64,000 nucleotides of DNA from positions 34,367-98,366 of the forward strand of contig CAZZBP010000002.1 of assembly GCA_964652755.1 (NCBI GenBank). The letters run 5' to 3'. Under the pieces are notes generated by a model that worked only from the letters and a program-made list of their open reading frames with translations, made no database searches and was not told the DNA's origin. Of this stretch, positions 1 to 64,000 are shown piece by piece; positions within the stretch are counted from its first letter, which is position 1; the number at the start of each line of letters is the position of its first letter. Both the position numbers and the translations under genes were made by a program. The DNA comes from an uncultured Dehalococcoidia bacterium. GTDB lineage: Bacteria > Chloroflexota > Dehalococcoidia > Lucifugimonadales > UBA826.

Positions 1-894
1 ATTGTTATGGGAAGGAATCCTCAGGATATTGGGGCGATATGGTGGGATCTTTGGAAGATGAACCGGTCTGTTTCGACATATGTAATCGGTGCTGTAGATA
101 TCTGTTTGTGGGACATTAATGGAAAGATTGCAGACCAACCCATACATAGGCTTCTCGGGACCTGCAAAGAGATAGTTCCTGTTTATTCAAGCACCGCATA
201 CCATGAGACCAAGGAGGAATACGCAGAAGAAGCGATTCGATTCAAAGATATGGGCTGGACCGCGCATAAAATTCATCCCCACGGTGACCCAAAATACGAT
301 ATTGAGATTTCTAAAGCTGTGCGTGACGCTGTGGGAGAGGATATGAAGTTGATGCTCGACTCAATGTGGGCATATCAATACGAGGATGCGATGAGGGTAG
401 GCAGGGCCATAGAAGATCTGAACTTTTACTGGTATGAAGATCCTCTTGTCGAGGAAGATTTGTACAACTACGTAAAGTTACACCAGAAACTCGATATTCC
501 CATAATGTCTACTGAATATGCTCCTGGCCGTTACTATGGTATGACACAATGGATAACCCAGTATGCCACTGACATACTTCGAGGCGATGTAGCGGTCACT
601 GGGGGAATAACTCCCATGATTCGGCTTTGCCATTTGGCCGAAGGATTTAATATGAAATGTGAAATTCACCATGGTGGGAACTCATTGAATAATGTCGCGA
701 ACCTTCATATTACTATGGCGGTTCCTAACTGCGAATTCTTCGAGTTTTTTCCGTGTACGGGTGCAAACATGTATGGTCTCGTGGAGGATATACAGTTCGA
801 TGGCGGTTTTGTTCATGCTCCTACAAAGCCTGGCCTTGGATACGAAATTGACTGGGACCTACTAAATAAAGAGCACACCGCTACCGTTGAATAG
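1..894 (+). CDS. Enolase-superfamily enzyme (mandelate racemase / muconate lactonizing enzyme family), 5' end cut by the window edge
   Basis: The reading frame is open to position 1. The protein has the VDICLWDINGK..IHRLLG motif and a C-terminal barrel region (KLMLDSMW, FYWYEDP) typical of MR/MLE-type dehydratases. Stop codon TAG at 892-894. Confidence 0.85.
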   Translation: MVMGRNPQDIGAIWWDLWKMNRSVSTYVIGAVDICLWDINGKIADQPIHRLLGTCKEIVPVYSSTAYHETKEEYAEEAIRFKDMGWTAHKIHPHGDPKYDIEISKAVRDAVGEDMKLMLDSMWAYQYEDAMRVGRAIEDLNFYWYEDPLVEEDLYNYVKLHQKLDIPIMSTEYAPGRYYGMTQWITQYATDILRGDVAVTGGITPMIRLCHLAEGFNMKCEIHHGGNSLNNVANLHITMAVPNCEFFEFFPCTGANMYGLVEDIQFDGGFVHAPTKPGLGYEIDWDLLNKEHTATVE

Positions 895-969
895 ACCTTC
901 TCCGGTATTGCCCGGATCAAAACCCCATATATTTTCACTACGCGATATCCGATAGCTGGCCTCACTAAT

Positions 970-2217
970 ATGCCGAGGATACAGACCTTAGATTCATGGC
1001 GTGCGTACCGTGACTACCGATATATGTGGACGGCAAATTTTTGTGCTAATACTGCTCAATGGTTGCAATTACTTACCTTGGGATGGCTGGTGCGTCATCT
1101 GTCAGAAGGTGGAGCAAATTCCGCCTTGCTCGTTGTTGGCGTGGGAGGTGCAGTAGCCCTTCCTGGAATCATCGTGGGGCCCTGGGGTGGCGTATTAGGT
1201 GATCGGTTAAATAGAAAGAACCTTCTGATGGGGCTCGAAGGGTTCATGGCAATGACCGCCCTTATCTTCGCCTTGCTCGTTAAGGTGGACTATGTTGAGG
1301 TCTGGCATGCCTATGCTTATGCTTTGATCGCTGGTTCATGTGAATCAGTCAAAATGCCGGTGAGGCAAGCCTTAATTGCTAATTCGGTCCCCCCTCACGC
1401 TATAAGCAACGCATATGCTACCAGTGTCATTACCATCCCTGGGACAAGAATGATTGGCCCGTTTATAGGAGGTGTGATTGTTGCTGCATTTGGATTCTTC
1501 TGGAATTTTGCGATAGAGGCCGGGTTATATATGGGGGTCGTTCTATGCCTCTTACCGATGAAAACACCTTATTATCTTGGAATCAGAACGGCATCAAAGG
1601 TATCGGGTGTAATAGGAGTATTCTCAGACATCGCCGACGGATTTCGTTATCTGTGGAAAAGGCAGAGAGTACTGTCTCTATTGATGATCCTGTCTTCAGG
1701 GCCCAACATCATCTGTCATCCAGTCCTTTTTTTGCTTCCTATGTTTACCGTTAATGTGTTGGGGAAAGGTGTTGATTACGGTGGCTACATGATGGCTGTA
1801 AATGGGGCTGGAGGATTCCTGATGGTATTACTAATATCCGCATTTGGGTTCCCCAGGCTCAGGGGAATGACCTGTCTCCTATCTGCTCTGGCAAGCGCGG
1901 TGTTAACCCTACTGTTGAGCCAGTCGATTTGGCTACCTGCTGCTTTTCTAGTTCTAGCACTATTCGGGGCGAGCCAGACTGCCTACAGAACGACTAATGG
2001 TGTCATGACCCAAACTCTGGTGGATGATGGATATCGCGTTAGAGTAATGAGCGTTTATAGAATTGTGATGGGGATGGTGGTTTTCTTTAGCTTGCTAGTG
2101 GGGTGGTTTGCCGACGTGACTTCCCCAAGGTGGGCTTTAGTGCTGATGGGAATCTTGGCCTTGGCTATTTCAGTTGCATATTTGATCTCTGCTTCTTCTA
2201 TAAGGCGTCAGGAATAA
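970..2217 (+). CDS. MFS transporter (MFS_3/EntS-like architecture)
   Basis: 415 aa and hydrophobic throughout, with about 12 predicted helices. It has a GDRLNRK loop after TM2, characteristic of MFS. It follows the enolase gene on the same strand. Confidence 0.8.
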   Translation: MPRIQTLDSWRAYRDYRYMWTANFCANTAQWLQLLTLGWLVRHLSEGGANSALLVVGVGGAVALPGIIVGPWGGVLGDRLNRKNLLMGLEGFMAMTALIFALLVKVDYVEVWHAYAYALIAGSCESVKMPVRQALIANSVPPHAISNAYATSVITIPGTRMIGPFIGGVIVAAFGFFWNFAIEAGLYMGVVLCLLPMKTPYYLGIRTASKVSGVIGVFSDIADGFRYLWKRQRVLSLLMILSSGPNIICHPVLFLLPMFTVNVLGKGVDYGGYMMAVNGAGGFLMVLLISAFGFPRLRGMTCLLSALASAVLTLLLSQSIWLPAAFLVLALFGASQTAYRTTNGVMTQTLVDDGYRVRVMSVYRIVMGMVVFFSLLVGWFADVTSPRWALVLMGILALAISVAYLISASSIRRQE

Positions 2218-2222
2218 AAGTG

Positions 2223-2417
2223 TTACGCAGATCTGTGGGCGTGAGGGGCTTTCATCTCAGGGTTCCATGTAAGGGGAGGTAGCGGCCACGGTTCTACTTC
2301 ACACCTCCGGGCCCAATCTTCGTAAGATGATTCCATGGCGGTCAACCTGCTGCTCTCAGTTTCGCCAAGGTTCCTGCGCTCTGTTCTATCCTCATCCATA
2401 TTATAAATTTCCCAACC
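2223..2417 (-). other. In-frame continuation of the sulfatase past TGA (63 further codons to TAA at 2223-2225)
   Basis: Manual translation of the minus strand gives ..WKIVSEVG-TGA-GWEIYNMDEDRTERRNLGETESSRLTAMESSYEDWARRCEVEPWPLPP..-TAA. This is the conserved W-E-L/I-Y-N/D-x-x-x-D-x-x-E-x-x-N-L sulfatase C-terminus. Confidence 0.8.
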
Positions 2418-3863
2418 TCAGCCAACTTCACTTACTATTTTCCACTGGCCGTCCCGCATGGCACGGCTACCTTCATGCTCCCAGAATATTGGAGCACTCC
2501 TATGCCAATTTCTGTCTGTTATAGCTTTTAAAAGACTTTCACCTTCAAGTGGTTTTATTTCATTCCCAGATATTTCCTTGGGGTAAATTGCGGAAGCAGC
2601 GTCATAGATAGTCGCAGAGATATCTATGATATGGGCGGGTTCATGTATGATTGAACAATCCCTTATCTTATTAGGCCAGCGTATAACAAAAGGGGTTGAT
2701 ATTCCGCCTTCGTGAGTCCATCGCTTAAATAACCTAAAAGGCGTATTGCTTGTGTTTGCCCATGGTAAGTCGTAACTCATAAAAGTGTCATCAGGCCCTG
2801 GAATGAGATCCTTTCGGTTGCCGACTTTCATCGGTCGGCCATCTCTTGTAGGTGAAGCGTATTGGGACGGAAGTGGACGAGTACTGTCTTCCGCTAGGAA
2901 TTCGGCGCACCCTCCATTATCCGAAAGAAACATGACCACTGTATTGTCATCAAGACCCAGTTCTTTCAGTTTTTTCAATATTCTTCCTATTCCTTGATCC
3001 ATACGGTCAATCATGGCGGAGTAGACCGCCATTCTTAGATCTTCCCAATCATGATTCTTGGCTTCTTTCCATGGGCAGGACGCGGAGTCTCGCGGCGATA
3101 TTTCCCACTTCTCGTCGAGTATTCCCAGACCTTTAAGCTCTTCATGCCTGTTCGTTCTTACAACGTCCCATCCTGCTTGGTATTTTCCTTGGTATCTTGC
3201 GATATCCTCTTCCAAAGCGTGAAGGGGCCAATGTGGTGCTGTATAAGCCACGTGTAGAAAAAAAGGATTATCGTCTTGAGCTGTATCTTCTATCATGGAA
3301 AGTGCGTTATCTGTAATTGCGTCAGTCAAGTAAAAGTCTGGTGTTTCTATTTCAATCAGATCCTCATTTCTCATCAACGTACGGGGGTGAAAGTAATTAG
3401 CTGCTCCGGAAACTATGCCGAAGAACCTGTCAAAACCTCTCTGTACTGGGGTGGGGTGACCAACGCTGCCGGGAAACCAATTTGACTTGTCTAAAAGATC
3501 GTACCCACCACCTACGTGCCATTTGCCTGACATTAGTGTTGCGTACCCTGAACCTTTAAGTACTTCGGCGATAGTGGCACAGTTATCGTTTAGATAGCCC
3601 TGGTATGAAGGATACTTTGTCTCGTTTGGCCGATCAAAAGTGGAGTCCATATGTCGTATTCCTGCCTGGTGAGGATTATGCCCAGTTAGAAGGGAGGCTC
3701 TGGATGGGCAGCAGCGGGCCGAGTTGTACATCTGCGAGAATCTAACCCCAGTGTTTGCCAGAGAGTCGATGTTCGGAGTATTAATCTCAGAGCCGTAGCA
3801 GCCAAGGTCCGAATATCCCATGTCATCTGCCAGTATCAATACGAAGCTTGGTCTATCACTCAT
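2418..3863 (-). CDS. Arylsulfatase (formylglycine-dependent sulfatase family), ORF ends at an in-frame TGA
   Basis: The N-terminus reads FVLILADDMGYSDLGCYG, and the formylglycine motif CCPSRASLLTG (C-x-P-x-R) is present. GKWH and LSDNGG sulfatase motifs are also present. The ORF stops at TGA 2415-2417, but conserved sulfatase C-terminal sequence continues in frame (see next feature). Confidence 0.9.
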   Translation of the reverse strand: MSDRPSFVLILADDMGYSDLGCYGSEINTPNIDSLANTGVRFSQMYNSARCCPSRASLLTGHNPHQAGIRHMDSTFDRPNETKYPSYQGYLNDNCATIAEVLKGSGYATLMSGKWHVGGGYDLLDKSNWFPGSVGHPTPVQRGFDRFFGIVSGAANYFHPRTLMRNEDLIEIETPDFYLTDAITDNALSMIEDTAQDDNPFFLHVAYTAPHWPLHALEEDIARYQGKYQAGWDVVRTNRHEELKGLGILDEKWEISPRDSASCPWKEAKNHDWEDLRMAVYSAMIDRMDQGIGRILKKLKELGLDDNTVVMFLSDNGGCAEFLAEDSTRPLPSQYASPTRDGRPMKVGNRKDLIPGPDDTFMSYDLPWANTSNTPFRLFKRWTHEGGISTPFVIRWPNKIRDCSIIHEPAHIIDISATIYDAASAIYPKEISGNEIKPLEGESLLKAITDRNWHRSAPIFWEHEGSRAMRDGQWKIVSEVG

Positions 3864-4163
3864 GTTGATTTCTCCTGCGAGATGTTACTTTCACAATAGA
3901 GAATATAAGTTAATGGTTAACTTCATTCTTGGGAAATATTTGTCGTGAAACAGTTTATCCTTCAGTGGCCAATTGGCAAATATACTGTTAAGGTTGCGTC
4001 AATATTGCTGAATATAAATTCCTGTAATTTGTTGCAATTGCGAAATTATCCTTTCTTGGAGTCGAATTGTTGGACCCATATATGCACTTGATTAAAAGTA
4101 ACAATTGGTCCAGAACTTGCGGACGTCATCGTGGTGTCGTGGTTCGCCAGATGAGGTAACTGT

Positions 4164-5501
4164 TTGAATTCAGAAAACCAAGATTCCTCCCCTCTGTTTT
4201 CTGTGGATAGGTGGAATAGTATCTATTACGGTTGGTACTTAGTCCCAGTTTATGGTGTGGTGATGCTTGTGGCCACAACACCACTATTCCACGCGATGGG
4301 TATATGGGCTGTTGCTATGGAGAGAGCCTTTGGCTGGAATCGGACTCAGCTTTCTCTAGCCCTATCTTTCACCAGAGTAGAGGGGGGAATACTCGGCCCT
4401 ATTGAAGGCTATCTGATCGACAAATTTGGCACTCGCAGAATGGTGTTGATTGGAATGCTTATCATGGGGGCTGGATGGGTTCTGTTCAGTCGAATCAATC
4501 ACTTGTTTGTTTTTTACGCTGCCTATTTGGTAATCGCGCTTGGACAGGGTTTAGGGAGCTGGCTTGCCCTCAACACGATGCTAAACAACTGGTTTGTGAG
4601 GCGTAGATCGTTTGCTATGGGACTAGCGAATTCTTTTTCTCGGCTAGGATCATTGTTTCTGGTGCCTGTTCTTGCCTGGCTAGTAGATCCAGATATTCCA
4701 GACAGGTTGGGCTGGAGTTTAACAGCCTTGATTCTAGGGGGAATTACAATCGCTGTTGCCTTTCCCTTAACTAGATTGCTTAGAAATCGCCCAGAGGATT
4801 ATGGGCTTCTTCCGGATGGTGATACCCACGAAGATTCGGTTCGAAGGAGTCGAGAGGCCGACGAGAGAGGCGAAACTTTAGAAACAGGGCCAGATTTTAC
4901 TGTTTCTCAGGCGCTCAGATCCAAGGCATTCTGGTTTATCAGCTTGGGACACGGATTTACTTCCATGGTGCTGTTGGCATTTATGCTTCACCTAGCACCA
5001 ATGATGACCGATCAGAGTTATAGCCTCCAGACCGCATCGTTTGTCGTGTCCGCCTATACCGCAGTCTCAATGGTATTTCAGTTGATTGGAGGTTACGTAG
5101 GGGACAGAATCCCAAAAAACGTAGCTCTAATGATATTCACCATGTGCCAGGCCGCGGGTGTCTTCTATTTAACTTTTGGACCTCCAACGTTGGTCACCGC
5201 ATACGGATTCGCTTTATTGTTTGGTATAGGTTTCGGCGGGAGGAGTCCGATTTCTTCCTCTATCAGGGGTGACTACTTTGGAAGGCAACACTACGGGAAG
5301 ATAATGGGAATTTCACAGGTCCCCATGAATGTCCTACTGTTAATTGGCCCGGTGTTCGCCGGATACATGAGAGATTCTACAGGAACATATACGGTTGCAT
5401 TTGCTGTTCTCGGAGGGCTTGCCGTCGTCGGAGGTTTCTGCTTCTTGATGGCTACCAAGCCTCGGAATCCTAATCAGGATAGAGTCACGTCTATTTCCTG
5501 A
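4164..5501 (+). CDS. MFS transporter (oxalate/formate antiporter-like MFS_1)
   Basis: 445 aa with 12 hydrophobic segments split by a charged central loop (RNRPEDYGLLPDGD..). It has a DKFGTRR motif after TM2. TTG start. Confidence 0.8.
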   Translation: MNSENQDSSPLFSVDRWNSIYYGWYLVPVYGVVMLVATTPLFHAMGIWAVAMERAFGWNRTQLSLALSFTRVEGGILGPIEGYLIDKFGTRRMVLIGMLIMGAGWVLFSRINHLFVFYAAYLVIALGQGLGSWLALNTMLNNWFVRRRSFAMGLANSFSRLGSLFLVPVLAWLVDPDIPDRLGWSLTALILGGITIAVAFPLTRLLRNRPEDYGLLPDGDTHEDSVRRSREADERGETLETGPDFTVSQALRSKAFWFISLGHGFTSMVLLAFMLHLAPMMTDQSYSLQTASFVVSAYTAVSMVFQLIGGYVGDRIPKNVALMIFTMCQAAGVFYLTFGPPTLVTAYGFALLFGIGFGGRSPISSSIRGDYFGRQHYGKIMGISQVPMNVLLLIGPVFAGYMRDSTGTYTVAFAVLGGLAVVGGFCFLMATKPRNPNQDRVTSIS

Positions 5502-5507
5502 TAAATT

Positions 5508-6578
5508 CTAGTCCGAAATTGCTGCCGACTCTTTTACCAAACTAGATCCTATAAGGTATTCCGCAACCAGCGCATACGATTGTATACGTTGATTGAAGTG
5601 GTAACAGTTTGAAACGATTCCTATATCCCCTGTTTGATAACGTTCTGATGCTGCAAGGATACCTTCCCGCACTTGATCGGGGTCTCCTTCTATATAACTT
5701 CTGGTTTCATGTTCCATATAGGCGCGCGCATGCTCATCTAGCGGCCAGTTAATTGCTTCTTCCGGAGGGATCAGTCCCATTGTAGACAGGCCTAATCTCG
5801 ATATTACCTTGTTGAGGCTGCGTGAAGAACCGACAAACCTGGCTTCCTCTTCAGTTGGAGCGCAAATAACTTGAAGTCCGACGTTTACAATTGGTTCATC
5901 AAGATATGAGGATGGCTTGAATCCGTTTCTATAAATGTCTGTGACCTGTGGACCATATTCAGAAGTGTTACCGAAAAAGTCAGCGAAGCTGAATGGAAGG
6001 CCCATTTCCGCAGCCAATCTTGCACTGTAATCACTTGAGCCTAAAAGCCAGATCTCGGGAGCGGATTCTTTTTTGGCCCCAGGGTACGCGGATATTCCTG
6101 ACAAGGGATGACCTTCATCAATTCCATTATCCAGGAACCCGGTCAGGTCTTTTACCATCTGGGGAAAATCTCTTTGGACATCCATTGTCGGTCTGGGATA
6201 GGTCAATGCCGCCGCAGTTCGCTGATCGCTTCCAGGGGCTCTTCCGACTCCTAGGTCTATACGGCCTGGATAAAATGAATCTAGTACGCTGAATTGCTCG
6301 GCAACCTTGAGCGCAGAGTAATGGCTAAGCATCACTCCCGCGCTGCCTACTCGTATCCGACTTGTATTTGCAGCAATTTGGCCAATCAGAATTTCCGGAC
6401 TTGTTCCCGAAAAAGAGCTGGAATTGTGATGCTCGGCTACCCAGTATCTTTTATATCCTAAGCTGTCCGCCTTCTTGGCGAGCTCAACAGTTTCTTGGAG
6501 TGAGTCGCGTGGTGTCCCACCTCTCCTGACGGGAGATTGATCCACAATCGTGAGGGTGATGTCTGTAGTCCTTGCCAT
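5508..6578 (-). CDS. Luciferase-like monooxygenase (LLM-class flavin-dependent oxidoreductase, YhbW-like group)
   Basis: The protein reads ..LTIVDQSP..A..LGYKRYWVAEHHN..SPEILIGQIAA.T.RIRVGSAGVMLSHYSALKVAEQF..YPGRIDLGVGRAPGSD. I prefer the internal ATG at 6578, which gives a family-typical N-terminus. The ORF track extends the ORF to 6638. Confidence 0.85.
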   Translation of the reverse strand: MARTTDITLTIVDQSPVRRGGTPRDSLQETVELAKKADSLGYKRYWVAEHHNSSSFSGTSPEILIGQIAANTSRIRVGSAGVMLSHYSALKVAEQFSVLDSFYPGRIDLGVGRAPGSDQRTAAALTYPRPTMDVQRDFPQMVKDLTGFLDNGIDEGHPLSGISAYPGAKKESAPEIWLLGSSDYSARLAAEMGLPFSFADFFGNTSEYGPQVTDIYRNGFKPSSYLDEPIVNVGLQVICAPTEEEARFVGSSRSLNKVISRLGLSTMGLIPPEEAINWPLDEHARAYMEHETRSYIEGDPDQVREGILAASERYQTGDIGIVSNCYHFNQRIQSYALVAEYLIGSSLVKESAAISD

Positions 6579-6733
6579 CTCGATATACCAAAGGATATCA
6601 GAAAGAGAAAATATACTTTCAGTACACGAGTTATCCATAGAGTAGTGGAGTAGAATTGGTTAATATGCTCTGGCTCCATAGTTTTCAGAAACGAATAACC
6701 TAATTGGGCCAGCGCTGAAACGGAGTATTACGG

Positions 6734-7687
6734 TTGCCTCAATCTTCAACAGAAGAGGCTAATTCTCGATCTAAGGAAAAAGATATCAGGCGTCCCGCAG
6801 GGCTTCTGCCGACTCTTTTCAATATTTTCCTCTCCTTCATCTGGGGCGGCAACAATGTCAGCATAAAAGTTGCACTGGATTATTCTCCCCCACTTCAGAT
6901 CGGCTGGATGCGATTCGTATTCGGCGGACTAGTTACTCTTGGATACATGATGTATCGACGGGAATCTTTTAGGATTTACCGGAATGAAGCCGTTCCTCTA
7001 TGTGTCATCGTTCTGCTTTTTACAGTACAGATAACTCTCATGAACTTTGGGCAAGACAAAACAACGGCCGGGCATGCTACTGCACTTAATTCCACTTTCC
7101 CGATCTGGGCTGCTGTGATTGCCCATTTTATCGTTCCTTCAGACCGTCTCAGTCGGTGGAAAATACTTGCAATAGTTTTTTCGTATTCAGGGATACTTGC
7201 TATTGTGTTTGGTGATTCAGGGTTCACGGGGGTTTCCACGGAAGGCGTTTCTATTTCGGGCGACTTGATGAGCCTTGCTTCTGCTGCTTTGCTGGGTCTT
7301 CGACTAGTACTGATGTCCAACTTTGCCCAGAACATGTCTGTGGCAAAAATTATGCTTGTCCAGTTAGTGATGGGAACGGTCTTTTTCCTGGTAGGGAGTT
7401 ATTTGGTAGAGACACCTTCATACACTGCGGAAATGCGTTTTTGGGGAGCATTGTTTTACCAAGGAGTCATTATTGCGGGGTTCGGATTCTTATCAAATGC
7501 CTGGCTTGTAAAAAGATATTTGCCTTCTACCGTCACGTTTTTTTCGTTTATCCAACCTCCCGCAGGACTCGTGCTTGCATGGTTGATTTTAGGGGAAGCT
7601 CCAGGTAGTGGTTTGATCGCAGGACTTTTCTTTATAGTAGCGGGGGCCATAATTTTCGGTGGTGAATCATATATCAAAGCGCGGTAG
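6734..7687 (+). CDS. DMT-superfamily transporter (EamA family, two EamA repeats)
   Basis: 317 aa with about 10 TM segments in two internally similar halves. TTG start. Confidence 0.75.
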   Translation: MPQSSTEEANSRSKEKDIRRPAGLLPTLFNIFLSFIWGGNNVSIKVALDYSPPLQIGWMRFVFGGLVTLGYMMYRRESFRIYRNEAVPLCVIVLLFTVQITLMNFGQDKTTAGHATALNSTFPIWAAVIAHFIVPSDRLSRWKILAIVFSYSGILAIVFGDSGFTGVSTEGVSISGDLMSLASAALLGLRLVLMSNFAQNMSVAKIMLVQLVMGTVFFLVGSYLVETPSYTAEMRFWGALFYQGVIIAGFGFLSNAWLVKRYLPSTVTFFSFIQPPAGLVLAWLILGEAPGSGLIAGLFFIVAGAIIFGGESYIKAR

Positions 7688-7751
7688 GTTGCGTCATTGA
7701 ATTCCGCTATTTAGTGTGAGTTTGATCAATTAAGATAGGAATTAACAAGGC

Positions 7752-8870
7752 ATGAAGATTACAGAAGTTATAAGCGAAGTTTTTGAATGGGAAAGGCCAG
7801 GTATCTGGAATGGAGGACATTTCTATGGGCCGGGAAGGCTCCATAAGGTTACGATAAAGACAGATGAGGGTGTAGATGGCTGCGGGTGGAACGGAGGAAC
7901 GGCTGCGGAACGTCCTCTCAATATATTCCCACCCTTCGTTGACTATTTCCGAGAACTTCTGATCGGACGTGATCCGAATGACACCCGATCTATTGCCGAG
8001 GATCTTGGTGAAAAGCATATCAAGATACTTGGACCCGCGGGAGTTAACACCCAGGTTTTGGCTGCAATAAACATTGCCTGTTGGGATATAAAAGGAAAAG
8101 CTTTGGGTAAGTCAGTACATCAACTTCTTGGTGGAGCCCAGAGTCGTATCAGGACCTACATAGCTGGAGGTTACTATGCTGAAGGGAAAGGGCTTGAGGA
8201 GTTGCAGGAAGAAGTAAGATTCAACGTTGAAGAGATGCATGCGGGGGCGGTGAAGATAAAGATTGGCGATCCCCGGCAAGGTGTATTTGGTGATATGAAA
8301 AGAGTTGAGGCGGCAAGGGAGGCGGTTGGTGACAACGTAACACTTATGGTGGATGCGAATTGCGCACTGGACCTAAGTACTTCTCTCGAATTTACCAACG
8401 AGTTGGCGAAATTGGGTGTTTACTGGTTTGAAGAACCGATGCCTATACACAGGTACAAAGAGCACGGAACTCTTCGCTCAGCATCAGAGGTCAAGATCGC
8501 TACTGGGGAAAACGGGTATCATCTCTCTCACTTTGAGACTCTTTTGGATCATAAAGGTGCTGATGTACTGAATGTTGATGTCACCATCTGTCCTGGCTAC
8601 GATGTGGCTAAAGATGTAGCCGACCTTGCCTTGGAACGAGGTGTTTCTATTGCGCCTCACGGGTGCCAGGAACTTCAACTACCGCTGGCTGCGGGGGTTC
8701 CTCATGGGGAATTCCTGGAATATTATCCCGTGGCAGTGGATCCGCTTAGGGCTGAGATGTTTCAACCCCGGATGATTCCAGATGAAGATGGATACGTTAC
8801 CGTTCCTGACAGACCCGGAATAGGTTTCCAACTTAATATGGACCTTCTGAATAAATACAGAGTAGGGTAG
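7752..8870 (+). CDS. Enolase-superfamily enzyme (mandelate racemase / muconate lactonizing enzyme family)
   Basis: Full-length 372 aa. Motifs include AINIACWDIKGKALGKSVHQLLGG, KIKIG, MVDAN, YWFEEP and ATGE, consistent with MR/MLE metal-ligand strands. Confidence 0.9.
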   Translation: MKITEVISEVFEWERPGIWNGGHFYGPGRLHKVTIKTDEGVDGCGWNGGTAAERPLNIFPPFVDYFRELLIGRDPNDTRSIAEDLGEKHIKILGPAGVNTQVLAAINIACWDIKGKALGKSVHQLLGGAQSRIRTYIAGGYYAEGKGLEELQEEVRFNVEEMHAGAVKIKIGDPRQGVFGDMKRVEAAREAVGDNVTLMVDANCALDLSTSLEFTNELAKLGVYWFEEPMPIHRYKEHGTLRSASEVKIATGENGYHLSHFETLLDHKGADVLNVDVTICPGYDVAKDVADLALERGVSIAPHGCQELQLPLAAGVPHGEFLEYYPVAVDPLRAEMFQPRMIPDEDGYVTVPDRPGIGFQLNMDLLNKYRVG

Positions 8871-8904
8871 CTACAAACGGCATTAATAAAATTGAGGTTG
8901 GAAC

Positions 8905-10194
8905 ATGGTAGAAGGCCGTAACGATGAAGATCACCACCATCACGATCGGGTGGAAAGCGTAGGAACTCATCACGGTATTAGAGGCAGAGGGAATTTTATT
9001 ATTGCCGGTCTTACAAGCGGACACGGCGTATTTCATTGGTTCCTGCAGTCGTTCATAGTACTACTTCCCGAGATTGAAACAGCATTTGCACTGACCAAGG
9101 TTGGGGTTGGGTCAATCTCAACTACTCGGGAGATGGTTTCTGGTCTGGTGACTTTACCCGGCGGGATATTAGCGGATGTATTCCGAAGGCACTGGGGGCT
9201 TATTCTCGCGCTCTGTATGGGTGGATTTGGGGTTGGGTGGTTCATAATTGGTTTAACCCCTGAATCATTCTTTCCTTTGCTACTTGTGGGAGTTGCAGTT
9301 GTAGCTGCGGCGGCTTCTTTGTGGCATCTTCCGGCAATGGCATCTCTCTCCCATCACTATTCGCATCGGAGAGGCACGGCCTTGTCATTTCATGGTATTG
9401 GAGGAAACATAGGTGATGCGGTCAGTCCGGTCATAACCGGACTCCTACTCGGTTACCTGTTATGGAACCAAATCTTAACCATCTATGCGGTGGTTCCTAT
9501 ATTCGTGGCATTTCTTGTCTACTGGGCCTTTAAAAATATTGGCCACGATGTCAGCCAAGGAAGTCACGATCTACGGGGAAGTAATCTCGGAAGATTGGAG
9601 CAAACGCGGACGATCTTAAGAAATCCGCTCCTGTGGGCCATAACACTGGTGGGAGGGATTCGGGGAATGGCCTTCGTCGCGTTGATCACATTTTTGCCTT
9701 CCTATTTAAGTAATGACCTAGGTTTGTCCGCGCTCGCTAGGAGTGTTCACTTAGGATTGTTGGTTGCGGTGGGAATAGTGTTTACACCGATGATGGGATA
9801 CTTGTCAGATAAGTACGGAAGAAGACTTATATTGGTTCCCGGAATGCTGTTCCTGGCAGGTATTGTCCTTTTAATGTCTCAATTTGGTGAGGGTGTATCC
9901 CTGATTGTTTTGATCGCCCTACTTGGGACTTTCTTTTATAGCGACCAGCCGATACTCACGGCTTCGGCTCTTGATGTCGTGGGTGAAGGCGTTGCAACTA
10001 CAACCCTTGGAACGCTTTCGTTTGCAAGATTTGCTCTAAGTGCTGCATCTCCAATATTAGCCGGATTTCTCTATCAAAATTACTCTATGAACTATGTTTT
10101 CTACTACGTGACTTTCTTAATGCTCCTTGGAGCTATTATTCTTGCATTTCTCCCTCTTGGACGCTCGGAAAGTCCCGCTGATCATGGGCACTAA
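8905..10194 (+). CDS. MFS transporter with a His-rich cytoplasmic N-terminus
   Basis: 429 aa with about 12 TM segments. A GAGG RBS lies 7 nt upstream of the ATG. The N-terminus reads MVEGRNDEDHHHHDRVESVGTHHG. Confidence 0.75.
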   Translation: MVEGRNDEDHHHHDRVESVGTHHGIRGRGNFIIAGLTSGHGVFHWFLQSFIVLLPEIETAFALTKVGVGSISTTREMVSGLVTLPGGILADVFRRHWGLILALCMGGFGVGWFIIGLTPESFFPLLLVGVAVVAAAASLWHLPAMASLSHHYSHRRGTALSFHGIGGNIGDAVSPVITGLLLGYLLWNQILTIYAVVPIFVAFLVYWAFKNIGHDVSQGSHDLRGSNLGRLEQTRTILRNPLLWAITLVGGIRGMAFVALITFLPSYLSNDLGLSALARSVHLGLLVAVGIVFTPMMGYLSDKYGRRLILVPGMLFLAGIVLLMSQFGEGVSLIVLIALLGTFFYSDQPILTASALDVVGEGVATTTLGTLSFARFALSAASPILAGFLYQNYSMNYVFYYVTFLMLLGAIILAFLPLGRSESPADHGH

Positions 10195-10383
10195 CTTCGG
10201 TGTATCGTGCTGGAATAAATTGGTTATCACAAGTGTTTAACAGTGAATATTTTCAGTTTAAGGAATGGGGTCGATTATAGTGTGATGTGACAATACGGAT
10301 AAGTGCTATTGTTGGGTTGTGTTTGTAGTCTCAACACCGATATATTCGAAATAGTTCAAACAAATTCTGACAACGTGTTTTAA

Positions 10384-10941
10384 ATGGAATTCATAAGCTA
10401 TCCTGTTAAGGTCCATTACCTTCAGACTACGTCTCGTGATCAAATCCGCCCGAAGCGTAGTGTTGATATGTCCGTGATTACCGTAAAAATTGACAGTCCT
10501 GAACCTGAGTTTGCTAGGTGGCTATATCGGACAGTTGGCAAGAATTGGTATTGGGTTGACCGCTACTTCTGGAGCCTCGATCAGTGGCGTGATCGATTTG
10601 AGGATTCGGCTGTCAGTCTGTGGGTAATGGAATGCGATTCAAAACCGGTGGGGTACTATGAATTTGAAGAGCAGCAAGGTGGGGATATTGAATTCTCATA
10701 CTTTGGGCTCTTGCCAAGTGCCATAGGAAAAGGACTTGGGGGGCACATGTTGGCGGATGGTCTTGAACGTGCCTTCGACTTGGGAGCTTTACGGCCCTGG
10801 GTGCATACTTGCAGTCTAGATCACCCTAATGCACTCTCAAGCTACCAGGCCGGTGGAATGGAACTGTACAAAAGCGAGCAGGACATTCAACTCATACCTA
10901 AAAGCTGGCCTATGCCTGGGTCTTTGTCTCGTGGACTATAG
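10384..10941 (+). CDS. GNAT-family N-acetyltransferase
   Basis: The acetyl-CoA binding signature ..LLPSAIGKGLGGHML.. (Q/R-x-x-G-x-G/A type) is present, followed by a C-terminal ..AL..Y...G.. region. Confidence 0.7.
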   Translation: MEFISYPVKVHYLQTTSRDQIRPKRSVDMSVITVKIDSPEPEFARWLYRTVGKNWYWVDRYFWSLDQWRDRFEDSAVSLWVMECDSKPVGYYEFEEQQGGDIEFSYFGLLPSAIGKGLGGHMLADGLERAFDLGALRPWVHTCSLDHPNALSSYQAGGMELYKSEQDIQLIPKSWPMPGSLSRGL

Positions 10942-10956
10942 ATTTAAAACGGTTGG

Positions 10957-11910
10957 TTAGCTGATTTTACGCAACTTGCTGAGGCTACGGAGTTCCCGAG
11001 GCGGTTCCATGTGGCTGCCCCGAATCGTGTATGAGACTTCTCCGACATAAATATCCCCATGGGAATCCACACCGATACCATGCGGTGCGATAAACTTGCC
11101 CGGCTCTTCTCCCTCTTCGGGATGGCCTATTCTAGCCAGTTTTTCTCCGGATGGACTCATGATACTTATGTTATGGCCGTGGTTTGGTGGAGTCGGCTCT
11201 GCTTGGGTCATACCTGGAAGTTCGCCAATATAGATGTTGTTGTCCGGTCCTATCGTTAATCCGTTAGGCATGAATATGTTGTTCCATACATCCAGAATGA
11301 CTCCATCCGTATCGAACACTTGGACTCTATGGGCTTCGCGATCTGCTACTATCACCCTATCGTTGTCATCTACTGCGATATTGTGAGGGCGTAGAAACTG
11401 ACCTGGTTCTATTCCTGGCTCACCCCACGACTTTATGTAGTCTCCGTTAGCCGAATATTTGTGGACACGGAAATTACCATATCCGTCCGTGATAAATATG
11501 TCGCCACTTTTCTTTGAAACTGCCGCATGTGTTGGGCGGTTGAATGGTTTGCCTTTCCATATCTCAGTCGCCTGCCCCGGAGTACCAATCGTCATAATCA
11601 GATCACCCCCCCGGGTGAACTTCGTGATAGTGTGGATACCATCATCCGCGCAATAGACTGTGTCGTCCGGGCCAATTAGTATTCCATGGGTGCGATTGCT
11701 GAATATACCTGCACCGAATCCTCGCTGAAAATTCCCATCCCTGTCAAAAACCATGATCGGATGGTCGGTATTGCGGCTGAATGCGTAAATCTCATCCTGA
11801 GAGTCTACTGCTATTCCGGGGGTTTCTATAAGGCTGGCTCCGTCCGGCAGGACAGGCCATGACTCTACCGCTTCATACTTGAAATCACCGGTTCCTACTG
11901 TGACTCCCAT
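10957..11910 (-). CDS. NHL-repeat beta-propeller protein (peptidyl-alpha-hydroxyglycine alpha-amidating lyase-like)
   Basis: There are six repeats of the ..P.GIAVD..G.IYV.D..N.R...F.. pattern (for example PHNIAVDDNDRVIVADREAHRVQVFD and PHGIGVDSHGDIYVGE). Confidence 0.75.
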   Translation of the reverse strand: MGVTVGTGDFKYEAVESWPVLPDGASLIETPGIAVDSQDEIYAFSRNTDHPIMVFDRDGNFQRGFGAGIFSNRTHGILIGPDDTVYCADDGIHTITKFTRGGDLIMTIGTPGQATEIWKGKPFNRPTHAAVSKKSGDIFITDGYGNFRVHKYSANGDYIKSWGEPGIEPGQFLRPHNIAVDDNDRVIVADREAHRVQVFDTDGVILDVWNNIFMPNGLTIGPDNNIYIGELPGMTQAEPTPPNHGHNISIMSPSGEKLARIGHPEEGEEPGKFIAPHGIGVDSHGDIYVGEVSYTIRGSHMEPPRELRSLSKLRKIS

Positions 11911-12027
11911 GATCTCCTCCCCAAGTGTTGGATTTATGTTTTCGCAGGGTTCGTTTACTTACTCTGAATGGAACATATCATCACCCTCCCAGCCGGTCAA
12001 TTGAGAAATTAGAGTTGACATTGCTAA

Positions 12028-12043
12028 TAGAACTTATGTTCTA
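12028..12043 (+). promoter_or_regulatory. LexA (SOS) box of the GAAC-N4-GTTC type, sitting in the promoter spacer upstream of imuB
   Basis: A perfect 16-nt palindrome TAGAACTTATGTTCTA lies 66 nt upstream of the imuB ATG. It is flanked by the -35-like TTGCTA (12021-12026; TTGACA also at 12015-12020) and the -10-like TACAAT (12045-12050). The box therefore fills the 18-nt spacer. Confidence 0.8.
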
Positions 12044-12108
12044 ATACAATGACTAAATCATAACGGAACGAATCATTTTCACAGGTCGAGTAAGACTTAA
12101 TAAAAGAC

Positions 12109-13656
12109 ATGAATATAGCTTGCTTGCTTATAACTCATCTGGGAATCAAAGATGAGCTGCGCCGCCACCCTGATCTTGTGGGTAGAAACATTATTCTATA
12201 TAGAGCAGATTCATGTGCTCGCTCTGCGAAAACTCTTGGCAGATCTATTAAGTCAGTGGTTTTCGATGTTTCAAGTGGAGTTAGTGGAATACCTGTTGGA
12301 ATGCCTCTCTCAGCTGCGTTGTCTAAGTCTCCTGACTCTATAGTTTTACAGGCTGATCTAGAAAGATACAGAAAAGTCTTTGCCAGAATCATATCTGATT
12401 TAAGGAGGATAGCCCCTGCAGTGCAAGGCGCGGGCTTAGGTAGGGTATATGTGGATATGACAGGGTTGGAGTATATGTATGGTGGAGAGGCAAAGGTGGT
12501 TACCCGTATGCTGGAAACTGCTCCTGCTCTTTTTCATCCTCGCGTTGGTATTGCAAAGGGTAAGTTTCCTGCATATGTAGCTGCTTTATCCAGCCATCCG
12601 GGGAGGGCGACGAAGATTCCAGATAATCCCACAGGAACGACGGATTTCCTAGCTTCATTCCCAGTGGATGTGCTGCCTGTGGAGTGGCAGATGATAATGG
12701 AATTTCATCGATTTGCCATTCATACAATGGGTGAACTTGCTGCGCAAGATTTGGGTAATCTACAGACTAGGTTTGGTCCTGTGGGCCGAAAATCATGGGA
12801 ACTGGCACGTGGAATAGATCCAGATCGTGTAATTGAATTGAAGAAAAATGATGTACTTGATGAGTATGTCACACTCCCGTTTGCCTCTGCTTCGAGGGAA
12901 GTGTTATTCACAGCAATTGATGCCCTTCTCCGAAGGGCATACACGCGTCCAGGACTGAAAGGCAAATATGCACTCAAGTTTTTACTAAAATGCACAGTTG
13001 TAGGCTCTACACCCTGGTCTCGGGAGATTGTGATAAATGAGGCTGCGCCTAGCGCTTCAGCAGCGTCTTTTTCTATTCGTAGTGTTCTTTCTGATATAGA
13101 ACTTCCTGGACTCATTGAAGATGTGGCTCTCAGTGTTTCTGGATTCATAGGTGAACATGGCATACAGGCTCGTGCATTTAAAGATGTGCGGGAGCAGATT
13201 CAGAATAGATTGAACAGGCTTGCTAAGGTAGACCGACATCTGCAGGCGAAAACTGGAGGCAAGAAATCACTCTACCGAGTTGTGGAGGTAGATCCTATTC
13301 ATCCCGTTCCAGAGATGCGTTTTGTACAAGTTTCAGTAGATCCATTGTCTGTTGAATCGGTACGTTCCATTAATATGCCAGAGGAGGTGGAGATCGGAGA
13401 GTCGAAGGGTATTCCAGTGTCTGTGGCTCTTCCAGGTAAGGGAAGTATTCCTATTCGGGCCCGGGCTGTAGACATGTGGAAGATTGACCTCTGGTGGATG
13501 CACAGGCCTGTCCGACGAGTTTACTACGTTCTAAAGCTTGATGGTTCTGGTCCCCTAACTGTGTTCAGAGATACTTTGGGAGAGAGAGGGCTGATCACTG
13601 AAGAACATAGAGAAACCCCTGTCACGGGACATCGTTGGTACCGACAGGATTATTAA
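12109..13656 (+). CDS. imuB: ImuB-like Y-family DNA polymerase homolog (probably catalytically inactive)
   Basis: It shows Y-family palm/fingers-like similarity (..VYVDMTG.., ..IA..KF.A..A.., HTMGELA helix-hairpin-helix). The N-terminus reads IACLLITHLGIK instead of the DMDAFY-type catalytic acidic motif. It lies immediately upstream of dnaE2 and is translationally coupled to it. Confidence 0.75.
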   Translation: MNIACLLITHLGIKDELRRHPDLVGRNIILYRADSCARSAKTLGRSIKSVVFDVSSGVSGIPVGMPLSAALSKSPDSIVLQADLERYRKVFARIISDLRRIAPAVQGAGLGRVYVDMTGLEYMYGGEAKVVTRMLETAPALFHPRVGIAKGKFPAYVAALSSHPGRATKIPDNPTGTTDFLASFPVDVLPVEWQMIMEFHRFAIHTMGELAAQDLGNLQTRFGPVGRKSWELARGIDPDRVIELKKNDVLDEYVTLPFASASREVLFTAIDALLRRAYTRPGLKGKYALKFLLKCTVVGSTPWSREIVINEAAPSASAASFSIRSVLSDIELPGLIEDVALSVSGFIGEHGIQARAFKDVREQIQNRLNRLAKVDRHLQAKTGGKKSLYRVVEVDPIHPVPEMRFVQVSVDPLSVESVRSINMPEEVEIGESKGIPVSVALPGKGSIPIRARAVDMWKIDLWWMHRPVRRVYYVLKLDGSGPLTVFRDTLGERGLITEEHRETPVTGHRWYRQDY

Positions 13657-16600
13657 TGTCTTTGCATATGTCTCATAGTAGCTATACTTCACCTTCCTAT
13701 GTAGAGCTTCATGCACATAGTTTCTACTCATTTGGTGAAGGAGCATCTCACACTTATGAACTGCTCGGCCGGGCAGCTGAACTGGGTTATTCGGCCATGG
13801 GTCTCACTGATCACAACATGTGTGGTTCACTCGAGTTTGCGCGTCAGGCGAAGAGCTTGGGGATACAGCCAATCACTGGTGGGGAACTCACTCTAATAGA
13901 TGGCTCACATGTCGTCATGCTGGCAGAGAATAGGCGGGGTTACTCAAATATATCTCGTCTGTTTACTTTGGCTAACAGCTGGGACCGCAAAGACCCCCGG
14001 CTTGATCCGAAATACTTATCTGAGTATTCGGAAGGTATTGTCCTTCTCACGGGATGCAGGTCTGGTACGGTGCCCAATCTCGTGTCACAAGGAAAAGTGG
14101 AGAAGGCTCGGGATACACTACGATGCTATGTCGACTGGTTCGGGGCGGACTCCGTTTTCGTTGAACTGAGTCGTAATTTGGTCTATGGCGATACTGAACG
14201 TATACGTACACTTACTTCCGTTGCATCAGATGTTGGACTTCCTGTCGTGGCGACAAACAACGCACACTACCATATCCCAGAGCGTCATCGCTTGCAGGAC
14301 GCGCTGGTGGCAGTAAGTCATAACTGTACTATTGATAAAGTTGTTCATTACCTTAAATACAACAGCGAATTTCACCTCAAGTCCAAAACACAGATGAAAT
14401 ACCTTTTTCGGCACAGTCAGGAGGCGTTAGAAAATACTTTAAAGATAGCTGACCGATGTACTTTCGACCTATCTTCTGACTTGGGCTATACACTTCCTTC
14501 CCCTGACGTTCCGGAAGGATATACTCCTCTGACATATCTGCGCAGACTCTGTTACGAAGCAGCGCAACGTCGCTACGGGACGATTAATGATTTAGTTGAG
14601 GCGCGATTAACAGAAGAACTCCGCCTGATTGAAAAGCATGGTCTGGCGGGATTCATGCTACTTTATCGTGAGATAGCTCTACTTGCACGTGAAATCATGG
14701 TTGAGATGGGGACTGTAAACCAGGAGGAACCCCTTGAGTGGCGTCCTCCCGGAAGGGGGCGTGGTTCTTCAGTAGCGATGCTTACTGGTTACCTAATCGG
14801 AATATCCCATGTTGATCCTCTTTTGTACGATCTCACGTTAGAAAGATTCCTGCCTGATGATTTGCGTGTTCTGCCGGATATCGATCTCGATTTTCCTCGT
14901 TCTCTGCGTGATTCACTCATTGCTCGTATACATCAACACTTCGGTGCAGAGTTTGCCGTTCTGACTGGAATGATCACTACATACCGAGCTAAGGGAGTTG
15001 TGGCGGATTTAGGTAAGGCTTTCGGTATTCCTGATGAAGATTTAAGAAGGTTATCTAAGCAAATACATCAACACGATGCATCACGTCTACGTGAGGAGAT
15101 GATGTCTTTACCTGAATTCTCCAATCGAGTGGATCTTCCAGGCTGGCGTGATCTACTTGAGCTAGCGCCCCAGTTAGAAGGGGCTCCTAAGGGTTTAGGG
15201 CAGCATGTAGGAGGAATGATTCTGAGTTCCTCCCCGATCCCAGACATGGTTCCATGTCGTGAGGGAGCTATTAAGGGTCGCAATATAATTGACTGGGATA
15301 AGGAAAGTGTGGGCTACGCCGGATTTGCCAAGATAGATATATTGTCTCTGCCAGTTCTTGACCAATTAGACGAAGCCATTTCTTTAGTTGAGAAGCGCAC
15401 GGATAAGTGTGTAGATCTGAGTCGTATTGATCCGGAGGATTCCAGGGTGTACGACATGATAAATCAAGGACATTCCCGCGGAGTTTTTTTACTCCAATCA
15501 CCCGCTCAACTGAAAATGGGCCAGCGGTTGATGTCTCGTAATCTACAGGATCTGGCTTATCAAGTTGCTTTAATAAGACCTGGTGTAGGTATTCAGGGAA
15601 GTGGCGTATCTGAATTCATAGAACGATACCGACACAACGTTAAGTGGGAGTACGATCATCCCCTTGAGAAACGTGCTTTAGAGCGTGGTTACGGTGTAAT
15701 CATCTGGCAAGAACAGGTCGTGCAGCTTATATCTGATGTATCCGGTATGAGCCAGGCGGATGCTGACGAGATGCGAAGGGCATTTGCCCGACATAACAAT
15801 GAGAAGGTAATTACTGCGTATTGGGAGCGGTTTCGTGAAGGTGCTGTTGATCGAGGTGTGGATGAACACATCGCACGAAAAATATTCGCTAAGATAAATG
15901 GACATTATATGTTTCCTGAGTCGCACTCACATGCATTTGCAGTATCTGCATACCAGGCTGCCTGGATGAAGAGGTACTATCCGTTAGAGTTCTTCGTCGG
16001 GCTCATGAATAACCAGCCCATGGGCTTTTATCCCATGGAAGCAATAAAGCAGGATGCTCGCCGATTCGGGGTGAAATTTCTTAACCCATGCGTCAATCTC
16101 AGCGGGTCTCAATGTGAAATTTTGGATAATTCCCTACTGATTGGCCTGGAATTTGTAAAGAATCTTGGCAAGCGATCTGCTCAATCTATTATCGAGGAGC
16201 GTTCTTCTCATGGTTTGTTCGTGTCAGTGGGTGACTTTGTCCGTAGAGTGTCTATAGGACTTGATGCTATTGAGACCCTCATATTAGCGGGGGCATTCGA
16301 CTTTATATCCCGTAACCGTAGGGTTGCACTGTGGGAGGCTGGAATCTATCCCCATCCGTTAAAAGGACAGCGGCCATTACCTATGGAAATGGATATCAGT
16401 GTGCCGGAGTTAAAGGGGTTCACTCCGTATGAGGAAATGTTAGGTGAATATCGCTCTATGGGTATATATCCTGCGGGGCTTATTATGCTGTTTGTCCGAA
16501 GCAATCTGCCTTGTGGTGTTTCTAGGGCGTCAGATATTTATTCTATGAACGATAAAGAACGGGTGTCTGTGGCCGGATGGGCAATAGCCAGACAACATCC

Positions 16601-16829
16601 AAGAGGCCAGCATGGGACTGTATTTGTGACCGTAGAAGATGAAACGGCAGACGTTCAACTAATTGTCTGGCCGCAAATATTCAATCGCTTTAAACACCTT
16701 CTCAAAGCTCCACTGCTGCTGGCACATGGGGCGGTATCACGTTGGGACGGTACTACAAATGTGATTGTTTCTAGTTTAGAAAGTATACGGTCAGAGACAA
16801 CCCTACCGGCGGTACACGACTGGCATTGA
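13656..16829 (+). CDS. dnaE2: Error-prone DNA polymerase III alpha-subunit paralog DnaE2
   Basis: It has the PHP domain YVELHAHSFYSFGEGAS..GLTDHN, the pol III alpha core and a C-terminal OB fold. At about 1057 aa it has DnaE2-like length. The ATG at 13656 overlaps the imuB TAA (TAATG). The ORF track start at 13635 is an in-frame GTG further upstream. Confidence 0.9.
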   Translation: MSLHMSHSSYTSPSYVELHAHSFYSFGEGASHTYELLGRAAELGYSAMGLTDHNMCGSLEFARQAKSLGIQPITGGELTLIDGSHVVMLAENRRGYSNISRLFTLANSWDRKDPRLDPKYLSEYSEGIVLLTGCRSGTVPNLVSQGKVEKARDTLRCYVDWFGADSVFVELSRNLVYGDTERIRTLTSVASDVGLPVVATNNAHYHIPERHRLQDALVAVSHNCTIDKVVHYLKYNSEFHLKSKTQMKYLFRHSQEALENTLKIADRCTFDLSSDLGYTLPSPDVPEGYTPLTYLRRLCYEAAQRRYGTINDLVEARLTEELRLIEKHGLAGFMLLYREIALLAREIMVEMGTVNQEEPLEWRPPGRGRGSSVAMLTGYLIGISHVDPLLYDLTLERFLPDDLRVLPDIDLDFPRSLRDSLIARIHQHFGAEFAVLTGMITTYRAKGVVADLGKAFGIPDEDLRRLSKQIHQHDASRLREEMMSLPEFSNRVDLPGWRDLLELAPQLEGAPKGLGQHVGGMILSSSPIPDMVPCREGAIKGRNIIDWDKESVGYAGFAKIDILSLPVLDQLDEAISLVEKRTDKCVDLSRIDPEDSRVYDMINQGHSRGVFLLQSPAQLKMGQRLMSRNLQDLAYQVALIRPGVGIQGSGVSEFIERYRHNVKWEYDHPLEKRALERGYGVIIWQEQVVQLISDVSGMSQADADEMRRAFARHNNEKVITAYWERFREGAVDRGVDEHIARKIFAKINGHYMFPESHSHAFAVSAYQAAWMKRYYPLEFFVGLMNNQPMGFYPMEAIKQDARRFGVKFLNPCVNLSGSQCEILDNSLLIGLEFVKNLGKRSAQSIIEERSSHGLFVSVGDFVRRVSIGLDAIETLILAGAFDFISRNRRVALWEAGIYPHPLKGQRPLPMEMDISVPELKGFTPYEEMLGEYRSMGIYPAGLIMLFVRSNLPCGVSRASDIYSMNDKERVSVAGWAIARQHPRGQHGTVFVTVEDETADVQLIVWPQIFNRFKHLLKAPLLLAHGAVSRWDGTTNVIVSSLESIRSETTLPAVHDWH

Positions 16830-16865
16830 AATATGCAGACCTCACTCAAATCTGTAGCGCTTTAT

Positions 16866-17489
16866 CTATCCTGTCGCCAAAAGCTCCCTGACTATGTTCC
16901 TCTCTAGCTCAAGGCCCAACATGGTAGTTAATTCAGTTCTACCATGGTCACCGACAGTGACAACAAAGGAAACTCCCAGCAGTCTACCAATTCGGAAATC
17001 AATAACTGTCGTTGACAATATTCCGTCTTCTCCATCTTGGACGGCGCGTATGCCGATCGCCCTATCATAGAAGTCGTCTATCTCAAGCTCTTCCACAGCG
17101 ACGATACTTTGGTTTTCACCAACTTCACTGCCGACGTTGTCTTTGAATTGTTTGACAAATACATCAGTCATCCAGGAAGCGGCACGACTTTCATCTTTAA
17201 ACAAGTGAACTACTGTTGCAGCGACTATGTCTGATCCGTCTTCGTGCCGCGGTATAGCTGATGGCGACGCAAACTCTCTTAGATAACCGGTGATTCGCCC
17301 CGCTTTTTCGTAGTTTTCTTCTGTATTCCCTGGGAAACCGTGGGATGCCATAGTTTTATTGTTGAGACTACTTTCACGCAGCAATGAAAACCCTGATAGT
17401 TCGTCGGGTAGGCCATTCAATCCGAGCGTCATGTTACTCAGAGATTGTTCGTTTATCTCATATGTTGCCTGCGCTATGGAGTTGGCCAT
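16866..17489 (-). CDS. Hypothetical protein (207 aa, no recognised domain)
   Basis: A long ORF with coding-like composition. I recognised no motif, signal peptide or TM segment. Confidence 0.45.
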   Translation of the reverse strand: MANSIAQATYEINEQSLSNMTLGLNGLPDELSGFSLLRESSLNNKTMASHGFPGNTEENYEKAGRITGYLREFASPSAIPRHEDGSDIVAATVVHLFKDESRAASWMTDVFVKQFKDNVGSEVGENQSIVAVEELEIDDFYDRAIGIRAVQDGEDGILSTTVIDFRIGRLLGVSFVVTVGDHGRTELTTMLGLELERNIVRELLATG

Positions 17490-17762
17490 GGAATCACTTC
17501 CTCGCTCCAGCAGTTTGATTGGTACATATATTCAGTATAAACCAGACTTATCCATATAGAACCAAACATGCCTTTGACTGAATGGCAACTTAGCAAGATG
17601 TGATGCAGTGAGTTTGCCTGAGATTGTGGAAGTAAGAAGTTCTTAAAATGGTAAAATCTGCTATCAAGGTTAACCCCAAGATCTCCATCGAAAGGACTGT
17701 ACCCTCTGCCAGCAAATTTATTTAAACATATTCATACATCAATTCTGGTCACAGCCGTACTG

Positions 17763-18362
17763 ATGATGCTAGTTGGTTCTATTGTAGGCTACAGTATCCA
17801 AAGAGAAGTTCTCATAGAGACGGTATCTGAATCTTACTTATCTAAACCAATCAAAAAGGAATTCGGATTGGCGGGCTCTTCCTCGGCTCCAGGTAGCACT
17901 GGAAAATCTCGCACTGGACACACAGCTTTCCTTGTGAAAACCCATCAAAGCCACCGCGTGATTGTGATAGGCGGAAAAAGTAATTCAGGGTTCGTTAGAG
18001 AAGTTGAGATTTATTTACCTGAATATGGCAGATGGAAGCTTAGAGCCGAGCTTCCATCTGCTAAATCTGGACATTTGTCGGCTGTTATCGCGGGCGAACG
18101 AATACTGCTGTCGGGAGAGGGAGATGAATCTGGTGTTTCAGCGATGTCCTACTTGTATGATCCCATGTCTGACATTTGGAGAGAAGCTTCGCATTTGAAA
18201 TCTGGTGAGGTCTATGTAACCGGCGGATTTCGACTGAATCCGGTTGACTCCATTGAGGTATATCGACGAGGAGAGGGTGGAGGGTCCACCGCAGAATCGG
18301 TGGTTAGTGATCAGAAGCTCAAGCTTCCGGATCTGTTTGCATCGCGAAGAGTGTCGTATTGA
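17763..18362 (+). CDS. Kelch-repeat-like protein, probably N-terminally membrane anchored
   Basis: It has two to three Kelch-like units (VIVIGGKSN..VREVEIYLPEYGRWK..P..KSGH; ..YLYDPMSDIWRE..; VYVTGGF..SIEVY). Upstream in-frame codons (ILVTAVLMMLVGSIVGYSI) look like a TM helix, so the true start may be a non-ATG codon upstream. The stop overlaps the next gene start (TTGA). Confidence 0.5.
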   Translation: MMLVGSIVGYSIQREVLIETVSESYLSKPIKKEFGLAGSSSAPGSTGKSRTGHTAFLVKTHQSHRVIVIGGKSNSGFVREVEIYLPEYGRWKLRAELPSAKSGHLSAVIAGERILLSGEGDESGVSAMSYLYDPMSDIWREASHLKSGEVYVTGGFRLNPVDSIEVYRRGEGGGSTAESVVSDQKLKLPDLFASRRVSY

Positions 18363-21300
18363 AGTCCAGCAACGCAGTATCAGTAATCAGGCTCGTATCT
18401 GGGCGAATGCGGAGCGATATGAGGTTGATCGCTGCCATATTCTCGGGAATGTTGGTTGCAATCACGCTTATTTCTGGAATGCCTATCTATCTTGCAACTT
18501 TAGAGAAACAAAGCATTCAGGGAGCCATCGAATCAGCAGTAGAAAAAAAATCTCTGTCGCACCTCGATCTGAATATATTCCTTCCGTTCTTACCGCTCGA
18601 ATCCGAAAGGATCAATGAAGCAGATTCTGCTGTGTCAGATTCTCTGGGTCCAACTTTCGGTACCGTGGTTACTGCCACCCAAAGGCGTATTAAAACTTCT
18701 ATTTTTTCTTTTTCGCTAACGCCGACGAAAACCCTCCTCTCTTCCAACGGCTCACCCACTCCGGTGGATGTGATATCTGATGATTTTTTGTCTAAGTGTC
18801 TGGCAGCATCATTGTGCAACACTGATAGTGCAGAAGAGAACGGAATCTTGCACGATGGCTTCTTTCAGCATCTGACTTCACTGGACGATCATGTCATATA
18901 TGTAGAGGGGGTATCCCCCATCTACAAACCCCTCAGATTTGTAGATGGCCCGATGGTAGAAGCTTCCATCTTTACTGAACTAGCCGATTATTTCTTAATA
19001 GATGTTGGTGATGTAATTGTTGTGACGTCCTCGATGGATAGCAGGGTCCATATTGGTGTCAAGGTTGTGGGTATCTTCAGACCGACCGATGAAACAGCTG
19101 CCATTTGGCAGGGTGACAGCAAAAGCTTCACTTATCCCTACCCTCCTTCAGAAGATGACAGTGTCACCAGGCCCAAGGATCTTCAACCATATTTGGCCAT
19201 GTTTATCCCTGAAAAATCTTTGACTCAGGGTATTGGATCGGCTTATGCTGGCTCGTTTTCAAGCGCTACATGGTCGAGCCATGTCAACTTTGAAAAATTT
19301 AAGGAATGGTCAAGGCCAGAAATTGAAGCTGCCATAGATTTCCTTGATGTGAAAATCGGTAAGGAATTACCTGGCTCAGAACTTAGATCAGGGATACAAA
19401 TAATTCTTTACCAACTCGGTAGGCAAAATTTTCTGTCCAACGTCCCATTATTGCTTCTCATGTCGGTGTTAGCAGTCTCACTGATATATTTTTTGTTTAT
19501 GCTGACTAATTACTTAGTACCGGGTAGGGAGTCGGATATTTCACTGTTGAAAAGCAGGGGAACATCCACTCTGGGTATTCTACGCCAGTACTCGGTAGAG
19601 GGGCTATTATTAACGGTTGTTGCTTCGGCTTTGGCACCATTCATTGCTATGGGATTAATCGCGACGTTGGGATATCTTCCCTATTTTGACAATATTAGCG
19701 ATGGAGGGATGCTTCCCGTCCGACTCTCCTCCCTGCCTTTTATTGTATCTGCCGGTGCTGGAGTACTCTGCTTTTTGGTATTCATAACGCCCGTAGTATT
19801 AAGTTCAAGAACAAGCTTGATAGCCCGGCGAATTTCGATGTCACGACCACCTATAACCCCATTTGTTCAACGATACTATCTCGACATTTTGTTCCTTACT
19901 GTAGCCGGAATTCTCTACTGGGAAATGAAGGCTCGAGGTCAAATATCTTCTGGCGGCCTTTTCGGGCAGGAGGGGGTTAACGAAGCACTTCTCGTAGCTC
20001 CCGTATTGCTCCTAGTTGCTGTCGCAATGCTCTTCTTCAGGGGTTTTCCGTTGCTTGTTAGGTACCTTGCTGGAGAATCTCATGCACTTGTTACCCTAAT
20101 AGGATTCGTATCTGTTTTGATACTTCTGGGTTCTTGTGCTTGGGGAATTTTGAACGACGAAATAGCAGAGTGGTTTATCCCAGCCATATCGTCGGCGATA
20201 TTTGCCTCAGGATTATATCTTGTTAGAAAGACTTCTAATAAAAAATTCAATTTTCTTGCGCTGTTTCTATTGGCTTCTGGAATAGGGCTGCTTTGGATGT
20301 ATCTTCCAAACGATATGCCTCCCGTTTCGTTAAGCGGACTTTGGGGTGCTTCAATCGTCGTGCCAGGAATCATATTCTTTTTTTTACTAAGGTATGCAGC
20401 ACGATTCACCCCGGCCTGGATTGCATTAACACTTTGGCACATGTCGAGAAACCCACTTCAATATAGCTGGTTGGTTTTGTTGTTGGTTTTGGCCAGCGGA
20501 GTCGCTGTTCTGGCGACCACGCTAGGTGCAACATTGGAGCGAAGTCACAAAGATAGGGTCAATTATCGTATCGCTGAGGACGTTAGGATAGAGGAGGCAT
20601 GGGGAGGGTTCCTATCAAATGTTGATTCAATAGAGGAATTAGAGGATCAATATGTTCGACTGGAAGGAGTTTCGAATTTCACGGCTGCGTTAAGAAGGGA
20701 AGGGACTGTTGGAAGTGGATCGGGCGCATTTCCTTTCCATCTATTGGCGGTTGAAGTTGGAGATTTCTCTCCTTGGGCCCGACCCGATTTCTCGAGAAAA
20801 CCAATGGCTATTATACTCGAAATGCTTAACCCCGGAGAGCCGGACGATCTCATACTTCTCCCAAATGATGCAACAGAGGTAGGTATGTACACAAAGCCTA
20901 TGGGAGCCTATCCTCTTATTTCCATATGGCTCATAGTGGAAGACGCTACCGGACACCGTCAAATTATCACATTGGGAAGCTCTGGGTTGAGGACTTCCGG
21001 CTGGACTAGACGATCAGTGCCTATCAACAAACGATTAGTCCAACCCCTTAGGATAGTGTCGATTCAGATAAGCGAGCCCGGATTTGGCGCTACAGGGACA
21101 CCGGGTTCGATTTTTATAGACGACGTCTTTGCCGTGAAAGATGGTGCCGATGTCGTTATAGAGAGTTTTGAGAGCCATGATATCTGGACGGTCATACCAA
21201 CTTCATCAGTGGATTCAGATTCTTTGTCCCTATCCGATTCAGCTGCAGTAAGCGGTAGTTTTGGGGCTGTTTTCGAATTTGGTAAAGAGGCAAATCATGG

Positions 21301-22126
21301 AGTCAGGGGAATTTATCTGCCTGAGTATGATTCAGCACTTCGGGTTATAGCAAGTGACTCGTTTCTCTCGTCCACAGGTCTTAACGTAGGCAGTTACTCA
21401 CTAGTGGAGATATCTGGAGTACTAGTGATTGTTCACATCGTCGATAGCGTTATCTACTTCCCTACATTGGACCCATTAGATAAAGGGTTTCTTCTAACAG
21501 ACTTAAACGCTCTCACATCTCATCTGTCCTCTGTAAACCCTCGAACAAAAAATACTCCAAACGAAATTTTTCTTCAATTGTCAGAGTTAGGAGAAACGAA
21601 AGAGTTAGCTAAGGAATTGACCACGATTACAGGTACATCAGGAGAAGTGGCTGAAAAGCGAATGATGTTGGCGGAAGTTCAGAACGATCCTCTGATATCA
21701 GCCGGCTGGAAGGCATTGACTCTAGTTTCTCTTATGATCTCATTGTTTATGACCACAATGGGTTATTTAGTCTACGTTGTGTTCCTTTCAGATAGGGCTA
21801 GGTCAGAGATGGGGTCGTTGAGATCACTCGGGCTTTCTCGTATCCAAACGGTTGGACTTGTAGCACTAGAGCACGCCGTTATAGTGACCATGGGAATTGG
21901 AATCGGTACATGGACGGGTTTTCAGATGACTAAACTCATCGTTGATTCTGTAGCAATTTCCGAGAGCGGCGGTGTGGTTTTGCCTCCCCCAATATTGGCG
22001 ACGGACTGGGCCGTACTTGGGATCACAGCAGGGTTATTTACACTCGTTTTCGTTGTTTCAGTAGCACTCTTGGGGAAATACCTCTTCAGTATGAATCTTG
22101 GCATTCTTGCAAGGTCAGAGGAGTGA
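18359..22126 (+). CDS. Giant FtsX/MacB-type ABC permease-family protein with two FtsX modules (1255 aa)
   Basis: There are two FtsX-type 3-4 TM modules (..LVPGRESDISLLKSRGTSTLGILRQYSVEG.. and ..LSDRARSEMGSLRSLGLSRIQTVGLVALEH..). Each is preceded by a large non-hydrophobic (extracytoplasmic) domain, and extra TM helices lie between them. Confidence 0.8.
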   Translation: MKSSNAVSVIRLVSGRMRSDMRLIAAIFSGMLVAITLISGMPIYLATLEKQSIQGAIESAVEKKSLSHLDLNIFLPFLPLESERINEADSAVSDSLGPTFGTVVTATQRRIKTSIFSFSLTPTKTLLSSNGSPTPVDVISDDFLSKCLAASLCNTDSAEENGILHDGFFQHLTSLDDHVIYVEGVSPIYKPLRFVDGPMVEASIFTELADYFLIDVGDVIVVTSSMDSRVHIGVKVVGIFRPTDETAAIWQGDSKSFTYPYPPSEDDSVTRPKDLQPYLAMFIPEKSLTQGIGSAYAGSFSSATWSSHVNFEKFKEWSRPEIEAAIDFLDVKIGKELPGSELRSGIQIILYQLGRQNFLSNVPLLLLMSVLAVSLIYFLFMLTNYLVPGRESDISLLKSRGTSTLGILRQYSVEGLLLTVVASALAPFIAMGLIATLGYLPYFDNISDGGMLPVRLSSLPFIVSAGAGVLCFLVFITPVVLSSRTSLIARRISMSRPPITPFVQRYYLDILFLTVAGILYWEMKARGQISSGGLFGQEGVNEALLVAPVLLLVAVAMLFFRGFPLLVRYLAGESHALVTLIGFVSVLILLGSCAWGILNDEIAEWFIPAISSAIFASGLYLVRKTSNKKFNFLALFLLASGIGLLWMYLPNDMPPVSLSGLWGASIVVPGIIFFFLLRYAARFTPAWIALTLWHMSRNPLQYSWLVLLLVLASGVAVLATTLGATLERSHKDRVNYRIAEDVRIEEAWGGFLSNVDSIEELEDQYVRLEGVSNFTAALRREGTVGSGSGAFPFHLLAVEVGDFSPWARPDFSRKPMAIILEMLNPGEPDDLILLPNDATEVGMYTKPMGAYPLISIWLIVEDATGHRQIITLGSSGLRTSGWTRRSVPINKRLVQPLRIVSIQISEPGFGATGTPGSIFIDDVFAVKDGADVVIESFESHDIWTVIPTSSVDSDSLSLSDSAAVSGSFGAVFEFGKEANHGVRGIYLPEYDSALRVIASDSFLSSTGLNVGSYSLVEISGVLVIVHIVDSVIYFPTLDPLDKGFLLTDLNALTSHLSSVNPRTKNTPNEIFLQLSELGETKELAKELTTITGTSGEVAEKRMMLAEVQNDPLISAGWKALTLVSLMISLFMTTMGYLVYVVFLSDRARSEMGSLRSLGLSRIQTVGLVALEHAVIVTMGIGIGTWTGFQMTKLIVDSVAISESGGVVLPPPILATDWAVLGITAGLFTLVFVVSVALLGKYLFSMNLGILARSEE

Positions 22127-22130
22127 TTCA

Positions 22131-25100
22131 TTGCTGATCCAATCCGTCGAAAGACTGGCGACAGCTTGGCCAATGGTTATAAAACGAAGCCTAGCCAATT
22201 GGAAGTTATTTTCCTCAGTGGTTCTTGGAGTTCTTCTGGCCTCAGCGGTTATGGCCGGTACCGTAGTTTTCTTTGATTCATTGAGAGACATAGCCTTGGA
22301 TAATGCTTTGGCACAAATTGATGATCTAGATGCGGACATTCTCATGCAGGCTGAAAAGGGTCCTACGAATAGACAGGAATACGGGAAAGTTTCTGATCGG
22401 GTGAATTCGGTTACTGAAGGGTTGTTAGCCCCTTATTTGAATAAGGCCACGGTAGCAGGAAAGTCCTCAACGTTTTTTCTTACGTCGCCAGGAGATGAAA
22501 GTAGTGCCGGACAAGATAACTCCCGTGCTTTCGTAGCTTACGTCCCTGACCTCGAAGACAAAATCCAGATAATAGATGGAGTTGGAATGCCGTCGGCTGT
22601 AGGTATGGCTTCTTCAGATGGCATATTGATCCTTGAAGCAATGGCTCCGGTTCACGAAGCAGAGATATTGAACGCTTCGGTGGGATCAAGGTTCTCATTA
22701 GTTCCCTACTGGGATGACGCTTTGCCTTATGTCATCGTGGAAATAGTCGGTTTATTCGAGCGCGCGGCGCCCGCGGATCCTTTTTGGATCATGACTGACA
22801 GGGTGTTGATGGCATCTGCGGGATCAAGTTTTAAGACCTTGCCTCTATATGTTACGAAGTCGGCTCACACGGATATTCTAGGTGCGGCCCTACCCGATAT
22901 GGTGAGCACTTACGGCTGGCATCTGGATATAGACCTAGAAAAGATCAATTCTTCAAATGCTGTTGATGCAAAGGAAAATATTAGGTACGCCAACCGACTT
23001 CTGGGTTCCGAGCTAAATCGGTATCTGATGAAAACTCAGATAGACACCGCCCTTGAAAAGTATGACACTCGGTTGCTTTTCACTAAGCTACAAATGTTTG
23101 TAGTTCTAATCATGATTGCTCTAGTAGTTCTCTACTACGTCGTCACTTTGTCGTCACTTGTAGTTGAGCAACGACGGTTCGAAGTTTCCCAACTCCGCAG
23201 CAGGGGGGCAAGCGCATCACAGATCTTGGCGGTTTTCGTACTCGAAGGTGGAACGCTTTCGATACTCGCCGCCATTTTGGGGCCTTTTATTGCAGCAGGC
23301 TCTATAGGGTTACTTGGGTTCACTCCCGCCTTCTCAGGACTAAGTGACGGGGAATTTTTACCTGTGAGGGTGACAAATGCAGCTTTCGGTATGAGCGTAC
23401 TTGGTGCACTTCTAAGCTTTGCTGCACTTATGATTCCGGCTTACCAGGCTTCCCGGATATCTGTTACTGCGCAACGAACTGAGTCAAACAGGCCAACTCA
23501 GAAGTCTTTTGTCCAGCGTTACTACGTGGATGTGGGCTTGCTACTAGTCGGGATTTTCCTTTTCCGACAACTAACTGAACAGGGGTCAATGGCAGCAAGG
23601 GGAATTCTGGGGGAGGTTGCGGTGAATCAATTGCTCCTAGCAGTGCCGGCCGTGATATTGATAGCCGGAGCAATGGTGCTTCTACGTTTGTTCCCGTTGG
23701 TAATGAATATAATTAGTCGCGTTTTTTCGTCACGTATTCCAGCTGGTGTAGTACTGGCAATATGGCAGATGTCGAGGAATCCAGGTAACTATGCCAGGTT
23801 GTCACTTCTTCTTGTGTTGATGACTGGGCTAGGGATTTTTGCTGCCAGTTTCGGTGGCACTTTGGACCGTAGTTCTCAAGACAGAGTGCTTTACAACATA
23901 GGTTCTGATATCAGACTAGAATCCGTATCGATAAATAGGATGGGTGAGAGCAGATCGATCACGAAAAGCTACCAAGATTTGGATGGTATAAAGACGGTAA
24001 GTCCAGTTTTGCGTAGGTCCGGATCTGATCTTACAAAAAGATTCAGTAATGAGTCTATAACGTTTCTTGGTGTTGATCCTTCTACTTTTTCAGATGTAGC
24101 GATATATAGGGACGATTTTTCAAAGGCGAGCCTAGAGCAGCTACTTTCATCTCTTGAGCATGAAAGTAGTCCATCAGGTATTCCATTGCCCGAAAACATA
24201 CGGGCCCTAGGTGTTCTTGTGAAGGCGGACAGAGCGAAGTCCAGCGTAGTGCTTGTTGCTAGGCTTCGGGATGCTAACAAGCGTTATTTTACCTACGAAC
24301 TTGGGACCCTAGATTCCACTGATTGGACCCTTAAAGAGGTGGAGCTTTTCGATAGCAGAAGACCCTGGCGGCAGCTATTTCCAGAAAGACCACTAAGTCT
24401 TATGTCGGTCAGTATCGTTGAGACAAATACCCAGGGGGAGCTCGCTCCGGGATCCATTCTTTTGGACAGTATTAAGGCTCGGAGTTCAACTGGCGAGGTG
24501 GAGAATATTGAGACTTTCAGTAACGTTGATGAGTGGCACGTGTTGAAAAGTGTTCGTGACGCGGAAAAGGACAGGATAGAACTGTCGTCGGTAAGTGCAA
24601 AGGGTGATGGGTCGCTCCTATTTGCCTGGTCTGGAGGTAGTCCTATTACTCCAAGGGGGGTGTACCCTGGAGGAGACCCACGCCCGATGCCGGCTTTGGC
24701 TTCAGCATCGTTTTTAAGGGAGTCTGGGCATTCAATTGGTGACAACTTAACGATTTCTTTGGGAGGCAGACGTTCCTCGGTAAAAATCACAGACAGCTTT
24801 GAATATTTTCCAACGTTGAATACTATTGAAGATAAATTCCTCCTCGTTGGGCTTGAACCTGCTCTAACAAATACGAATATCGGGGCACTGATAGGTGAAA
24901 TCACACCAAATGAGATATGGCTTTCTGTTGAGCCTGGCTTGTCAGAATACGAATGGTCCGATCTTGTCGTTTCCTTGGAAAATGAGACTCCTTTCCCCAT
25001 TGCAAATGTATTAGATACACGAGAGGCTCTTTCTAAGGCAAACATTGATCCATTGGTAAAAGCTGGTTGGAAGGCACTTCTTTTTATTGCATTTGGAGCA

Positions 25101-25490
25101 ATACTTTTGCTGAGCGCAATTGGATTTATGTCTCACGCATATGTTTCTTTCAGAAACAGAGAGATTCAGTTTGCGTTAATGCGTACCATAGGATTGTCTG
25201 TGAACCAGCTAATATCTCTTATCTGGCTGGAACAGGCTCTGATTATTATCGTTGGGATGTCCCTGGGCACATGGATGGGAGCTAGGTTAGGGGCTGTCAT
25301 AATGCCTTTTCTCGGGAGTGATGATCAAGGGGCACAGGTTGTTCCTCCCTTTATCATGCAAGTTGATTGGGCGAATCTGTTAACTACATATTTGGGGATG
25401 GTTGTCGTGTTTACGCTTGTGATAATAGGAATTATATTCTTGATAAGGAGGATGTCTCTCAATAGAGCGCTTAGACTGGGGGAGATGTGA
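22131..25490 (+). CDS. Second giant FtsX/MacB-type permease-family protein, paralog of the preceding gene
   Basis: It has the same architecture (..VEQRRFEVSQLRSRGASASQILAVFVLEG.. and ..FRNREIQFALMRTIGLSVNQLISLIWLEQ..). Blocks shared with the upstream paralog include FVQRYY and W.MSRNP. I prefer TTG 22131, which has a GAGGAG RBS 7 nt upstream. The alternative start is ATG 22173, and the ORF track starts at 22098. Confidence 0.8.
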   Translation: MLIQSVERLATAWPMVIKRSLANWKLFSSVVLGVLLASAVMAGTVVFFDSLRDIALDNALAQIDDLDADILMQAEKGPTNRQEYGKVSDRVNSVTEGLLAPYLNKATVAGKSSTFFLTSPGDESSAGQDNSRAFVAYVPDLEDKIQIIDGVGMPSAVGMASSDGILILEAMAPVHEAEILNASVGSRFSLVPYWDDALPYVIVEIVGLFERAAPADPFWIMTDRVLMASAGSSFKTLPLYVTKSAHTDILGAALPDMVSTYGWHLDIDLEKINSSNAVDAKENIRYANRLLGSELNRYLMKTQIDTALEKYDTRLLFTKLQMFVVLIMIALVVLYYVVTLSSLVVEQRRFEVSQLRSRGASASQILAVFVLEGGTLSILAAILGPFIAAGSIGLLGFTPAFSGLSDGEFLPVRVTNAAFGMSVLGALLSFAALMIPAYQASRISVTAQRTESNRPTQKSFVQRYYVDVGLLLVGIFLFRQLTEQGSMAARGILGEVAVNQLLLAVPAVILIAGAMVLLRLFPLVMNIISRVFSSRIPAGVVLAIWQMSRNPGNYARLSLLLVLMTGLGIFAASFGGTLDRSSQDRVLYNIGSDIRLESVSINRMGESRSITKSYQDLDGIKTVSPVLRRSGSDLTKRFSNESITFLGVDPSTFSDVAIYRDDFSKASLEQLLSSLEHESSPSGIPLPENIRALGVLVKADRAKSSVVLVARLRDANKRYFTYELGTLDSTDWTLKEVELFDSRRPWRQLFPERPLSLMSVSIVETNTQGELAPGSILLDSIKARSSTGEVENIETFSNVDEWHVLKSVRDAEKDRIELSSVSAKGDGSLLFAWSGGSPITPRGVYPGGDPRPMPALASASFLRESGHSIGDNLTISLGGRRSSVKITDSFEYFPTLNTIEDKFLLVGLEPALTNTNIGALIGEITPNEIWLSVEPGLSEYEWSDLVVSLENETPFPIANVLDTREALSKANIDPLVKAGWKALLFIAFGAILLLSAIGFMSHAYVSFRNREIQFALMRTIGLSVNQLISLIWLEQALIIIVGMSLGTWMGARLGAVIMPFLGSDDQGAQVVPPFIMQVDWANLLTTYLGMVVVFTLVIIGIIFLIRRMSLNRALRLGEM

Positions 25491-25520
25491 TTCTGAGTGG
25501 TGGCATTACCGTTAAATAAT

Positions 25521-26453
25521 TTATATTCCTAGTAACATTCCCCCTAAATTTCGACGTCCCAATGAGAATTCTGTTGCGGATACAGCTTTCTTGCCTTCTG
25601 CCTGAACAGTTTTCAAAGAGATGTTTCCTTCCCCCGTGCCAACAAGTATTTCGTTACCTAAATGTACCTGTCCCGGTTCTAAGACTAATGTTTGTTTTTC
25701 ATATCCTGGTAACGCCTCAAGTATTTTTAGAGGCCTACCATTCATGTAAGTGAATGTTCCGGGCCAAGGGTGGAACGCTCTGATTGATCTTAAAATCGAT
25801 GTTGAAGAGTCTCGCCAATCAATCCTTCCGTCCTCTCTTGTCAGTCGCTTTGTCGTTGTTGATTTAAGATCGTCCTGAGGGTTAGGGTCTATATCTCCTG
25901 ATTTCCACGAGTCCAAAGTCTTTAACAATAGACTTGCCCCCTTTCGAAATAGGCGATCTGTGAGTTCGCCGCATTTCTCATTAGCCCCGATGGAAACCTT
26001 CTCTTGTGCTAAGACAGGACCGGTGTCTAGGCCCTTGTCTAGTAACATTACTGTCACCCCTGTTGTATCTTCGCCTTTCAAAATGGAAGTAGCCACAGGT
26101 GAGGCCCCACGGTATTTAGGCAATATAGAAGGATGTATGTTCAGGCATCCAAGGGGAAATCCTTCTATTATTTGTGAGGGAAGAAGAACCCCGTAGGCGG
26201 CGATTATAGCTGCTTCGGCTTCAAGTGACATTAAATGCTCAAACGACAACTCGTTTCGGAAAGTTTGAGGTTGTACGACCGGTATACCATGGAAATCGGC
26301 CCGTTCTTTCACAGGAGTAGAGATTATTTTCCTGCCTCTCCCGGAGCGATTATCTGGCTTCGTATATACGGAGGCTACGTCGTGACCAGACTCAACAAGC
26401 AAATCAAGTGTGGGAACAGCAAACCTCGGTGTTCCCATGAAAACCAATCTCAC
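25521..26453 (-). CDS. fmt: Methionyl-tRNA formyltransferase
   Basis: MRLVFMGTPRFAVPTL..L..SGH.V..VYT.PD...GRG.. and ..LNIHPS.LP.YRG..P.. motifs are present. 310 aa. Confidence 0.95.
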   Translation of the reverse strand: MRLVFMGTPRFAVPTLDLLVESGHDVASVYTKPDNRSGRGRKIISTPVKERADFHGIPVVQPQTFRNELSFEHLMSLEAEAAIIAAYGVLLPSQIIEGFPLGCLNIHPSILPKYRGASPVATSILKGEDTTGVTVMLLDKGLDTGPVLAQEKVSIGANEKCGELTDRLFRKGASLLLKTLDSWKSGDIDPNPQDDLKSTTTKRLTREDGRIDWRDSSTSILRSIRAFHPWPGTFTYMNGRPLKILEALPGYEKQTLVLEPGQVHLGNEILVGTGEGNISLKTVQAEGKKAVSATEFSLGRRNLGGMLLGI

Positions 26454-26535
26454 TATGAATAAGCTCCCGTCAGCTTGTTTACTGCAATATGTCTTGTATA
26501 GGATGATTTTATAGTTTTCATATTACCGCACAGTT

Positions 26536-29403
26536 TTGCCTGATCTGAAATCCCATGGAGAGTCCATTTTGGGGAATAATACTTGGAGTACCAGGGTCGT
26601 CTTTTTCCTGTCGAGCAGGTCTTCTCCCGTCATCATAATATTCTTAATTGTATCGATTCTTCTCGCATATCCCCTGATCTACCTTGCTCCGACCCAACAG
26701 GCGTCTCCAAACCCGCCCGGAGAAGTCTACGACATGCAGGCAGATATCGATGCAAAATTCCCGACCCCAGTTCATTTTGCAACTTATGTTTTGGAAGCCC
26801 GTGATGGGGATGTACTCACACGTGACGTGCTCGTAGAGTTTAAGGAAAATCGAGACCGACTTCTTGCTTTTGACAAAAAAGGAGATCTATCCGCCGGTAC
26901 TCTGATAAATCAGCCCTACTTATTTTCATACTTTGATACCGACATTGGTCTAAGTGTGACCGGGATAAGCTCCATATTGGATCCGATCGACCTTACGCTT
27001 AGGGAGATGGGTGCAAAATTGGAAACCGCCTCTGATATGGAAATAAAGCTTGCTGTGGCGAAATTGATGTCTAACACAAGTACTAGAAAAATGTTAGATC
27101 TCCTTTCGACGAAGACAAGTTCAGAAGACCGCATTATCAATGGAGAAGTAGTTAAATGGTGGACATCGCCTGCGATGTTATTTCACCTTTTGGCAGACAA
27201 CGAGAAACTGGGTGGGGCAGGTCTTGAGATAGGACTAGGAGGTGGGACTGACGTCATCAACAAAGAACACTTGAACAGAAAGATACGGTCCGTGATGACA
27301 GGTTACTCGAGGACATACCATGTTTGGGGAGTTGCGATTGACGCTAATTTAGAGTCGGAAGAAGAGGGACGGGCCGCTGGGGTATTTATTACATTTACGG
27401 TGATTGGAGCACTATTAGTTATTGGACTTAGTCTAAAGTCATATTGGATAACTGTGATTTCAGGCATCGGCTTGGGTATCCTTATGATTTGGCTGAAGGG
27501 TATCTCGGCACTTATAGGACTTAAGAGTGGTCTTGTCATAGATCTTTTGGTGCCTATAGGCATGATCTCATTAGGTGTAGATTTCGTGGTACACGCTATG
27601 CATCGTTATAGGGAAGAGATTCTGGCGGGTTACTTGCCAAGAGTGGCCCTCAGAGTAGGATTGTCAGGAGTAATTGGTGCCCTTCTCTTAGCCATGGTGA
27701 GTGACAGCGTAGCGTTCCTTTCCAATTTGTCATCCAATATAGAAGCCGTGATTCACTTTGGCAGCGCCGCGGCCATAGCGGTTTTATCTTCCTTCATCAT
27801 TTTAGGTCTAGTTGCTCCAATTATTTCTATGAGAATAGATGAATTAATCAATCTGTCAGGTGAACGGTTCACTGGGAAATTTATTGTGGCTTTGAAAATG
27901 TTCGGAGGTATAGGAGTAGCCTGCGCTTCGGCTGGATCTGTGATCTTAATGTTGGCGGTGAGTAAGATATACGGAGCGGTCATGTTAGGGGCAACCGCGT
28001 TATTGTTTGCGGTGATTCCAATAGCTTACCTTTATATACGCATAGGAAGGAACTCCACCGTTGTCGGACAGATCCCTTATCATGAAAAGCACAAATCTGA
28101 TTCTGCGTCCCGTGTTAGGTCTGGTATAGAAAGGTTAGTAGTAGCTGCTGCTTCCAATTCTTCGATCGTTCTCATTGGTGCTGTACTTTTTACTCTTCTT
28201 TCAAGCTTCTTCGCTTTCAGGCTGGAACCTACATTTGACGTCAGGGATTTTTTTGATTCCGAGTCAGATTTTGTAATGGGGTTAGATAAACTCTCAGAAC
28301 ATCTAGGGGAAAAAGGAGGCGAACCTGGAGTAGCTTATATAAAAGGTGACCTAATGGATCCTGGCGCCGTTTTGGCTATCTCACAGTTTGTTGAGAGGCT
28401 CCGCGAAGTGGAAAACGTAGCCGAAACACCCAGCGGTGAAGTCACGATCGGCCTCAATGTCGTCAATACCTCTAGAATTATCTTGAGCAGTCCGGAAGCT
28501 ATCAAGTCGATTGAAAGGGAAACCGGGGTGGTAGTTGAAGATAGCAACAAAGACGAGATTCCCGACTCCAGAGAACAGATGCAAGCCGCATTCAAGTACG
28601 CACTCGCATATGGTGTTCCAGGAAAGGGAGGGAACTTGATACTTAGATCAGATCAGGTTCGGGCAGCCATCTATTACCCTGCTTACGAAACTACGTCTGG
28701 AGATAATCTTACAACGGTGCAGTTTCAGTTGCCTGGTACGAGGAATCAGTCAGCTGTAGCGGCTGCCGGAAAGGCCCTCACGCCGCTACTCGCTAAGCTT
28801 GAATTGGAACCTTCTATTACAAAAGCTGCACTTACCGGTTCACCTTTTACGAGGGAAGAGCAACTTGCAGCTTCTACCCGAACTCTTTACAGATCTCTCC
28901 CGATCGCATTCGTTGCCGCAACGATTCTCCTCTTGGTTTCAATGCAATCATTCAGATACGCAATTGTTACAGTAATACCAATCTTACTTGTGGTGGCTTG
29001 GCTCTACGGGATTATGTTTTTGGCCGGATTTGCATTGAATTTCGTGACTGCGATGATCGGTGCCATTTCTATAGGCGTTGGAATCGATTATTCAATTCAT
29101 ATGACACAAAGATTTAGAGAGGAGTTGGGTCGTAACACAAATCGCCTAGATGCGATGCGTAAGGCGGCTCGAGGTACAGGTGTTGCTTTAGTAGCTTCGG
29201 CAGCATCGAGTGTTGTGGGATTTACGATTATGGGGTTCGCGCCCATGCCGATGTTTGCATCCTACGGGCTATTAACTGCTTTGATGATTTTTTTAGCTCT
29301 TTTGGCATCGTTGGTTGTTCTTCCTTGTCTCTTGATGGCCGTAACAGAAGAACCAGAATTAATTGGAAGTTCTTCAACTGATTTCCAAAAATCTGCTAAT
29401 TAA
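26536..29403 (+). CDS. MMPL/RND-superfamily membrane transporter (two 6-TM bundles, two large extracytoplasmic domains)
   Basis: 955 aa. Each half has 1 TM, a soluble domain of about 230-300 aa, and 5 TM segments. SSD/MMPL-like segments are present (..GVDFVVHAMHRYREE.. and ..GVGIDYSIHMTQRFREE..). TTG start. Confidence 0.8.
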   Translation: MPDLKSHGESILGNNTWSTRVVFFLSSRSSPVIIIFLIVSILLAYPLIYLAPTQQASPNPPGEVYDMQADIDAKFPTPVHFATYVLEARDGDVLTRDVLVEFKENRDRLLAFDKKGDLSAGTLINQPYLFSYFDTDIGLSVTGISSILDPIDLTLREMGAKLETASDMEIKLAVAKLMSNTSTRKMLDLLSTKTSSEDRIINGEVVKWWTSPAMLFHLLADNEKLGGAGLEIGLGGGTDVINKEHLNRKIRSVMTGYSRTYHVWGVAIDANLESEEEGRAAGVFITFTVIGALLVIGLSLKSYWITVISGIGLGILMIWLKGISALIGLKSGLVIDLLVPIGMISLGVDFVVHAMHRYREEILAGYLPRVALRVGLSGVIGALLLAMVSDSVAFLSNLSSNIEAVIHFGSAAAIAVLSSFIILGLVAPIISMRIDELINLSGERFTGKFIVALKMFGGIGVACASAGSVILMLAVSKIYGAVMLGATALLFAVIPIAYLYIRIGRNSTVVGQIPYHEKHKSDSASRVRSGIERLVVAAASNSSIVLIGAVLFTLLSSFFAFRLEPTFDVRDFFDSESDFVMGLDKLSEHLGEKGGEPGVAYIKGDLMDPGAVLAISQFVERLREVENVAETPSGEVTIGLNVVNTSRIILSSPEAIKSIERETGVVVEDSNKDEIPDSREQMQAAFKYALAYGVPGKGGNLILRSDQVRAAIYYPAYETTSGDNLTTVQFQLPGTRNQSAVAAAGKALTPLLAKLELEPSITKAALTGSPFTREEQLAASTRTLYRSLPIAFVAATILLLVSMQSFRYAIVTVIPILLVVAWLYGIMFLAGFALNFVTAMIGAISIGVGIDYSIHMTQRFREELGRNTNRLDAMRKAARGTGVALVASAASSVVGFTIMGFAPMPMFASYGLLTALMIFLALLASLVVLPCLLMAVTEEPELIGSSSTDFQKSAN

Positions 29404-31852
29404 GAATCACATAGGTTGCTCCATCTCCCCCCATTGAATCGGCTTCAGATCCAAAATCGTTAACTAAGGAGTGTCCCTTAAGACTTTGGCGAATTGCATG
29501 CCTTAGTGCGCCCGTACCTTTTCCGTGAATAATTCGGACTTTGCTGAGACCATCTTTAACAGAAGAATCCAAAAAAGTTTCTACAAGTTCAATTGCTGGA
29601 TCTGATCTTAATCCTCTTATATCCAGTTGAGTTTCCGGATTTCTTGCGATAAGCGATTTCGGTACAAAGACCGCTTTTTTATCAGGAACGTCATCTTGTA
29701 AGTCCTCTCCGTCAATTCGTGACAGTTTTATAGTCTCTATATTCATACGTATGGTTCCTACCCTGATCTCAGCGTTCCTATCTCCTGGATCGAGCCTGTG
29801 GACGGTGCCTGTAAGGCCCAATCCCCTAACAAAGACTGTATCTCCCGGTTTAATTGTTTCAGAGCTTGAACGGGAGGTGGGCGTCTCTGGTATTTCAATA
29901 CCTTCCATGTCGGTCTTGATTTCTTCTATTCCAAGATTCGAATTCTCAACCGGGCCTGAAACCCTAGTAGAATAGCGGCTCCAAGAAAGAGCTGACTCTG
30001 CCTTGGATAGGAGATCTTTCACATGTTGGTATTTGGTTTCGGCTTCTCTTCTTACCACCTCGACGATTTCATCGCGTTTATCTAGTAGATAGTTAAGTTC
30101 CAATTCAAGTCTATTGCGAATAGATTTTGCTTCTTCCCTATATGTTCTTGTATCAGACAAGGTATTACTAAGCTCTTCACGGTCACGATTCATTTCCGTC
30201 AGCCAATTATTGACTCGTTTATAGTCCGGAGAAAGGTTGCGTTCCGCTTTTTGCAATAGCGAATCTGGGAGTCCTAATCTCGAAGCAACTTCCATCGCGT
30301 AGCTTCTTCCGGGGACCCCGATTGAAATCTTATACGTGGGCCGAAATGTTACAGGATCCAAATGGAAACTTGCGTTACTCATAGAATCACTTGCCTCGGC
30401 CGTTGCCGCTACTGATTGGTGGTGTGTTGTTGCGACTGCAGTTATCCTGTCATCCCCTAATTGTTCCAATACTGCACATGCTATCGCTGCACCTTCTTCT
30501 GGATTTGTGCTAGAGCCCAGCTCATCCAAAAGGACTAACGATTCATCAGTCGAGTTGAGGATTATGTCATTCAATGCTCTTATATGTGAGCTGAACGTGG
30601 AGATTGATCCTTCTATGCTTTGTTGGTCTCCGATATCAGCGAATATTCCGTCAAAAACTGGAAGAGTGCTTCCAGGCCCCGCGGGCAGATGTATCCCTGA
30701 TTGCTGCATAGCGGCAAGAAGCCCAATGGTCTTTAACGCTACCGTTTTTCCGCCGGTGTTAGGGCCAGTTATAACTAATACTGACCAGTTAGGGCCAACA
30801 TTTATCGAAAGGGGCACTGCGTCTGCAGGTAGCAAAGGGTGTCTTGCCTCAACAAGATTCAAGTCCCTATTTGTAGAGAGTTTTACCGACAATTCCTCAC
30901 AGCTTGTTTTGTGTTCAGCTGTTAATGCAGGGTCTGGAGAAACTAGAGATTCACTTAATCTAGCCCTTGCCAAGATGAAATCCAATTCAGATGCTGTCTC
31001 GATACTGTCTGTGATTTCTTGGGAAAGTGAACCGGCTTGGGCAGAAATATCTCTCAGAACCCTAGCCACTTCCCTTTCTTCCTCCAACACTAACTCTCGC
31101 CACGAGTTACACAGATTGACAGTGGTGAAAGGCTCTATAAAAAGGGTCGCACCTGTGTTAGAAGCGTCGTGAACTACTCCTGGTACCCGACCCCTCATAT
31201 TTGATTTGACTTGAACTACTAATCTGTCTCCTCTCACTGAGATCACATCATCTTGGATAACGCCATCGAGGTCGTTGTCACGGATAACATTATCGAGGGC
31301 GCTGGTGACCCTCGTATATGCGTTTCGGACTTGCCGACGCAGGATACCAAGAGTAGGCGTCGCTGCGTCAAAAACCAAACCATTGGGAGCAACCTTCGAT
31401 TTTATTGTATGACTCAAGTATGAAAGGTCTGCAATATTACGTGCCATTTCACCGAGCAGCGTCGCGTTGTCCGAATGTTCAATTACTAACCTTCGTAAAT
31501 TCGAAAAGGAATCTAAAGAAGACGCTATATCAAGAAGCTCCTGCCCTGTGAGTATGCCCCCGAGGTTAGTGCTTCGTACAGGGGCTGATATGTCGACCAC
31601 CCCTCCGAGGCTGAGGTTACCCGATACGTTGAGCAAATATCGGGCTTCTGACGTTTCCGATTGGAGAATTTCAACCTCGTTGATTAAATAAGAAGGTTTC
31701 ATGGCCCCAACGAGTTCCGCAGACCTATAAAAAGTAGTTTTTTGGGAAATGTTATCCCTTATTGAGTCGTAGTCTAATAATTGAAGACTGCGCTCACGAA
31801 TATATTGGGCTCTGTAATAGGCACCCTCTGGTGTTCCAACTTGCTCAGTCAA
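29396..31852 (-). CDS. mutS2: Endonuclease MutS2 (MutS ATPase domain plus C-terminal Smr domain)
   Basis: It has the Walker A motif ITGPNTGGKTV, the MutS signature ..LVLLDELGSSTNPEEG.., and the C-terminal Smr region LDIRGLR...A...V..FLD......L..V.IIHGKGTGALR. Confidence 0.95.
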   Translation of the reverse strand: MTEQVGTPEGAYYRAQYIRERSLQLLDYDSIRDNISQKTTFYRSAELVGAMKPSYLINEVEILQSETSEARYLLNVSGNLSLGGVVDISAPVRSTNLGGILTGQELLDIASSLDSFSNLRRLVIEHSDNATLLGEMARNIADLSYLSHTIKSKVAPNGLVFDAATPTLGILRRQVRNAYTRVTSALDNVIRDNDLDGVIQDDVISVRGDRLVVQVKSNMRGRVPGVVHDASNTGATLFIEPFTTVNLCNSWRELVLEEEREVARVLRDISAQAGSLSQEITDSIETASELDFILARARLSESLVSPDPALTAEHKTSCEELSVKLSTNRDLNLVEARHPLLPADAVPLSINVGPNWSVLVITGPNTGGKTVALKTIGLLAAMQQSGIHLPAGPGSTLPVFDGIFADIGDQQSIEGSISTFSSHIRALNDIILNSTDESLVLLDELGSSTNPEEGAAIACAVLEQLGDDRITAVATTHHQSVAATAEASDSMSNASFHLDPVTFRPTYKISIGVPGRSYAMEVASRLGLPDSLLQKAERNLSPDYKRVNNWLTEMNRDREELSNTLSDTRTYREEAKSIRNRLELELNYLLDKRDEIVEVVRREAETKYQHVKDLLSKAESALSWSRYSTRVSGPVENSNLGIEEIKTDMEGIEIPETPTSRSSSETIKPGDTVFVRGLGLTGTVHRLDPGDRNAEIRVGTIRMNIETIKLSRIDGEDLQDDVPDKKAVFVPKSLIARNPETQLDIRGLRSDPAIELVETFLDSSVKDGLSKVRIIHGKGTGALRHAIRQSLKGHSLVNDFGSEADSMGGDGATYVILN

Positions 31853-31989
31853 GTCTCGTTAATCTCCTAGAAAACTTTATCCGAATAATAGCAGTATCTA
31901 AGCGAATCGATCAGATAAACGAGTTGATTTCCCGGAAGTAATACCCGAAGGGCTATATAGGCTTGCGATGCTATAATTCTTTGATTGTT

Positions 31990-32898
31990 ATGAACAAGAA
32001 ACTAACTGTAAGAATACCGGCGACGTCGGCGAATATGGGTCCGGGGTTCGATTGCTTGGGTATAGCTTTGGACATATGGAACACTGTATCTATACTGGAG
32101 GATTCGCCCGATTCTCCCGGAGTCAAGGTAGTTGGAAACGGACAGGGAGAATTATCGAGAAGCACAGATAATTTGATCTTCCAGAGTTTCTCTCATCTTT
32201 TTGATGAGCTTGGCGAAAAAACTCCAGACGTGACTCTAGAATGTGAGAATCAGATTCCACTTGCAAGAGGTATGGGTAGCAGTTCTGCTGCTTTGGTCGG
32301 AGGGCTATTTGCAGCAAACGAATATGCTGGTAAACCGCTCAGCCAATTAGATTTACTCGAAATAGCAGCAGGCCTAGAAGGCCACCCTGACAATGTCGCA
32401 TCGGCGCTTCTAGGAGGAATGCAGATTAGCGTATACGATGAGGGACACATGGTGACAGCCAGTGTTTCTTTTCCAGAGTCTCTCTCTATCGTACTTTATG
32501 TGCCCGATACTCCCATGCCGACAGGGGAGGCTCGCGATTTATTGGATTCGAATATATCGCGTTCTGAGGCAGTGTTTAATATTGGAAGGGCTGCTCTTCT
32601 TGTGCATGCTATGTCTACGGGGCAACTCGAATACCTCAGATATGCCACTCAAGATGTTCTTCACCAACCTGCTCGTCAAAAATTGTTTTTTCCAATGAAG
32701 AACATTATCAAAGCTGCTATGAATAGCGGTGGATTAGGTGCTTTTCTGTCTGGTTCAGGATCCACCGTTTTGGCTTTTTGTACCGATCGGGAATACACCA
32801 TCGGTTATGAGATGGCTGATGCGGGGACGAAATCAGGTCTTAGTGGAGAGATAATTGTGACGAGCCCTACTTGTCGAGGAGCCTTTCTCTCAGCATGA
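31990..32898 (+). CDS. thrB: Homoserine kinase
   Basis: It has the GHMP kinase motif ..PLARGMGSSSAALVGG.. and the N-terminus ..VRIPATSANMGPGFDCLGIAL... I prefer the internal ATG at 31990 (MNKKLTV..). Confidence 0.92.
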   Translation: MNKKLTVRIPATSANMGPGFDCLGIALDIWNTVSILEDSPDSPGVKVVGNGQGELSRSTDNLIFQSFSHLFDELGEKTPDVTLECENQIPLARGMGSSSAALVGGLFAANEYAGKPLSQLDLLEIAAGLEGHPDNVASALLGGMQISVYDEGHMVTASVSFPESLSIVLYVPDTPMPTGEARDLLDSNISRSEAVFNIGRAALLVHAMSTGQLEYLRYATQDVLHQPARQKLFFPMKNIIKAAMNSGGLGAFLSGSGSTVLAFCTDREYTIGYEMADAGTKSGLSGEIIVTSPTCRGAFLSA

Positions 32899-32908
32899 AT
32901 ACACATAA

Positions 32909-34150
32909 TTGGTTAGAACTTTGCCACTTGTAGTACAGAAATATGGAGGATCTTCCCTTGCGACTCCGGAGTTGATTAAGAATGTAGCCGGTAGGATTGC
33001 GGCCAAGCAAAGTAGTGGGAAAGTGGTCGCTACGGTTTCGGCTATGGGAAACTCAACAGACGATCTACTGGAATTGGCATCGGGCATATCGAACCGGCCC
33101 GACCCAAGAGAGTTGGATGTTCTTCTATCCACTGGAGAGCTCCAATCTTGTGCTCTGGTTTCTATGGCTTTAAAGGCTTTAGGGGTGAAAGCTGTGAGTC
33201 TTAGTGGGGCACAAGCAGGGATTCGCACAAATGCTAGACATGGGAGAGCAAAGATTGCTGGATTAGATCCAGCACGTATAGAGGAAGAACTGGATCGCGG
33301 GAATGTAGTGGTTGTTGCTGGGTTTCAAGGTATTACAGATGAAATGGATGTAACCACGCTCGGTAGGGGGGCATCAGATTTAACAGCTGTTGCACTTGCT
33401 GCGAGCCTCAAAGCAGATAGATGCGAGATATATACAGATGTTGACGGCATCTATACGGCCGATCCAAGATTGGTACCCAAAGCCCGTAAGTTAAACGACA
33501 TAGGGTTTGAGGAGATGTTGGAACTTGCTAGCTATGGGGCCAAAATGAATCCCAGATCAATTGAACTCGGAATGGTTTATAACGTGCCTATCCTCGTAGC
33601 ATCTAGCTTTGAAGACCTTCCAGGCACACTAATTCATGAGGGAGCAGATATGAATTATAGCGTGGGGGAAATGAGAAACAGAGTAAGGGGGATTGCTACA
33701 GAAAAGAACGTGGCCAAGATTACTGTTTATTCTGTAGTGGACAGGCCCGGTATAGCAGCAGCGCTTTTTGAACCTTTAGCAGACGCCGATATTAGTGTTG
33801 ATATCATAGTTCAGAATGCAGGTGTCTCGGGAAGTACGGATCTCACGTTTACGGTGGCAACCTCGGATCTAGATAGGTCTATGGAAGTTGTAGAGAAGGT
33901 TGCCGTGGATTTGGGCACCGACGAGGTTGATAGCTCTGCAGGTCTCGCTAAAGTGAGTATAGTTGGAACAGGAATGCAGGATGCTTCCGGATATGCTTCA
34001 AGAATGTTCAGTGCACTTTCTGAGGGCGGAATTAACATAGAGATGATTACTACGTCTGAAATCCGTATTACATGCATTGTGGAAGAGGACAAGGTTGGTG
34101 TTGCGGCAAGGGTCTTACACGACGCATTCGAACTAGAAAAGGAAAGTTAA
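32909..34150 (+). CDS. lysC: Aspartate kinase with two C-terminal ACT domains
   Basis: Motifs include VVQKYGGSSL, VVVVSAMG.TD-type, GFQG and TLGRGASD. Tandem ACT regions follow (..VAKITVYSV.DRPGIAA.LF.. and ..AKVSIVGTGM...). TTG start. Confidence 0.92.
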   Translation: MVRTLPLVVQKYGGSSLATPELIKNVAGRIAAKQSSGKVVATVSAMGNSTDDLLELASGISNRPDPRELDVLLSTGELQSCALVSMALKALGVKAVSLSGAQAGIRTNARHGRAKIAGLDPARIEEELDRGNVVVVAGFQGITDEMDVTTLGRGASDLTAVALAASLKADRCEIYTDVDGIYTADPRLVPKARKLNDIGFEEMLELASYGAKMNPRSIELGMVYNVPILVASSFEDLPGTLIHEGADMNYSVGEMRNRVRGIATEKNVAKITVYSVVDRPGIAAALFEPLADADISVDIIVQNAGVSGSTDLTFTVATSDLDRSMEVVEKVAVDLGTDEVDSSAGLAKVSIVGTGMQDASGYASRMFSALSEGGINIEMITTSEIRITCIVEEDKVGVAARVLHDAFELEKES

Positions 34151-34251
34151 CGCACATTTCTTAATTAAGAAATGTGTCGTGCAAGGTTTCGGCCATATTG
34201 CTCCGTTGCTTAGACAAGGCTGTCTAGTGCCAGAGGTAATGAGGACTGTCA

Positions 34252-34995
34252 ATGCGTGAAGTTCAACTCTCAATCGTTATTCCTACCTTCAACGAATCTG
34301 ACAGGATACTAGGTACTCTCGATAGTTTGAAGAGGTATCTTGAATCTCGAGACTTTGTTTGGGAGATCGTACTGTCGGATGATGGCAGTTTAGACGACAC
34401 CGTCGCCCTTGTTAAATCATGGTCCGCTGTAAACCTAAACCTGCAGGATGAGACTATGAGAATAATTCAGCTTAATCATCGCGGTAAAGGCTCGGCGGTA
34501 CGACATGGCATGCTTCGAGCGGTTGGCGACATAAGAGTTATGTGTGATGCAGATCTTGCAATGTCCGCAGATCAAATTGACGGGTTTATTTCGAAGTTTA
34601 AGGAGGGATACGACATTGTTATAGGTTCCAGAGAAAAAACTGGGGCAAGGAGGTTTGATGAGCCGGTTTTACGGCACATTATGGGTAGAATATTTAACTG
34701 GTATGTCCGTTCCATAGCTGTAGGTGGGTTTCAAGACACTCAATGTGGCTATAAATGTTTTTCATCGAAAGCTGCAGAATCGCTATTTAGAATGCAGAAG
34801 CTGGATGGGTGGTGTTTCGATGTTGAAATACTTTTACTTGCTCGTAAGAATTCCATGAGAATATTTGAACTTCCCATTGATTGGTACCACAAAGAGAAAA
34901 GTAAAGTAACCTTGGGCGCGGCGTCAATCGAGATGGTAAGGGATACGCTCTTGACCTCTATTAGGTATATGATCGGGTCATATAACAAGATTTGA
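34252..34995 (+). CDS. Family 2 glycosyltransferase (dolichyl/polyprenyl-phosphate beta-glucosyltransferase-like)
   Basis: ..LSIVIPTFNE.. and ..SDDGS.D.T.. motifs and a DAD (D-x-D) motif are present, plus ..QCGYKCF... Soluble, 247 aa. Confidence 0.8.
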   Translation: MREVQLSIVIPTFNESDRILGTLDSLKRYLESRDFVWEIVLSDDGSLDDTVALVKSWSAVNLNLQDETMRIIQLNHRGKGSAVRHGMLRAVGDIRVMCDADLAMSADQIDGFISKFKEGYDIVIGSREKTGARRFDEPVLRHIMGRIFNWYVRSIAVGGFQDTQCGYKCFSSKAAESLFRMQKLDGWCFDVEILLLARKNSMRIFELPIDWYHKEKSKVTLGAASIEMVRDTLLTSIRYMIGSYNKI

Positions 34996-35034
34996 GGGCA
35001 TTACTATAGTGAGCATTTTCCAACTTTTGTTCAA

Positions 35035-35814
35035 TTGGAGATGCTTGTGAGGAGTTTAAGTTATGAGAACGAGTACTCTTCTTGCAAATCAGTCTGCGTG
35101 GTCGTGCCGACTTATAACGAGTCTGAAAATCTCTCTGAACTGACTGAAAGAATTTTTTCACTAAACCTTCCACGTTTATCAGTTTTAATTGTTGATGATA
35201 ATTCACCGGACTGCACGGCCGAAACTGCGTGGAGGCTCTCCTTACAATACGAAGGGGCAATCCAAGTTCTTCATAGGAAAACGAGAAACGGTTTGGGAAC
35301 AGCATATATAGAAGGTTTCCAAAGTGCCTTGGCCAAGGGATATGAGATTATTGTACAGATGGATGCGGACCTGTCCCACAGGCCAGAATATTTGCCTCAA
35401 ATGATAGATCTTCTTCGAGAATATGATGTGGTTGTTGGATCTAGATACATTGATAAAAGTAGTACAGATAGTGAATGGGGTATTCACCGAAAGATTCTAA
35501 GTTTTTGTGGAAATTTGGGAATTAGATGGATTTCAGGTATCCAAGCAAATGATGTTACTTCCGGATTTAAGGCTTTTTGTGCAGGGACTTTGAAAGAAAT
35601 AGACTGGACCAAAATAAGGAGTTCTGGATTTGGATTTCAAGCGGAAATCGCTTTTCATTGTGAGAAAAACGGACTTAAAGTTTTAGAGTACCCGATTGTA
35701 TTCGAAGAAAGAACTCGTGGAAAATCAAAAATGTCTCTTGCAATTATTTGTGAAGCTGTCTACATAATTCTCTCACTTCGAGCCAATTTCCTATTTCGAC
35801 AAAAGTCAAAATAG
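35035..35814 (+). CDS. Family 2 glycosyltransferase (polyprenol-monophosphomannose synthase / Dpm1-Ppm1-like)
   Basis: ..VVVPTYNESENL.., ..VDDNSPD.T.., ..GLG.AY..G.., QMDADLSH.P.Y.. and ..GSRY.. motifs are typical of Dpm1/Ppm1-type enzymes. Confidence 0.8.
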   Translation: MEMLVRSLSYENEYSSCKSVCVVVPTYNESENLSELTERIFSLNLPRLSVLIVDDNSPDCTAETAWRLSLQYEGAIQVLHRKTRNGLGTAYIEGFQSALAKGYEIIVQMDADLSHRPEYLPQMIDLLREYDVVVGSRYIDKSSTDSEWGIHRKILSFCGNLGIRWISGIQANDVTSGFKAFCAGTLKEIDWTKIRSSGFGFQAEIAFHCEKNGLKVLEYPIVFEERTRGKSKMSLAIICEAVYIILSLRANFLFRQKSK

Positions 35815-35911
35815 GTCTATTTTGACACGGGAAAGGTATTGAACTATCTAAATCATGCTTATTAGAATGCCGACACTTCTATAGAAGAATGATCTGATAA
35901 AGGTAGTAAAC

Positions 35912-36940
35912 GTGAAGGCAAAAAAACTTTCAGGGCTTTTAGAATTCAGAAAAGAGCGTACTAAAGAAGCCTTGAAGCTGGCTCAGTACGGACTTTGGGA
36001 AGACGCAGAAGATTTCACTCTCCAGATTATCGATCGTCTAACAGGAGACTATGTAGCTCACAGTAGACTTGCCGATTCTCTCATGAGACAAGGAAGGGAA
36101 TCGGAAGCGGCCGAGCATTATCAAGTAGCTACGGGATTGGAAAAAGCGAAAAACGACCGTAATAAGAAAGCTGTTAAGCTCGCCATGCAGTCTTCGTGGA
36201 AGGATGCTGCAGAGGTGAATGAAATTTTTATAGAGGACTGCTGTTGGGACATGGAGGCCTTCAATCGGCTGGGTAAGGCATTGATGGAATTAGGTAAGAA
36301 TAAAAAAGCAACTGAGGCGTTCCGGTGTGCTTTGGCTATTTCCCCTAACAGTGCCATAGCGTCGAAAAACCTTGCAAGGTTAGAAAAATTATCGGGTGTT
36401 AAGAATGGGACCCCAGTAAAGGTCGGTGCCAGCGCCCGGACCTTTATCGAAGAGAGTGGTAAAACTGGGGTAACTAAACTGGTGAACATTCCACGAGGTA
36501 CAGATCTAACCTATTTGATCGCTGGCCATTCCGTGGCTTTAGTACTTTCGGAAAAAGGCATTCGAGTGAAGGATGAATTGTCATCCGAAATAGGAAGTTT
36601 AGAGCCCAAGATAGGCATCCGACTGCATCGTTTAATAAAGGGAGGTAATCGCTATGAGGCAAGTATTACTAGCGTGTTAAAGGATGAAGTATCCCTGATA
36701 ATTCATGAAACATACAGAGACCCTACCCAAGCAACGACGCCTTCTTTCTCGGGCAAGGCCGACGGGTTACCAATGATTCCCAACGGATCGATTGGCTATA
36801 GTATTAATGATGCTGGTAAATTGGCGGATTTGAAAGACTGGTCTAGCGATGATACAGAATCAGGAGACGAAGACGTTTTCTCTCCTATGTTACCTAAACT
36901 AATTTCCGGAGATTCTTCCCTTGATGAACAAGACTATTAA
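35912..36940 (+). CDS. TPR-repeat protein with an unrecognised C-terminal domain and acidic tail
   Basis: TPR-like helices are present (..AEHYQVATGL.., ..AFNRLGKALMELGKNKKATEAFRCALAISPNSAIASKNLARLE..). GTG start. Confidence 0.55.
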   Translation: MKAKKLSGLLEFRKERTKEALKLAQYGLWEDAEDFTLQIIDRLTGDYVAHSRLADSLMRQGRESEAAEHYQVATGLEKAKNDRNKKAVKLAMQSSWKDAAEVNEIFIEDCCWDMEAFNRLGKALMELGKNKKATEAFRCALAISPNSAIASKNLARLEKLSGVKNGTPVKVGASARTFIEESGKTGVTKLVNIPRGTDLTYLIAGHSVALVLSEKGIRVKDELSSEIGSLEPKIGIRLHRLIKGGNRYEASITSVLKDEVSLIIHETYRDPTQATTPSFSGKADGLPMIPNGSIGYSINDAGKLADLKDWSSDDTESGDEDVFSPMLPKLISGDSSLDEQDY

Positions 36941-37230
36941 CCAGATAGTTCTTTCTGGTCACTGTCTGGTTCTGGGTCTAAAGTTATGACATCTCTGGAT
37001 CTGAAATAGATCCCCCATTTTTGCATTAGTGTTCTAATCCTTTTGTCATCGAGATCGGTCATTTCTTTGAAGAATCCTGCCAGCGCATGAGCGTGAATCA
37101 GATTGTCCGCACATACCCAGTTTCCCTCCGCCGAAACTACATAAATAAGGCCGTTTTGGTGTTCGCACTGCAGCTCAACACGCTTTGTGCCACCACTGCC
37201 CTCGCGAACGTTCATTCCAAGATCTGCCAT
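36937..37230 (-). CDS. Hypothetical small protein (97 aa)
   Basis: An ORF with coding-like composition, convergent with the TPR gene and overlapping it by 4 nt. No motif recognised. Confidence 0.35.
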   Translation of the reverse strand: MADLGMNVREGSGGTKRVELQCEHQNGLIYVVSAEGNWVCADNLIHAHALAGFFKEMTDLDDKRIRTLMQKWGIYFRSRDVITLDPEPDSDQKELSG

Positions 37231-37393
37231 AATGTCTCTCTGAATTAATTCCTATTTAAATTCATGATTTAGGTCAATTGTATCTGGGATCATTAATTTT
37301 GTGGTCGAAATTATTGTTTCAGGCACCGCTGATATAATTCGGTCTCGGAACTTACTGACGAAAACCAACCTTTTTGTTCGGGGAGGCAAATTA

Positions 37394-38035
37394 ATGACAC
37401 CTCATGTTACAGATGGCAATCTGCATATATATAAAGTCAAGTGTGGCCCATACGACAACAATGCTTATATTGTTATGTGTTCGAAGACTAGGGAAAGCAT
37501 AGTTATAGATACCCCTGCTGAACCGGGAGAACTGATAGCGATTGCTTCCACAACCAATGTAAAAGCCATATTGATAACGCACAACCACATGGATCACTTG
37601 CTAGGTTTCGAAGAAGTAACATCTGAAATTTCAGCTCCTGTTGGGATTGGAAGCCCCGACGCTGCTGTCCTTCCGAGAGAGCCAGATTTTCTTCTAGAGA
37701 ACGGGTGTGAGGTGGTAGCTGGTAACGAGGTGTTGATGCCTATATTCACTCCGGGACATACTGACGGGTCAACTTGTTTGTGGACAGGGACTCATTTGTT
37801 TACAGGCGACACGCTGTTTCCGGGAGGACCGGGGAAAAGCCGTTCGCCTGAGGCATTGTCTCAGTTGATTGAAAGCATTAAGTCCAATCTTCTTACCCTG
37901 CCCCAGGGAATAAATTTTTATCCTGGCCATGGAGATGACGGTAGTCTTGATGTAACAAAAGAAGAGTACAAGGTATATTCGTCTAAAGAACACCCAGCTG
38001 ACCTTTGTGGTGATGTTGAATGGCTCAAGAATTGA
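37394..38035 (+). CDS. MBL-fold metallo-hydrolase (glyoxalase II-like)
   Basis: It has the H-x-H-x-D-H motif (ILITHNHMDHLLG), with later GHT.G and GH..D ligands. ATG 37394 has a GGGAGG RBS 7 nt upstream. The ORF track starts at an upstream GTG (37301). Confidence 0.85.
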   Translation: MTPHVTDGNLHIYKVKCGPYDNNAYIVMCSKTRESIVIDTPAEPGELIAIASTTNVKAILITHNHMDHLLGFEEVTSEISAPVGIGSPDAAVLPREPDFLLENGCEVVAGNEVLMPIFTPGHTDGSTCLWTGTHLFTGDTLFPGGPGKSRSPEALSQLIESIKSNLLTLPQGINFYPGHGDDGSLDVTKEEYKVYSSKEHPADLCGDVEWLKN

Positions 38036-38720
38036 AGTCTTAGACGAAATATACTTGGAACAGGGCCAGATTTTATTAAAGGGCTTTTTCGTCTTATTTG
38101 TTACGTATGCTTTGATTGTTGCGTTGCGACTAGTTTTTGGCGTGAGCCCGGCGGAAAGCACTTATTCCGCTCTTCTTCCTTGGGTTCTGTCGCTTCCCCA
38201 GTTGGCGCTGTTGGTATTTGTGTGGCAGGTTCGCGTCCGCCGTAAGTCGTCGTGGAAAGCTATAGGGTTTTGCAGCCCTAATCTTCAAGCTAGTTATCAA
38301 TTATCATTATTATGCGTCCCGCTCAACCTTATTTTGGCTGCATCTTACGCCTATGGAGCCCTTCGATTAGGTGTCGATTTATTGTTAACTCCCATGGTGC
38401 CGAAGGATATTTTGGGAGACGGATTAATGGTTATTGTAAATCTGGTTGCTATAGTCGTATGGGTGCCAGTAGTAGAGGAGATATTTTTTCGGGGATTCCT
38501 ACTAAAAACTATGCTAGAAAGGCACAGTGTTTATGTGGCGATTCCTGCTTCATCCCTACTCTTTGCTCTTCTGCACGGACATTTAGGACTCCTAGTGCCG
38601 GTGTTATTAAGTTCTATCGTCATTTCGATATTGTATATACACACCCGGTCTTTATTGCCCCCGATTCTTGCTCACTCGACGCAAAACCTGGTGGTTTCTG
38701 TGGTTGCGGTGTCAGCCTGA
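38007..38720 (+). CDS. CPBP-family intramembrane glutamic protease (CAAX protease/Abi family)
   Basis: The conserved motifs VPVVEEIFFRGFL (EExxxR), FALLHG (FxxxH) and a late ..H...N.. are embedded in TM helices. The start could also be ATG 38013. Confidence 0.8.
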   Translation: MVMLNGSRIEVLDEIYLEQGQILLKGFFVLFVTYALIVALRLVFGVSPAESTYSALLPWVLSLPQLALLVFVWQVRVRRKSSWKAIGFCSPNLQASYQLSLLCVPLNLILAASYAYGALRLGVDLLLTPMVPKDILGDGLMVIVNLVAIVVWVPVVEEIFFRGFLLKTMLERHSVYVAIPASSLLFALLHGHLGLLVPVLLSSIVISILYIHTRSLLPPILAHSTQNLVVSVVAVSA

Positions 38721-38798
38721 ATTGAGGAAAATGGGGAACGAGTCAGGGTGAAAACTTTTTTACGACATTAGCCTTATGAATTTCGCACGGATGCTTTT

Positions 38799-39587
38799 TT
38801 GAAAAACAGAATCGATTACTGCCTAGAAAAAATTAAGTCAGAAAACAGGTCAGCGTTGGTTCCCTATCTCACTGTCGGCTATCCCCGTGCCAGCATATCT
38901 GAGAGTTTAGCTACTGCCATTCTTGCCAATGGTGCTGATATGCTGGAACTCGGGATTCCATTCAGCGATCCTTTAGCGGATGGCCCTACAATTCAGATGA
39001 CTAGTTTCCACGCATTGAAAAATGGAACAAACGTACAGACAGCAATTGATACGGTGACCGGATTACGTTCAACAGATATTGAAGCCCCTCTAGTATTCAT
39101 GGGATATTTCAACCCTTTCCTGCAATATGGGATTTCAAGATTCTTGAGAGTTGCATCTGATGCTGGTCTTGATGGGCTAATTGTTCCGGACCTGCCTTCC
39201 GAAGAATCCAAGTTAATTGCAGCTGAATCAAGGAACGTAGGGATTCATCTAATTCCACTATTAGCACCAACCAGCACCGACGAACGCATAGAATCCGCTT
39301 GTTCAGAAGCTGGTGGGTTCATTTATTGTGTTAGTTTGACTGGTGTTACTGGGGCTCGAAGTCGACTGTCTACCGGTGTGGAAATGCTTGTAAAGCGTAT
39401 TCGCAAATATACTAATTTGCCGGTGCTTGTCGGGTTTGGTGTATCTAGCAAAGAAGATGTTGATAGGATTGGTAAATTCGCTGATGGTGCTGTGGTAGGA
39501 AGTGCCCTTCTGGACGCTATATGTAAATCAAAAGAAGGTGAAGAAATTGAAGTTGCTTCTAGCTTTATCAATGGATTGGTAACCTAG
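38799..39587 (+). CDS. trpA: Tryptophan synthase alpha chain
   Basis: ..ALVPYLTVGYP.., ..GADMLELGIPFSDPLADGPTIQ.. and ..YCVS.TGVTG.. motifs are present. TTG start. No trpB is adjacent. Confidence 0.92.
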   Translation: MKNRIDYCLEKIKSENRSALVPYLTVGYPRASISESLATAILANGADMLELGIPFSDPLADGPTIQMTSFHALKNGTNVQTAIDTVTGLRSTDIEAPLVFMGYFNPFLQYGISRFLRVASDAGLDGLIVPDLPSEESKLIAAESRNVGIHLIPLLAPTSTDERIESACSEAGGFIYCVSLTGVTGARSRLSTGVEMLVKRIRKYTNLPVLVGFGVSSKEDVDRIGKFADGAVVGSALLDAICKSKEGEEIEVASSFINGLVT

Positions 39588-39623
39588 ACTTCGGGGTCTA
39601 AATTAAGAGGGACGGATAGCTAT

Positions 39624-40001
39624 ATGTCTAGAGTCAGGGCTATAAGAGGGGCAACCACTTCTTACGAGAATACTAAGGATGGGATCGTGGAAGCTACCTT
39701 GGAAATGATAGGGGCATTGGTTGAAGCAAATGATTTGCAAACTGAAGATGTTATAAGTGCGTTTTTCACGACCACTAAAGACTTGAATGCCGAATTTCCT
39801 GCAGTCGCTGCTCGAAAATTCGGCTGGGTTGATGTTGCGTTGATGAACGCTCATGAAATGTTCGTTTCGGATGCTCAGGAAAGATGTATCAGAGTAATGG
39901 TTCATGTACATTCTGAAAAATCTCCTAAGGAGATAAATAATGTCTATTTAAGGGACGCTATTAACCTTAGAAAACGCGGATTTGAGGATGAGGATCAATA
40001 A
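39624..40001 (+). CDS. aroH: AroH-class (monofunctional, trimeric type) chorismate mutase
   Basis: The N-terminus MSRVRAIRGATT and the ..FFTTTKDLNAEFPA.AAR..GW..V.. and ..IRVM.H.. motifs match the AroH family pattern. 125 aa. Confidence 0.85.
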   Translation: MSRVRAIRGATTSYENTKDGIVEATLEMIGALVEANDLQTEDVISAFFTTTKDLNAEFPAVAARKFGWVDVALMNAHEMFVSDAQERCIRVMVHVHSEKSPKEINNVYLRDAINLRKRGFEDEDQ

Positions 40002-40009
40002 TAGCTCTA

Positions 40010-40393
40010 TTATTCCTGTCTTTCTGTAGGTTGTTGTAAAAGTTGAATAATATTACCGTCCGGGTCCTTGAAAGTCGCTACTTTGCCCCCCCAGTGTTCC
40101 CGTTCCGGTTCTCTTAAGAATCTTACTCCCATGGATTTCAACCTTTCCGTTGTGGCTTTGATATCCTGAACATTGAAATTCATCATGATCCTATAAGGGT
40201 CGATTGCGTCTCCCGACACAGAAGAATGTTTTCCTAGACTGAATCTCACGCTGTAGGGTCCCATATCCCATTTGAATGCTACGAAGTCATCGCGTATCGA
40301 ATGTGGATCCAAACCCATTGTCTTCTGATAGAAATACGAAAGACGATCAAGATTTTCTGTCCAAACTATAACCCCAGAAAGATTCTCTATCAT
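40010..40393 (-). CDS. VOC-family protein (glyoxalase/bleomycin resistance/dioxygenase fold)
   Basis: 127 aa, starting ..IVWTENLDRL..FY...GL.. and ending ..W.GG.VATFKDPDGN.I.L.Q, typical of the VOC fold. Confidence 0.8.
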   Translation of the reverse strand: MIENLSGVIVWTENLDRLSYFYQKTMGLDPHSIRDDFVAFKWDMGPYSVRFSLGKHSSVSGDAIDPYRIMMNFNVQDIKATTERLKSMGVRFLREPEREHWGGKVATFKDPDGNIIQLLQQPTERQE

Positions 40394-40466
40394 GGTGAAT
40401 TCACTCTCCTACGTGTCTCGATGATGCTCAATTACAAGGATCTCTCAATTTAATGTCATTTACCTG

Positions 40467-40496
40467 TTCATTAGATTCTCTGATGATAGGTATAAT
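40467..40496 (+). promoter_or_regulatory. Candidate sigma70-type promoter with no annotated gene downstream
   Basis: A perfect -10 TATAAT lies at 40491-40496, and a -35-like TTCATT at 40467-40472 (18-nt spacer). It sits in the gap between two minus-strand genes. Confidence 0.4.
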
Positions 40497-40502
40497 ACTT
40501 TT

Positions 40503-40666
40503 TAGGAGACTAAAAAGTTGGGTGGAAGAAAGTTTAACAATGGGTCTCCGAAAGGAGGTAAGTCGCGTTGGATAGTAGTAGTAGGAGGTCGACCAGGTAG
40601 GTGTTCTCTGGAACGCCTCCACATGTAGGGGCTTCCGTGGTTATTTCCACGGGGGCCTCTTTTTTT
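40503..40666 (+). ncRNA. Candidate small RNA, or a micro-ORF transcript of about 165 nt (family unknown)
   Basis: It is bracketed by the promoter above and a strong intrinsic terminator. Internal hairpins are GGAGAC(40505-10)/GTCTCC(40544-49) and GGAGG-TCGA-CCAG...CTGG-AACG-CCTCC (40584-40620). It also holds a possible 36-codon ORF (TTG 40518 to TAG 40628, AGGAG 9 nt upstream). Confidence 0.35.
40630..40666 (+). terminator. Rho-independent terminator oriented for the plus strand
   Basis: The stem GGCTTCCGTGG / CCACGGGGGCC has 11 bp including 2 G-U pairs, with loop TTATTT. It is followed by TC and a run of seven T (40660-40666). On the minus strand no U-tract follows the hairpin. Confidence 0.7.
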
Positions 40667-40670
40667 CAAA

Positions 40671-41624
40671 TCAAGTACCTTCAAAAAATTTGCGTGGATT
40701 GTTGATCATCAAATCGTCTAGTTGCCCTTGCGAAGCGCCCATCTCTCTCAGGCGGGGGAGAACCTTTCTGGTTATAAATAAATAACCATCAGGGTTAAAT
40801 TTTTTTCTTGTGTCCTGACCTTCCTCTGAATCTATACTCAATGTCACGGACCAGTCATGGCCTAACATGACACGTTTGCCATACCCATCTGATATCAATT
40901 TCATGGCGGTCTCAGTTCGACCTTCCCAATCGGGTGTCCCGGGAGATCTTCCGCCTGGGTACCGGTCAAGACCAATCCACACTCCCTTATCCATAAGTCC
41001 TTCCAAGTAAAATGTGTCTGTGGTGTCATTGCTATGGCCTATATAGACGCGATTGAGGTCAACGCCCTCATCCTCAAAGATCCGAACTTGTTGCTCTCCG
41101 ACCCTTTCAGGGGCCCAAGTGTGGGTTGATATTGGAATACCAGTTGCCTTTTGAGTTCGCGCAGCGGCTCGCAATATTATCTCCCCTTCTCTGGTAACCC
41201 CTCCCATGTCATTTGCAACTTTGATTATGCCGGCTTTGATACCTGTACCCTCTATCCCGACCTCGATTTCTCGTTTATACAATTTGGCGACACTGTCTGG
41301 AGTGGCGTTCCAGAACGCCCGAGGAATATCCCTCCATGTTCCTGTTGCACAGATAATATTTATCCCCGACTCTCTAGATACTTGTTCAATTAGTCTAATA
41401 TCCCTGCCCAAATCTATTGTGGAAACATCGATAATGCTGTTGAGTCCTTCATTCTTTGCCTCACGTAACTGCTTAATGCCTTCTGTAATCGATTCTTCTC
41501 TTTTTATAAACTCAGGATATATGTGCGGGATTCCTGCTGAGCTGACTACGACATGTTCGTGAGAAAGGGTAAACCCTAGGTCTGAAGAATCAATTGGGCC
41601 TAGGACCGATTGAATTCTAACCAT
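40671..41624 (-). CDS. Phosphotriesterase-family (PTE/PLL lactonase-like) amidohydrolase
   Basis: ..LGFTLSHEHV.. (the G-x-T-L-x-H-E-H metal site) is present, with later ..ISTHT.. and ..IGHSND.. / ..LGHD.. ligand motifs typical of PTE homology proteins. Confidence 0.85.
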   Translation of the reverse strand: MVRIQSVLGPIDSSDLGFTLSHEHVVVSSAGIPHIYPEFIKREESITEGIKQLREAKNEGLNSIIDVSTIDLGRDIRLIEQVSRESGINIICATGTWRDIPRAFWNATPDSVAKLYKREIEVGIEGTGIKAGIIKVANDMGGVTREGEIILRAAARTQKATGIPISTHTWAPERVGEQQVRIFEDEGVDLNRVYIGHSNDTTDTFYLEGLMDKGVWIGLDRYPGGRSPGTPDWEGRTETAMKLISDGYGKRVMLGHDWSVTLSIDSEEGQDTRKKFNPDGYLFITRKVLPRLREMGASQGQLDDLMINNPRKFFEGT

Positions 41625-41672
41625 CCATTAGCTCCTGTATTTTTTTCCTGATCTAAAAACCATGGAATACTT

Positions 41673-42458
41673 CTAATCGACGGCGCCTATAATAGGATTG
41701 GTAAGTATACCTACACCGCTAATTTCCACTTCGCAAACATCGCCAGGCTTCATATTTTCTGCAGCGCCGTCCGTGCCCATCCAAATCACATCTCCCGGGT
41801 ATAGTGTCATGTATTTAGTCATCTCAGAAATGTACTTCTGAACGCCAAAAATCATATCGTTTGTTGGGAAGCTGATTAATTCACGGCCATTCAATCGTAC
41901 TGTCGTGACCATCTCATCCAAGTCAGCGTCCGTTTCTATCCAAGGACCCATAGGTTTGAATGTATCAGTATTCTTGGCCCTCCATAGAGTTCTATCTGAT
42001 GCTTGCCAAGACCTCTCACTCACGTCGTTGCCGACGGTGTAACCGAGTACGCAGTCTAAAGCGTTCTCTTCAGTTAAGTGCTTGGCTTCTTTACCGATTA
42101 CTACTACTAACTCTCCCTCGTATTGAACTTTCTCAGTCGCGTCGGGAGGTATTATTATCGGGTCTTCGTGGCCAATAATTGCATTTACTGCACGGTATCC
42201 TATGTCAGCCTTGTTTGGGATGTTAGGTTCTCGTCCCAATAGAGCGGCAGCTTCGCGGACATGGGTTTCATAATTCACCCCTGCCGCATAAAAGGTTGGA
42301 GGAATTACTGGGGGTAGCAGATGGATATTTTCATACGAATGAATTGTTTCCGACTCTGTGTAAGCGTTGAAGGGAGTACCATAGACCTCTCTTACGGTGT
42401 CGCCGGTGATGATTCCGTAAAATGTTTTACCGTCTGATTCATACCTCACCCATTTCAT
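41673..42458 (-). CDS. Fumarylacetoacetate hydrolase (FAH) family protein
   Basis: ..YEGELVVVIGK.., ..GYTVGNDVSER..Q.. and ..W..AK..DTF.P.GPW.. motifs are present. The ATG overlaps the stop of the upstream LLM gene (ATGA). Confidence 0.88.
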   Translation of the reverse strand: MKWVRYESDGKTFYGIITGDTVREVYGTPFNAYTESETIHSYENIHLLPPVIPPTFYAAGVNYETHVREAAALLGREPNIPNKADIGYRAVNAIIGHEDPIIIPPDATEKVQYEGELVVVIGKEAKHLTEENALDCVLGYTVGNDVSERSWQASDRTLWRAKNTDTFKPMGPWIETDADLDEMVTTVRLNGRELISFPTNDMIFGVQKYISEMTKYMTLYPGDVIWMGTDGAAENMKPGDVCEVEISGVGILTNPIIGAVD

Positions 42459-43573
42459 AGAAGTGCTCTCCTATCTGCTATCTTTCCCTTCAAAAGTGGC
42501 AACATATTAGCTGAGACTCTGTCACATTCTTCGATATGCGGATAACCAGACAGTATAAACTCGTCTATGCCTATGTCCCAATACCCGAGTAGCTCTTCCG
42601 CGACTTGTTCAGGGTCGCCAACCACGGCAGTGCCGCAGTTTACTCTTACGGTTGATATACCATTCCATAGATGTTGTCCGACTCTGTGATTCTGGTAACT
42701 TCTTGCTTGAGATTGTTGTCCGACCATAGGGGTACCTGAAAATGCGGTTTGTCTTTGTCTTTGTACGGACGAGTCGCTTCTTGAGAGAAGTTCCTCTGCA
42801 GCCTGCCATGCTTCCCGCTCCGTGTCCCGAACAATTATGTGAGTGCGCAATCCAAACTTGGCTGGACGGCCCGTTATCGCGTGCCTTTCCCTCGCTTTCT
42901 CCAAATGTGGTCCAAGAATTTCCTTCGGTAGAATCCACGCGAGGTAAGTGTCACCTTGTCGCGCTGACAAGTTTAGGGCTCTATCTGAAGCTCCGCCGAT
43001 ATAAAAACCAGGATCTCCGTAGGGGCCTGGTGAGCAAATCGCTCCATTCAGATTGATTATATCGCCAGAAAAATCAACCGGCTCGGGTTTTTCCCATAAC
43101 GCACGGCAGGCTGCAATGAACTCTTCAGCTCTTTCATATCGGGTTGCATGATCGGATCTTTCACCTAACCTTTCGAAATCCCCTTGTATTCCTCCAGGAA
43201 CTATGTTGATATCTAGTCTTCCCTTGGAAATCTGATCCAGTGTGGCGGCCATCTGTGCAAATAATCCGGTCGATATAAAGCCTGGTCTAACCGCGACCAA
43301 GAATCTTATCTTGCTGCTAATTGCGGCGAGAGCTGTGACCATAGTCCAGGTTTCTGCGAGGGGTTGGTTTTCATCGAAAAGTCCGTTTGCGAATCTCGTC
43401 GGAATTAAAAGCGAATAGAAACCTTTAGCCTCAGCAGTTTCGACAACGCCCTTGAGATATTCGAAGGTTGGAGGTCTCTCGGCATTCACCGTTCCGATGT
43501 GTTCTCCGTCACCGTCAATCGGAATGAACCAGTCGAATCTAGGCTCAGACCTTTCTTGTGAACGAGATTGCAT
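42455..43573 (-). CDS. Luciferase-like monooxygenase (LLM-class, SsuD/alkanesulfonate monooxygenase-like)
   Basis: ..FDWFIP.DGD.., ..AE..GF.S.LIPT.., ..F.VAVRPG.. and ..A..DQIS.GRL.INIV.GG.. motifs are typical of SsuD-like FMNH2-dependent monooxygenases. Confidence 0.85.
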   Translation of the reverse strand: MQSRSQERSEPRFDWFIPIDGDGEHIGTVNAERPPTFEYLKGVVETAEAKGFYSLLIPTRFANGLFDENQPLAETWTMVTALAAISSKIRFLVAVRPGFISTGLFAQMAATLDQISKGRLDINIVPGGIQGDFERLGERSDHATRYERAEEFIAACRALWEKPEPVDFSGDIINLNGAICSPGPYGDPGFYIGGASDRALNLSARQGDTYLAWILPKEILGPHLEKARERHAITGRPAKFGLRTHIIVRDTEREAWQAAEELLSRSDSSVQRQRQTAFSGTPMVGQQSQARSYQNHRVGQHLWNGISTVRVNCGTAVVGDPEQVAEELLGYWDIGIDEFILSGYPHIEECDRVSANMLPLLKGKIADRRALL

Positions 43574-43704
43574 CTCTGAAGACCTCCCAATCTGAGCCTA
43601 AGCGGTCTCGATTATAAGCGTGAGTCAGATTTATTTACATTGCTGGCTTTAATTATCAGATATTCACTAGACGAGTATATAAGGGCGTAAGCTTGGATGT
43701 ACAT

Positions 43705-44505
43705 TCATACTTTCGAATGGATAGGACTTGCGATCTGTGTGTTGTCCGGTAGGGTTTCTATCGTGAAATCTCCGAATAACAAAGGGGCTTCCTTCTTCAG
43801 AATCCGCAGCATCTCAATAGCAAGATATCGAATCTCCCAATCAGCGAATATAGCACCTCGCATCTCTATAAAATGACGCAGAGCACGAACGTTAGCCGTG
43901 ACAAATATTTTCGTTTCGGTAGCATTTGGTAGAACCGAACGTGCTGCTTGTCTTATGGCCTTTCTACGGTCGGTGTTTAACTCAAATAGGTCCCGCGGTA
44001 ATGTCTCTTCCAAAGCTTTGACCAATTCCACATAGCTATCAGCAGCTTTTGATAGGGCATTATCTAGGACGTTACGTGCAGCTTCTATTCCTTCTCGGCT
44101 AGCAGCAAGTGCTGGTGGTACGACGAAACTGCCTTCCGTCTCGTCTACATATCGTTGTGACCTTTGACTGTAGGCGAATCCGGAACGATGTCTTACAAGC
44201 TCGTGGGTAAGGCTTCTAGAAACTCCTGTGATAATAAATCCGTAATTTACGTGCTCAAAAACGCTTCCATCTTTGGAACTAAGCAAGTTATTAATGAAGT
44301 CCGTTATATCCCTTCTCCCACGACCATAACTCATGTAACACATGCGTGCCGAAATCTCTATAACAGCTGCAGATTCGTCATTCCCAGCACGAACTGAATC
44401 TGGGATAGGAGGTACGTTTTCTTCTTCAAAAAATTCAGCAATACTTTTCCAATCTACTGATGGGCGCGTTACTAGGTAGATGCTTGGGGTTTCTTTCAAT
44501 GACAT
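43705..44505 (-). CDS. thyX: FAD-dependent thymidylate synthase
   Basis: The ThyX signature ELVRHRSGFAYSQRSQRY (R-H-R-x7-S) is present. 266 aa. Confidence 0.93.
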   Translation of the reverse strand: MSLKETPSIYLVTRPSVDWKSIAEFFEEENVPPIPDSVRAGNDESAAVIEISARMCYMSYGRGRRDITDFINNLLSSKDGSVFEHVNYGFIITGVSRSLTHELVRHRSGFAYSQRSQRYVDETEGSFVVPPALAASREGIEAARNVLDNALSKAADSYVELVKALEETLPRDLFELNTDRRKAIRQAARSVLPNATETKIFVTANVRALRHFIEMRGAIFADWEIRYLAIEMLRILKKEAPLLFGDFTIETLPDNTQIASPIHSKV

Positions 44506-44596
44506 TTAGGACTCCGAGCACTAAAGGGATTGAAGATAGTCTAACACTTGGGATTGATAAACATCCGCAACGTTTATCTAAAATTCTCATCGTGAT

Positions 44597-46291
44597 TTAT
44601 AAAGGTTGTGGCGAGTGGCTCTTCCATCTGTTAACCGCCGCTTGGGCACGAGGACTGATTTCATTTCGAATCCTCACGTTTAATAGTGCAGGACGTTCAA
44701 TTTGGAAAGCTCTCTTAAGTGCATCTTGAAGTTCAGAGGGATGCTCAACAAGTTCACCATGACCTCCCAGTGCCCGAACAACCTGATCATAACGAGAGGG
44801 GAGCAAGTCCGTAGCTACAGGTTTCCCGAATACCCCTAATTGTATTTGTCTGTCTATTCCCCAAGCTGAGTCATTACCCATGATTCCGACAATGGGAATA
44901 TGGTGTCTCACGGCGGTGTCATATTCCATTCCATTAAAACCGAATGCACCGTCACCTGTGAATACAATAACTCTGCGACCCGGGTAAGCGATTTTAGCGG
45001 CAATTGCTGTTGGGATTGCCTGTCCCAACATTCCGAGTGTGGGTAAATACCACCATGAGTTATGAGAATTTGACTGGTAGAAAGCCCGTCCGAAGTGACA
45101 GAAGTCGCCTCCGTCAAACACAAGTATGTCGTCGTCTCTAAGTTGCTGAGCCACAGATTGGTGAACATATGAAGCGTGCATGGGTGCTTCTGCAACAGCA
45201 AGTTCTGCGAGTTCCTTTCTCTGAGATTCTTGCTCTGATGCAAGGATATCCAGCCAATGGAGTTCCTCCCATGAATATTTTGCGGCCTCCTCCGCCATTT
45301 GATTCGCAACCTCCGACACATCGCCTACAATTCCAACATCCACACCACGGTTTCGACCTATAACAGATCCATCCGGGTCCACCTGTATGATGGTCGCATC
45401 TTTTGAGACGATCGGCGACATTGCGTACCCAACTATCAAGTCTTGTTTTCTTCCCATCAAAATAACAAGGTCCGCCTCCGCTATTTTCCTAGCGGCTTTG
45501 TTAAGACCGCTATCGAAGAACCCCCTGCTGTATTTATGCGAATCAGCGATTATTCCCCTCGCATCCCCTTCAGTCATAATGGGGAATCTGGTTGTTTCTA
45601 TTAGACGCTCCAATGCTGCTCCGGTTCGTGAATAGGAACCGGGGCTACCAACTATAATCAAGGGCCTTTTGGCGATCCTCATGAGCTCTACGGCGTTCGA
45701 TATTTGCTCTGTTGAGGCAGGGGTATATTGTGGTGAGCGATATTTCAACGTATCGTAGAAAGTGACGTCATCTTCGGACACCTCCATTTGTTGAACATCG
45801 ACCGGTATAGTTAGATGAACCGGTCCCCTTCTGCCGTCGAATGCAATTCGGATCGCGTGGGCGACCATATCTGGTATTCTCCGGGGATCTGTGACCATCC
45901 AACTTCCTTTAGTCGTAGGGCGAGCCATACCAACTTGGTCTATCTCCTGCATGGCACCTCTTCCCAGTTCCTCCAATTCTGCACAACCGCTAATGGATAG
46001 CAGAGGACTTTCTGAATGTAAGGCGTTGGCTAGTCCAGGTATTGAATTAGCAAAGCCGGGAGTCGTGTAGACAGCCACTCCTAATTTCCCTGTAAGACGG
46101 CCCCAAGCGTCTGCCATGTGAGTTGCGGCCTGTTCATGTCGAGTGTCATATAGTCGAAATCCCTCATCGCTCATTACATCGAGAGCAGGAAGTACGTGAT
46201 CTCCAGCTAATGTAAAAATATTTTCTACGCCTTCCATTTTTAAGGATTTTGCAATCAGATGACTTCCAGTTATTTTTCGTGATGTGGACAT
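44597..46291 (-). CDS. Thiamine-pyrophosphate-dependent enzyme (acetolactate synthase large subunit / oxalyl-CoA decarboxylase-like)
   Basis: The N-terminal pyrimidine-binding domain (..HEQAA.HMADAWGR.TGK..V...T.G.G..N..) and the C-terminal TPP motif GDGAFGFNGMEYDTAVRH are both present. Confidence 0.88.
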   Translation of the reverse strand: MSTSRKITGSHLIAKSLKMEGVENIFTLAGDHVLPALDVMSDEGFRLYDTRHEQAATHMADAWGRLTGKLGVAVYTTPGFANSIPGLANALHSESPLLSISGCAELEELGRGAMQEIDQVGMARPTTKGSWMVTDPRRIPDMVAHAIRIAFDGRRGPVHLTIPVDVQQMEVSEDDVTFYDTLKYRSPQYTPASTEQISNAVELMRIAKRPLIIVGSPGSYSRTGAALERLIETTRFPIMTEGDARGIIADSHKYSRGFFDSGLNKAARKIAEADLVILMGRKQDLIVGYAMSPIVSKDATIIQVDPDGSVIGRNRGVDVGIVGDVSEVANQMAEEAAKYSWEELHWLDILASEQESQRKELAELAVAEAPMHASYVHQSVAQQLRDDDILVFDGGDFCHFGRAFYQSNSHNSWWYLPTLGMLGQAIPTAIAAKIAYPGRRVIVFTGDGAFGFNGMEYDTAVRHHIPIVGIMGNDSAWGIDRQIQLGVFGKPVATDLLPSRYDQVVRALGGHGELVEHPSELQDALKRAFQIERPALLNVRIRNEISPRAQAAVNRWKSHSPQPL

Positions 46292-46441
46292 TTATGCTCC
46301 TAACAATTTTGATAGTCAGGTTTTTTGATTCGGCGACGCCGTGGGGATAGGTTTGTAATGTCTTAATTTTTGGTTGTTCATGTTGTCATGTCAAGGAGTG
46401 AAAAACTATCTAAAAGCGCTATTTGGATCGTTGGTTGATTG

Positions 46442-46471
46442 TTGTCTACTTGTTCCTGAGCGTGCTACAAT
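46442..46471 (+). promoter_or_regulatory. Candidate promoter of the rpsF-ssb-rpsR operon
   Basis: -35 TTGTCT lies at 46442-46447 and an extended -10 TGCTACAAT at 46463-46471, with an 18-nt spacer. It sits about 40 nt upstream of the rpsF start. Confidence 0.45.
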
Positions 46472-46511
46472 TAAGTGTGGTAATAATCAAGAATTTAAGG
46501 AGTTTTTTCGA

Positions 46512-46805
46512 TTGGCGAACCGAAAACGAGAATACGAGCTGGTACTAGCGATCACTCCTGTTGCTAACGAGGGTGAGGCAGCCGCTATTGTCGAAAGTGT
46601 TTCTGGATACATTGCCGATCAAGGTGGAGAGTTGTCAGAACAACAGACATGGGGTATCAGGCGTCTTTCCTTTCCAATTAACAAGTTCCAAGAAGGCAAC
46701 TATGTACGAGCTCTAGTCTCCTTGGAGGCATCTTCTGTAGCTGGATTGGAAAGAACACTGAAAGCGAACGAGGAGATTCTCGTTCACATGGTTTCCCGGA
46801 TCTAG
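46512..46805 (+). CDS. rpsF: 30S ribosomal protein S6
   Basis: ..REYELVLAITP.. and ..WG.RRL.F.I.K...G.Y.. match the S6 pattern. TTG 46512 has an AAGGAG RBS 10 nt upstream. The ORF track N-terminal extension (from 46374) is not S6-like. Confidence 0.88.
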   Translation: MANRKREYELVLAITPVANEGEAAAIVESVSGYIADQGGELSEQQTWGIRRLSFPINKFQEGNYVRALVSLEASSVAGLERTLKANEEILVHMVSRI

Positions 46806-46828
46806 TCCGGTCTCGGAGAATTGTCGTC

Positions 46829-47272
46829 GTGACGATGAACAAGATACTCATAATAGGAAACCTTGGTTCAGATCCCGAGATGAGGTATACGCCAAACGGT
46901 AACCCGGTAACTTCTTTTACCGTAGCTACAAACAGGCGTTATAAAACCGCGGATGGTGAAAATCGGGAGGAAACTGAGTGGTTTAGGGTTAGCGCTTGGA
47001 ATAGGCTCGCTGAGACCTGTAATCAGTACCTGCAGCGCGGTAGTAAAATATATGTTGAAGGACGGCTCAGCAGTCGGACATACACAGGGAATGATGGAGA
47101 GACCAGAGTTTCGTTGGATGTAAATGCATCTGAGGTTAGGTTTCTGGATAGTAGAAATTCCTCGGGGGGGGATTTGAGTGGGGGATTCGTTAGCTCAACA
47201 CAAGGGCAGCAATCTAGGGCCGGGTCAGAGTCCCCTGAGGAAGGAGAAGATTTTGACGACTTACACTGGTAA
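46829..47272 (+). CDS. ssb: Single-stranded DNA-binding protein
   Basis: MNKILIIGNLGSDPEMRYTPNG..V..F.VA.NR.. and ..TEWF.V..W..LAE.. motifs are present, followed by a Gly/Ser-rich linker and an acidic tail EEGEDFDDLHW. The start is GTG 46829 or ATG 46835. Confidence 0.93.
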   Translation: MTMNKILIIGNLGSDPEMRYTPNGNPVTSFTVATNRRYKTADGENREETEWFRVSAWNRLAETCNQYLQRGSKIYVEGRLSSRTYTGNDGETRVSLDVNASEVRFLDSRNSSGGDLSGGFVSSTQGQQSRAGSESPEEGEDFDDLHW

Positions 47273-47417
47273 TGATGATAATGAGAGCAGGAACACTTCA
47301 GTGCATGTTGGACCGTATCAGCTAATCAGTCTACTTCCACTGACGTACCCAAAATATTTAACGCGCAATATTTGAGAATTAAGCCACAAAGGAAATTTCA
47401 CCCATAGGGGATAGTGT

Positions 47418-47717
47418 ATGGCGATGCAGAATGAAAGACCACAAGCGAGAAGAGGTCGGCCAAGATTTTTTTCTAGACGAAAGGTATGTCAGTTCTGTGT
47501 GGATAAGGTTGACGGTATAGATTACAAAGATACGGATAAGCTCAAGAGATTGCTCTCTGACAGATTTATGATAGAGGCACGAAGAAAAACCGGAGTTTGT
47601 TCGAAACATCAGAGATTATTGGCAAGGGCCGTTAAGAAGGCGAGACAATTGTCCTTGCTTCCTTTCACTTCTTCGCACAAGGGCTCCTTTGCCATAAATT
47701 TCAGGCCAAGGAACTAG
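47418..47717 (+). CDS. rpsR: 30S ribosomal protein S18
   Basis: ..RRKVCQFC...V..IDYKD...L...LS.R..I..RR.TG.C.KHQR.LA.AVK.AR.L.LLPF are canonical S18 motifs. Confidence 0.93.
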   Translation: MAMQNERPQARRGRPRFFSRRKVCQFCVDKVDGIDYKDTDKLKRLLSDRFMIEARRKTGVCSKHQRLLARAVKKARQLSLLPFTSSHKGSFAINFRPRN

Positions 47718-47832
47718 CGGGTCGTAAACCATTTTTGACAAAGTGTGGCTTTTACAGGTCCGGTGATTCACTTATTACTTATTAGCGGGCGGAAGATATG
47801 TATTCTAGTCGACTCATTCTAAAGGTTGCTGA

Positions 47833-48957
47833 GTGGTTGACTTGACACCTAAGCGGACAGCCCCGACGCGTCTAGACAGGCGACGCGCTGCGATGATGCA
47901 TCCCCGTCTTCGCAGACGACAACGTTTGGTATTAGTGGCGATAGGTTTCGCTGTATCGGTGATATGTGCAATATTCTTAGCCGGGTATGTTATTGCCTTC
48001 GTTATGCCACCTCGAGAGCTTGTAGTGAGAGTTGATAATGTTGAGTACACGAGAGGTGATCTGGTAGAGCTAGTTCGTATACGCCAAAAAAGCGTCGAGT
48101 TTCTTGGAGAGCCTTTCGATGCCAGTTCCGCGGTCTTTGAAGCGTTACAGCTAATGGTTGAGAATGAAATAATAAGTCAAGTTGCTCCGGCTACGGGTAT
48201 AACAGTTAGTGAAACGGAAGTAGATACTCATATAGAAGCAATGATGAGGCCGGATGACTATGAGATTCTAGGAAAATCTGAAGACCAAATCTCCCGGGAA
48301 ACTCACGAACGATATTACTCTTATTTAAACACCATCCAGATAGATGAAGAAACTCACCGGCACATTGTGAGAAGCACCAGATTACGTCAAAAATTTCGAG
48401 AATATATAGGTGATTCCGTACCTTTTGTCGCTGAACAAGTCCATTTGTACAGGATCGTGATGCCTGTGAACGGCGAAATAGACATTATGAATATCAAATA
48501 CCAGGATGCAGTGCGGGACGTAGAAGATCCCATCGGTTTACAGATGGCTTATCTTGAAATAGTGAGAGAGTTCTCGATTGATCTCCCTGAGACCGTCAGG
48601 CGTGGCGGCGAAATAGGCTGGATTGCGAGGGATGTAATATCGGATTATGAATACATGTTTTTTGACCTTGAACCGGGAGAACTGAGTGATCCCATACCCA
48701 ATAGCGAAGATCCCAATGAAGTCTTCTTTTTCATGATTAGTGAACGTCACAAAGCTAGAGAGCTATCGCCAGGGATAAGAGAAGAATTAAAGACCAAGGC
48801 TTTACAGGAATGGGTAAATAAAGAACGCAAATCACATGATGTCTACGCTGTGTTTAATTCTGAAATCTATGGATGGGTTTTTGAGCAGCTGAGACTGAGT
48901 TCTGCTGCCGCTACTCCTACTCCAGACCCGTTTCAGGGAATCTTGAGCGGTATGTAG
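47833..48957 (+). CDS. Membrane-anchored peptidyl-prolyl isomerase (SurA/PrsA-like, parvulin domain)
   Basis: It has an N-terminal basic stretch plus one TM segment, a SurA-N-like helical region, and a parvulin-like block (..RRGGEIGWIARD...FFDLEPGELSDPI..). GTG start. Confidence 0.7.
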   Translation: MVDLTPKRTAPTRLDRRRAAMMHPRLRRRQRLVLVAIGFAVSVICAIFLAGYVIAFVMPPRELVVRVDNVEYTRGDLVELVRIRQKSVEFLGEPFDASSAVFEALQLMVENEIISQVAPATGITVSETEVDTHIEAMMRPDDYEILGKSEDQISRETHERYYSYLNTIQIDEETHRHIVRSTRLRQKFREYIGDSVPFVAEQVHLYRIVMPVNGEIDIMNIKYQDAVRDVEDPIGLQMAYLEIVREFSIDLPETVRRGGEIGWIARDVISDYEYMFFDLEPGELSDPIPNSEDPNEVFFFMISERHKARELSPGIREELKTKALQEWVNKERKSHDVYAVFNSEIYGWVFEQLRLSSAAATPTPDPFQGILSGM

Positions 48958-48968
48958 GAACAAATGTA

Positions 48969-50261
48969 ATGGTCAAAAGAATCGGTATTGGGCTTCTTGG
49001 CATGGGAGTTGTTGGTGGTGGGGTAGCACGCATAATTTCTGAGAAGAGTGATTTACTTGAACGACAAATTGGTGCAAAACTGGATCTCCGGGGTGTTTTA
49101 GTCAGGAACCAGAATAAACCGAGATCCTTCCAACTACCTGAAGGCAGGTTCGTAGATTCATCCGAGTCAATACTGGGAGACTCCAACGTAGACATCGTTG
49201 TCGAACTGATGGGTGGGGAAGAACCAGCGTTAAGTTATATTCTCAAAGCAGTAAGTAATGGTAAACATGTCGTCACCGCCAATAAAGAGGTGATGGCAAA
49301 GCACGGACCTGCCATATTTGATGCTGCAAGAAAAAGAGATGTGCGGGTACTATTTGAAGCGAGTGTAGCGGGTGGGACACCAATCGTATCTCCTCTGATG
49401 AGGGATTTGGTTTCGAATGATGTCAAGTCTATAAAAGCAATAATTAACGGCACTACAAACTACATATTAACGAGAATGGCAAACGAGCAAGCGGATTATG
49501 AGGAAGTGCTTCAAGCGGCACAAGCCTTAGGATATGCGGAGTCTGATCCAACTAACGATGTCGAAGGTATAGATGCCTCATATAAATTAGCGATTCTTTC
49601 TACACTGGCCTTTAGGGCGCAGGTAAAAAACACGGATGTACATTACGAAGGAATCACTCGTTTAACTGCTCAGGATTTCCTGTATTCCGATGAGTTGGGC
49701 TACTCGATCAAACTTTTGGCAATCTCTACTCGGGTCGACAGCCAGGTTCAAGCCAGAGTTCACCCAGCATTGGTTGATAAAAACCAAATGCTTGCGAAAG
49801 TTGACGGCGTGCTCAATGCAGTTGAGGTTGAAACGGACCTCGCTAGTAGTGTCATGTTTTATGGCCCGGGTGCAGGCGAAATGCCGACCGCTAGTGCGGT
49901 TGTCGCTGATATAGTGAATATTGGAAGGAATATAGCGGGTAACGCGGCGTTTCTTGACCCTGTGCGGCTGTCGGAGCAGATCACCGTACAACCTATGTCT
50001 GAGTTGATATCTGAATACTATTTACGACTTGAAGCCAAAGACCAGCCAGGGGTTTTGGCGAAGATTGCCTCTGTTTTGGCAGGGAACGGTATTAGCATAT
50101 CGTCTTTTTTGCAGAAAGGTTCTAACCAACAGAAGGGCACTGCAGAAATGGTTATAATGACCCATGAGGCACGTGAGGAGGCCATTCAAAAGGCTCTAGA
50201 TAGCATTAGTAATCTAGATGTAGTGGCAAATATAGCTAATATGATCCGGGTCGTTAAATGA
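48969..50261 (+). CDS. hom: Homoserine dehydrogenase with a C-terminal ACT domain
   Basis: ..IGIGLLGMGVVGGGV.. (the NAD-binding motif), ..VVTANK.., ..FEASVAGG.PI.., ..I.GI.NGTTNYIL..M and ..A...GYAE.DPT.DVEG.D.. motifs are present. Confidence 0.93.
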   Translation: MVKRIGIGLLGMGVVGGGVARIISEKSDLLERQIGAKLDLRGVLVRNQNKPRSFQLPEGRFVDSSESILGDSNVDIVVELMGGEEPALSYILKAVSNGKHVVTANKEVMAKHGPAIFDAARKRDVRVLFEASVAGGTPIVSPLMRDLVSNDVKSIKAIINGTTNYILTRMANEQADYEEVLQAAQALGYAESDPTNDVEGIDASYKLAILSTLAFRAQVKNTDVHYEGITRLTAQDFLYSDELGYSIKLLAISTRVDSQVQARVHPALVDKNQMLAKVDGVLNAVEVETDLASSVMFYGPGAGEMPTASAVVADIVNIGRNIAGNAAFLDPVRLSEQITVQPMSELISEYYLRLEAKDQPGVLAKIASVLAGNGISISSFLQKGSNQQKGTAEMVIMTHEAREEAIQKALDSISNLDVVANIANMIRVVK

Positions 50262-50282
50262 TATAGACATGGGAGTGGCCTG

Positions 50283-50630
50283 ATGAACAAAGCTACTTTT
50301 TACACTTGGAGTCGCTGAAGTACTTGCAAGAAAGTGAGGGTGGAACTCTTGCAGGCAGGTCTTGATATTCAAGAAAGAGATTTCTTTAAAGACCCGTTTT
50401 CACGGGAAGAAATGCATAATCTCTTAGGTGAAAAAGATCCTTCGGATTTCTTTTCATTTAGAAGCCCTTCTTTTCGAAAATTAGGTATTGAAAGAAATTC
50501 ACTGAACCGTGACAGATTGATAGAACTTATGCTAAGTGAACCTCGACTAATTAGGAGACCTATAATTTCAATTGGCACACAAGCCATCGTTGGAACAGAC
50601 AGGAAATCATTAGCCGAAATACTTGGGTGA
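50283..50630 (+). CDS. Spx/ArsC/YffB-family thioredoxin-fold protein with in-frame TGA (50316-50318) at the CxxC active site; candidate selenoprotein (UxxC)
   Basis: Manual translation from ATG 50283 (GGGAG RBS 7 nt upstream) gives MNKATFYTWSR-TGA-STCKKVRVELLQAGLDIQERDFFKDP.., continuous with the track ORF 50334..50630. The family motifs ..S.RS..F.KL.. and ..L.RRPII.. are present. The TGA aligns with the first Cys of the family CxxC. Confidence 0.7.
50323..50355 (+). promoter_or_regulatory. SECIS-like hairpin immediately 3' of the in-frame UGA
   Basis: The lower stem CTTGCAAG(50323-30)/CTTGCAGG(50348-55) has 8 bp including one G-U pair. The upper stem is AGT/ACT with a 2-nt AA bulge, and the G-rich 9-nt apical loop is GAGGGTGGA. 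The hairpin starts 5 nt after the UGA, and the loop lies about 18 nt after it. Confidence 0.55.
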
Positions 50631-50722
50631 TTAGATAAATCTCTCTCTTGTCTATGCTAAATTTATTTATTCAGCTGATAGTAATTTGATATTGTGTCCT
50701 TTCAAATTGCGATGAGTGAGCA

Positions 50723-51531
50723 ATGATTGGTTTACATGGAAAGCATGCGATTGTAACTGGTGGTGGAAGGGGAATTGGAAAGGGTATTAGTGAAACTCTT
50801 GCGAGACTAGGGGCCAGTTTTTGTTGCCGACATAGAACTTTCCTCCGCTGAATTGACCATCCAAACGCTTGCAGGGGATGGTCAATTCCTATGCGGTATT
50901 GTAAATGTTACAGAGACATCTACAGTTAAGCATTTGATTGAGGATGATATAAAAACTTTTGGGAAAATCGACGGACTCGTCAATAATGCTGGCATCAATG
51001 GAACGGGAGAATGGTGGGAACGTGAGACTCCCAATGATAAAAGCTGGTCCAGAGTTCATGAAGTCAATGTTAGGGAAGTTGTTCGTGTGTCAGAATTAAT
51101 TGTCCCGCACATGAAAAAACGTAAATATGGAAAGATTGTCAACATAGCTTCAATCGCGGCTCGTCAAGGCAGCTCAGATCTTCCACATTACAGCTCGACG
51201 AAAGCTGCTGTGGTGAGTTGGACTAAGTCTAACGCACTCCAACGCGCTCCCTTTGACGTTAATGTTAACGCGATCTTGCCCGAGGTTTCTTTGGGCTCTG
51301 ATATGGGAGTCAATAGCGAGAAAACGTGCAAGATTTGGAGATCAAACTTTGGAACTGGTAAATTCCACCGGCAGAGAAGTGTTTGAGCAAATAGTAGAAC
51401 AATGGATTCCTATGAAAAGGGAGCAAACACCTGAAGATATAGGTAACATGGCCGCTTTCTTAGCTTCCGACATGGCACGTAATATCACCGGTCAGGCCAT
51501 CAATGTTGATGGTGGAAGATTTATGAATTAG
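50723..51531 (+). pseudogene. Short-chain dehydrogenase/reductase (SDR) disrupted by two +1 frameshifts
   Basis: Frame A (from ATG 50723) gives MIGLHGKHAIVTGGGRGIGKGISETLARLGA.. (the TGxxxGxG motif) and stops at 50849-51. Frame B (50853..) carries ..NNAG.., ..S..A..G....YSSTKAA.. (YxxxK) and ..VNVNAILP. Frame C (to 51531) carries ..FLWALIWE.. and ..[29 protein letters not shown]... The shifts map to the T5 run at 50818-22 and to CCCGAGGTTT at 51279-88. Confidence 0.8.
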
Positions 51532-53071
51532 GATGTTGGACCTTCATAGAAATACATGGAAGAATCGCAATAAGGCAAACAACTGCCCCGGCAAAATAAA
51601 AATCGCTGAAAAGATTGACACCGGCATCCGTGACATCAATTTGGAATTGAGCCGATTTTTCTGCAATTTGCTGGGCAGTGTCACTGGGCGAAGGTAAAGG
51701 AAGTTCTATTCCCGATAACGAATCCTGGAACTTTCCGGCTCCCCATGCTGATAACGCTGCGATCCCAAAGGGCATTCCTATAAATCTTGAAGTTGATATT
51801 ATTCCCGAAGCTGCCCCTTTCATCGCCTCATTTGTTGAATTCAATGCGGCTAGGGTGATGGGGGCTATTAATAGGCCGAATCCGAATCCTGCAGTCACTA
51901 GTGGGATTGTCATCCATGGGTCGTTGATAGTTTGGTCCCATCCACTCATGATAAACAGAGAGATGCTACATAGAACTAGACCTAGGATAGATGGGATTCT
52001 CAAATCGTGATTTTTGCAAATAAATCCCCCGACAATCGCTCCCGCCGGTATTACAACTGTGAGTCTTCCCAACATTAGCCCTCCGTCCAAGGGCGATCCT
52101 TGAAGGATTGTGTTAGCCATGAGTGGAATAGTCACCATAGTTATTATTAATCCTGCGCCATATAAGATATGTACCATATTGGCTGCGGTAAATCCTATGT
52201 TTCGGAAAAGTGTAATAGGAATTATAGGATCGGAAATGCTTAATGCCCGTACGGCGTACGCGGCAAACATTGAGGTTCCTGTTCCAAAATATAGATACAT
52301 CCATTTGCCCGGGTTATCTGATTGAGAAAAGCCTAACGTTAAAAGGCATAAACCCACGACTATGAAAACTGACCCGAGGTAGTCTACAGGAACTTGAATT
52401 CTAACCGTTTTGGGGAACATCAAATAAATTCCTAAGAGTACAGCAGCGGCTACGGGTAAGTTGAGCCAGAAAACCCACTGCCAGTCAAGAAACCTGGTTA
52501 CTACTCCTCCCCATAGAGGACCTATCACGGCCCCGGCTTCAGCCGCGGCACCGGTGATTCCTAAGGGGACACCTCTCTGGTTGGCTTTAAATAAATCACT
52601 CACCATCGCAATAGAAACAGGTACTAATGCTCCCGCCCCGATAGCTTGCAGAATCCTTGTTGAGATCACCCATTCAATATTGGAAGTAATCTCGGGTATG
52701 GCAAGAATAACGGAATCAGTCGAAGAAAATTGACTAACGGGTATTTCGTACATCCAACCAAAAGAGCCTGTTAAAGCTGTGCCTGTAGAACCAATAACAA
52801 ATACAACCATAGCGATCGCATATACGGTTCTTCGCCCAAGGATATCGGAAAGCCTGCCCGTAATTGGCATTATGGCAACATAGCCAAGTAAATATCCTGT
52901 AACGGTCCAACCTGCACGATGTAGCTCAGATACTTCCACTCTCAGATCCGACATGATCTGAGGAAGAATTGTGACTACTACGGTTTGATCGTCTGCAGCA
53001 AAGAAAACTCCCGCCATTACCGGTATAAGGGTGACGTAAGCACGAAAGTTAGTTTGGCTGCTTTTTTTCAA
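51521..53071 (-). CDS. 14-TM MFS efflux transporter, P55 (Rv1410c)-like
   Basis: 516 aa. By eye it is close to mycobacterial P55: ..[49 protein letters not shown].. and ..[17 protein letters not shown]... It lies directly downstream of an LprG-like lipoprotein gene, with a 3-nt gap. Confidence 0.8.
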
Positions 53072-53074
53072 TCA

Positions 53075-53815
53075 CTACTCCGTTTCCGGCTCGGCTATAT
53101 ATAAAGGCTGATTAAACCTGGAAATTTCAATGATCCTAACGAGGCCGTCTTCGTCTAATTTATTTAGGCGGCCTGTTACACGCACGTTTGTTAGCAAATA
53201 GGAATCACGGGATATGGAAATTTCGGCTGTGACATCGTTGTCAGTGGTTTCACCCAGTAGGGGCGAGAAAGAAGGGGCAGGAATCTCGCCACGGATTATG
53301 TATCTGTCGTCGTTAGATTCAATCAATTGAGGGTCGAGCATGCTGTCCATAATAGATGAGATCCCTTTTTGCGGGTCAAAGAAATTCAATAATCCAATCT
53401 CTGATTCAACCTTCTCCCATTCCTTTGTTAGTGGATTAAGTATGAAAGTTTTTTCATCAATAGTTACTATTCCTCCTTTGGTAGCGATGTTTCCTAAAAG
53501 CATCGTTGCTTCAACTGAAATCATATTGGGTTTCTCAATCAGGCCAACCGCCTCCACTAACAAGAAACCCTCCATGGGAGATCCAGCCCCTTTGCGATGG
53601 CTAAGATCGAACTTAAATGACTTGAGTTCCGCCATAATGTTTTTGGAGGAATCTATAATGATTGAAGGATTAACCTTAATCGGAGTGGGAGATAGTTGCA
53701 TGTGACCGGAAGACAGCTCTGTCTCACGACAGGAAATTGTGGCCAAGATAATAAGGGGCAATATAAAGAAAACCGGAGTAACCGACCCTTTTCTGATTCT
53801 TCGAGAATACCGCAT
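53075..53815 (-). CDS. LppX/LprAFG-family (LprG-like, LolA-fold) lipoprotein
   Basis: It has a signal peptide with a lipobox-like ..LATISC. The body parallels LprG by eye (..MAELKSFKFDL.., ..IVTIDEKTFILNPLTKEW.., ..FFDPQKGISSIM.., ..IIRGEI.., C-terminal ..IIEISRFNQPLYIAEP). Confidence 0.65.
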   Translation of the reverse strand: MRYSRRIRKGSVTPVFFILPLIILATISCRETELSSGHMQLSPTPIKVNPSIIIDSSKNIMAELKSFKFDLSHRKGAGSPMEGFLLVEAVGLIEKPNMISVEATMLLGNIATKGGIVTIDEKTFILNPLTKEWEKVESEIGLLNFFDPQKGISSIMDSMLDPQLIESNDDRYIIRGEIPAPSFSPLLGETTDNDVTAEISISRDSYLLTNVRVTGRLNKLDEDGLVRIIEISRFNQPLYIAEPETE

Positions 53816-53850
53816 ATCAGTGGACTCGAAGGTTTACAAACCCCTCATAA

Positions 53851-53888
53851 GATAAAAGAACTCTGCTAACCAGCAGAGTTCTTTTATC
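53851..53888 (-). terminator. Perfect 17-bp hairpin between the surface-protein gene and the lprG-like gene (intrinsic terminator or attenuator)
   Basis: The sequence is GATAAAAGAACTCTGCT-GGTT-AGCAGAGTTCTTTTATC (minus-strand reading), with a U-rich 3' side (TTCTTTTATCTTAT). It lies 59 nt after the upstream stop and only 35 nt before the lprG-like ATG. Confidence 0.7.
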
Positions 53889-53946
53889 TAAGTCTTCTTT
53901 TTTCACACAGCCTAGTGTGGTTGGATTACTTGTCCTAAAGTGTTAA

Positions 53947-55116
53947 TTAGCGTCTGCTCCTGACTAGGATCAATCCGCTAAATCCGACAAGCAACAATCC
54001 GAATATGAAGCTTACTTGCATTGCAACTCCAAGTACCTGTTCCCCGACGCTTGGTAGTCCAAGTTCCAGAATGTGTTGCGGCGTTTCTTCTACTTCTACT
54101 TCTACTTCTACAACAGGTGCTGGTGTAGCTACGGGTGCTGGTGTAGCTACGGGTGCCACTACCTCTGGTACTCCCTCTGGTGCGGGCAGATCGCCTGCGA
54201 CCAGAGTGAATGTAGCCATTCCTTGCCCGACTGAGTAAGCTTGGGAAGCCCCACCTTCGCCAGCGGTTGTGTCGACTGAACCGCTATTATCTGCGTCCCA
54301 ACCATTTCTCGCCGCTGATAAGTCATTGACTACTTTGTCTACGAATATTTGGGCTACCGCTGCACTTGATTGGCCGAGTATGTCATCTTCAGATGTGGTT
54401 GTAACCTCGGCCACCCATACGTTGATATTGGAAGTCACCGTAGCTATTTCTGTTACACCGTCTGTAATACTAGATTCATCCATTGCTGCCTGTCCGGCAG
54501 CTATGGCATGTGCATTGATGCTATCCGATAAACTCTCAACTCCTGCGATCGCGGCTACTACTTCAGTGATGTGTGAGTTAATTCCGTCAGTGTCTGACTC
54601 GACCTGCGCCGAGTGAGCTGAGGCTATTGCAGCATCTAGCGCTGTATTCAAGGAGGCTATGTCGTCAAGCATTGCCTTGATTTCGTCCACTGCCTCTCCT
54701 GGCAAGGCATCGCTATATATCGTGGTACCTGCAGGTTCCTCTGTTATTCTAATTCTGCTGTAACTTGCCAGCAGGTTTGCACCGTCATAGCTGTCTGATC
54801 CGCTGTCGAAAACGAGATCCACTGTTCCTGTGCCCTGTACTACGCCATGTACAACGGGTAGATTGACAGAGGCTGTCCCGAGCTCAAGAGTGTTTTTACC
54901 ATCGGCTGACACGAGAGACGCTAGGTAAGATGAGCCGGCGCTTGCTGGCGATATTCCGGTGAGAGAGATGGTTACAGAGTCACTCGTAGCCTGATCATCC
55001 TGCACCAACGCTGTACCGACTGATTCGGCCTCATCGTCGGCATGAGTCGCCAAAACAGGTATAACAAGCGTAAACAACATGAGGGCCACAATAACTAATG
55101 TCTTGGTCCTGAACAT
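53947..55116 (-). CDS. Secreted cell-surface protein with a Pro/Ala/Val-Glu repeat stalk and a C-terminal LPxTG-like sorting signal
   Basis: It has an N-terminal signal peptide (..LVIPVLATHADDE). The C-terminus reads ..PAPVATPAPVATPAPVVEVEVEVEE..LGLPSVG-EQ-(about 25 hydrophobic residues)-RSRR-stop. Confidence 0.6.
   Translation of the reverse strand: MFRTKTLVIVALMLFTLVIPVLATHADDEAESVGTALVQDDQATSDSVTISLTGISPASAGSSYLASLVSADGKNTLELGTASVNLPVVHGVVQGTGTVDLVFDSGSDSYDGANLLASYSRIRITEEPAGTTIYSDALPGEAVDEIKAMLDDIASLNTALDAAIASAHSAQVESDTDGINSHITEVVAAIAGVESLSDSINAHAIAAGQAAMDESSITDGVTEIATVTSNINVWVAEVTTTSEDDILGQSSAAVAQIFVDKVVNDLSAARNGWDADNSGSVDTTAGEGGASQAYSVGQGMATFTLVAGDLPAPEGVPEVVAPVATPAPVATPAPVVEVEVEVEETPQHILELGLPSVGEQVLGVAMQVSFIFGLLLVGFSGLILVRSRR
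54088..54157. repeat. In-gene tandem repeats: 4 x TTCTAC (54088-54111) and about 2.3 x an 18-nt unit GGTGCTGGTGTAGCTACG (54116-54157)
   Basis: Read directly from the sequence. On the minus strand the repeats encode (VE)4 and (PAPVAT)n of the surface-protein stalk. Confidence 0.9.
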
Positions 55117-55590
55117 GGCGTGTAAGCTGCCTCCTTGACCAGTTAATATGACTGGAGTTGCTTTCTTTATTGTTTAGTTATATTCGCCAACAACCCTAAC
55201 ACAATCAGACACACCATAATAGCGTCTGTTAGGCATTGATTTTGTTGGAAATCAATGCCTTTTCACCCAACTGTCTCAACATAATTTTATTATGCCGGCT
55301 GCTTATGCAGAATCACCAACCATGTAATTCTACACCGAAGGATAATACCAGTACCTTACTGGGCAGTCGAGAGTTTTTCCGATTTGAATTTAACAATAAG
55401 GTGAGATAATGAAGGCCTTCAAGCTTAAACGCCTCTCCATAACAGGGCAGATGCTTGAAAGACTATACGTAAGAGGTATATTGCATTGAAGTAATGGACA
55501 CGATCTCAACCGGCTAATCGAAGGTAACGAGATTTAATAGATGTTTTTTATAAATGGCATTGCAATAAACTGAATGTAGGCTATAAAACT

Positions 55591-56337
55591 TTGGACGAAT
55601 CTACATTGCTGCTCAAAAATAATCTCTGCAGAATGGGTCTTCCTTCAAGCTGGGAAATTTTGGAACAATTTTCAACGTTTCATGACTTATTGAAATCTTG
55701 GAACGCGAAAGTGAATCTGACAACCGTGGTTGCTTGGGAAGAGGCTGTCGAAAGGCACTATCTTGATTCTGCTGCTGTAACACTGGCCTATTCTTTTGAG
55801 CAGAAAGTAGAAGATCAGAGAATTAACGTGTTGGATGTGGGCTCCGGTGGAGGATTTCCTGGCGTTCCCTTAAAAATTCTGTTTCCTGACATTTGTCTTA
55901 CTCTTTTGGACTCCGTAAGGAAGAAAACTGTTTTTCTAGAAAAGGCAACTGCACATCAAGGATCCAAATCCGTAGAAATCCTTGGACGTCGAGCTGAATC
56001 GGCAGCCAAAGAAAAACAGCACCGACTAGCTTACGACTTGGTGGTTGCTAGGGCTGTTGCCGAACTTCAAGTATTAGCTGAACTGACGTTACCTTTTTGT
56101 AAAATCGGGGGCACTGTTGTAGCAATCAAAGGCGAGAACATTTTAAGTGAACTTGAAAACTCACTTGGTGCAATAGCTAAACTAGGGGGGGAAATCAGCG
56201 CGATCATTGATTGCAGTAATAGGTTCGAATTTCTCAAAAGTAACTTAGTTGTGATTTCCAAGACATCGGAAACTCCCTCCAGTTTTCCCAGAAGGCCTGG
56301 AATCCCTTTGAAAAGGCCAATTATGAGAGATACCTAA
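55591..56337 (+). CDS. rsmG: 16S rRNA (guanine527-N7)-methyltransferase RsmG (GidB)
   Basis: ..W N.K.NLT.. ....RH.LDS.. and the SAM motif ..VLDVGSGGGFPG.PLKI..P......L.DS..KK..FL.. are present. TTG start. Confidence 0.9.
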   Translation: MDESTLLLKNNLCRMGLPSSWEILEQFSTFHDLLKSWNAKVNLTTVVAWEEAVERHYLDSAAVTLAYSFEQKVEDQRINVLDVGSGGGFPGVPLKILFPDICLTLLDSVRKKTVFLEKATAHQGSKSVEILGRRAESAAKEKQHRLAYDLVVARAVAELQVLAELTLPFCKIGGTVVAIKGENILSELENSLGAIAKLGGEISAIIDCSNRFEFLKSNLVVISKTSETPSSFPRRPGIPLKRPIMRDT

Positions 56338-56363
56338 GTGAAGGTAGCTAAAGAGTTACCTAA

Positions 56364-57407
56364 TTGAATACCTCACATCGGAGTGAAGACTCCTCAGTTC
56401 CGATCAAGAAGAGAATTTTCTCTCTGCCAACACTTTTGTCTTTTGTAGCCGCTGTTTGTCTTTTCTATTTTCTGACTTCCAGATTTGAATTAGATTGGGC
56501 GGAAACCGGTTCTAATATTAAACGTCTAAATCCTCTGACATATGTTGGTGCATTCCTAATCTACTATTCTAGTTTCTTGTTTCGTGGTTTGAGGTGGAGA
56601 TACCTTGGGCTTAACGCTTGGGAACATCGTGACGAACTTACCAAGCGTTCCTTAAGTAACAGATCCTTGCCTAGCGTTATGACTTGCAGCCTCTTAATTT
56701 TATGTGGATGGTTCGTCAATTCGATTGCTTGGCTGAGGATAGGGGATGCGTATAGAGCCTATGCGTTTGGTTCGGAAAGTGGCAAAGGATTTTCGTGGAG
56801 TTTGGGAACGATACTAGCGGAGCGAGTGCTGGATATGGTGACAGTGGCCACAGCCCTAATAATATCCGTGCTTCTATTATCCAGAACCATGGAAAGTAGG
56901 ATTTCCGTCGTTCTCCTGTTTTCAGCAATCGTTATGGCTGCTGCGCTCATAGGAATGGTCGTGGGCCTTTTTTACACAGGGGGTCGGATCACCAATATCT
57001 TACCGAATAGACTGAGGGGCGCTGTGCTTAATTTTAAGGCTGGCGTGGTAGGAAGTTTTGATCGCTTGCTTCTTCTTGCTGTTTTGGGATTGTTGGGGTG
57101 GTTAATGGAGGTTTTAAGGTTGTGGCTTGTAGTGGACTCACTGGGCATCTCAGTAGGATTAGTCCTCCTTGTAGTGGTTACAATTGGGAGCTCCGTACTT
57201 TCCACAATACCGACGCCGGGTGGTGTAGGTGCGGTAGAGCCAGGCATGACAGCTTTACTTCTGCTTGGGATTAGTGGGCCTGAGGCGGCAGCGGTCACAC
57301 TTTGTGACAGATCAGTTACATATTTGAGCGTCTTAGTTATCGGCGGCTTAGTTTTTTTTATTAGACAGACTAGATACTTTAGAGGCAAGAAAACATCTTG
57401 TGCTTGA
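56364..57407 (+). CDS. Flippase-like / lysylphosphatidylglycerol-synthase TM-region family membrane protein (UPF0104-like)
   Basis: 347 aa with about 8 TM segments. ..FRGLRWRYL.. and a C-terminal ..P.PGGVGAVE.. motif are typical of this family. TTG start. Confidence 0.65.
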   Translation: MNTSHRSEDSSVPIKKRIFSLPTLLSFVAAVCLFYFLTSRFELDWAETGSNIKRLNPLTYVGAFLIYYSSFLFRGLRWRYLGLNAWEHRDELTKRSLSNRSLPSVMTCSLLILCGWFVNSIAWLRIGDAYRAYAFGSESGKGFSWSLGTILAERVLDMVTVATALIISVLLLSRTMESRISVVLLFSAIVMAAALIGMVVGLFYTGGRITNILPNRLRGAVLNFKAGVVGSFDRLLLLAVLGLLGWLMEVLRLWLVVDSLGISVGLVLLVVVTIGSSVLSTIPTPGGVGAVEPGMTALLLLGISGPEAAAVTLCDRSVTYLSVLVIGGLVFFIRQTRYFRGKKTSCA

Positions 57408-57640
57408 TGAATAGAACATCATTCACAGGAGATTTTTGATCATTCGGTCATGTATCTGCTAAAAGTAAACGTGCCTAATCTTTTGCTAATGACTGTTATG
57501 CTATTCATGTAATTCCCTTATTGACTTAAGCAGATATACTGCCTAGACTAGCGGGTATATGATGACAATCAAGGTATATATTATCCGTTAGGAACGCTAC
57601 ACATAGGGCTCTGGATTCCATAATAAGGGAGGGGTTTTAG

Positions 57641-58894
57641 ATGGCACTCAAACATGTACATCATGTAATTGCAAGACCTGGTAGGAAAGATGGCGACTCC
57701 GATGTCTCTATTAAAGTAGCTGATGAACTCGCTACAGTTCCTGGGATTCCCCAGAAAGAAATTGATGTTGACTTCTACAGTCGAAACTATCCATTAGAGA
57801 CCCAGAATATCGAAAAAGCTGCAGACCGCGAATGGGTTTGGACTGTATACACAGGTGAGATGTATGAGTATCGAAAGCAACATGACGAGGATAATAAGCC
57901 CCTCGTCGAGGCTGCCTTTGTTTCTGGTGACATTAAACCTGAAGCAGAGCCAATAGTTGGTAAGGACGTAACCGAAGAGATTCGTAAGAAGGCGAGGGAA
58001 CTTGGATTTGGGGAAGTAGGATTTACGAAATACGATCGGCGATACACATATAAAAGTAAAAAAGGCTGGGTAAAGTATGAGCATGCCATCTGCCTCGCAC
58101 TTGAGCAGGACTACTGGCAAACACAAACTATCCCTAGCATGCAGGCTGAATTCGCTCATTTTGGAACCTACGAAGAAGAAGGTGCCTACGCGCTGGAGCT
58201 AGCGGAGTTTATTCGATCCCTTGGGTATGGTGCCCAAATCCACAGCCCCAATGATAATAGTGCCGCCTACATCCCAATGTTTGTGGAGGCAGGTCTTGGT
58301 CAACTTGGCGCCAATGGTCAGCTGCTATCCCCACACTTCGGCTCACGGTCACGCATTATGATCATTTCGACGGATGCCGAAGTCACATACGATGAGCCGG
58401 TTGATTACGGTATTCACAAATTCTGCGAACAATGTCAGGTATGTGTCAATCGATGTCCGGGTAGAGCTCTTGTTAAGGAAAAAGTTTGGTGGAGAGGCGC
58501 GGAGAAGCATAAGCTAATGTACGATCGATGCCGGCCCGTGATGGCGACCTATGAGGGGTGCGGCGTGTGTATGTTGGTTTGTCCTATACAGCGATATGGT
58601 ATGCCCTCAGTAATGGAGCATTTCGTTGAGACGGGCAACATATTGGGCAAAGGTACTCATAACCTCGAAGGTTATGAAATCAGAGGTAAGGGATACTTTG
58701 GCCCTGACGAATTGCCCTCCTTCGACAGGGGATTCTTTGACTTTCCACACGGAACCAAAGATGAATGGCTTTTCGATCAGTTTAAGAAAAAATTAGAGGA
58801 GAGAGGATCTGCCTCAGAAGACGATGCGAAAGAGTTTGCAGATGAGTTGGCCGAGATTCTCACTGAAAAGACTGGATACGATGCCGGTCTATAG
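57641..58894 (+). CDS. RdhA/QueG-superfamily iron-sulfur protein (reductive-dehalogenase-like, cytoplasmic type)
   Basis: ..ARELGFGEVGF.. and ..EAGLGQLG.NG.L..P.FGSR.R...I.TD.. motifs are present. The first 4Fe-4S motif is CEQCQVCVNRCP. The second is the truncated C-x11-CGVCMLVCP motif characteristic of this superfamily. There is no Tat (RR) signal and no TM segment. Confidence 0.6.
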   Translation: MALKHVHHVIARPGRKDGDSDVSIKVADELATVPGIPQKEIDVDFYSRNYPLETQNIEKAADREWVWTVYTGEMYEYRKQHDEDNKPLVEAAFVSGDIKPEAEPIVGKDVTEEIRKKARELGFGEVGFTKYDRRYTYKSKKGWVKYEHAICLALEQDYWQTQTIPSMQAEFAHFGTYEEEGAYALELAEFIRSLGYGAQIHSPNDNSAAYIPMFVEAGLGQLGANGQLLSPHFGSRSRIMIISTDAEVTYDEPVDYGIHKFCEQCQVCVNRCPGRALVKEKVWWRGAEKHKLMYDRCRPVMATYEGCGVCMLVCPIQRYGMPSVMEHFVETGNILGKGTHNLEGYEIRGKGYFGPDELPSFDRGFFDFPHGTKDEWLFDQFKKKLEERGSASEDDAKEFADELAEILTEKTGYDAGL

Positions 58895-58968
58895 AGAATT
58901 AAAGCGGCTCTAGGAACTAAATGTGACAGGGCTGTGAAGAGATTTCAGCCATAATGGCAGGCGCTTAA

Positions 58969-59166
58969 ATGTACCAGAAAGCACATATTGATAATCTGTT
59001 TGCTGAATTAAATAGTGATGAATTTAGAAATATGCCGGAAAGTGAGCAACTGCATAGAGACGCCCATCTTGCTATTGCTTACTACGACTCGGGGCGTGAC
59101 ATTCCAGATACGATCGATCCTCGAGTCATAGATCTTATGGATAAACACGGTCCTTCTGAAGAATAG
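58969..59166 (+). CDS. Hypothetical small acidic protein (65 aa)
   Basis: ORF only. It is not hydrophobic, so it is not an RdhB-type anchor. No motif recognised. Confidence 0.3.
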   Translation: MYQKAHIDNLFAELNSDEFRNMPESEQLHRDAHLAIAYYDSGRDIPDTIDPRVIDLMDKHGPSEE

Positions 59167-59360
59167 GTTATTTACCTTGACGCTCTCGGTATTGGCAGAC
59201 TGAGTTTTCTCAGACTCATCAAATCTACTAATTCGCTACTTTTTATACACGTTTTGGGTTAGATAGGGGGTTGCCGGACCGGTCTTGTTGTCCGTTTTTT
59301 AAGACTAACCAATCTTGATTTACAGTGGATTTTAGATTTCTTATAGGAGGTGGAGAAATC

Positions 59361-61052
59361 ATGGCAACGAAAACTAAGAATTTGGCCCTTCTTAAACATA
59401 AATCAGGTGTTGTCAGCCTTGGTCCTGACAGAGCTCCCGCGAGGTCAATGCTTAGAGCAGTCGGACTGAATGATGATGATATGGAGAAGCCATTTGTTGC
59501 TGTGGCGAATTTAGCCAGTGATGTAACTCCTTGCAATGTGCACCTCACACGTATTGCAGAGAAGGCTAAGCAGGGACTTTGGGATGCTCAAGCTGTTCCA
59601 TTTATGTTTGGCACGATAACAATAAGTGACGGCATATCTATGGGGACTGAGGGAATGAAGGGTTCTCTCGTTAGTCGCGAAGTAATAGCTGACTCCATTG
59701 AGACTGTTTGTTTTACGGAGGGTATGGATGGCCTAATAGTGGTCGCTGCGTGCGATAAGAACATGCCTGGCGCGATGATGTCGATGGCTCGATTAAACAT
59801 ACCTTCAGTTTTTGTCTATGGAGGGGCTATACTGCCTGGATCCTACGAGGGGCAGGATATAAATATCCAGGATATGTATGAGGCTGTCGGGGCATACTCA
59901 AAATGTCAGATGACCCTGGATGAACTTCTTAATATGGAGCGCGTGGCCTGTCCTGGAGAAGGGGCATGCTCTGGAATGTTTACGGCGAATACTATGGCTT
60001 CTGCAATAGAAGCAATGGGGATGTCAGTCTCCGGGGCCGCGTCTATTCCGGCGGTGGATGATCGAAATCTGGACGTTGCACATGAAGCAGGCACTCATTT
60101 GTATTCGATGTTGGAGAAAGGAGTGAAGCCAAGAGACATCATGACAAGAGCTGCTTTTGAAAACGCGATCAGACTTGTTCTAGCCATGGGCGGTTCTACC
60201 AATGCTGTGCTACATTTGCTAGCCATTGCACGCGAGGCAGAGGTTGACCTTACCATTGATGATTTTGACGCCTTGAGTAGGGAGACGCCCTACCTTACCG
60301 ATTTGAGGCCAGGTGGCAAATATGTGATGTCCGACGTGGACAAAGCCGGCGGAGTACAGGTCGTCCTTAAAGAACTTCTTGATGGCGGCATGTTGCACGG
60401 AGATGCCATGACCATTAACGGAAAAACAATAGGGGATAATCTTCAAGCAGTTACAACAAAACCAGATGAAAGAGTTATATTCTCTATACCCAATTCCAAA
60501 AGTTCGACTGGCGGTCTTGCGATACTGAAGGGAAACCTTGCACCGGAAGGGGCAGTAATCAAAGTTTCTGGAACTAGACACCATCAGCATGAAGGGCCTG
60601 CGAAAGTTTATGACGGTGAAAGAGCCGCCTTTGAGGCTGTTACCAACGGTGAAATAGAAGACGGGGATGTTTTGGTCATCCGATATGAAGGCCCAAAAGG
60701 GGGACCTGGCATGCAGGAAATGCTAGCGGTTACGGGGGCTATTATAGGGGCTGGCCTAGGGGATTCTACCCTGCTTATAACTGACGGCAGGTTTTCTGGA
60801 GCTACTAGAGGACCAATGATAGGGCACGTCGCTCCTGAAGCGGCAGTTGGGGGTCCCATAGGGCTTATAAACCAAGGCGATGTTATATCGATGGATGTAG
60901 AGTCTCGTCAATTGAATGTTAAGATCACGGATGCTGAACTTGAAGAACGGAAGAAAGCGTGGCAGCCTCGGAAGACTAACTATGAGAGAGGAGTTCTAGC
61001 CAAATACGCCAAGCTAGTTTCCTCAGCTTCCATAGGAGCGGTAACAAGCTAA
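59361..61052 (+). CDS. ilvD: Dihydroxy-acid dehydratase
   Basis: ..RAP.RSMLRA.G..D.D..KP.V.VAN.., ..CDKN.PG..M.. and ..CPG.G.C.GM.TANTM.. (Fe-S ligands) are present. ATG 59361 has an AGGAGG RBS 10 nt upstream. The ORF track starts at 59325. Confidence 0.93.
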
Positions 61053-61199
61053 TGAGAACAACCCGGGTTTTCGCACACCCGTAATGGGAGATCAGGACGA
61101 GGGTCTGACTTAAGAACCTCGGGCAGTGATATAATTCACAAACGGTGAGAGGCCACCCAAGGTTAGACCTGCCGTGATAGGAGGCTTTCAAAGCCGTCA

Positions 61200-61877
61200 A
61201 TGAGAACTGCATTATTCTCACTTACCACATTACTGATGTTAGTCACCATCTATCTCGTGTTCATGTGGGTTCCAACAGAGCAAAATCTCGGAATATCACA
61301 AAGGATTTTCTATTTCCATGTGCCCTTGGGATGGATAGGGATGGTGTCGATTTTCGTCGTAGGGATAGCGAGTCTAATTCATCTATTTACGAGAAATGAC
61401 AAATGGGATTCAATCGCTTATTCAGCGGCCGAGCTTGGCTTAATTTTTGCGACACTAATTCTTGTGACTGGTGCGATTTGGGCGAAGCCGGTCTGGGGTG
61501 TCTGGTGGACGTGGGACCCAAAGCTAACTACTACGCTGATACTCTGGTTCATTTACGTCGGATATCTGATGGTTCGGGCGTATGCTCCTAAAGGATCAAG
61601 AGGAACGCGATATGCCTCGGTAGTTGCCTTACTCGGTGCTTTGGATGCTCCGCTAATCTATATGGCATCTATATGGTGGAGAACGGCTCACCCGGATCTG
61701 AACATAGGTCCTTTCGCGGAATCGGGGGGCCTTGATTCTAGTATGAGTCTAACTTTCTGGACGGCATTCGTAGCGTTTACTGTTTTTTATATCTATATTT
61801 TAGTCGAGAGAATCGCGATGAGACGGGCAGAGGATGCCCTTGACGAGGTACATCAGTATGTTGCTAACAGTGGTTAG
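61200..61877 (+). CDS. ccmC: Cytochrome c biogenesis heme exporter CcmC
   Basis: The W-rich WWD motif [17 protein letters not shown] and conserved His-containing loops (..FYFHVP.., ..WWRTAHP..) are present. 6 TM segments. Confidence 0.9.
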
Positions 61878-62148
61878 AAAAAGGCTATGCCTTCTAGTGA
61901 TTTCAGGATTGGTATTTTTTTTAACAAACCCGGTTCATTCTTTAATGGCCTCTTCTCTGGAGGTTTACCCTTCGGGAGGACAGGATCCTGAAGCTAATTT
62001 AAAGTTCTTGTTTGCTGTTTTCTTTTTAACTTGGATAGCTTTCTTTGCTTATGTCTTCTTTCTATCAAAACGCTTGAAGGAGATGAAACGGGAACTCCAG
62101 TCGCTGAAGAAAACATTGGCTGGAAACGATTCTTACAAGGGTAAATAA
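61858..62148 (+). CDS. ccmD: CcmD-like small membrane protein (with an extra N-terminal hydrophobic segment)
   Basis: It sits between ccmC and ccmE. The TM helix FLFAVFFLTWIAFFAYVFFL is followed by a basic helix SKRLKEMKRELQSLKK, as in CcmD. The start is uncertain (61834, 61858 or 61945). Confidence 0.55.
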   Translation: MLLTVVRKRLCLLVISGLVFFLTNPVHSLMASSLEVYPSGGQDPEANLKFLFAVFFLTWIAFFAYVFFLSKRLKEMKRELQSLKKTLAGNDSYKGK

Positions 62149-62158
62149 TTTATAAGAT

Positions 62159-62626
62159 ATGAGTGAAAGACAGGAAATAGCAAAGCCAGATCAAGGCGCG
62201 ACAGGACTAATTACTGCAAATAGAGGTAAAGCGCTTATTGCTGCTGTTGTGTTGTTCTCAGCTCTTGGATATTTTGCATATGTAGCCTTCCAAGGAGCCA
62301 CAGTATATTACTTTACGGTGGGTGAGATTAACGATCAACCTGCAACTGCCGAAGGTAAAGTGGTACGCGTGAGTGGAAAACTAGTAGCCGAGTCTTTCCA
62401 TAGAACCGAAGGTTCGACGCTCGCTCATTTCACTCTTACGGACGGTGACCAGGTAATGCAGGCGAAACATGACGGGGTACTTCCAGATCTCTTTTTTAAC
62501 GAGCATTCTGAGATTATTCTTGAAGGTACTTACGTGCCTGGTAGTGAATTTCATAGTCAGAATGTAATTGTGAAATGTCCCTCTAAATATGTAGCTATGG
62601 CCGAAGAGAATAAAGATAAAAGCTAG
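62159..62626 (+). CDS. ccmE: Cytochrome c maturation heme chaperone CcmE, variant with CxxxY in place of HxxxY
   Basis: It has an N-terminal TM anchor, an OB-fold core (..VRVSGKLV.., ..F.LTDG......A.HDGVLPDLF.E..E.ILEG..), and a C-terminal heme-binding motif reading VIVKCPSKYV. Confidence 0.85.
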   Translation: MSERQEIAKPDQGATGLITANRGKALIAAVVLFSALGYFAYVAFQGATVYYFTVGEINDQPATAEGKVVRVSGKLVAESFHRTEGSTLAHFTLTDGDQVMQAKHDGVLPDLFFNEHSEIILEGTYVPGSEFHSQNVIVKCPSKYVAMAEENKDKS

Positions 62627-62655
62627 TTCCTTTGTTGGGTATAGCCAAGTCGCTA

Positions 62656-62934
62656 TCCTAAACTCTCTGCTACTAGTTCGACGAGATTTTTCACTCTGCG
62701 GAAATCACTTACACCTTTTGATTGGACTCATTCCTCCATCATTTCCATGCAAAATGGACAAGATACTCCAACAGTGTCGGCTCCGGTTTCCAGAAACTGG
62801 TCTGTTCGAGCATGATTCACTCGGGATGTCCCTTCTTCCTCATACCACATATGTCCACCGCCCGCGCCACGGCAGAACCCATTGCCGCGGCAATTTTTCA
62901 TCTCCACAAGCTCGAGGCCAGGAATTGATTTTGT
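62656..62934 (-). pseudogene. Remnant of the C-terminal CCG (Cys-rich) domain of an Hdr/GlcF-like Fe-S oxidoreductase
   Basis: Manual minus-strand translation gives (TGA)-TKSIPGLELVEMKNCRGNGFCRGAGGGHMWYEEEGTSRVNHARTDQFLETGADTVGVSCPFCMEMMEE-TGA-VQSKGVSDFRRVKNLVELVAESLG-TAG. There is no N-terminal part, the CCG motif is degraded to CRG, and there is an internal TGA at 62728-30. Confidence 0.7.
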
Positions 62935-62970
62935 TCACCTTACAGTCACTCTTGACGTATACGTATGCTG

Positions 62971-64000
62971 TTAGGAAATATTGGGGACTGCTCTGAATTC
63001 GACAATGCTCTCAATCCAAGACGCTGCCGCAAGTAAACTGGACTCTCCATAAAACTTACCAGCCAACTGTGCACCGAGAGGCATCCCCTCCATATCTAGA
63101 GCGTACGGTATGCTGATTGAAGGGACGCCCGCCATAGTCCAGGGAGCTTGGAAAACAGGTTGCCCTGTCGTTTCAGGAGTGGGGGCCCCTGAAACTGCCG
63201 TAGGAGACAATAGCAGGTCGTACCCTTGAAGGGCCTTTTCAACGGCTGATTTCAATTTTCGTTGAGAGTTTCTTGCAGATACGTAGTTGACTCCCAAAGT
63301 CTCATTTCCTGTTTCAATTATGTTTCTTACTTGGGGCAAGTAATCTTCTGGTCTTTCAGCGAAGTTATTCTTGTGGGTAAAGGCGCCTTCAACTGTCATT
63401 ATCACCCTATGGGCATCTAGAATTTGTTTAAAGTCGATATCTAGATGGATTTTGCTAACCTCTGCACCGGCATTGGAAAGCTGATCTGCCAAAGTCCTTA
63501 TATTAGAAACTGTTTCCGAATCAGCCTCGTCTAAATAGTATTGCTCTACTAGGCCGATTTTAGGGGCCTTACTTTCCAGAAATGCGTCTGAATACCGAGG
63601 AATATCAGAAAAGACCGAACCTTCGTCTCTGTCGTCGTAACCTGCCATGCACTGGAGCATCGTGGCTGAATCTCGTACATTTTTCGTAAACCATCCCATC
63701 GTATCCAGAGATAGGGCTACTGGGTAGACTCCGACCCTACTGACTAGACCGTAAGTGGGTTTGAAGCCAACTACTCCGTTATATGCCGCAGGCCGAAGGA
63801 CTGAGCCGGCAGTTTGCGAGCCTAGAGACGCAGAGAAATATTCTGCTGATACACCAACAGCTGAGCCGCTGCTTGAGCCTCCAGGAGTTCTTCCAAGATT
63901 CCACGGGTTCCGGGTTGGGGGAGGGTCCCCACAGGCGAACTGCGTAGTTACGGTTTTACCCATAATTATTGCGCCGGCCTCCCGTAACAACTTTACGGGC
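62971..64000 (-). CDS. Amidase-signature family enzyme (GatA-like amidase), N-terminus beyond the window edge
   Basis: The amidase signature ..GKT...EFA.G......NPWN..RTPGGSSSGSAVGV.. is present. The frame is open to position 64000. Confidence 0.88.
   Translation of the reverse strand, partial: PVKLLREAGAIIMGKTVTTQFACGDPPPTRNPWNLGRTPGGSSSGSAVGVSAEYFSASLGSQTAGSVLRPAAYNGVVGFKPTYGLVSRVGVYPVALSLDTMGWFTKNVRDSATMLQCMAGYDDRDEGSVFSDIPRYSDAFLESKAPKIGLVEQYYLDEADSETVSNIRTLADQLSNAGAEVSKIHLDIDFKQILDAHRVIMTVEGAFTHKNNFAERPEDYLPQVRNIIETGNETLGVNYVSARNSQRKLKSAVEKALQGYDLLLSPTAVSGAPTPETTGQPVFQAPWTMAGVPSISIPYALDMEGMPLGAQLAGKFYGESSLLAAASWIESIVEFRAVPNIS

Follow-up and report, generated by a model that had tools for sequence, protein, structure and literature searches.

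Described Type VII ABC systems and the SAR202 locus

Type VII ABC systems, such as MacAB, LolCDE, FtsEX, BceAB and YbbAP, are defined by the action of their ectodomains together with an extracytoplasmic partner, and every characterised example has brought a new envelope function to light. In the Type I sugar importers served by MsiK/MsmK, whose ATPase is a homodimer, one remote ATPase locus energises several permease systems. The YbbP permease consists of two MacB-like units and two linker transmembrane helices (TMs), with two periplasmic domains and two YbbA subunits per YbbP (PMC12646458; PMC5985334). BceB works with the BceRS two-component system, and its only ectodomain is placed between TM7 and TM8 (PMC5985334).

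Here, we analysed a window of 64,000 nucleotides, the whole stretch of DNA under study, from a marine SAR202 bacterium (Chloroflexota, Dehalococcoidia). It contains three same-strand ORFs, namely a Kelch-like gene and two fused permeases, permA and permB (Table 1). We consider it probable that this locus is the membrane half of a four-gene YbbP-like Type VII ABC system, powered in trans by a pair of ATPases encoded on another contig (C85) of the same genome.

The YbbAP-TesA complex of Escherichia coli (PDB 9GE6/9GE7/9GE8; PMC12646458) resembles this system in several respects: its permease, like permB, is one chain with two 4-TM units, two linker TMs and two ectodomains; separate LolD/MacB-class ATPase subunits are present in both; and the extracytoplasmic partner protein known for YbbAP has a putative counterpart here. 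The differences are also clear. permB is only 12% identical to YbbP, about 320 residues longer, and carries an extra beta-sandwich in its second ectodomain (ECD2). SAR202 has two tandem paralogous permeases, of which permA adds about four predicted TMs. YbbA is homodimeric and encoded adjacently by one gene, whereas two distinct ATPase genes, unlinked and apparently common to paralogous permease pairs, are found here. Finally, the candidate partner is a Kelch-repeat lipoprotein (degenerate in this genome) and not the TesA esterase; no hydrolase family match (TesA-type, SGNH) was obtained among the ten flanking genes scanned.

MacB, LolCDE and FtsEX share with this system the FtsX 4-TM unit, the large ectodomain between TM1 and TM2 and an ATPase of the LolD/MacB/FtsE class, but their units are separate chains (homo- or heterodimers), while those of SAR202 are fused. 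In particular, the two separate 4-TM permeases and one LolD of LolCDE do not correspond to the fused architecture, and the LolC/E equivalog profile TIGR02212 reached 34.9 bits against a cut-off of 362, over one FtsX module only. BceAB of Firmicutes also combines a 10-TM fused permease with separate ATPase subunits; in contrast, the SAR202 permeases have two ectodomains, and no two-component-system match was found among the ten flanking genes. No adaptor (MacA/HlyD), LolA-like or EnvC-like partner gene is present in the locus. Compared with MsiK/MsmK, the putative remote motor here has two ATPase genes and would drive Type VII permeases of the fused kind.

Table 1. Features of the locus and ATPase genes of the same genome (window positions unless a contig is named)
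Feature	Coordinates	Strand	Description or basis
Kelch-like ORF, 199 aa	17763..18362	+	Remnant, after an in-frame deletion, of a Kelch lipoprotein gene (~748 aa, multi-repeat)
Deletion junction in Kelch remnant	18192..18199	.	Short microhomology TTGAA; blastn against congener contig L041
permA, 1255 aa	18359..22126	+	Fused double-FtsX Type VII ABC permease; Pfam, hydropathy
permA FtsX stretches	19457-19804; 21731-22096		PF02687
Shine-Dalgarno-like GAGGAG	22119..22124	+	6 nt 5' of the permB TTG; direct sequence reading
permB, 1119 aa	22131..25490	+	YbbP-like fused double-FtsX permease; Pfam, AF2, Foldseek
permB FtsX stretches	23100-23462; 25086-25457		PF02687
permB ECD2	23856..25073	+	Putative Porter/Sabre-like core with inserted all-beta domain; domain model pLDDT 86.3
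ATPase, 246 aa	C85 1584-2324	-	LolD/MacB-type; in tandem with the 294-aa ATPase
ATPase, 294 aa	C85 2335-3219	-	LolD/MacB-type; in tandem with the 246-aa ATPase
MacB-type ATPase	C7:25009-25749		Self-contained three-gene unit: 814-aa protein, ATPase, 405-aa FtsX permease

Two fused permeases and a decaying Kelch gene

The three ORFs are tightly packed in the same direction. The Kelch stop overlaps the TTG start of permA in the sequence TTGA, and a congener keeps the N-terminal reading frame of permA from that TTG. At the junction of the permeases, GAGGAG is followed by TGA, a 4-nt gap and the TTG of permB. Promoter and terminator scans of positions 17400-25700 returned fewer hits than shuffled sequence. 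The two permeases are paralogs, with 29% of residues identical over 570 aa (E 1e-58) and 26% over 408 aa (E 2e-42), and have the blocks FVQRYY.D and W.MSRNP..Y in common. Each contains two FtsX stretches (PF02687; 39.3 and 62.2 bits), and all four are above the Pfam cut-off of 25.5. Hydropathy and an AF2 model place two ectodomains of 270-405 aa in each protein, one of about 270-320 aa and the other of about 400 aa. These results bear out what an earlier note, made from the DNA letters, had claimed about gene packing, paralogy, double FtsX modules and large ectodomains. They also support its description of an uncharacterised, mechanotransmitter-like system of the MacB/FtsX type whose ectodomains are mostly unassigned.

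In permA, TM1 is followed by ECD1 (~320 aa), TM2-4, the linker TMs with an insertion, ECD2 (~400 aa) and three TMs; the insertion of about 110 aa (aa 572-684) lies beside the linker TMs and contributes the additional predicted TMs. permB has 10 TMs (4+2+4), with ECD1 at aa 49-321 and ECD2 at aa 576-981 according to both hydropathy and its AF2 model (mean pLDDT 80.6). Each 4-TM unit has its large ectodomain between helices 1 and 2, in a MacB/LolC-like fold. The top PDB matches of the permB model in Foldseek were, over the full length, YbbP in YbbAP (9ge6_A, E 8.7e-18, and 9ge7_A), followed by MacB, LolCDE and BceAB (7tcg_A, E 6.5e-9); the probability was 1.0 against MacB, LolC/E, HrtB and YtrF. 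A profile search of PDB sequences matched only the TM2-4 region of LolC/LolF, and YbbP was reached by fold comparison. Matches of the ECD2 model were weak, to the periplasmic domains of LolE, LolC and MacB (E 4e-3 to 3e-2, probability 0.77-1.0), and the fold search with ECD2 alone gave nothing below E 3.5e-3. Its inserted sandwich (~110 aa) weakly resembles PLAT/C2/CBM folds, which is a lead only.

The Kelch-like ORF is what truncation and continuing decay have left of a gene for a large lipoprotein. In a congener (contig L041, 90% nucleotide identity), the corresponding gene encodes 748 aa with at least 10 Kelch repeats (10 Kelch_4 stretches in the full-length protein). Compared with it, the window ORF is missing 1647 bp (549 codons) in frame: window positions 16804-18199 align by blastn to L041 3000-4395, and positions 18192-18700 to L041 6035-6543. 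An assembly artefact is an unlikely source of this deletion because the microhomology spans only 5-8 bp and the identical 199-aa allele is present in four independent assemblies. The ISGC lipobox of relatives has become IVGY, with Tyr replacing Cys, and the dN/dS of the remnant is 0.58 versus 0.15-0.19 for the permeases, indicating relaxed constraint. Pfam found one significant stretch (Kelch_1, 1.4e-8), or about two blades. A propeller needs six or seven blades, and the window ORF cannot close one on its own. Thus, the membrane-anchored beta-propeller proposed in the earlier note does not hold for this genome, where the 199-aa product also has no TM segment predicted by hydropathy and no lipobox cysteine. 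Since the remnant still overlaps the start of permA, it may be kept mainly for translational coupling.

Tandem ATPases and their co-distribution with the permeases

No ABC_tran domain was found on the whole 101-kb contig that carries the window. Hence, the absence of an ATPase reported earlier is correct at the level of the locus only. Elsewhere in the genome, contig C85 encodes a tandem pair of LolD/MacB-type ATPases, between acyl-CoA dehydrogenase (ACAD) genes and an SDR gene, with no adjoining permease. In both proteins the Walker A, Q-loop, signature, Walker B-Glu and H-loop motifs are intact, and the best NCBIfam matches are LolD, YbbA, MacB and FtsE. Together with one gene on contig C7, they are the only three Type-VII-like ATPases in the assembly. 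The 294-aa ATPase has a conserved extension at its C-terminus, to which no Pfam family was assigned; nor was one assigned to the 119-aa gene beside the ATPases or to hyp207.

In other families the same genes form operons. Ten loci in nine other families of the order have two permease genes followed by the 294-type and 246-type ATPases, which are 49-73% identical to the C85 pair; an eleventh locus (L032) has the 294-type only. Both ATPases lie directly downstream of permB in about 31 of 80 loci from GTDB species genomes. Only permeases and ATPases recur in the operon-type loci; no conserved fifth gene was found, the other clusters being overlapping spurious ORFs. The two ATPase genes are always in tandem, whether 3' of permB or unlinked from the permeases as here. 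All records found among the relatives are MAGs or single-cell assemblies, with no isolate sequence among them; therefore, conserved envelope machines of this kind are for now accessible only through sequence.

Permeases and ATPases occur together in 27 of 41 relatives and are both missing from 12. No relative has the ATPases only, and two have a permease only (one is a genome 55% complete, the other just a hit of 24% identity). Fisher's test, which ignores kinship, gives p = 1e-8 for this co-distribution, and no more than one to four losses might account for the joint absence within the family. The empty sites are syntenic. In G007 and genus g5 (G005 and G012), ACAD abuts SDR with no ATPases between them. 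Likewise, hyp207 abuts fmt with no permeases between them in G007, while about 1.2 kb without a permease hit separates these two genes in g5; G008 displays the same double emptiness, less cleanly. Permeases and ATPases were thus lost together at two unlinked sites. Exactly one ortholog of the 294-aa ATPase is present in each of ten further SAR202 genomes, in which one or two permease loci were found. In six of these ten, no permease gene occurs within 9 kb of the ATPase pair, and in the single-chromosome assemblies among those six, 0.4-2 Mb separate the pair from the permease loci.

A tree of 171 permA and permB sequences (FastTree), with local support values and several long branches, placed the window's permA in a clade of 23 (support 100) and its permB in a clade of 35 (support 99). 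Neither clade includes an ATPase-adjacent locus, and the Kelch gene adjoins 17 of 23 permA and 16 of 35 permB rows. This type II clade, to which the window's pair belongs, is often preceded by a gene for a Kelch lipoprotein of about 750-830 aa with many repeats. The suggested association of Kelch gene and permeases is therefore recurrent in the clade, but the gene is absent beside intact permease pairs in genera g9 and g10 (L022-L024, L033) of the same family.

Proposed machine and alternative explanations

The analysis shows the fold class and paralogy of the permeases, the location of the ATPases in trans, the co-distribution and correlated loss, and the Kelch decay; the physical pairing of permeases and ATPases, its stoichiometry, the direction of work and the substrate are what we infer from these patterns. 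In permA and in permB, two 4-TM FtsX units are joined into a fused pseudo-dimer with two large extracytoplasmic domains, and the tandem LolD/MacB-type ATPases, encoded in trans in this SAR202 family, are the probable motor. Because the two ATPase genes are invariably in tandem, their products may pair as a heterodimer, and this dimer would attach to both coupling helices of a fused permease. By mechanotransmission of the kind known from YbbAP, MacB and LolCDE, the binding and hydrolysis of ATP would drive motion of the ectodomains on the far side of the membrane. Such motion probably serves to pull out or pass on, at the external membrane face, a substrate that is hydrophobic or bound to the envelope, with the Kelch-repeat lipoprotein as the probable extracytoplasmic partner of type II pairs.

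The earlier note had favoured true orphans. On such a reading, the permeases would do without any ABC ATPase and form an envelope scaffold, either passive or energised by other means. The contig devoid of ABC_tran domains and the consistent lack of adjacent ATPase genes throughout the clade of this permease pair agree with that reading. Nevertheless, it fails by the condition that the note itself had set for its refutation, because dedicated ATPase genes, orthologous to the pair in this genome, directly follow permB in sister families. Moreover, among the 41 relatives the ATPase pair is never found without such permeases and is lost jointly with them. The coupling-helix loops, which contain invariant residues, are also conserved (0.57-0.69 versus 0.35 for the ectodomains; permB, type I versus type II). 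Coupling helices are conserved superfamily-wide, so this is a weak argument for ATPase pairing. We regard permeases without a motor as extremely unlikely. A motor could instead be supplied by the C7 ATPase, with the C85 pair serving another system; it belongs to the same LolD/MacB class and is 43-48% identical to the C85 ATPases. However, the C7 gene sits in its own unit with a 405-aa FtsX permease, it is the C85-type pair that adjoins permA-permB in other families, and loss of the permease pair accompanies loss of that type. The assembly has four FtsX modules in the window, one on C7 and no others, so the C85 pair would be left in it without an FtsX partner, and this alternative is very unlikely. 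With an assembly completeness of 88%, the C85 ATPases could have a further permease partner that is missing from the sequence. Other genomes of the family have an extra 1146-aa fused permease, which we rejected as the true client of C85-type ATPases since this permease is encoded beside a C7-type ATPase of its own and does not occur in the present assembly.

The decay of the Kelch gene raises another explanation, that the locus is being lost in this species and the permeases are functionless relics left after the destruction of their partner. The deletion, the lost lipobox cysteine and the elevated dN/dS are in line with it, as is the loss of the whole system in several genera of the family. 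We consider it highly improbable: both permease ORFs are intact and under purifying selection (dN/dS 0.15-0.19 versus the congener, 0.19 for permA), the ATPase pair retains all catalytic motifs, and the intact permease pairs of g9 and g10 indicate that permeases persist without Kelch.

On the reading we prefer, a membrane half energised by the C85 pair, the SAR202 system is an uncharacterised variant of the known Type VII kind, powered in trans. For this window the outcome is largely deflationary, since the conspicuous lack of an ATPase now has an explanation. What is unusual is that two fused permeases occur in tandem, that the ATPase pair is kept, moved and lost as a unit and seemingly serves several permease pairs in trans, and that a Kelch lipoprotein is the candidate partner. 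There is also a lesson for annotation, as genome-wide co-distribution should be checked before ABC permeases are labelled as orphan or ATPase-less.

In the dark ocean, SAR202 ranks with the most abundant groups of bacteria. A broader proposal, which we put forward tentatively, is that a single heterodimeric ATPase pair might be a shared motor in trans for up to three paralogous pairs of giant YbbP-like fused permeases. One clade would work with a cell-surface Kelch lipoprotein, a kind of partner that is not known from ABC systems, on an envelope or hydrophobic substrate relevant to the deep-ocean lifestyle of SAR202, and the whole would constitute an undescribed Type VII class. Our literature search returned no paper on FtsX with SAR202 and none on Type VII ABC systems with Kelch proteins, and a wider search likewise. 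As for the origin of the unlinked arrangement, an ancestral type I permease pair beside the ATPases was probably lost in this family while the ATPase pair was kept. The locus L125, in which ACAD is followed, after a stretch between, by permA, permB and the ATPases, is consistent with the intermediate from which the window's family lost its type I permeases.

The permease locus and its layout

By the names that homologues carry, the source organism belongs to the SAR202 cluster (Chloroflexota, Dehalococcoidia). The ORF listing and translations agreed with the earlier note's account of three co-directional, tightly packed genes, a Kelch-like ORF followed by the permeases permA and permB. The best start of permB is a TTG located 6 nt past GAGGAG and 4 nt past the permA stop. 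Pfam assigned two FtsX stretches to each large protein and one significant Kelch_1 stretch to the small ORF. The alignment of permA with permB (29% identity over 570 aa, E 1e-58; 26% over 408 aa, E 2e-42) identified them as paralogs, and no ABC_tran domain was found on the entire 101-kb contig holding the window. The ORFs, their overlaps, the FtsX modules, the paralogy and the lack of a contig ABC_tran domain therefore bear out the descriptive part of that note.

Upstream lie imuB-dnaE2 and then hyp207, a 207-aa gene without family assignment; downstream are fmt, an MMPL-type protein and mutS2. Immediately upstream of the locus, the imuB-like gene (IMS family) and dnaE2 make up a cassette whose synteny is kept across the family. 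The product of hyp207, divergently oriented, matched no Pfam family and is unusually well conserved for such a protein (65-85% identity across the family). In genomes without permeases hyp207 keeps its place beside fmt, so it does not belong to the system.

Coordinates of the permease locus, its surroundings and the candidate ATPases (window positions unless a contig is named)
Feature	Position	Strand or direction	Remarks
imuB-dnaE2 cassette	12109-16829
hyp207	16866-17489	(-)	207 aa
Signal-like stretch before Kelch gene	17700-17765; L041 3895-3960		in-frame, 5' of first ATG
Kelch-like ORF	17763-18362	co-directional with both permeases	199 aa; ORF listing and translation
Kelch deletion junction	18192-18199		short TTGAA microhomology; alignment to L041
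permA	18359-22126	co-directional	1255 aa; TTG start overlaps preceding stop as TTGA
FtsX modules, permA	19457-19804; 21731-22096		genome scan
permA insertion	20072-20410		aa 572-684
permB	22131-25490	co-directional	1119 aa; TTG start at 22131
FtsX modules, permB	23100-23462; 25086-25457		genome scan
ATPase294	C85:2335-3219	(-)	294 aa; tandem with ATPase246
ATPase246	C85:1584-2324		246 aa; tandem with ATPase294
MacAB-like unit	C7:22548-26963		self-contained
C7 ATPase	C7:25009-25749		within MacAB-like unit

The ATPase pair and its association with the permeases

The source assembly (2.08 Mb, 91 contigs, 88% complete) contains 30 ABC_tran matches, but only three ATPases of the LolD/MacB/FtsE/YbbA class, which share 43-48% identity with each other. 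Two of these, ATPase294 and ATPase246, are encoded in tandem on contig C85, flanked by three acyl-CoA dehydrogenase (ACAD) genes and one short-chain dehydrogenase (SDR) gene, with no permease beside them. Their sequences show the Walker A, Q-loop, LSGGEQQR, Walker B-Glu and H-loop motifs to be intact in both. The third, of MacB type, lies on contig C7 in a MacAB-like unit together with an 814-aa N-terminally anchored protein and a 405-aa FtsX permease. Beyond the four FtsX modules of the window and the one on C7, none was found elsewhere in the assembly.

ATPase294 has a C-terminal extension of about 60 residues that is missing from ATPase246. Orthologs of ATPase294 occur in loci L028-L040 and L122-L135, and the extension is kept in 58 orthologs, with the motif EEF.LVDG.GRVQIPRE...I.ERARV, which resembles an AbrB/SpoVT-type swapped-hairpin segment. 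No Pfam family matched the extension, which may serve in regulation or dimerisation.

Of the 301 Chloroflexota genomes sampled, 75 contained relatives at E < 1e-40. The tandem permease pair is conserved in the family and order, with a match in 29 of 41 relatives. At 10 loci, from nine other families of the order, the two permease genes are followed by a 294-type and then a 246-type ATPase, 49-73% identical to the C85 pair; an eleventh locus, L032, shows the 294-type ATPase only. Among 80 loci taken from the genomes of other GTDB species, about 31 have the same four-gene order. In the window's family, the order is always dnaE2, hyp207, the Kelch gene or nothing, permA, permB and fmt, without ATPases, and the ATPase pair is always found in a context of three ACAD genes, ATPase294, ATPase246, a gene of about 120 aa and SDR (seven genomes, five genera). 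The earlier note had read the permeases as orphans and had named a dedicated ATPase consistently adjacent in close relatives as the refuting result; that reading falls because an ATPase pair lies directly downstream of the permeases in related families, and the orthologous pair is kept on C85. The missing ATPase is explained by an ordinary outcome, a split system.

Permeases and ATPase pair are co-distributed and are lost in a correlated manner. Among the 41 relatives, an ATPase294 ortholog and a permease pair occurred together in 27 and were both absent from 12; none had the ATPase alone and two had the permease alone (Fisher p 1e-8, uncorrected for phylogeny). One of these two genomes is 55% complete, and the sole match in the other is at 24% identity. 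In high-quality family genomes without the system, both syntenic sites are empty. ACAD adjoins SDR directly in G007, G012 and G005, and hyp207 adjoins fmt directly in G007, G018 and G008; the gap between hyp207 and fmt measures about 1.2 kb in G005 and G012 and contains no permease match. Ten further SAR202 genomes each carry exactly one ATPase-pair ortholog, whether one or two permease loci were found. Six of them have no permease gene within 9 kb of the ATPase pair, and in the single-chromosome assemblies among these six the pair lies 0.4-2 Mb from the permease loci. One genome (G027) combines three permease pairs with one ATPase pair.

In genus g6 (genome G006) there is no permease pair at the hyp207-fmt site, and the ACAD site still has its ATPase pair. 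The genus also encodes elsewhere a very divergent tandem pair (L149, G006:C6:38112-45477; 1339 and 1113 aa, 21-23% identity) with no adjacent ATPases, apparently a further client of that ATPase pair. In other genomes of the family, two loci, L147 (G004:C23:1-4221) and L148, hold a YbbAP-like two-gene unit of a C7-type ATPase and a 1146-aa fused double-FtsX permease; tblastn gave no match to this unit in the source assembly.

Permease fold, with a proposed history and mechanism

The hydropathy of permB points to ten helices arranged as 4+2+4 and to two ectodomains, one of about 270 residues and one of about 405. An AlphaFold2 model (49 homologues as input, mean pLDDT 80.6) had its best PDB matches, aligned over the full length, to E. 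coli YbbP in YbbAP (9ge6_A, E 8.7e-18; 9ge7_A), followed by MacB, LolCDE, BceAB, HrtB and YtrF. YbbP is described as a fusion product in which two helices join two MacB-like permease units, and it has two periplasmic domains; its two coupling helices bind two YbbA ATPases, and its periplasmic partner is TesA (PMC12646458; PMC5985334). Likewise, permB is predicted to be a 4+2+4 fused chain with two ectodomains. Neither permB nor YbbP has the insertion that permA carries after its linker helices and ahead of its second FtsX unit. This insertion is about 110 residues long and is predicted to add about four transmembrane segments; permA ortholog lengths of 1212-1263 aa suggest that it is conserved. 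Modelled alone (pLDDT 86.3), the permB ectodomain ECD2 gave only weak fold matches to LolE/LolC/MacB periplasmic domains and, over about 110 residues, to a beta-sandwich reminiscent of PLAT/C2/CBM folds. The dN/dS against the congener (0.15-0.19) indicates that purifying selection acts on both permeases.

In a FastTree tree of 171 permA and permB sequences, the first split separates permA from permB. The window's permA falls in a clade of 23 rows (support 100) and its permB in one of 35 (support 99). Both clades have zero ATPase-adjacent loci and include Kelch-adjacent rows (17 and 16, respectively); their sister clades are mostly ATPase-adjacent. The simplest history would start from an ancestral four-gene operon (type I), whose permease pair was duplicated to give a type II pair that gained a Kelch lipoprotein gene and used the same ATPases. 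The type I permeases would then have been lost, and the ATPase pair kept, in the window's streamlined family (genomes of about 2 Mb). Several genomes have one type I and one type II locus, yet a single ATPase pair, and one locus (L125) shows the order ACAD ortholog, permA-permB, ATPase pair. Between type I and type II permB, identity is 0.57-0.69 in the coupling-helix loops and 0.35 in the ectodomains. This would fit a motor used in common by permeases whose outside functions have diverged, but such loops are conserved superfamily-wide anyway.

We propose that the two ATPases form a heterodimer that binds each fused permease at its two coupling helices, which are not equivalent, and that one motor would serve every permease pair in the cell. 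ATP binding and hydrolysis would move the ectodomains by mechanotransmission, like in YbbAP, MacB and LolCDE, and the Kelch lipoprotein, where intact, would work with the type II pair as its extracytoplasmic partner. By analogy to YbbAP-TesA, LolCDE and BceAB, the likeliest class of work would be to extract or present an envelope molecule that is hydrophobic or lipid-linked. What remains is a Type VII ABC variant so far seen in SAR202/Dehalococcoidia. It comprises two fused permeases and an ATPase unit of two genes used in trans, and a Kelch lipoprotein gene recurs beside it; our literature search found no published description of such a SAR202 system.

Decay of the Kelch gene

At type II loci of other genera, the gene upstream of the permeases codes for a protein of 750-830 aa that carries a lipoprotein signal (e.g., ...LLAFLATSC in L021). 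The congener contig L041 (90% nucleotide identity) carries a 748-aa version, the one full-length protein that was scanned, and it showed ten or more Kelch repeats. Aligned to L041, the window has an in-frame gap of 1647 bp (549 codons), and it has IVGY where the congener has the lipobox ISGC. Four independent assemblies carry the 199-aa allele, always with Tyr at the lipobox Cys position, so the allele is real and fixed rather than an assembly error. Measured on the segments it shares with the congener gene, the dN/dS of the remnant is 0.58, compared with 0.15-0.19 for the permeases, 0.07-0.17 for hyp207 and fmt, and 0.18 for full-length Kelch genes of another genus. The Kelch gene is missing altogether from genera g9 and g10 of the family, whose permease pairs are intact. 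The deletion, the lost lipobox Cys and the elevated dN/dS together identify the small ORF as a decaying remnant, not the membrane-anchored beta-propeller that had been suggested for it. The in-frame deletion and the retained TTGA overlap suggest that it may persist through translational coupling to permA.

In both the window and L041, an in-frame stretch 5' of the first Kelch ATG resembles the n- and h-regions of a lipoprotein signal peptide (KHIHTSI(L/R)VTAVLM...), and no ATG, GTG or TTG start codon precedes it. The Kelch gene may have a non-canonical true start codon, or the signal peptide may be mis-called.

What the first reader, a model, noticed from the sequence alone, without database searches (positions are those of the whole stretch)
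50283..50630. Candidate selenoprotein: Spx/ArsC-family gene with UGA at the first Cys of CxxC plus a SECIS-like hairpin
The ORF track starts this gene at GTG 50334 (98 aa). That start removes the beta1-CxxC N-terminus that defines the ArsC/Spx/YffB family. Reading the same frame from ATG 50283 (GGGAG RBS 7 nt upstream) gives MNKATFYTWSR-TGA-STCKKVRVELLQAGLDIQERDFFKDP... By eye this aligns position for position with Spx-type N-termini (..[21 protein letters not shown].I....R.IF..P). The TGA (50316-50318) falls exactly on the redox-active first Cys. A stable hairpin begins five nucleotides after the UGA (50323-50355, G-rich apical loop about 18 nt downstream), which matches bacterial SECIS geometry. 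TGA serves as an ordinary stop elsewhere in the window (for example dnaE2 at 16827-16829), so this is not a global code change. A UxxC thioredoxin-fold protein is chemically sensible. No sel genes or tRNA-Sec lie in this window.
Basis: partly seen in the sequence, partly recalled or inferred. Interest (0 to 1): 0.85.

Follow-up and report, generated by a model that had tools for sequence, protein, structure and literature searches.

The report
Known ArsC/Spx-like selenoprotein gene, mis-annotated
This is a real selenocysteine-encoding gene for a small redox protein in a marine SAR202 (Chloroflexota) bacterium; gene callers truncate it at the UGA, but the protein family was already reported as a selenoprotein in 2008, so it is correct but not new.

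Summary
ATG 50283 follows a GGGAG ribosome-binding site, and reading through TGA 50316-50318 gives a 115-aa ArsC/Spx-fold protein with a U-x-x-C motif. In 74 of 80 species-representative genomes (Dehalococcoidia/SAR202 and Syntrophales) the same codon is TGA, and the upstream codons are conserved ([FY]Y[TWC]Wx[RK]-U-[SN][TS]C). In the other 6 genomes, in 11 Cys-form representative clusters and in Spx (Cys10), the position is Cys. An 8-bp hairpin lies 15 nt after the UGA (50334-50341/50345-50352, loop GGA). It is 95.8% paired across 74 sequences, and 6 of 8 pairs show compensatory changes. The first loop base is G in 72 of 74. Four of five Cys forms tested lack the hairpin. TGA is an ordinary stop for 15 of 44 long ORFs in the window. 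The family is already published as "Arsenate reductase 2 (UxxC)" in Zhang & Gladyshev 2008; three of their reads belong to this subfamily. No NCBIfam model covers the subfamily, so databases hold 93-98-aa truncated calls. Sec machinery in this genome could not be tested. Biochemical function is unknown; the protein meets neither ArsC nor Spx criteria.

The parts
50271..50275 (+). Shine-Dalgarno-like GGGAG, 7 nt before the start codon
   Evidence: Read directly from the sequence.
50283..50630 (+). Full coding sequence of the selenoprotein: 115 aa including Sec12. Start is ATG 50283-50285 and the terminating stop is TGA 50628-50630.
   Evidence: Translation. Pfam ArsC PF03960 covers profile positions 1-78 only when the N-terminus is included. 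The conserved upstream codons appear in 74 species.
50316..50318 (+). In-frame TGA read as selenocysteine (U12), the first residue of U-S-T-C
   Evidence: TGA at the homologous codon in 74 of 80 GTDB species loci and TGC in 6. It aligns with Spx Cys10 and with Cys in 11 full-length representative clusters.
50325..50327 (+). TGC codon for Cys15, the putative resolving cysteine of the UxxC motif
   Evidence: Invariant column C15. It aligns with Spx Cys13.
50334..50352 (+). SECIS-type hairpin inside the coding sequence. The 8-bp stem is 50334-50341 / 50345-50352 and the apical loop is GGA 50342-50344. It starts 15 nt after the UGA.
   Evidence: Across 74 distinct sequences 95.8% of cells pair, 6 of 8 pairs carry compensatory changes, 0 of 500 shuffles reach this, and slid controls give 32-65%. 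RNAalifold finds the same helix. The first loop base is G in 72 of 74, and 4 of 5 Cys forms tested lack the helix.

Best explanation
Window 50283-50630 is one gene for a 115-aa selenoprotein of the ArsC/Spx/YffB thioredoxin-like superfamily. UGA 50316-50318 is decoded as selenocysteine. An 8-bp hairpin with a G-first apical loop lies 15 nt downstream of the UGA, inside the coding sequence. It is inferred to act as a bacterial SECIS, recruiting SelB-GTP-Sec-tRNA(Sec) to the ribosome so that it outcompetes release factor 2. The gene's own terminal UGA (50628-50630) has no such hairpin and terminates normally. In the protein, Sec12 and Cys15 sit in the loop between strand beta1 and helix alpha1 and in the first turn of that helix, where Spx has its C10-x-x-C13 redox pair. 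They are inferred to cycle between a selenol/thiol state and a selenenylsulfide. The gene, the Sec position and the conserved RNA helix are shown here. SelB binding, selenium insertion and the redox chemistry are inferred. The physiological partner or substrate is unknown. My best guess is a small selenol-thiol oxidoreductase or redox sensor. It is neither a glutaredoxin-coupled arsenate reductase nor a canonical RNA-polymerase-binding Spx. The gene belongs to the already published selenoprotein family 'Arsenate reductase 2 (UxxC)'.
For: Sequence and frame. Domain: Pfam ArsC reaches profile position 1 only with the N-terminus. Homologues: 425 database relatives, almost all 93-99 aa and covering 80-85% of the query, which marks them as calls truncated at the UGA. 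The in-frame TGA with conserved YYTWxR-U-STCRK is seen in independent contigs, including 3.3-3.9 Mb chromosomes. Codon counts are 74 TGA and 6 TGC among 80 GTDB species loci from Dehalococcoidia/SAR202 and Syntrophales/Smithellaceae. Cys counterparts: P0098, six GTDB loci and 11 full-length representative clusters, plus Spx C10/C13. SECIS. One example is column 29, the second position of a Val/Ala codon, which covaries with column 45, a third codon position (CG 42, UA 21, UG 8). That fits RNA pairing and not protein constraint. TGA is a normal stop for 15 of 44 long ORFs. Fold: the AlphaFold model of Cys homologue P0098 has pLDDT 88.5, and its best PDB matches are ArsC, Spx and YffB. Prior description: GOS supplementary sequences JCVI_READ_1318105, 1121231 and 1095390070075 are listed under 'Arsenate reductase 2 UxxC' and are 44-47% identical to the window protein, with U at the same place. 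[quoted passage not shown] 7 legend).
Against: No selA, selB, selD or tRNA-Sec was found in the window or in about 0.5 Mb of related loci, and the rest of the genome could not be searched. No Rfam family matches. The hairpin in this one sequence is weak on its own, at -7.0 kcal/mol with three G-U pairs. An alternative, more stable but unconserved pairing competes for the same 3' arm. There is no expression, proteomic or selenium-labelling evidence. The neighbouring SDR gene carries two frameshifts, so this assembly or genome does contain defects. The protein reaches no curated NCBIfam cut-off, so the biochemical function is open.
Confidence: 0.9

Rival explanations
1. The ORF caller is right. 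The gene starts at GTG 50334 or a nearby start, TGA 50316 is simply an upstream stop, and the 11 upstream codons are non-coding.
For: All public gene calls use a downstream start and give 93-98 aa. The 98-aa form still passes the Pfam ArsC threshold at 46 bits.
Against: The 98-aa form lacks strand beta1 and the CxxC motif of the fold. The upstream codons and the TGG three codons before the TGA are conserved at the protein level in 74 species down to about 45% identity. Downstream starts are inconsistent between relatives: GTG, TTG or ATG at different codons, giving 90-99 aa. Cys-form relatives are full length.
Confidence: 0.03
2. The TGA is a sequencing or assembly error, or a recent nonsense mutation (TGC/TGT to TGA) in a decaying gene.
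For: The adjacent SDR gene in this window has a 2-nt deletion and a 1-nt insertion relative to an intact orthologue.
Against: The same TGA occurs in 74 of 80 species representatives and in many independent metagenome assemblies. The rest of the ORF is intact and conserved. A covarying RNA helix accompanies the TGA forms and is absent from most Cys forms.
Confidence: 0.02
3. The UGA is read through, but not as selenocysteine. It could be read by a suppressor or near-cognate tRNA as Trp or Cys, or by the Sec machinery carrying Cys when selenium is scarce.
For: The Sec machinery was not demonstrated in this genome. One database gene call translates the codon as W (P0153), which reflects a caller using a TGA=Trp code.
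Against: TGA terminates a third of the long ORFs in the window, so there is no general reassignment. The codon sits exactly on a redox Cys position, with a hairpin whose spacing and G-first loop resemble bacterial SECIS elements. The family is listed among selenoproteins in Sec-using lineages (PMC2398784, PMC13326102).
Confidence: 0.05

Closest known systems
'Arsenate reductase 2 (UxxC)' selenoprotein family of Zhang & Gladyshev 2008 (GOS selenoproteome, PMC2398784; cd03032 ArsC_Spx). It is listed again as 'Arsenate reductase-like protein, COG1393, UxxC' in the 2022 review PMC9312934.
   Same: Same fold family, same UxxC motif, and U at the same aligned residue. Three of the published reads (JCVI_READ_1318105, 1121231, 1095390070075) share the subfamily signatures ERD[FI]F and EPRLI[RK]RP. 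Two of them, 1318105 and 1095390070075, were compared with the window protein and are 44-47% identical.
   Different: Nothing essential. The published group is heterogeneous, and most of its reads belong to a different subfamily (DWYYxRxGUTTC). The window gene is a SAR202 orthologue on a long contig, where the published evidence was single reads.
NCBIfam NF041106 'ArsC family (seleno)protein' (ArsC_rel_Se_1)
   Same: ArsC-fold selenoprotein with UxxC near the N-terminus.
   Different: The window protein scores 26 bits against a cut-off of 85. A majority-type GOS read scores 116 bits. The window protein therefore belongs to a separate subfamily with no curated selenoprotein model.
Spx, the redox-sensing RNA-polymerase-binding regulator of Bacillota (PDB 1Z3E, 3GFK, 3L78)
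   Same: Best solved-structure relatives by sequence (E 6e-12 to 5e-11). U12 and C15 align with Spx C10 and C13, and the LIRRPI motif is identical.
   Different: The protein is 115 aa against 131 aa and lacks the Spx C-terminal tail. Spx Gly52, known to be needed for alpha-CTD binding (recalled knowledge), aligns with a variable position that is Asp52 here. The Spx models score 56 against a cut-off of 123, and 67.6 against 75. It occurs in Chloroflexota and Desulfobacterota, not Bacillota.
Glutaredoxin-coupled arsenate reductase ArsC (R773, PDB 1I9D) and YffB (PDB 1RW1)
   Same: Same fold, with Foldseek TM-scores of 0.67-0.76. The nucleophile is at the equivalent N-terminal position (ArsC Cys12).
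   Different: TIGR00014 scores 38 against a cut-off of 106. ArsC and YffB use a single Cys, not a CxxC pair. The positions matching ArsC Arg60 and Arg107 vary within this family (R/K/N and R/S/K).
Bacterial SECIS element (E. coli fdhF type; bSECISearch model)
   Same: A stem-loop inside the coding sequence just 3' of the UGA, with conserved G at the start of the apical loop.
   Different: The first loop G lies at position 27 counted from the U of the UGA. In fdhF it is at about position 23 (recalled knowledge). The formal apical loop is only 3 nt (G-G/U-N), and no conserved lower stem or bulged U was detected. bSECISearch itself was not run.

Membership tests
Bacterial selenoprotein gene | In-frame UGA conserved among orthologues and aligned with Cys in homologues | tested here: met
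   TGA in 74 of 80 species loci and TGC in 6. Cys at this position in P0098, in 11 full-length representative clusters and at Spx C10.
Bacterial selenoprotein gene | Coding conservation continues upstream of the UGA | tested here: met
   [FYL]Y[TWC]Wx[RK] precedes the U in relatives down to about 45% identity, and the TGG codon three codons upstream is at least 90% conserved.
Bacterial selenoprotein gene | SECIS stem-loop immediately 3' of the UGA with G in the apical loop | tested here: met
   8-bp helix, 95.8% paired, compensatory changes in 6 of 8 pairs, 0 of 500 shuffles as high. Loop G in 72 of 74 sequences, and the helix is absent in 4 of 5 Cys forms tested. bSECISearch was not available.
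Bacterial selenoprotein gene | selA, selB, selD and tRNA-Sec present in the same genome | not testable with these tools
   None in the window or in 88 related loci. Whole genomes could not be scanned. The literature gives indirect support only (PMC13326102; bioRxiv 10.1101/2022.01.25.477282).
Bacterial selenoprotein gene | Selenium actually incorporated (75Se labelling or mass spectrometry) | not testable with these tools
   This requires an experiment.
GOS 'Arsenate reductase 2 (UxxC)' selenoprotein family | ArsC/Spx-domain protein with UxxC and significant similarity to the listed Sec sequences, with U at the same residue | tested here: met
   BLASTP E values of 1e-31 and 2e-33 at 47% and 44% identity, with no gaps, to JCVI_READ_1095390070075 and 1318105.
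NCBIfam NF041106 ArsC family (seleno)protein | Score at or above the curated cut-off of 85 bits | tested here: not met
   26.1 bits.
Spx/MgsR RNA-polymerase-binding regulators | Score at or above the curated cut-offs (TIGR01617 75.05; NF002459 123) | tested here: not met
   67.6 and 56.4 bits.
Spx/MgsR RNA-polymerase-binding regulators | N-terminal CxxC redox switch | tested here: met
   U12-x-x-C15 aligns with C10-x-x-C13.
Spx/MgsR RNA-polymerase-binding regulators | Gly52 alpha-CTD contact and a C-terminal extension of about 25 residues | tested here: not met
   Gly52 aligns with Asp52 after a 2-residue gap, and the column varies in the family. The protein ends at residue 115. The importance of Gly52 is recalled knowledge, not tested here.
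Glutaredoxin-coupled arsenate reductase ArsC | TIGR00014 score at or above 106 bits | tested here: not met
   38.3 bits.
Glutaredoxin-coupled arsenate reductase ArsC | Conserved Arg60/Arg94/Arg107 oxyanion triad | tested here: inconclusive
   The window protein has R60, R91/R92 and R107. In the family, positions 60 (R/K/N) and 107 (R/S/K) vary, and only the RRP arginines are conserved. Correspondence to the ArsC residues rests on sequence alignment only.

The most novel reading that the evidence does not exclude
The ERDFF/EPRLIRRP subfamily could be a selenium-dependent Spx-like redox sensor that contacts RNA polymerase or another partner in Dehalococcoidia/SAR202 and Syntrophales. In this subfamily Sec is almost fixed (74 of 80 species). 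That would make it the first selenoprotein transcription regulator. A more modest reading is a dedicated reductase whose substrate explains why these lineages keep Sec here. Nothing in the evidence excludes either reading. The missing Spx Gly52 and C-terminal tail argue against a canonical Spx mechanism.
Probability: 0.1. Interest if true: 0.5.

Novelty: already known. Interest (0 to 1): 0.22.

Why it matters
The scientific content is not new. ArsC/Spx-like UxxC selenoproteins have been catalogued since 2005-2008, and Dehalococcoidia are known to be rich in selenoproteins.

The practical value is for annotation. This subfamily has no curated selenoprotein model. As a result, GenBank/PGAP and metagenome gene callers record it as a 93-98-aa 'ArsC/Spx/MgsR family' or hypothetical protein without its active site (for example MDP7224093.1, PKB60255.1).

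The search returned 425 clusters at 90% identity (E <= 0.001). Of the 120 listed, 119 are 77-103 aa and lack the N-terminus. A family HMM that tolerates U, plus the 19-nt SECIS helix described here, would fix these calls. The subfamily is also a clean natural data set of Sec forms and Cys forms for studying how a SECIS is lost after Sec-to-Cys conversion. L072 keeps the stem but has lost the loop G.

Tried and rejected
- **Rfam:** a gathering-threshold scan of the whole window gave no hits.
- **Other selenoprotein genes:** I scanned the window and all fetched loci for other TGA-interrupted ORFs with CxxU or UxxC contexts. Only off-frame noise came up. The one striking same-frame ORF pair (34252-34995 / 35035-35814) is two complete GT2 glycosyltransferase genes.
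- **Sec machinery:** tblastn with E. coli SelA/SelB/SelD and ARAGORN on the window plus 88 loci found nothing. I found no way to obtain a Dehalococcoidia Sel protein as a query, so the machinery test was abandoned.
- **BSepDB supplements:** none are held as text.
both were tested on the alignment and rejected as unconserved.
- **Structure prediction:** Foldseek could not separate Spx-like from ArsC-like or YffB-like folds.
- **Promoter and terminator scan:** nothing above chance around the gene.
- **Literature on SAR202 selenoproteins:** the searches gave almost nothing specific.

Full report
**1. The observation**

GGGAG sits at 50271-50275, seven nt before ATG 50283. TGA at 50316-50318 is in frame with the ORF that the mechanical list starts at GTG 50334. 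Reading through gives a 115-aa product, MNKATFYTWSR-U-STCKKVRVELLQ..., that ends at TGA 50628-50630. Upstream of the ATG the frame closes at the TGA stop of the homoserine dehydrogenase gene (50259-50261), so ATG 50283 is the only usable start.

With U written as C, Pfam ArsC (PF03960) matches profile positions 1-78 at 59 bits, and Glutaredoxin also matches residues 5-49. The GTG-start form matches only positions 17-78 at 46 bits. The window has no tRNA gene and no Rfam hit. There is no general recoding of TGA.

**2. Comparative evidence for a Sec codon**

A search of 5.8 billion proteins gave 425 relatives. The closest are named SAR202 cluster bacterium (Chloroflexota). Of the 120 listed, 119 are 77-103 aa (most 93-99) and cover only about 80-85% of the query. 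Only P0098 is full length (115 aa), and it has Cys at the U position (FYCWAKCNACRQ).

I fetched the DNA around truncated calls on independent contigs, including contigs of 3.3 and 3.9 Mb. All have an in-frame TGA preceded by conserved codons (YYTWxR-TGA-STCRK).

A scan of one genome per GTDB species returned 80 loci from Dehalococcoidia/SAR202 and from Syntrophales/Smithellaceae. Of these, 74 have TGA at the homologous codon and 6 have TGC (L044, L072, L077, L080, L082, L085). One of the two search patterns required Cys at that position, so the sampling was not biased towards TGA. However, the 80 kept were those most similar to the window protein.

An exhaustive HMMER search of 1.84 billion cluster representatives found 439 related clusters. 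Roughly 107 of the best 150 lack the N-terminus. Of 12 full-length representatives inspected, 11 have Cys at the U position. One has Trp there, from a gene call made with a TGA=Trp code.

The best solved-structure relatives are Spx proteins (E 6e-12 to 5e-11). U12 and C15 align exactly with Spx C10 and C13.

**3. The RNA element**

I aligned 74 distinct TGA-form sequences from -9 to +62 nt around the TGA. They align without gaps. An 8-bp helix occupies columns 28-35 and 39-46. In window coordinates that is 50334-50341 and 50345-50352, with loop GGA at 50342-50344.

- The helix is paired in 95.8% of cells.
- Six of the eight pairs carry compensatory double changes.
- None of 500 column shuffles reaches the observed values.
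- Sliding the 3' partner by 1-3 columns drops pairing to 32-65%.
- RNAalifold independently predicts the same helix.

Some of the covariation links a non-synonymous position to a synonymous one. The second base of a Val/Ala codon covaries with the third base of a Ser/Leu codon (CG 42, UA 21, UG 8). That is what an RNA constraint predicts and a protein constraint does not.

The first loop base is G in 72 of 74 sequences. The loops are GUU, GGA, GGC, GUC and a few others. [quoted passage not shown] 7 legend).

The fixed-helix energy has a median of -8.6 kcal/mol in TGA forms. In four of the five Cys forms tested it is positive, meaning no helix forms. The fifth, L072, keeps the stem but has UUU in the loop, which looks like a recent Sec-to-Cys conversion.

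Only 64% of cells pair, and 485 of 500 shuffles do as well. A lower stem predicted by single-sequence folding is not conserved either.

A single hairpin here would not be significant. The z-score is -1.56, and 35 comparable hairpins occur on the + strand of the window. The weight of the evidence comes from the comparison across species.

**4. How it most likely works**

- **Shown:** one gene, a conserved UGA on a redox-Cys position, and a conserved covarying hairpin that begins 15 nt after the UGA.
- **Inferred from the established bacterial mechanism:** SelB carrying Sec-tRNA(Sec) binds the hairpin's apical part and delivers Sec at the UGA. The gene's terminal UGA lacks a hairpin and terminates.
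- **Inferred from the fold:** the AlphaFold model of Cys homologue P0098 has pLDDT 88.5, and its best PDB matches are ArsC, Spx and YffB. On this basis U12 and C15 sit in the loop between strand beta1 and helix alpha1 and in the first turn of that helix, and form a selenenylsulfide redox pair.

The gene context varies outside SAR202 (hom-arsC-SDR in SAR202, rpsF-ssb-rpsR upstream elsewhere). No operon therefore suggests a substrate.

**5. Comparison with what is known**

The GOS selenoproteome paper lists 'Arsenate reductase 2, cd03032, UxxC' with 42 Sec sequences and 238 Cys homologues (PMC2398784). Its supplementary FASTA contains three reads of exactly this subfamily: JCVI_READ_1318105, 1121231 and 1095390070075. 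Two of them, 1318105 and 1095390070075, were compared with the window protein and are 44-47% identical, with U at the same residue. By eye, read 1095390070075 nearly matches the N-terminal part of the product of SAR202 locus L079.

The 2022 review repeats the family (PMC9312934). BSepDB (2026) places two Dehalococcoidia MAGs, with 49 and 46 selenoproteins, among the ten most selenoprotein-rich bacteria (PMC13326102). A Lost City study reports SAR202 MAGs with glycine reductase GrdB and notes that the grd clusters in most of its MAGs also contain SelA and SelB.

The family, the Sec position and the lineage's use of Sec are therefore already known.

Most of the GOS 'Arsenate reductase 2' reads belong to a different subfamily, which NCBIfam NF041106 recognises at 116 bits. 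The window subfamily scores only 26-28 bits there and reaches no curated cut-off at all. That is why NCBI records hold truncated 96-98-aa 'ArsC/Spx/MgsR family' or hypothetical proteins.

The protein is not a member of Spx proper. Its scores fall below the cut-offs, Spx Gly52 aligns with a variable Asp52, and it has no C-terminal tail. It is not a member of ArsC proper either: TIGR00014 scores 38 against 106, it has a CxxC pair instead of a single Cys, and the arginine triad is not conserved.

**6. What could not be done**

Sec machinery in the source genome could not be tested. Nothing was found in the window or in about 0.5 Mb of related loci, and whole genomes could not be scanned. No expression or selenium-incorporation data are available.

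**7. Verdict**

The gene is a genuine but already catalogued selenoprotein that is systematically mis-annotated. Interest is low for discovery and modest for curation.

Noticed in passing
window 50723-51531 (+): The short-chain dehydrogenase gene just downstream is broken into three ORF pieces. Compared with the intact 269-aa orthologue in L007 (88% DNA identity), the window has a 2-nt deletion near 50816-50817 and a 1-nt insertion near 51276. It is either a pseudogene or carries assembly indels.
   Followed up: partly
window 50628-50630 and 50259-50261: The selenoprotein gene ends in TGA, and so does the upstream homoserine dehydrogenase gene, 21 nt before the ATG. Three UGAs within 370 nt are read in two different ways. 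Only the one followed by the conserved hairpin is a Sec candidate.
   Followed up: yes
L072 (Dehalococcoidales R103_18), about 3028-3090: This Cys-form (TGC) orthologue still has the SECIS stem (-7.7 kcal/mol), but its loop is UUU where close relatives have GUU. It looks like a recent Sec-to-Cys conversion with the SECIS starting to decay.
   Followed up: partly
P0153 (179-aa cluster representative): It has Trp at the Sec position (FWNRWSSCRK) and a long spurious N-terminal extension. The gene call was evidently made with a genetic code that reads TGA as Trp.
   Followed up: no
L062 and L067 (MAG W156, contigs DUEV01000004.1 and DUEV01000006.1): One Dehalococcoidia MAG carries two TGA-form paralogues of this gene on different contigs.
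   Followed up: no
window 12109-16829 (+): An ImuB-like Y-family polymerase gene (PF00817) overlaps the start of a DnaE2-like DNA polymerase III alpha gene by 22 nt. This is the layout of an ImuB-DnaE2 mutagenesis cassette. No imuA was looked for.
   Followed up: no
window 34252-35814 (+): Two ORFs in the same frame are separated by a TGA and 13 codons. Each is a complete family-2 glycosyltransferase domain, so they are tandem paralogues and not a readthrough gene.
   Followed up: yes
PMC2398784 supplementary file 3, group 'Arsenate reductase 2 UxxC': The published group mixes at least three sequence types. The majority type (DWYYxRxGUTTC) is NCBIfam NF041106. The ERDFF/EPRLIRRP type is the one studied here. 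A few reads are of a third type (ICTKTUSACRKA, PRLLQRPI).
   Followed up: partly
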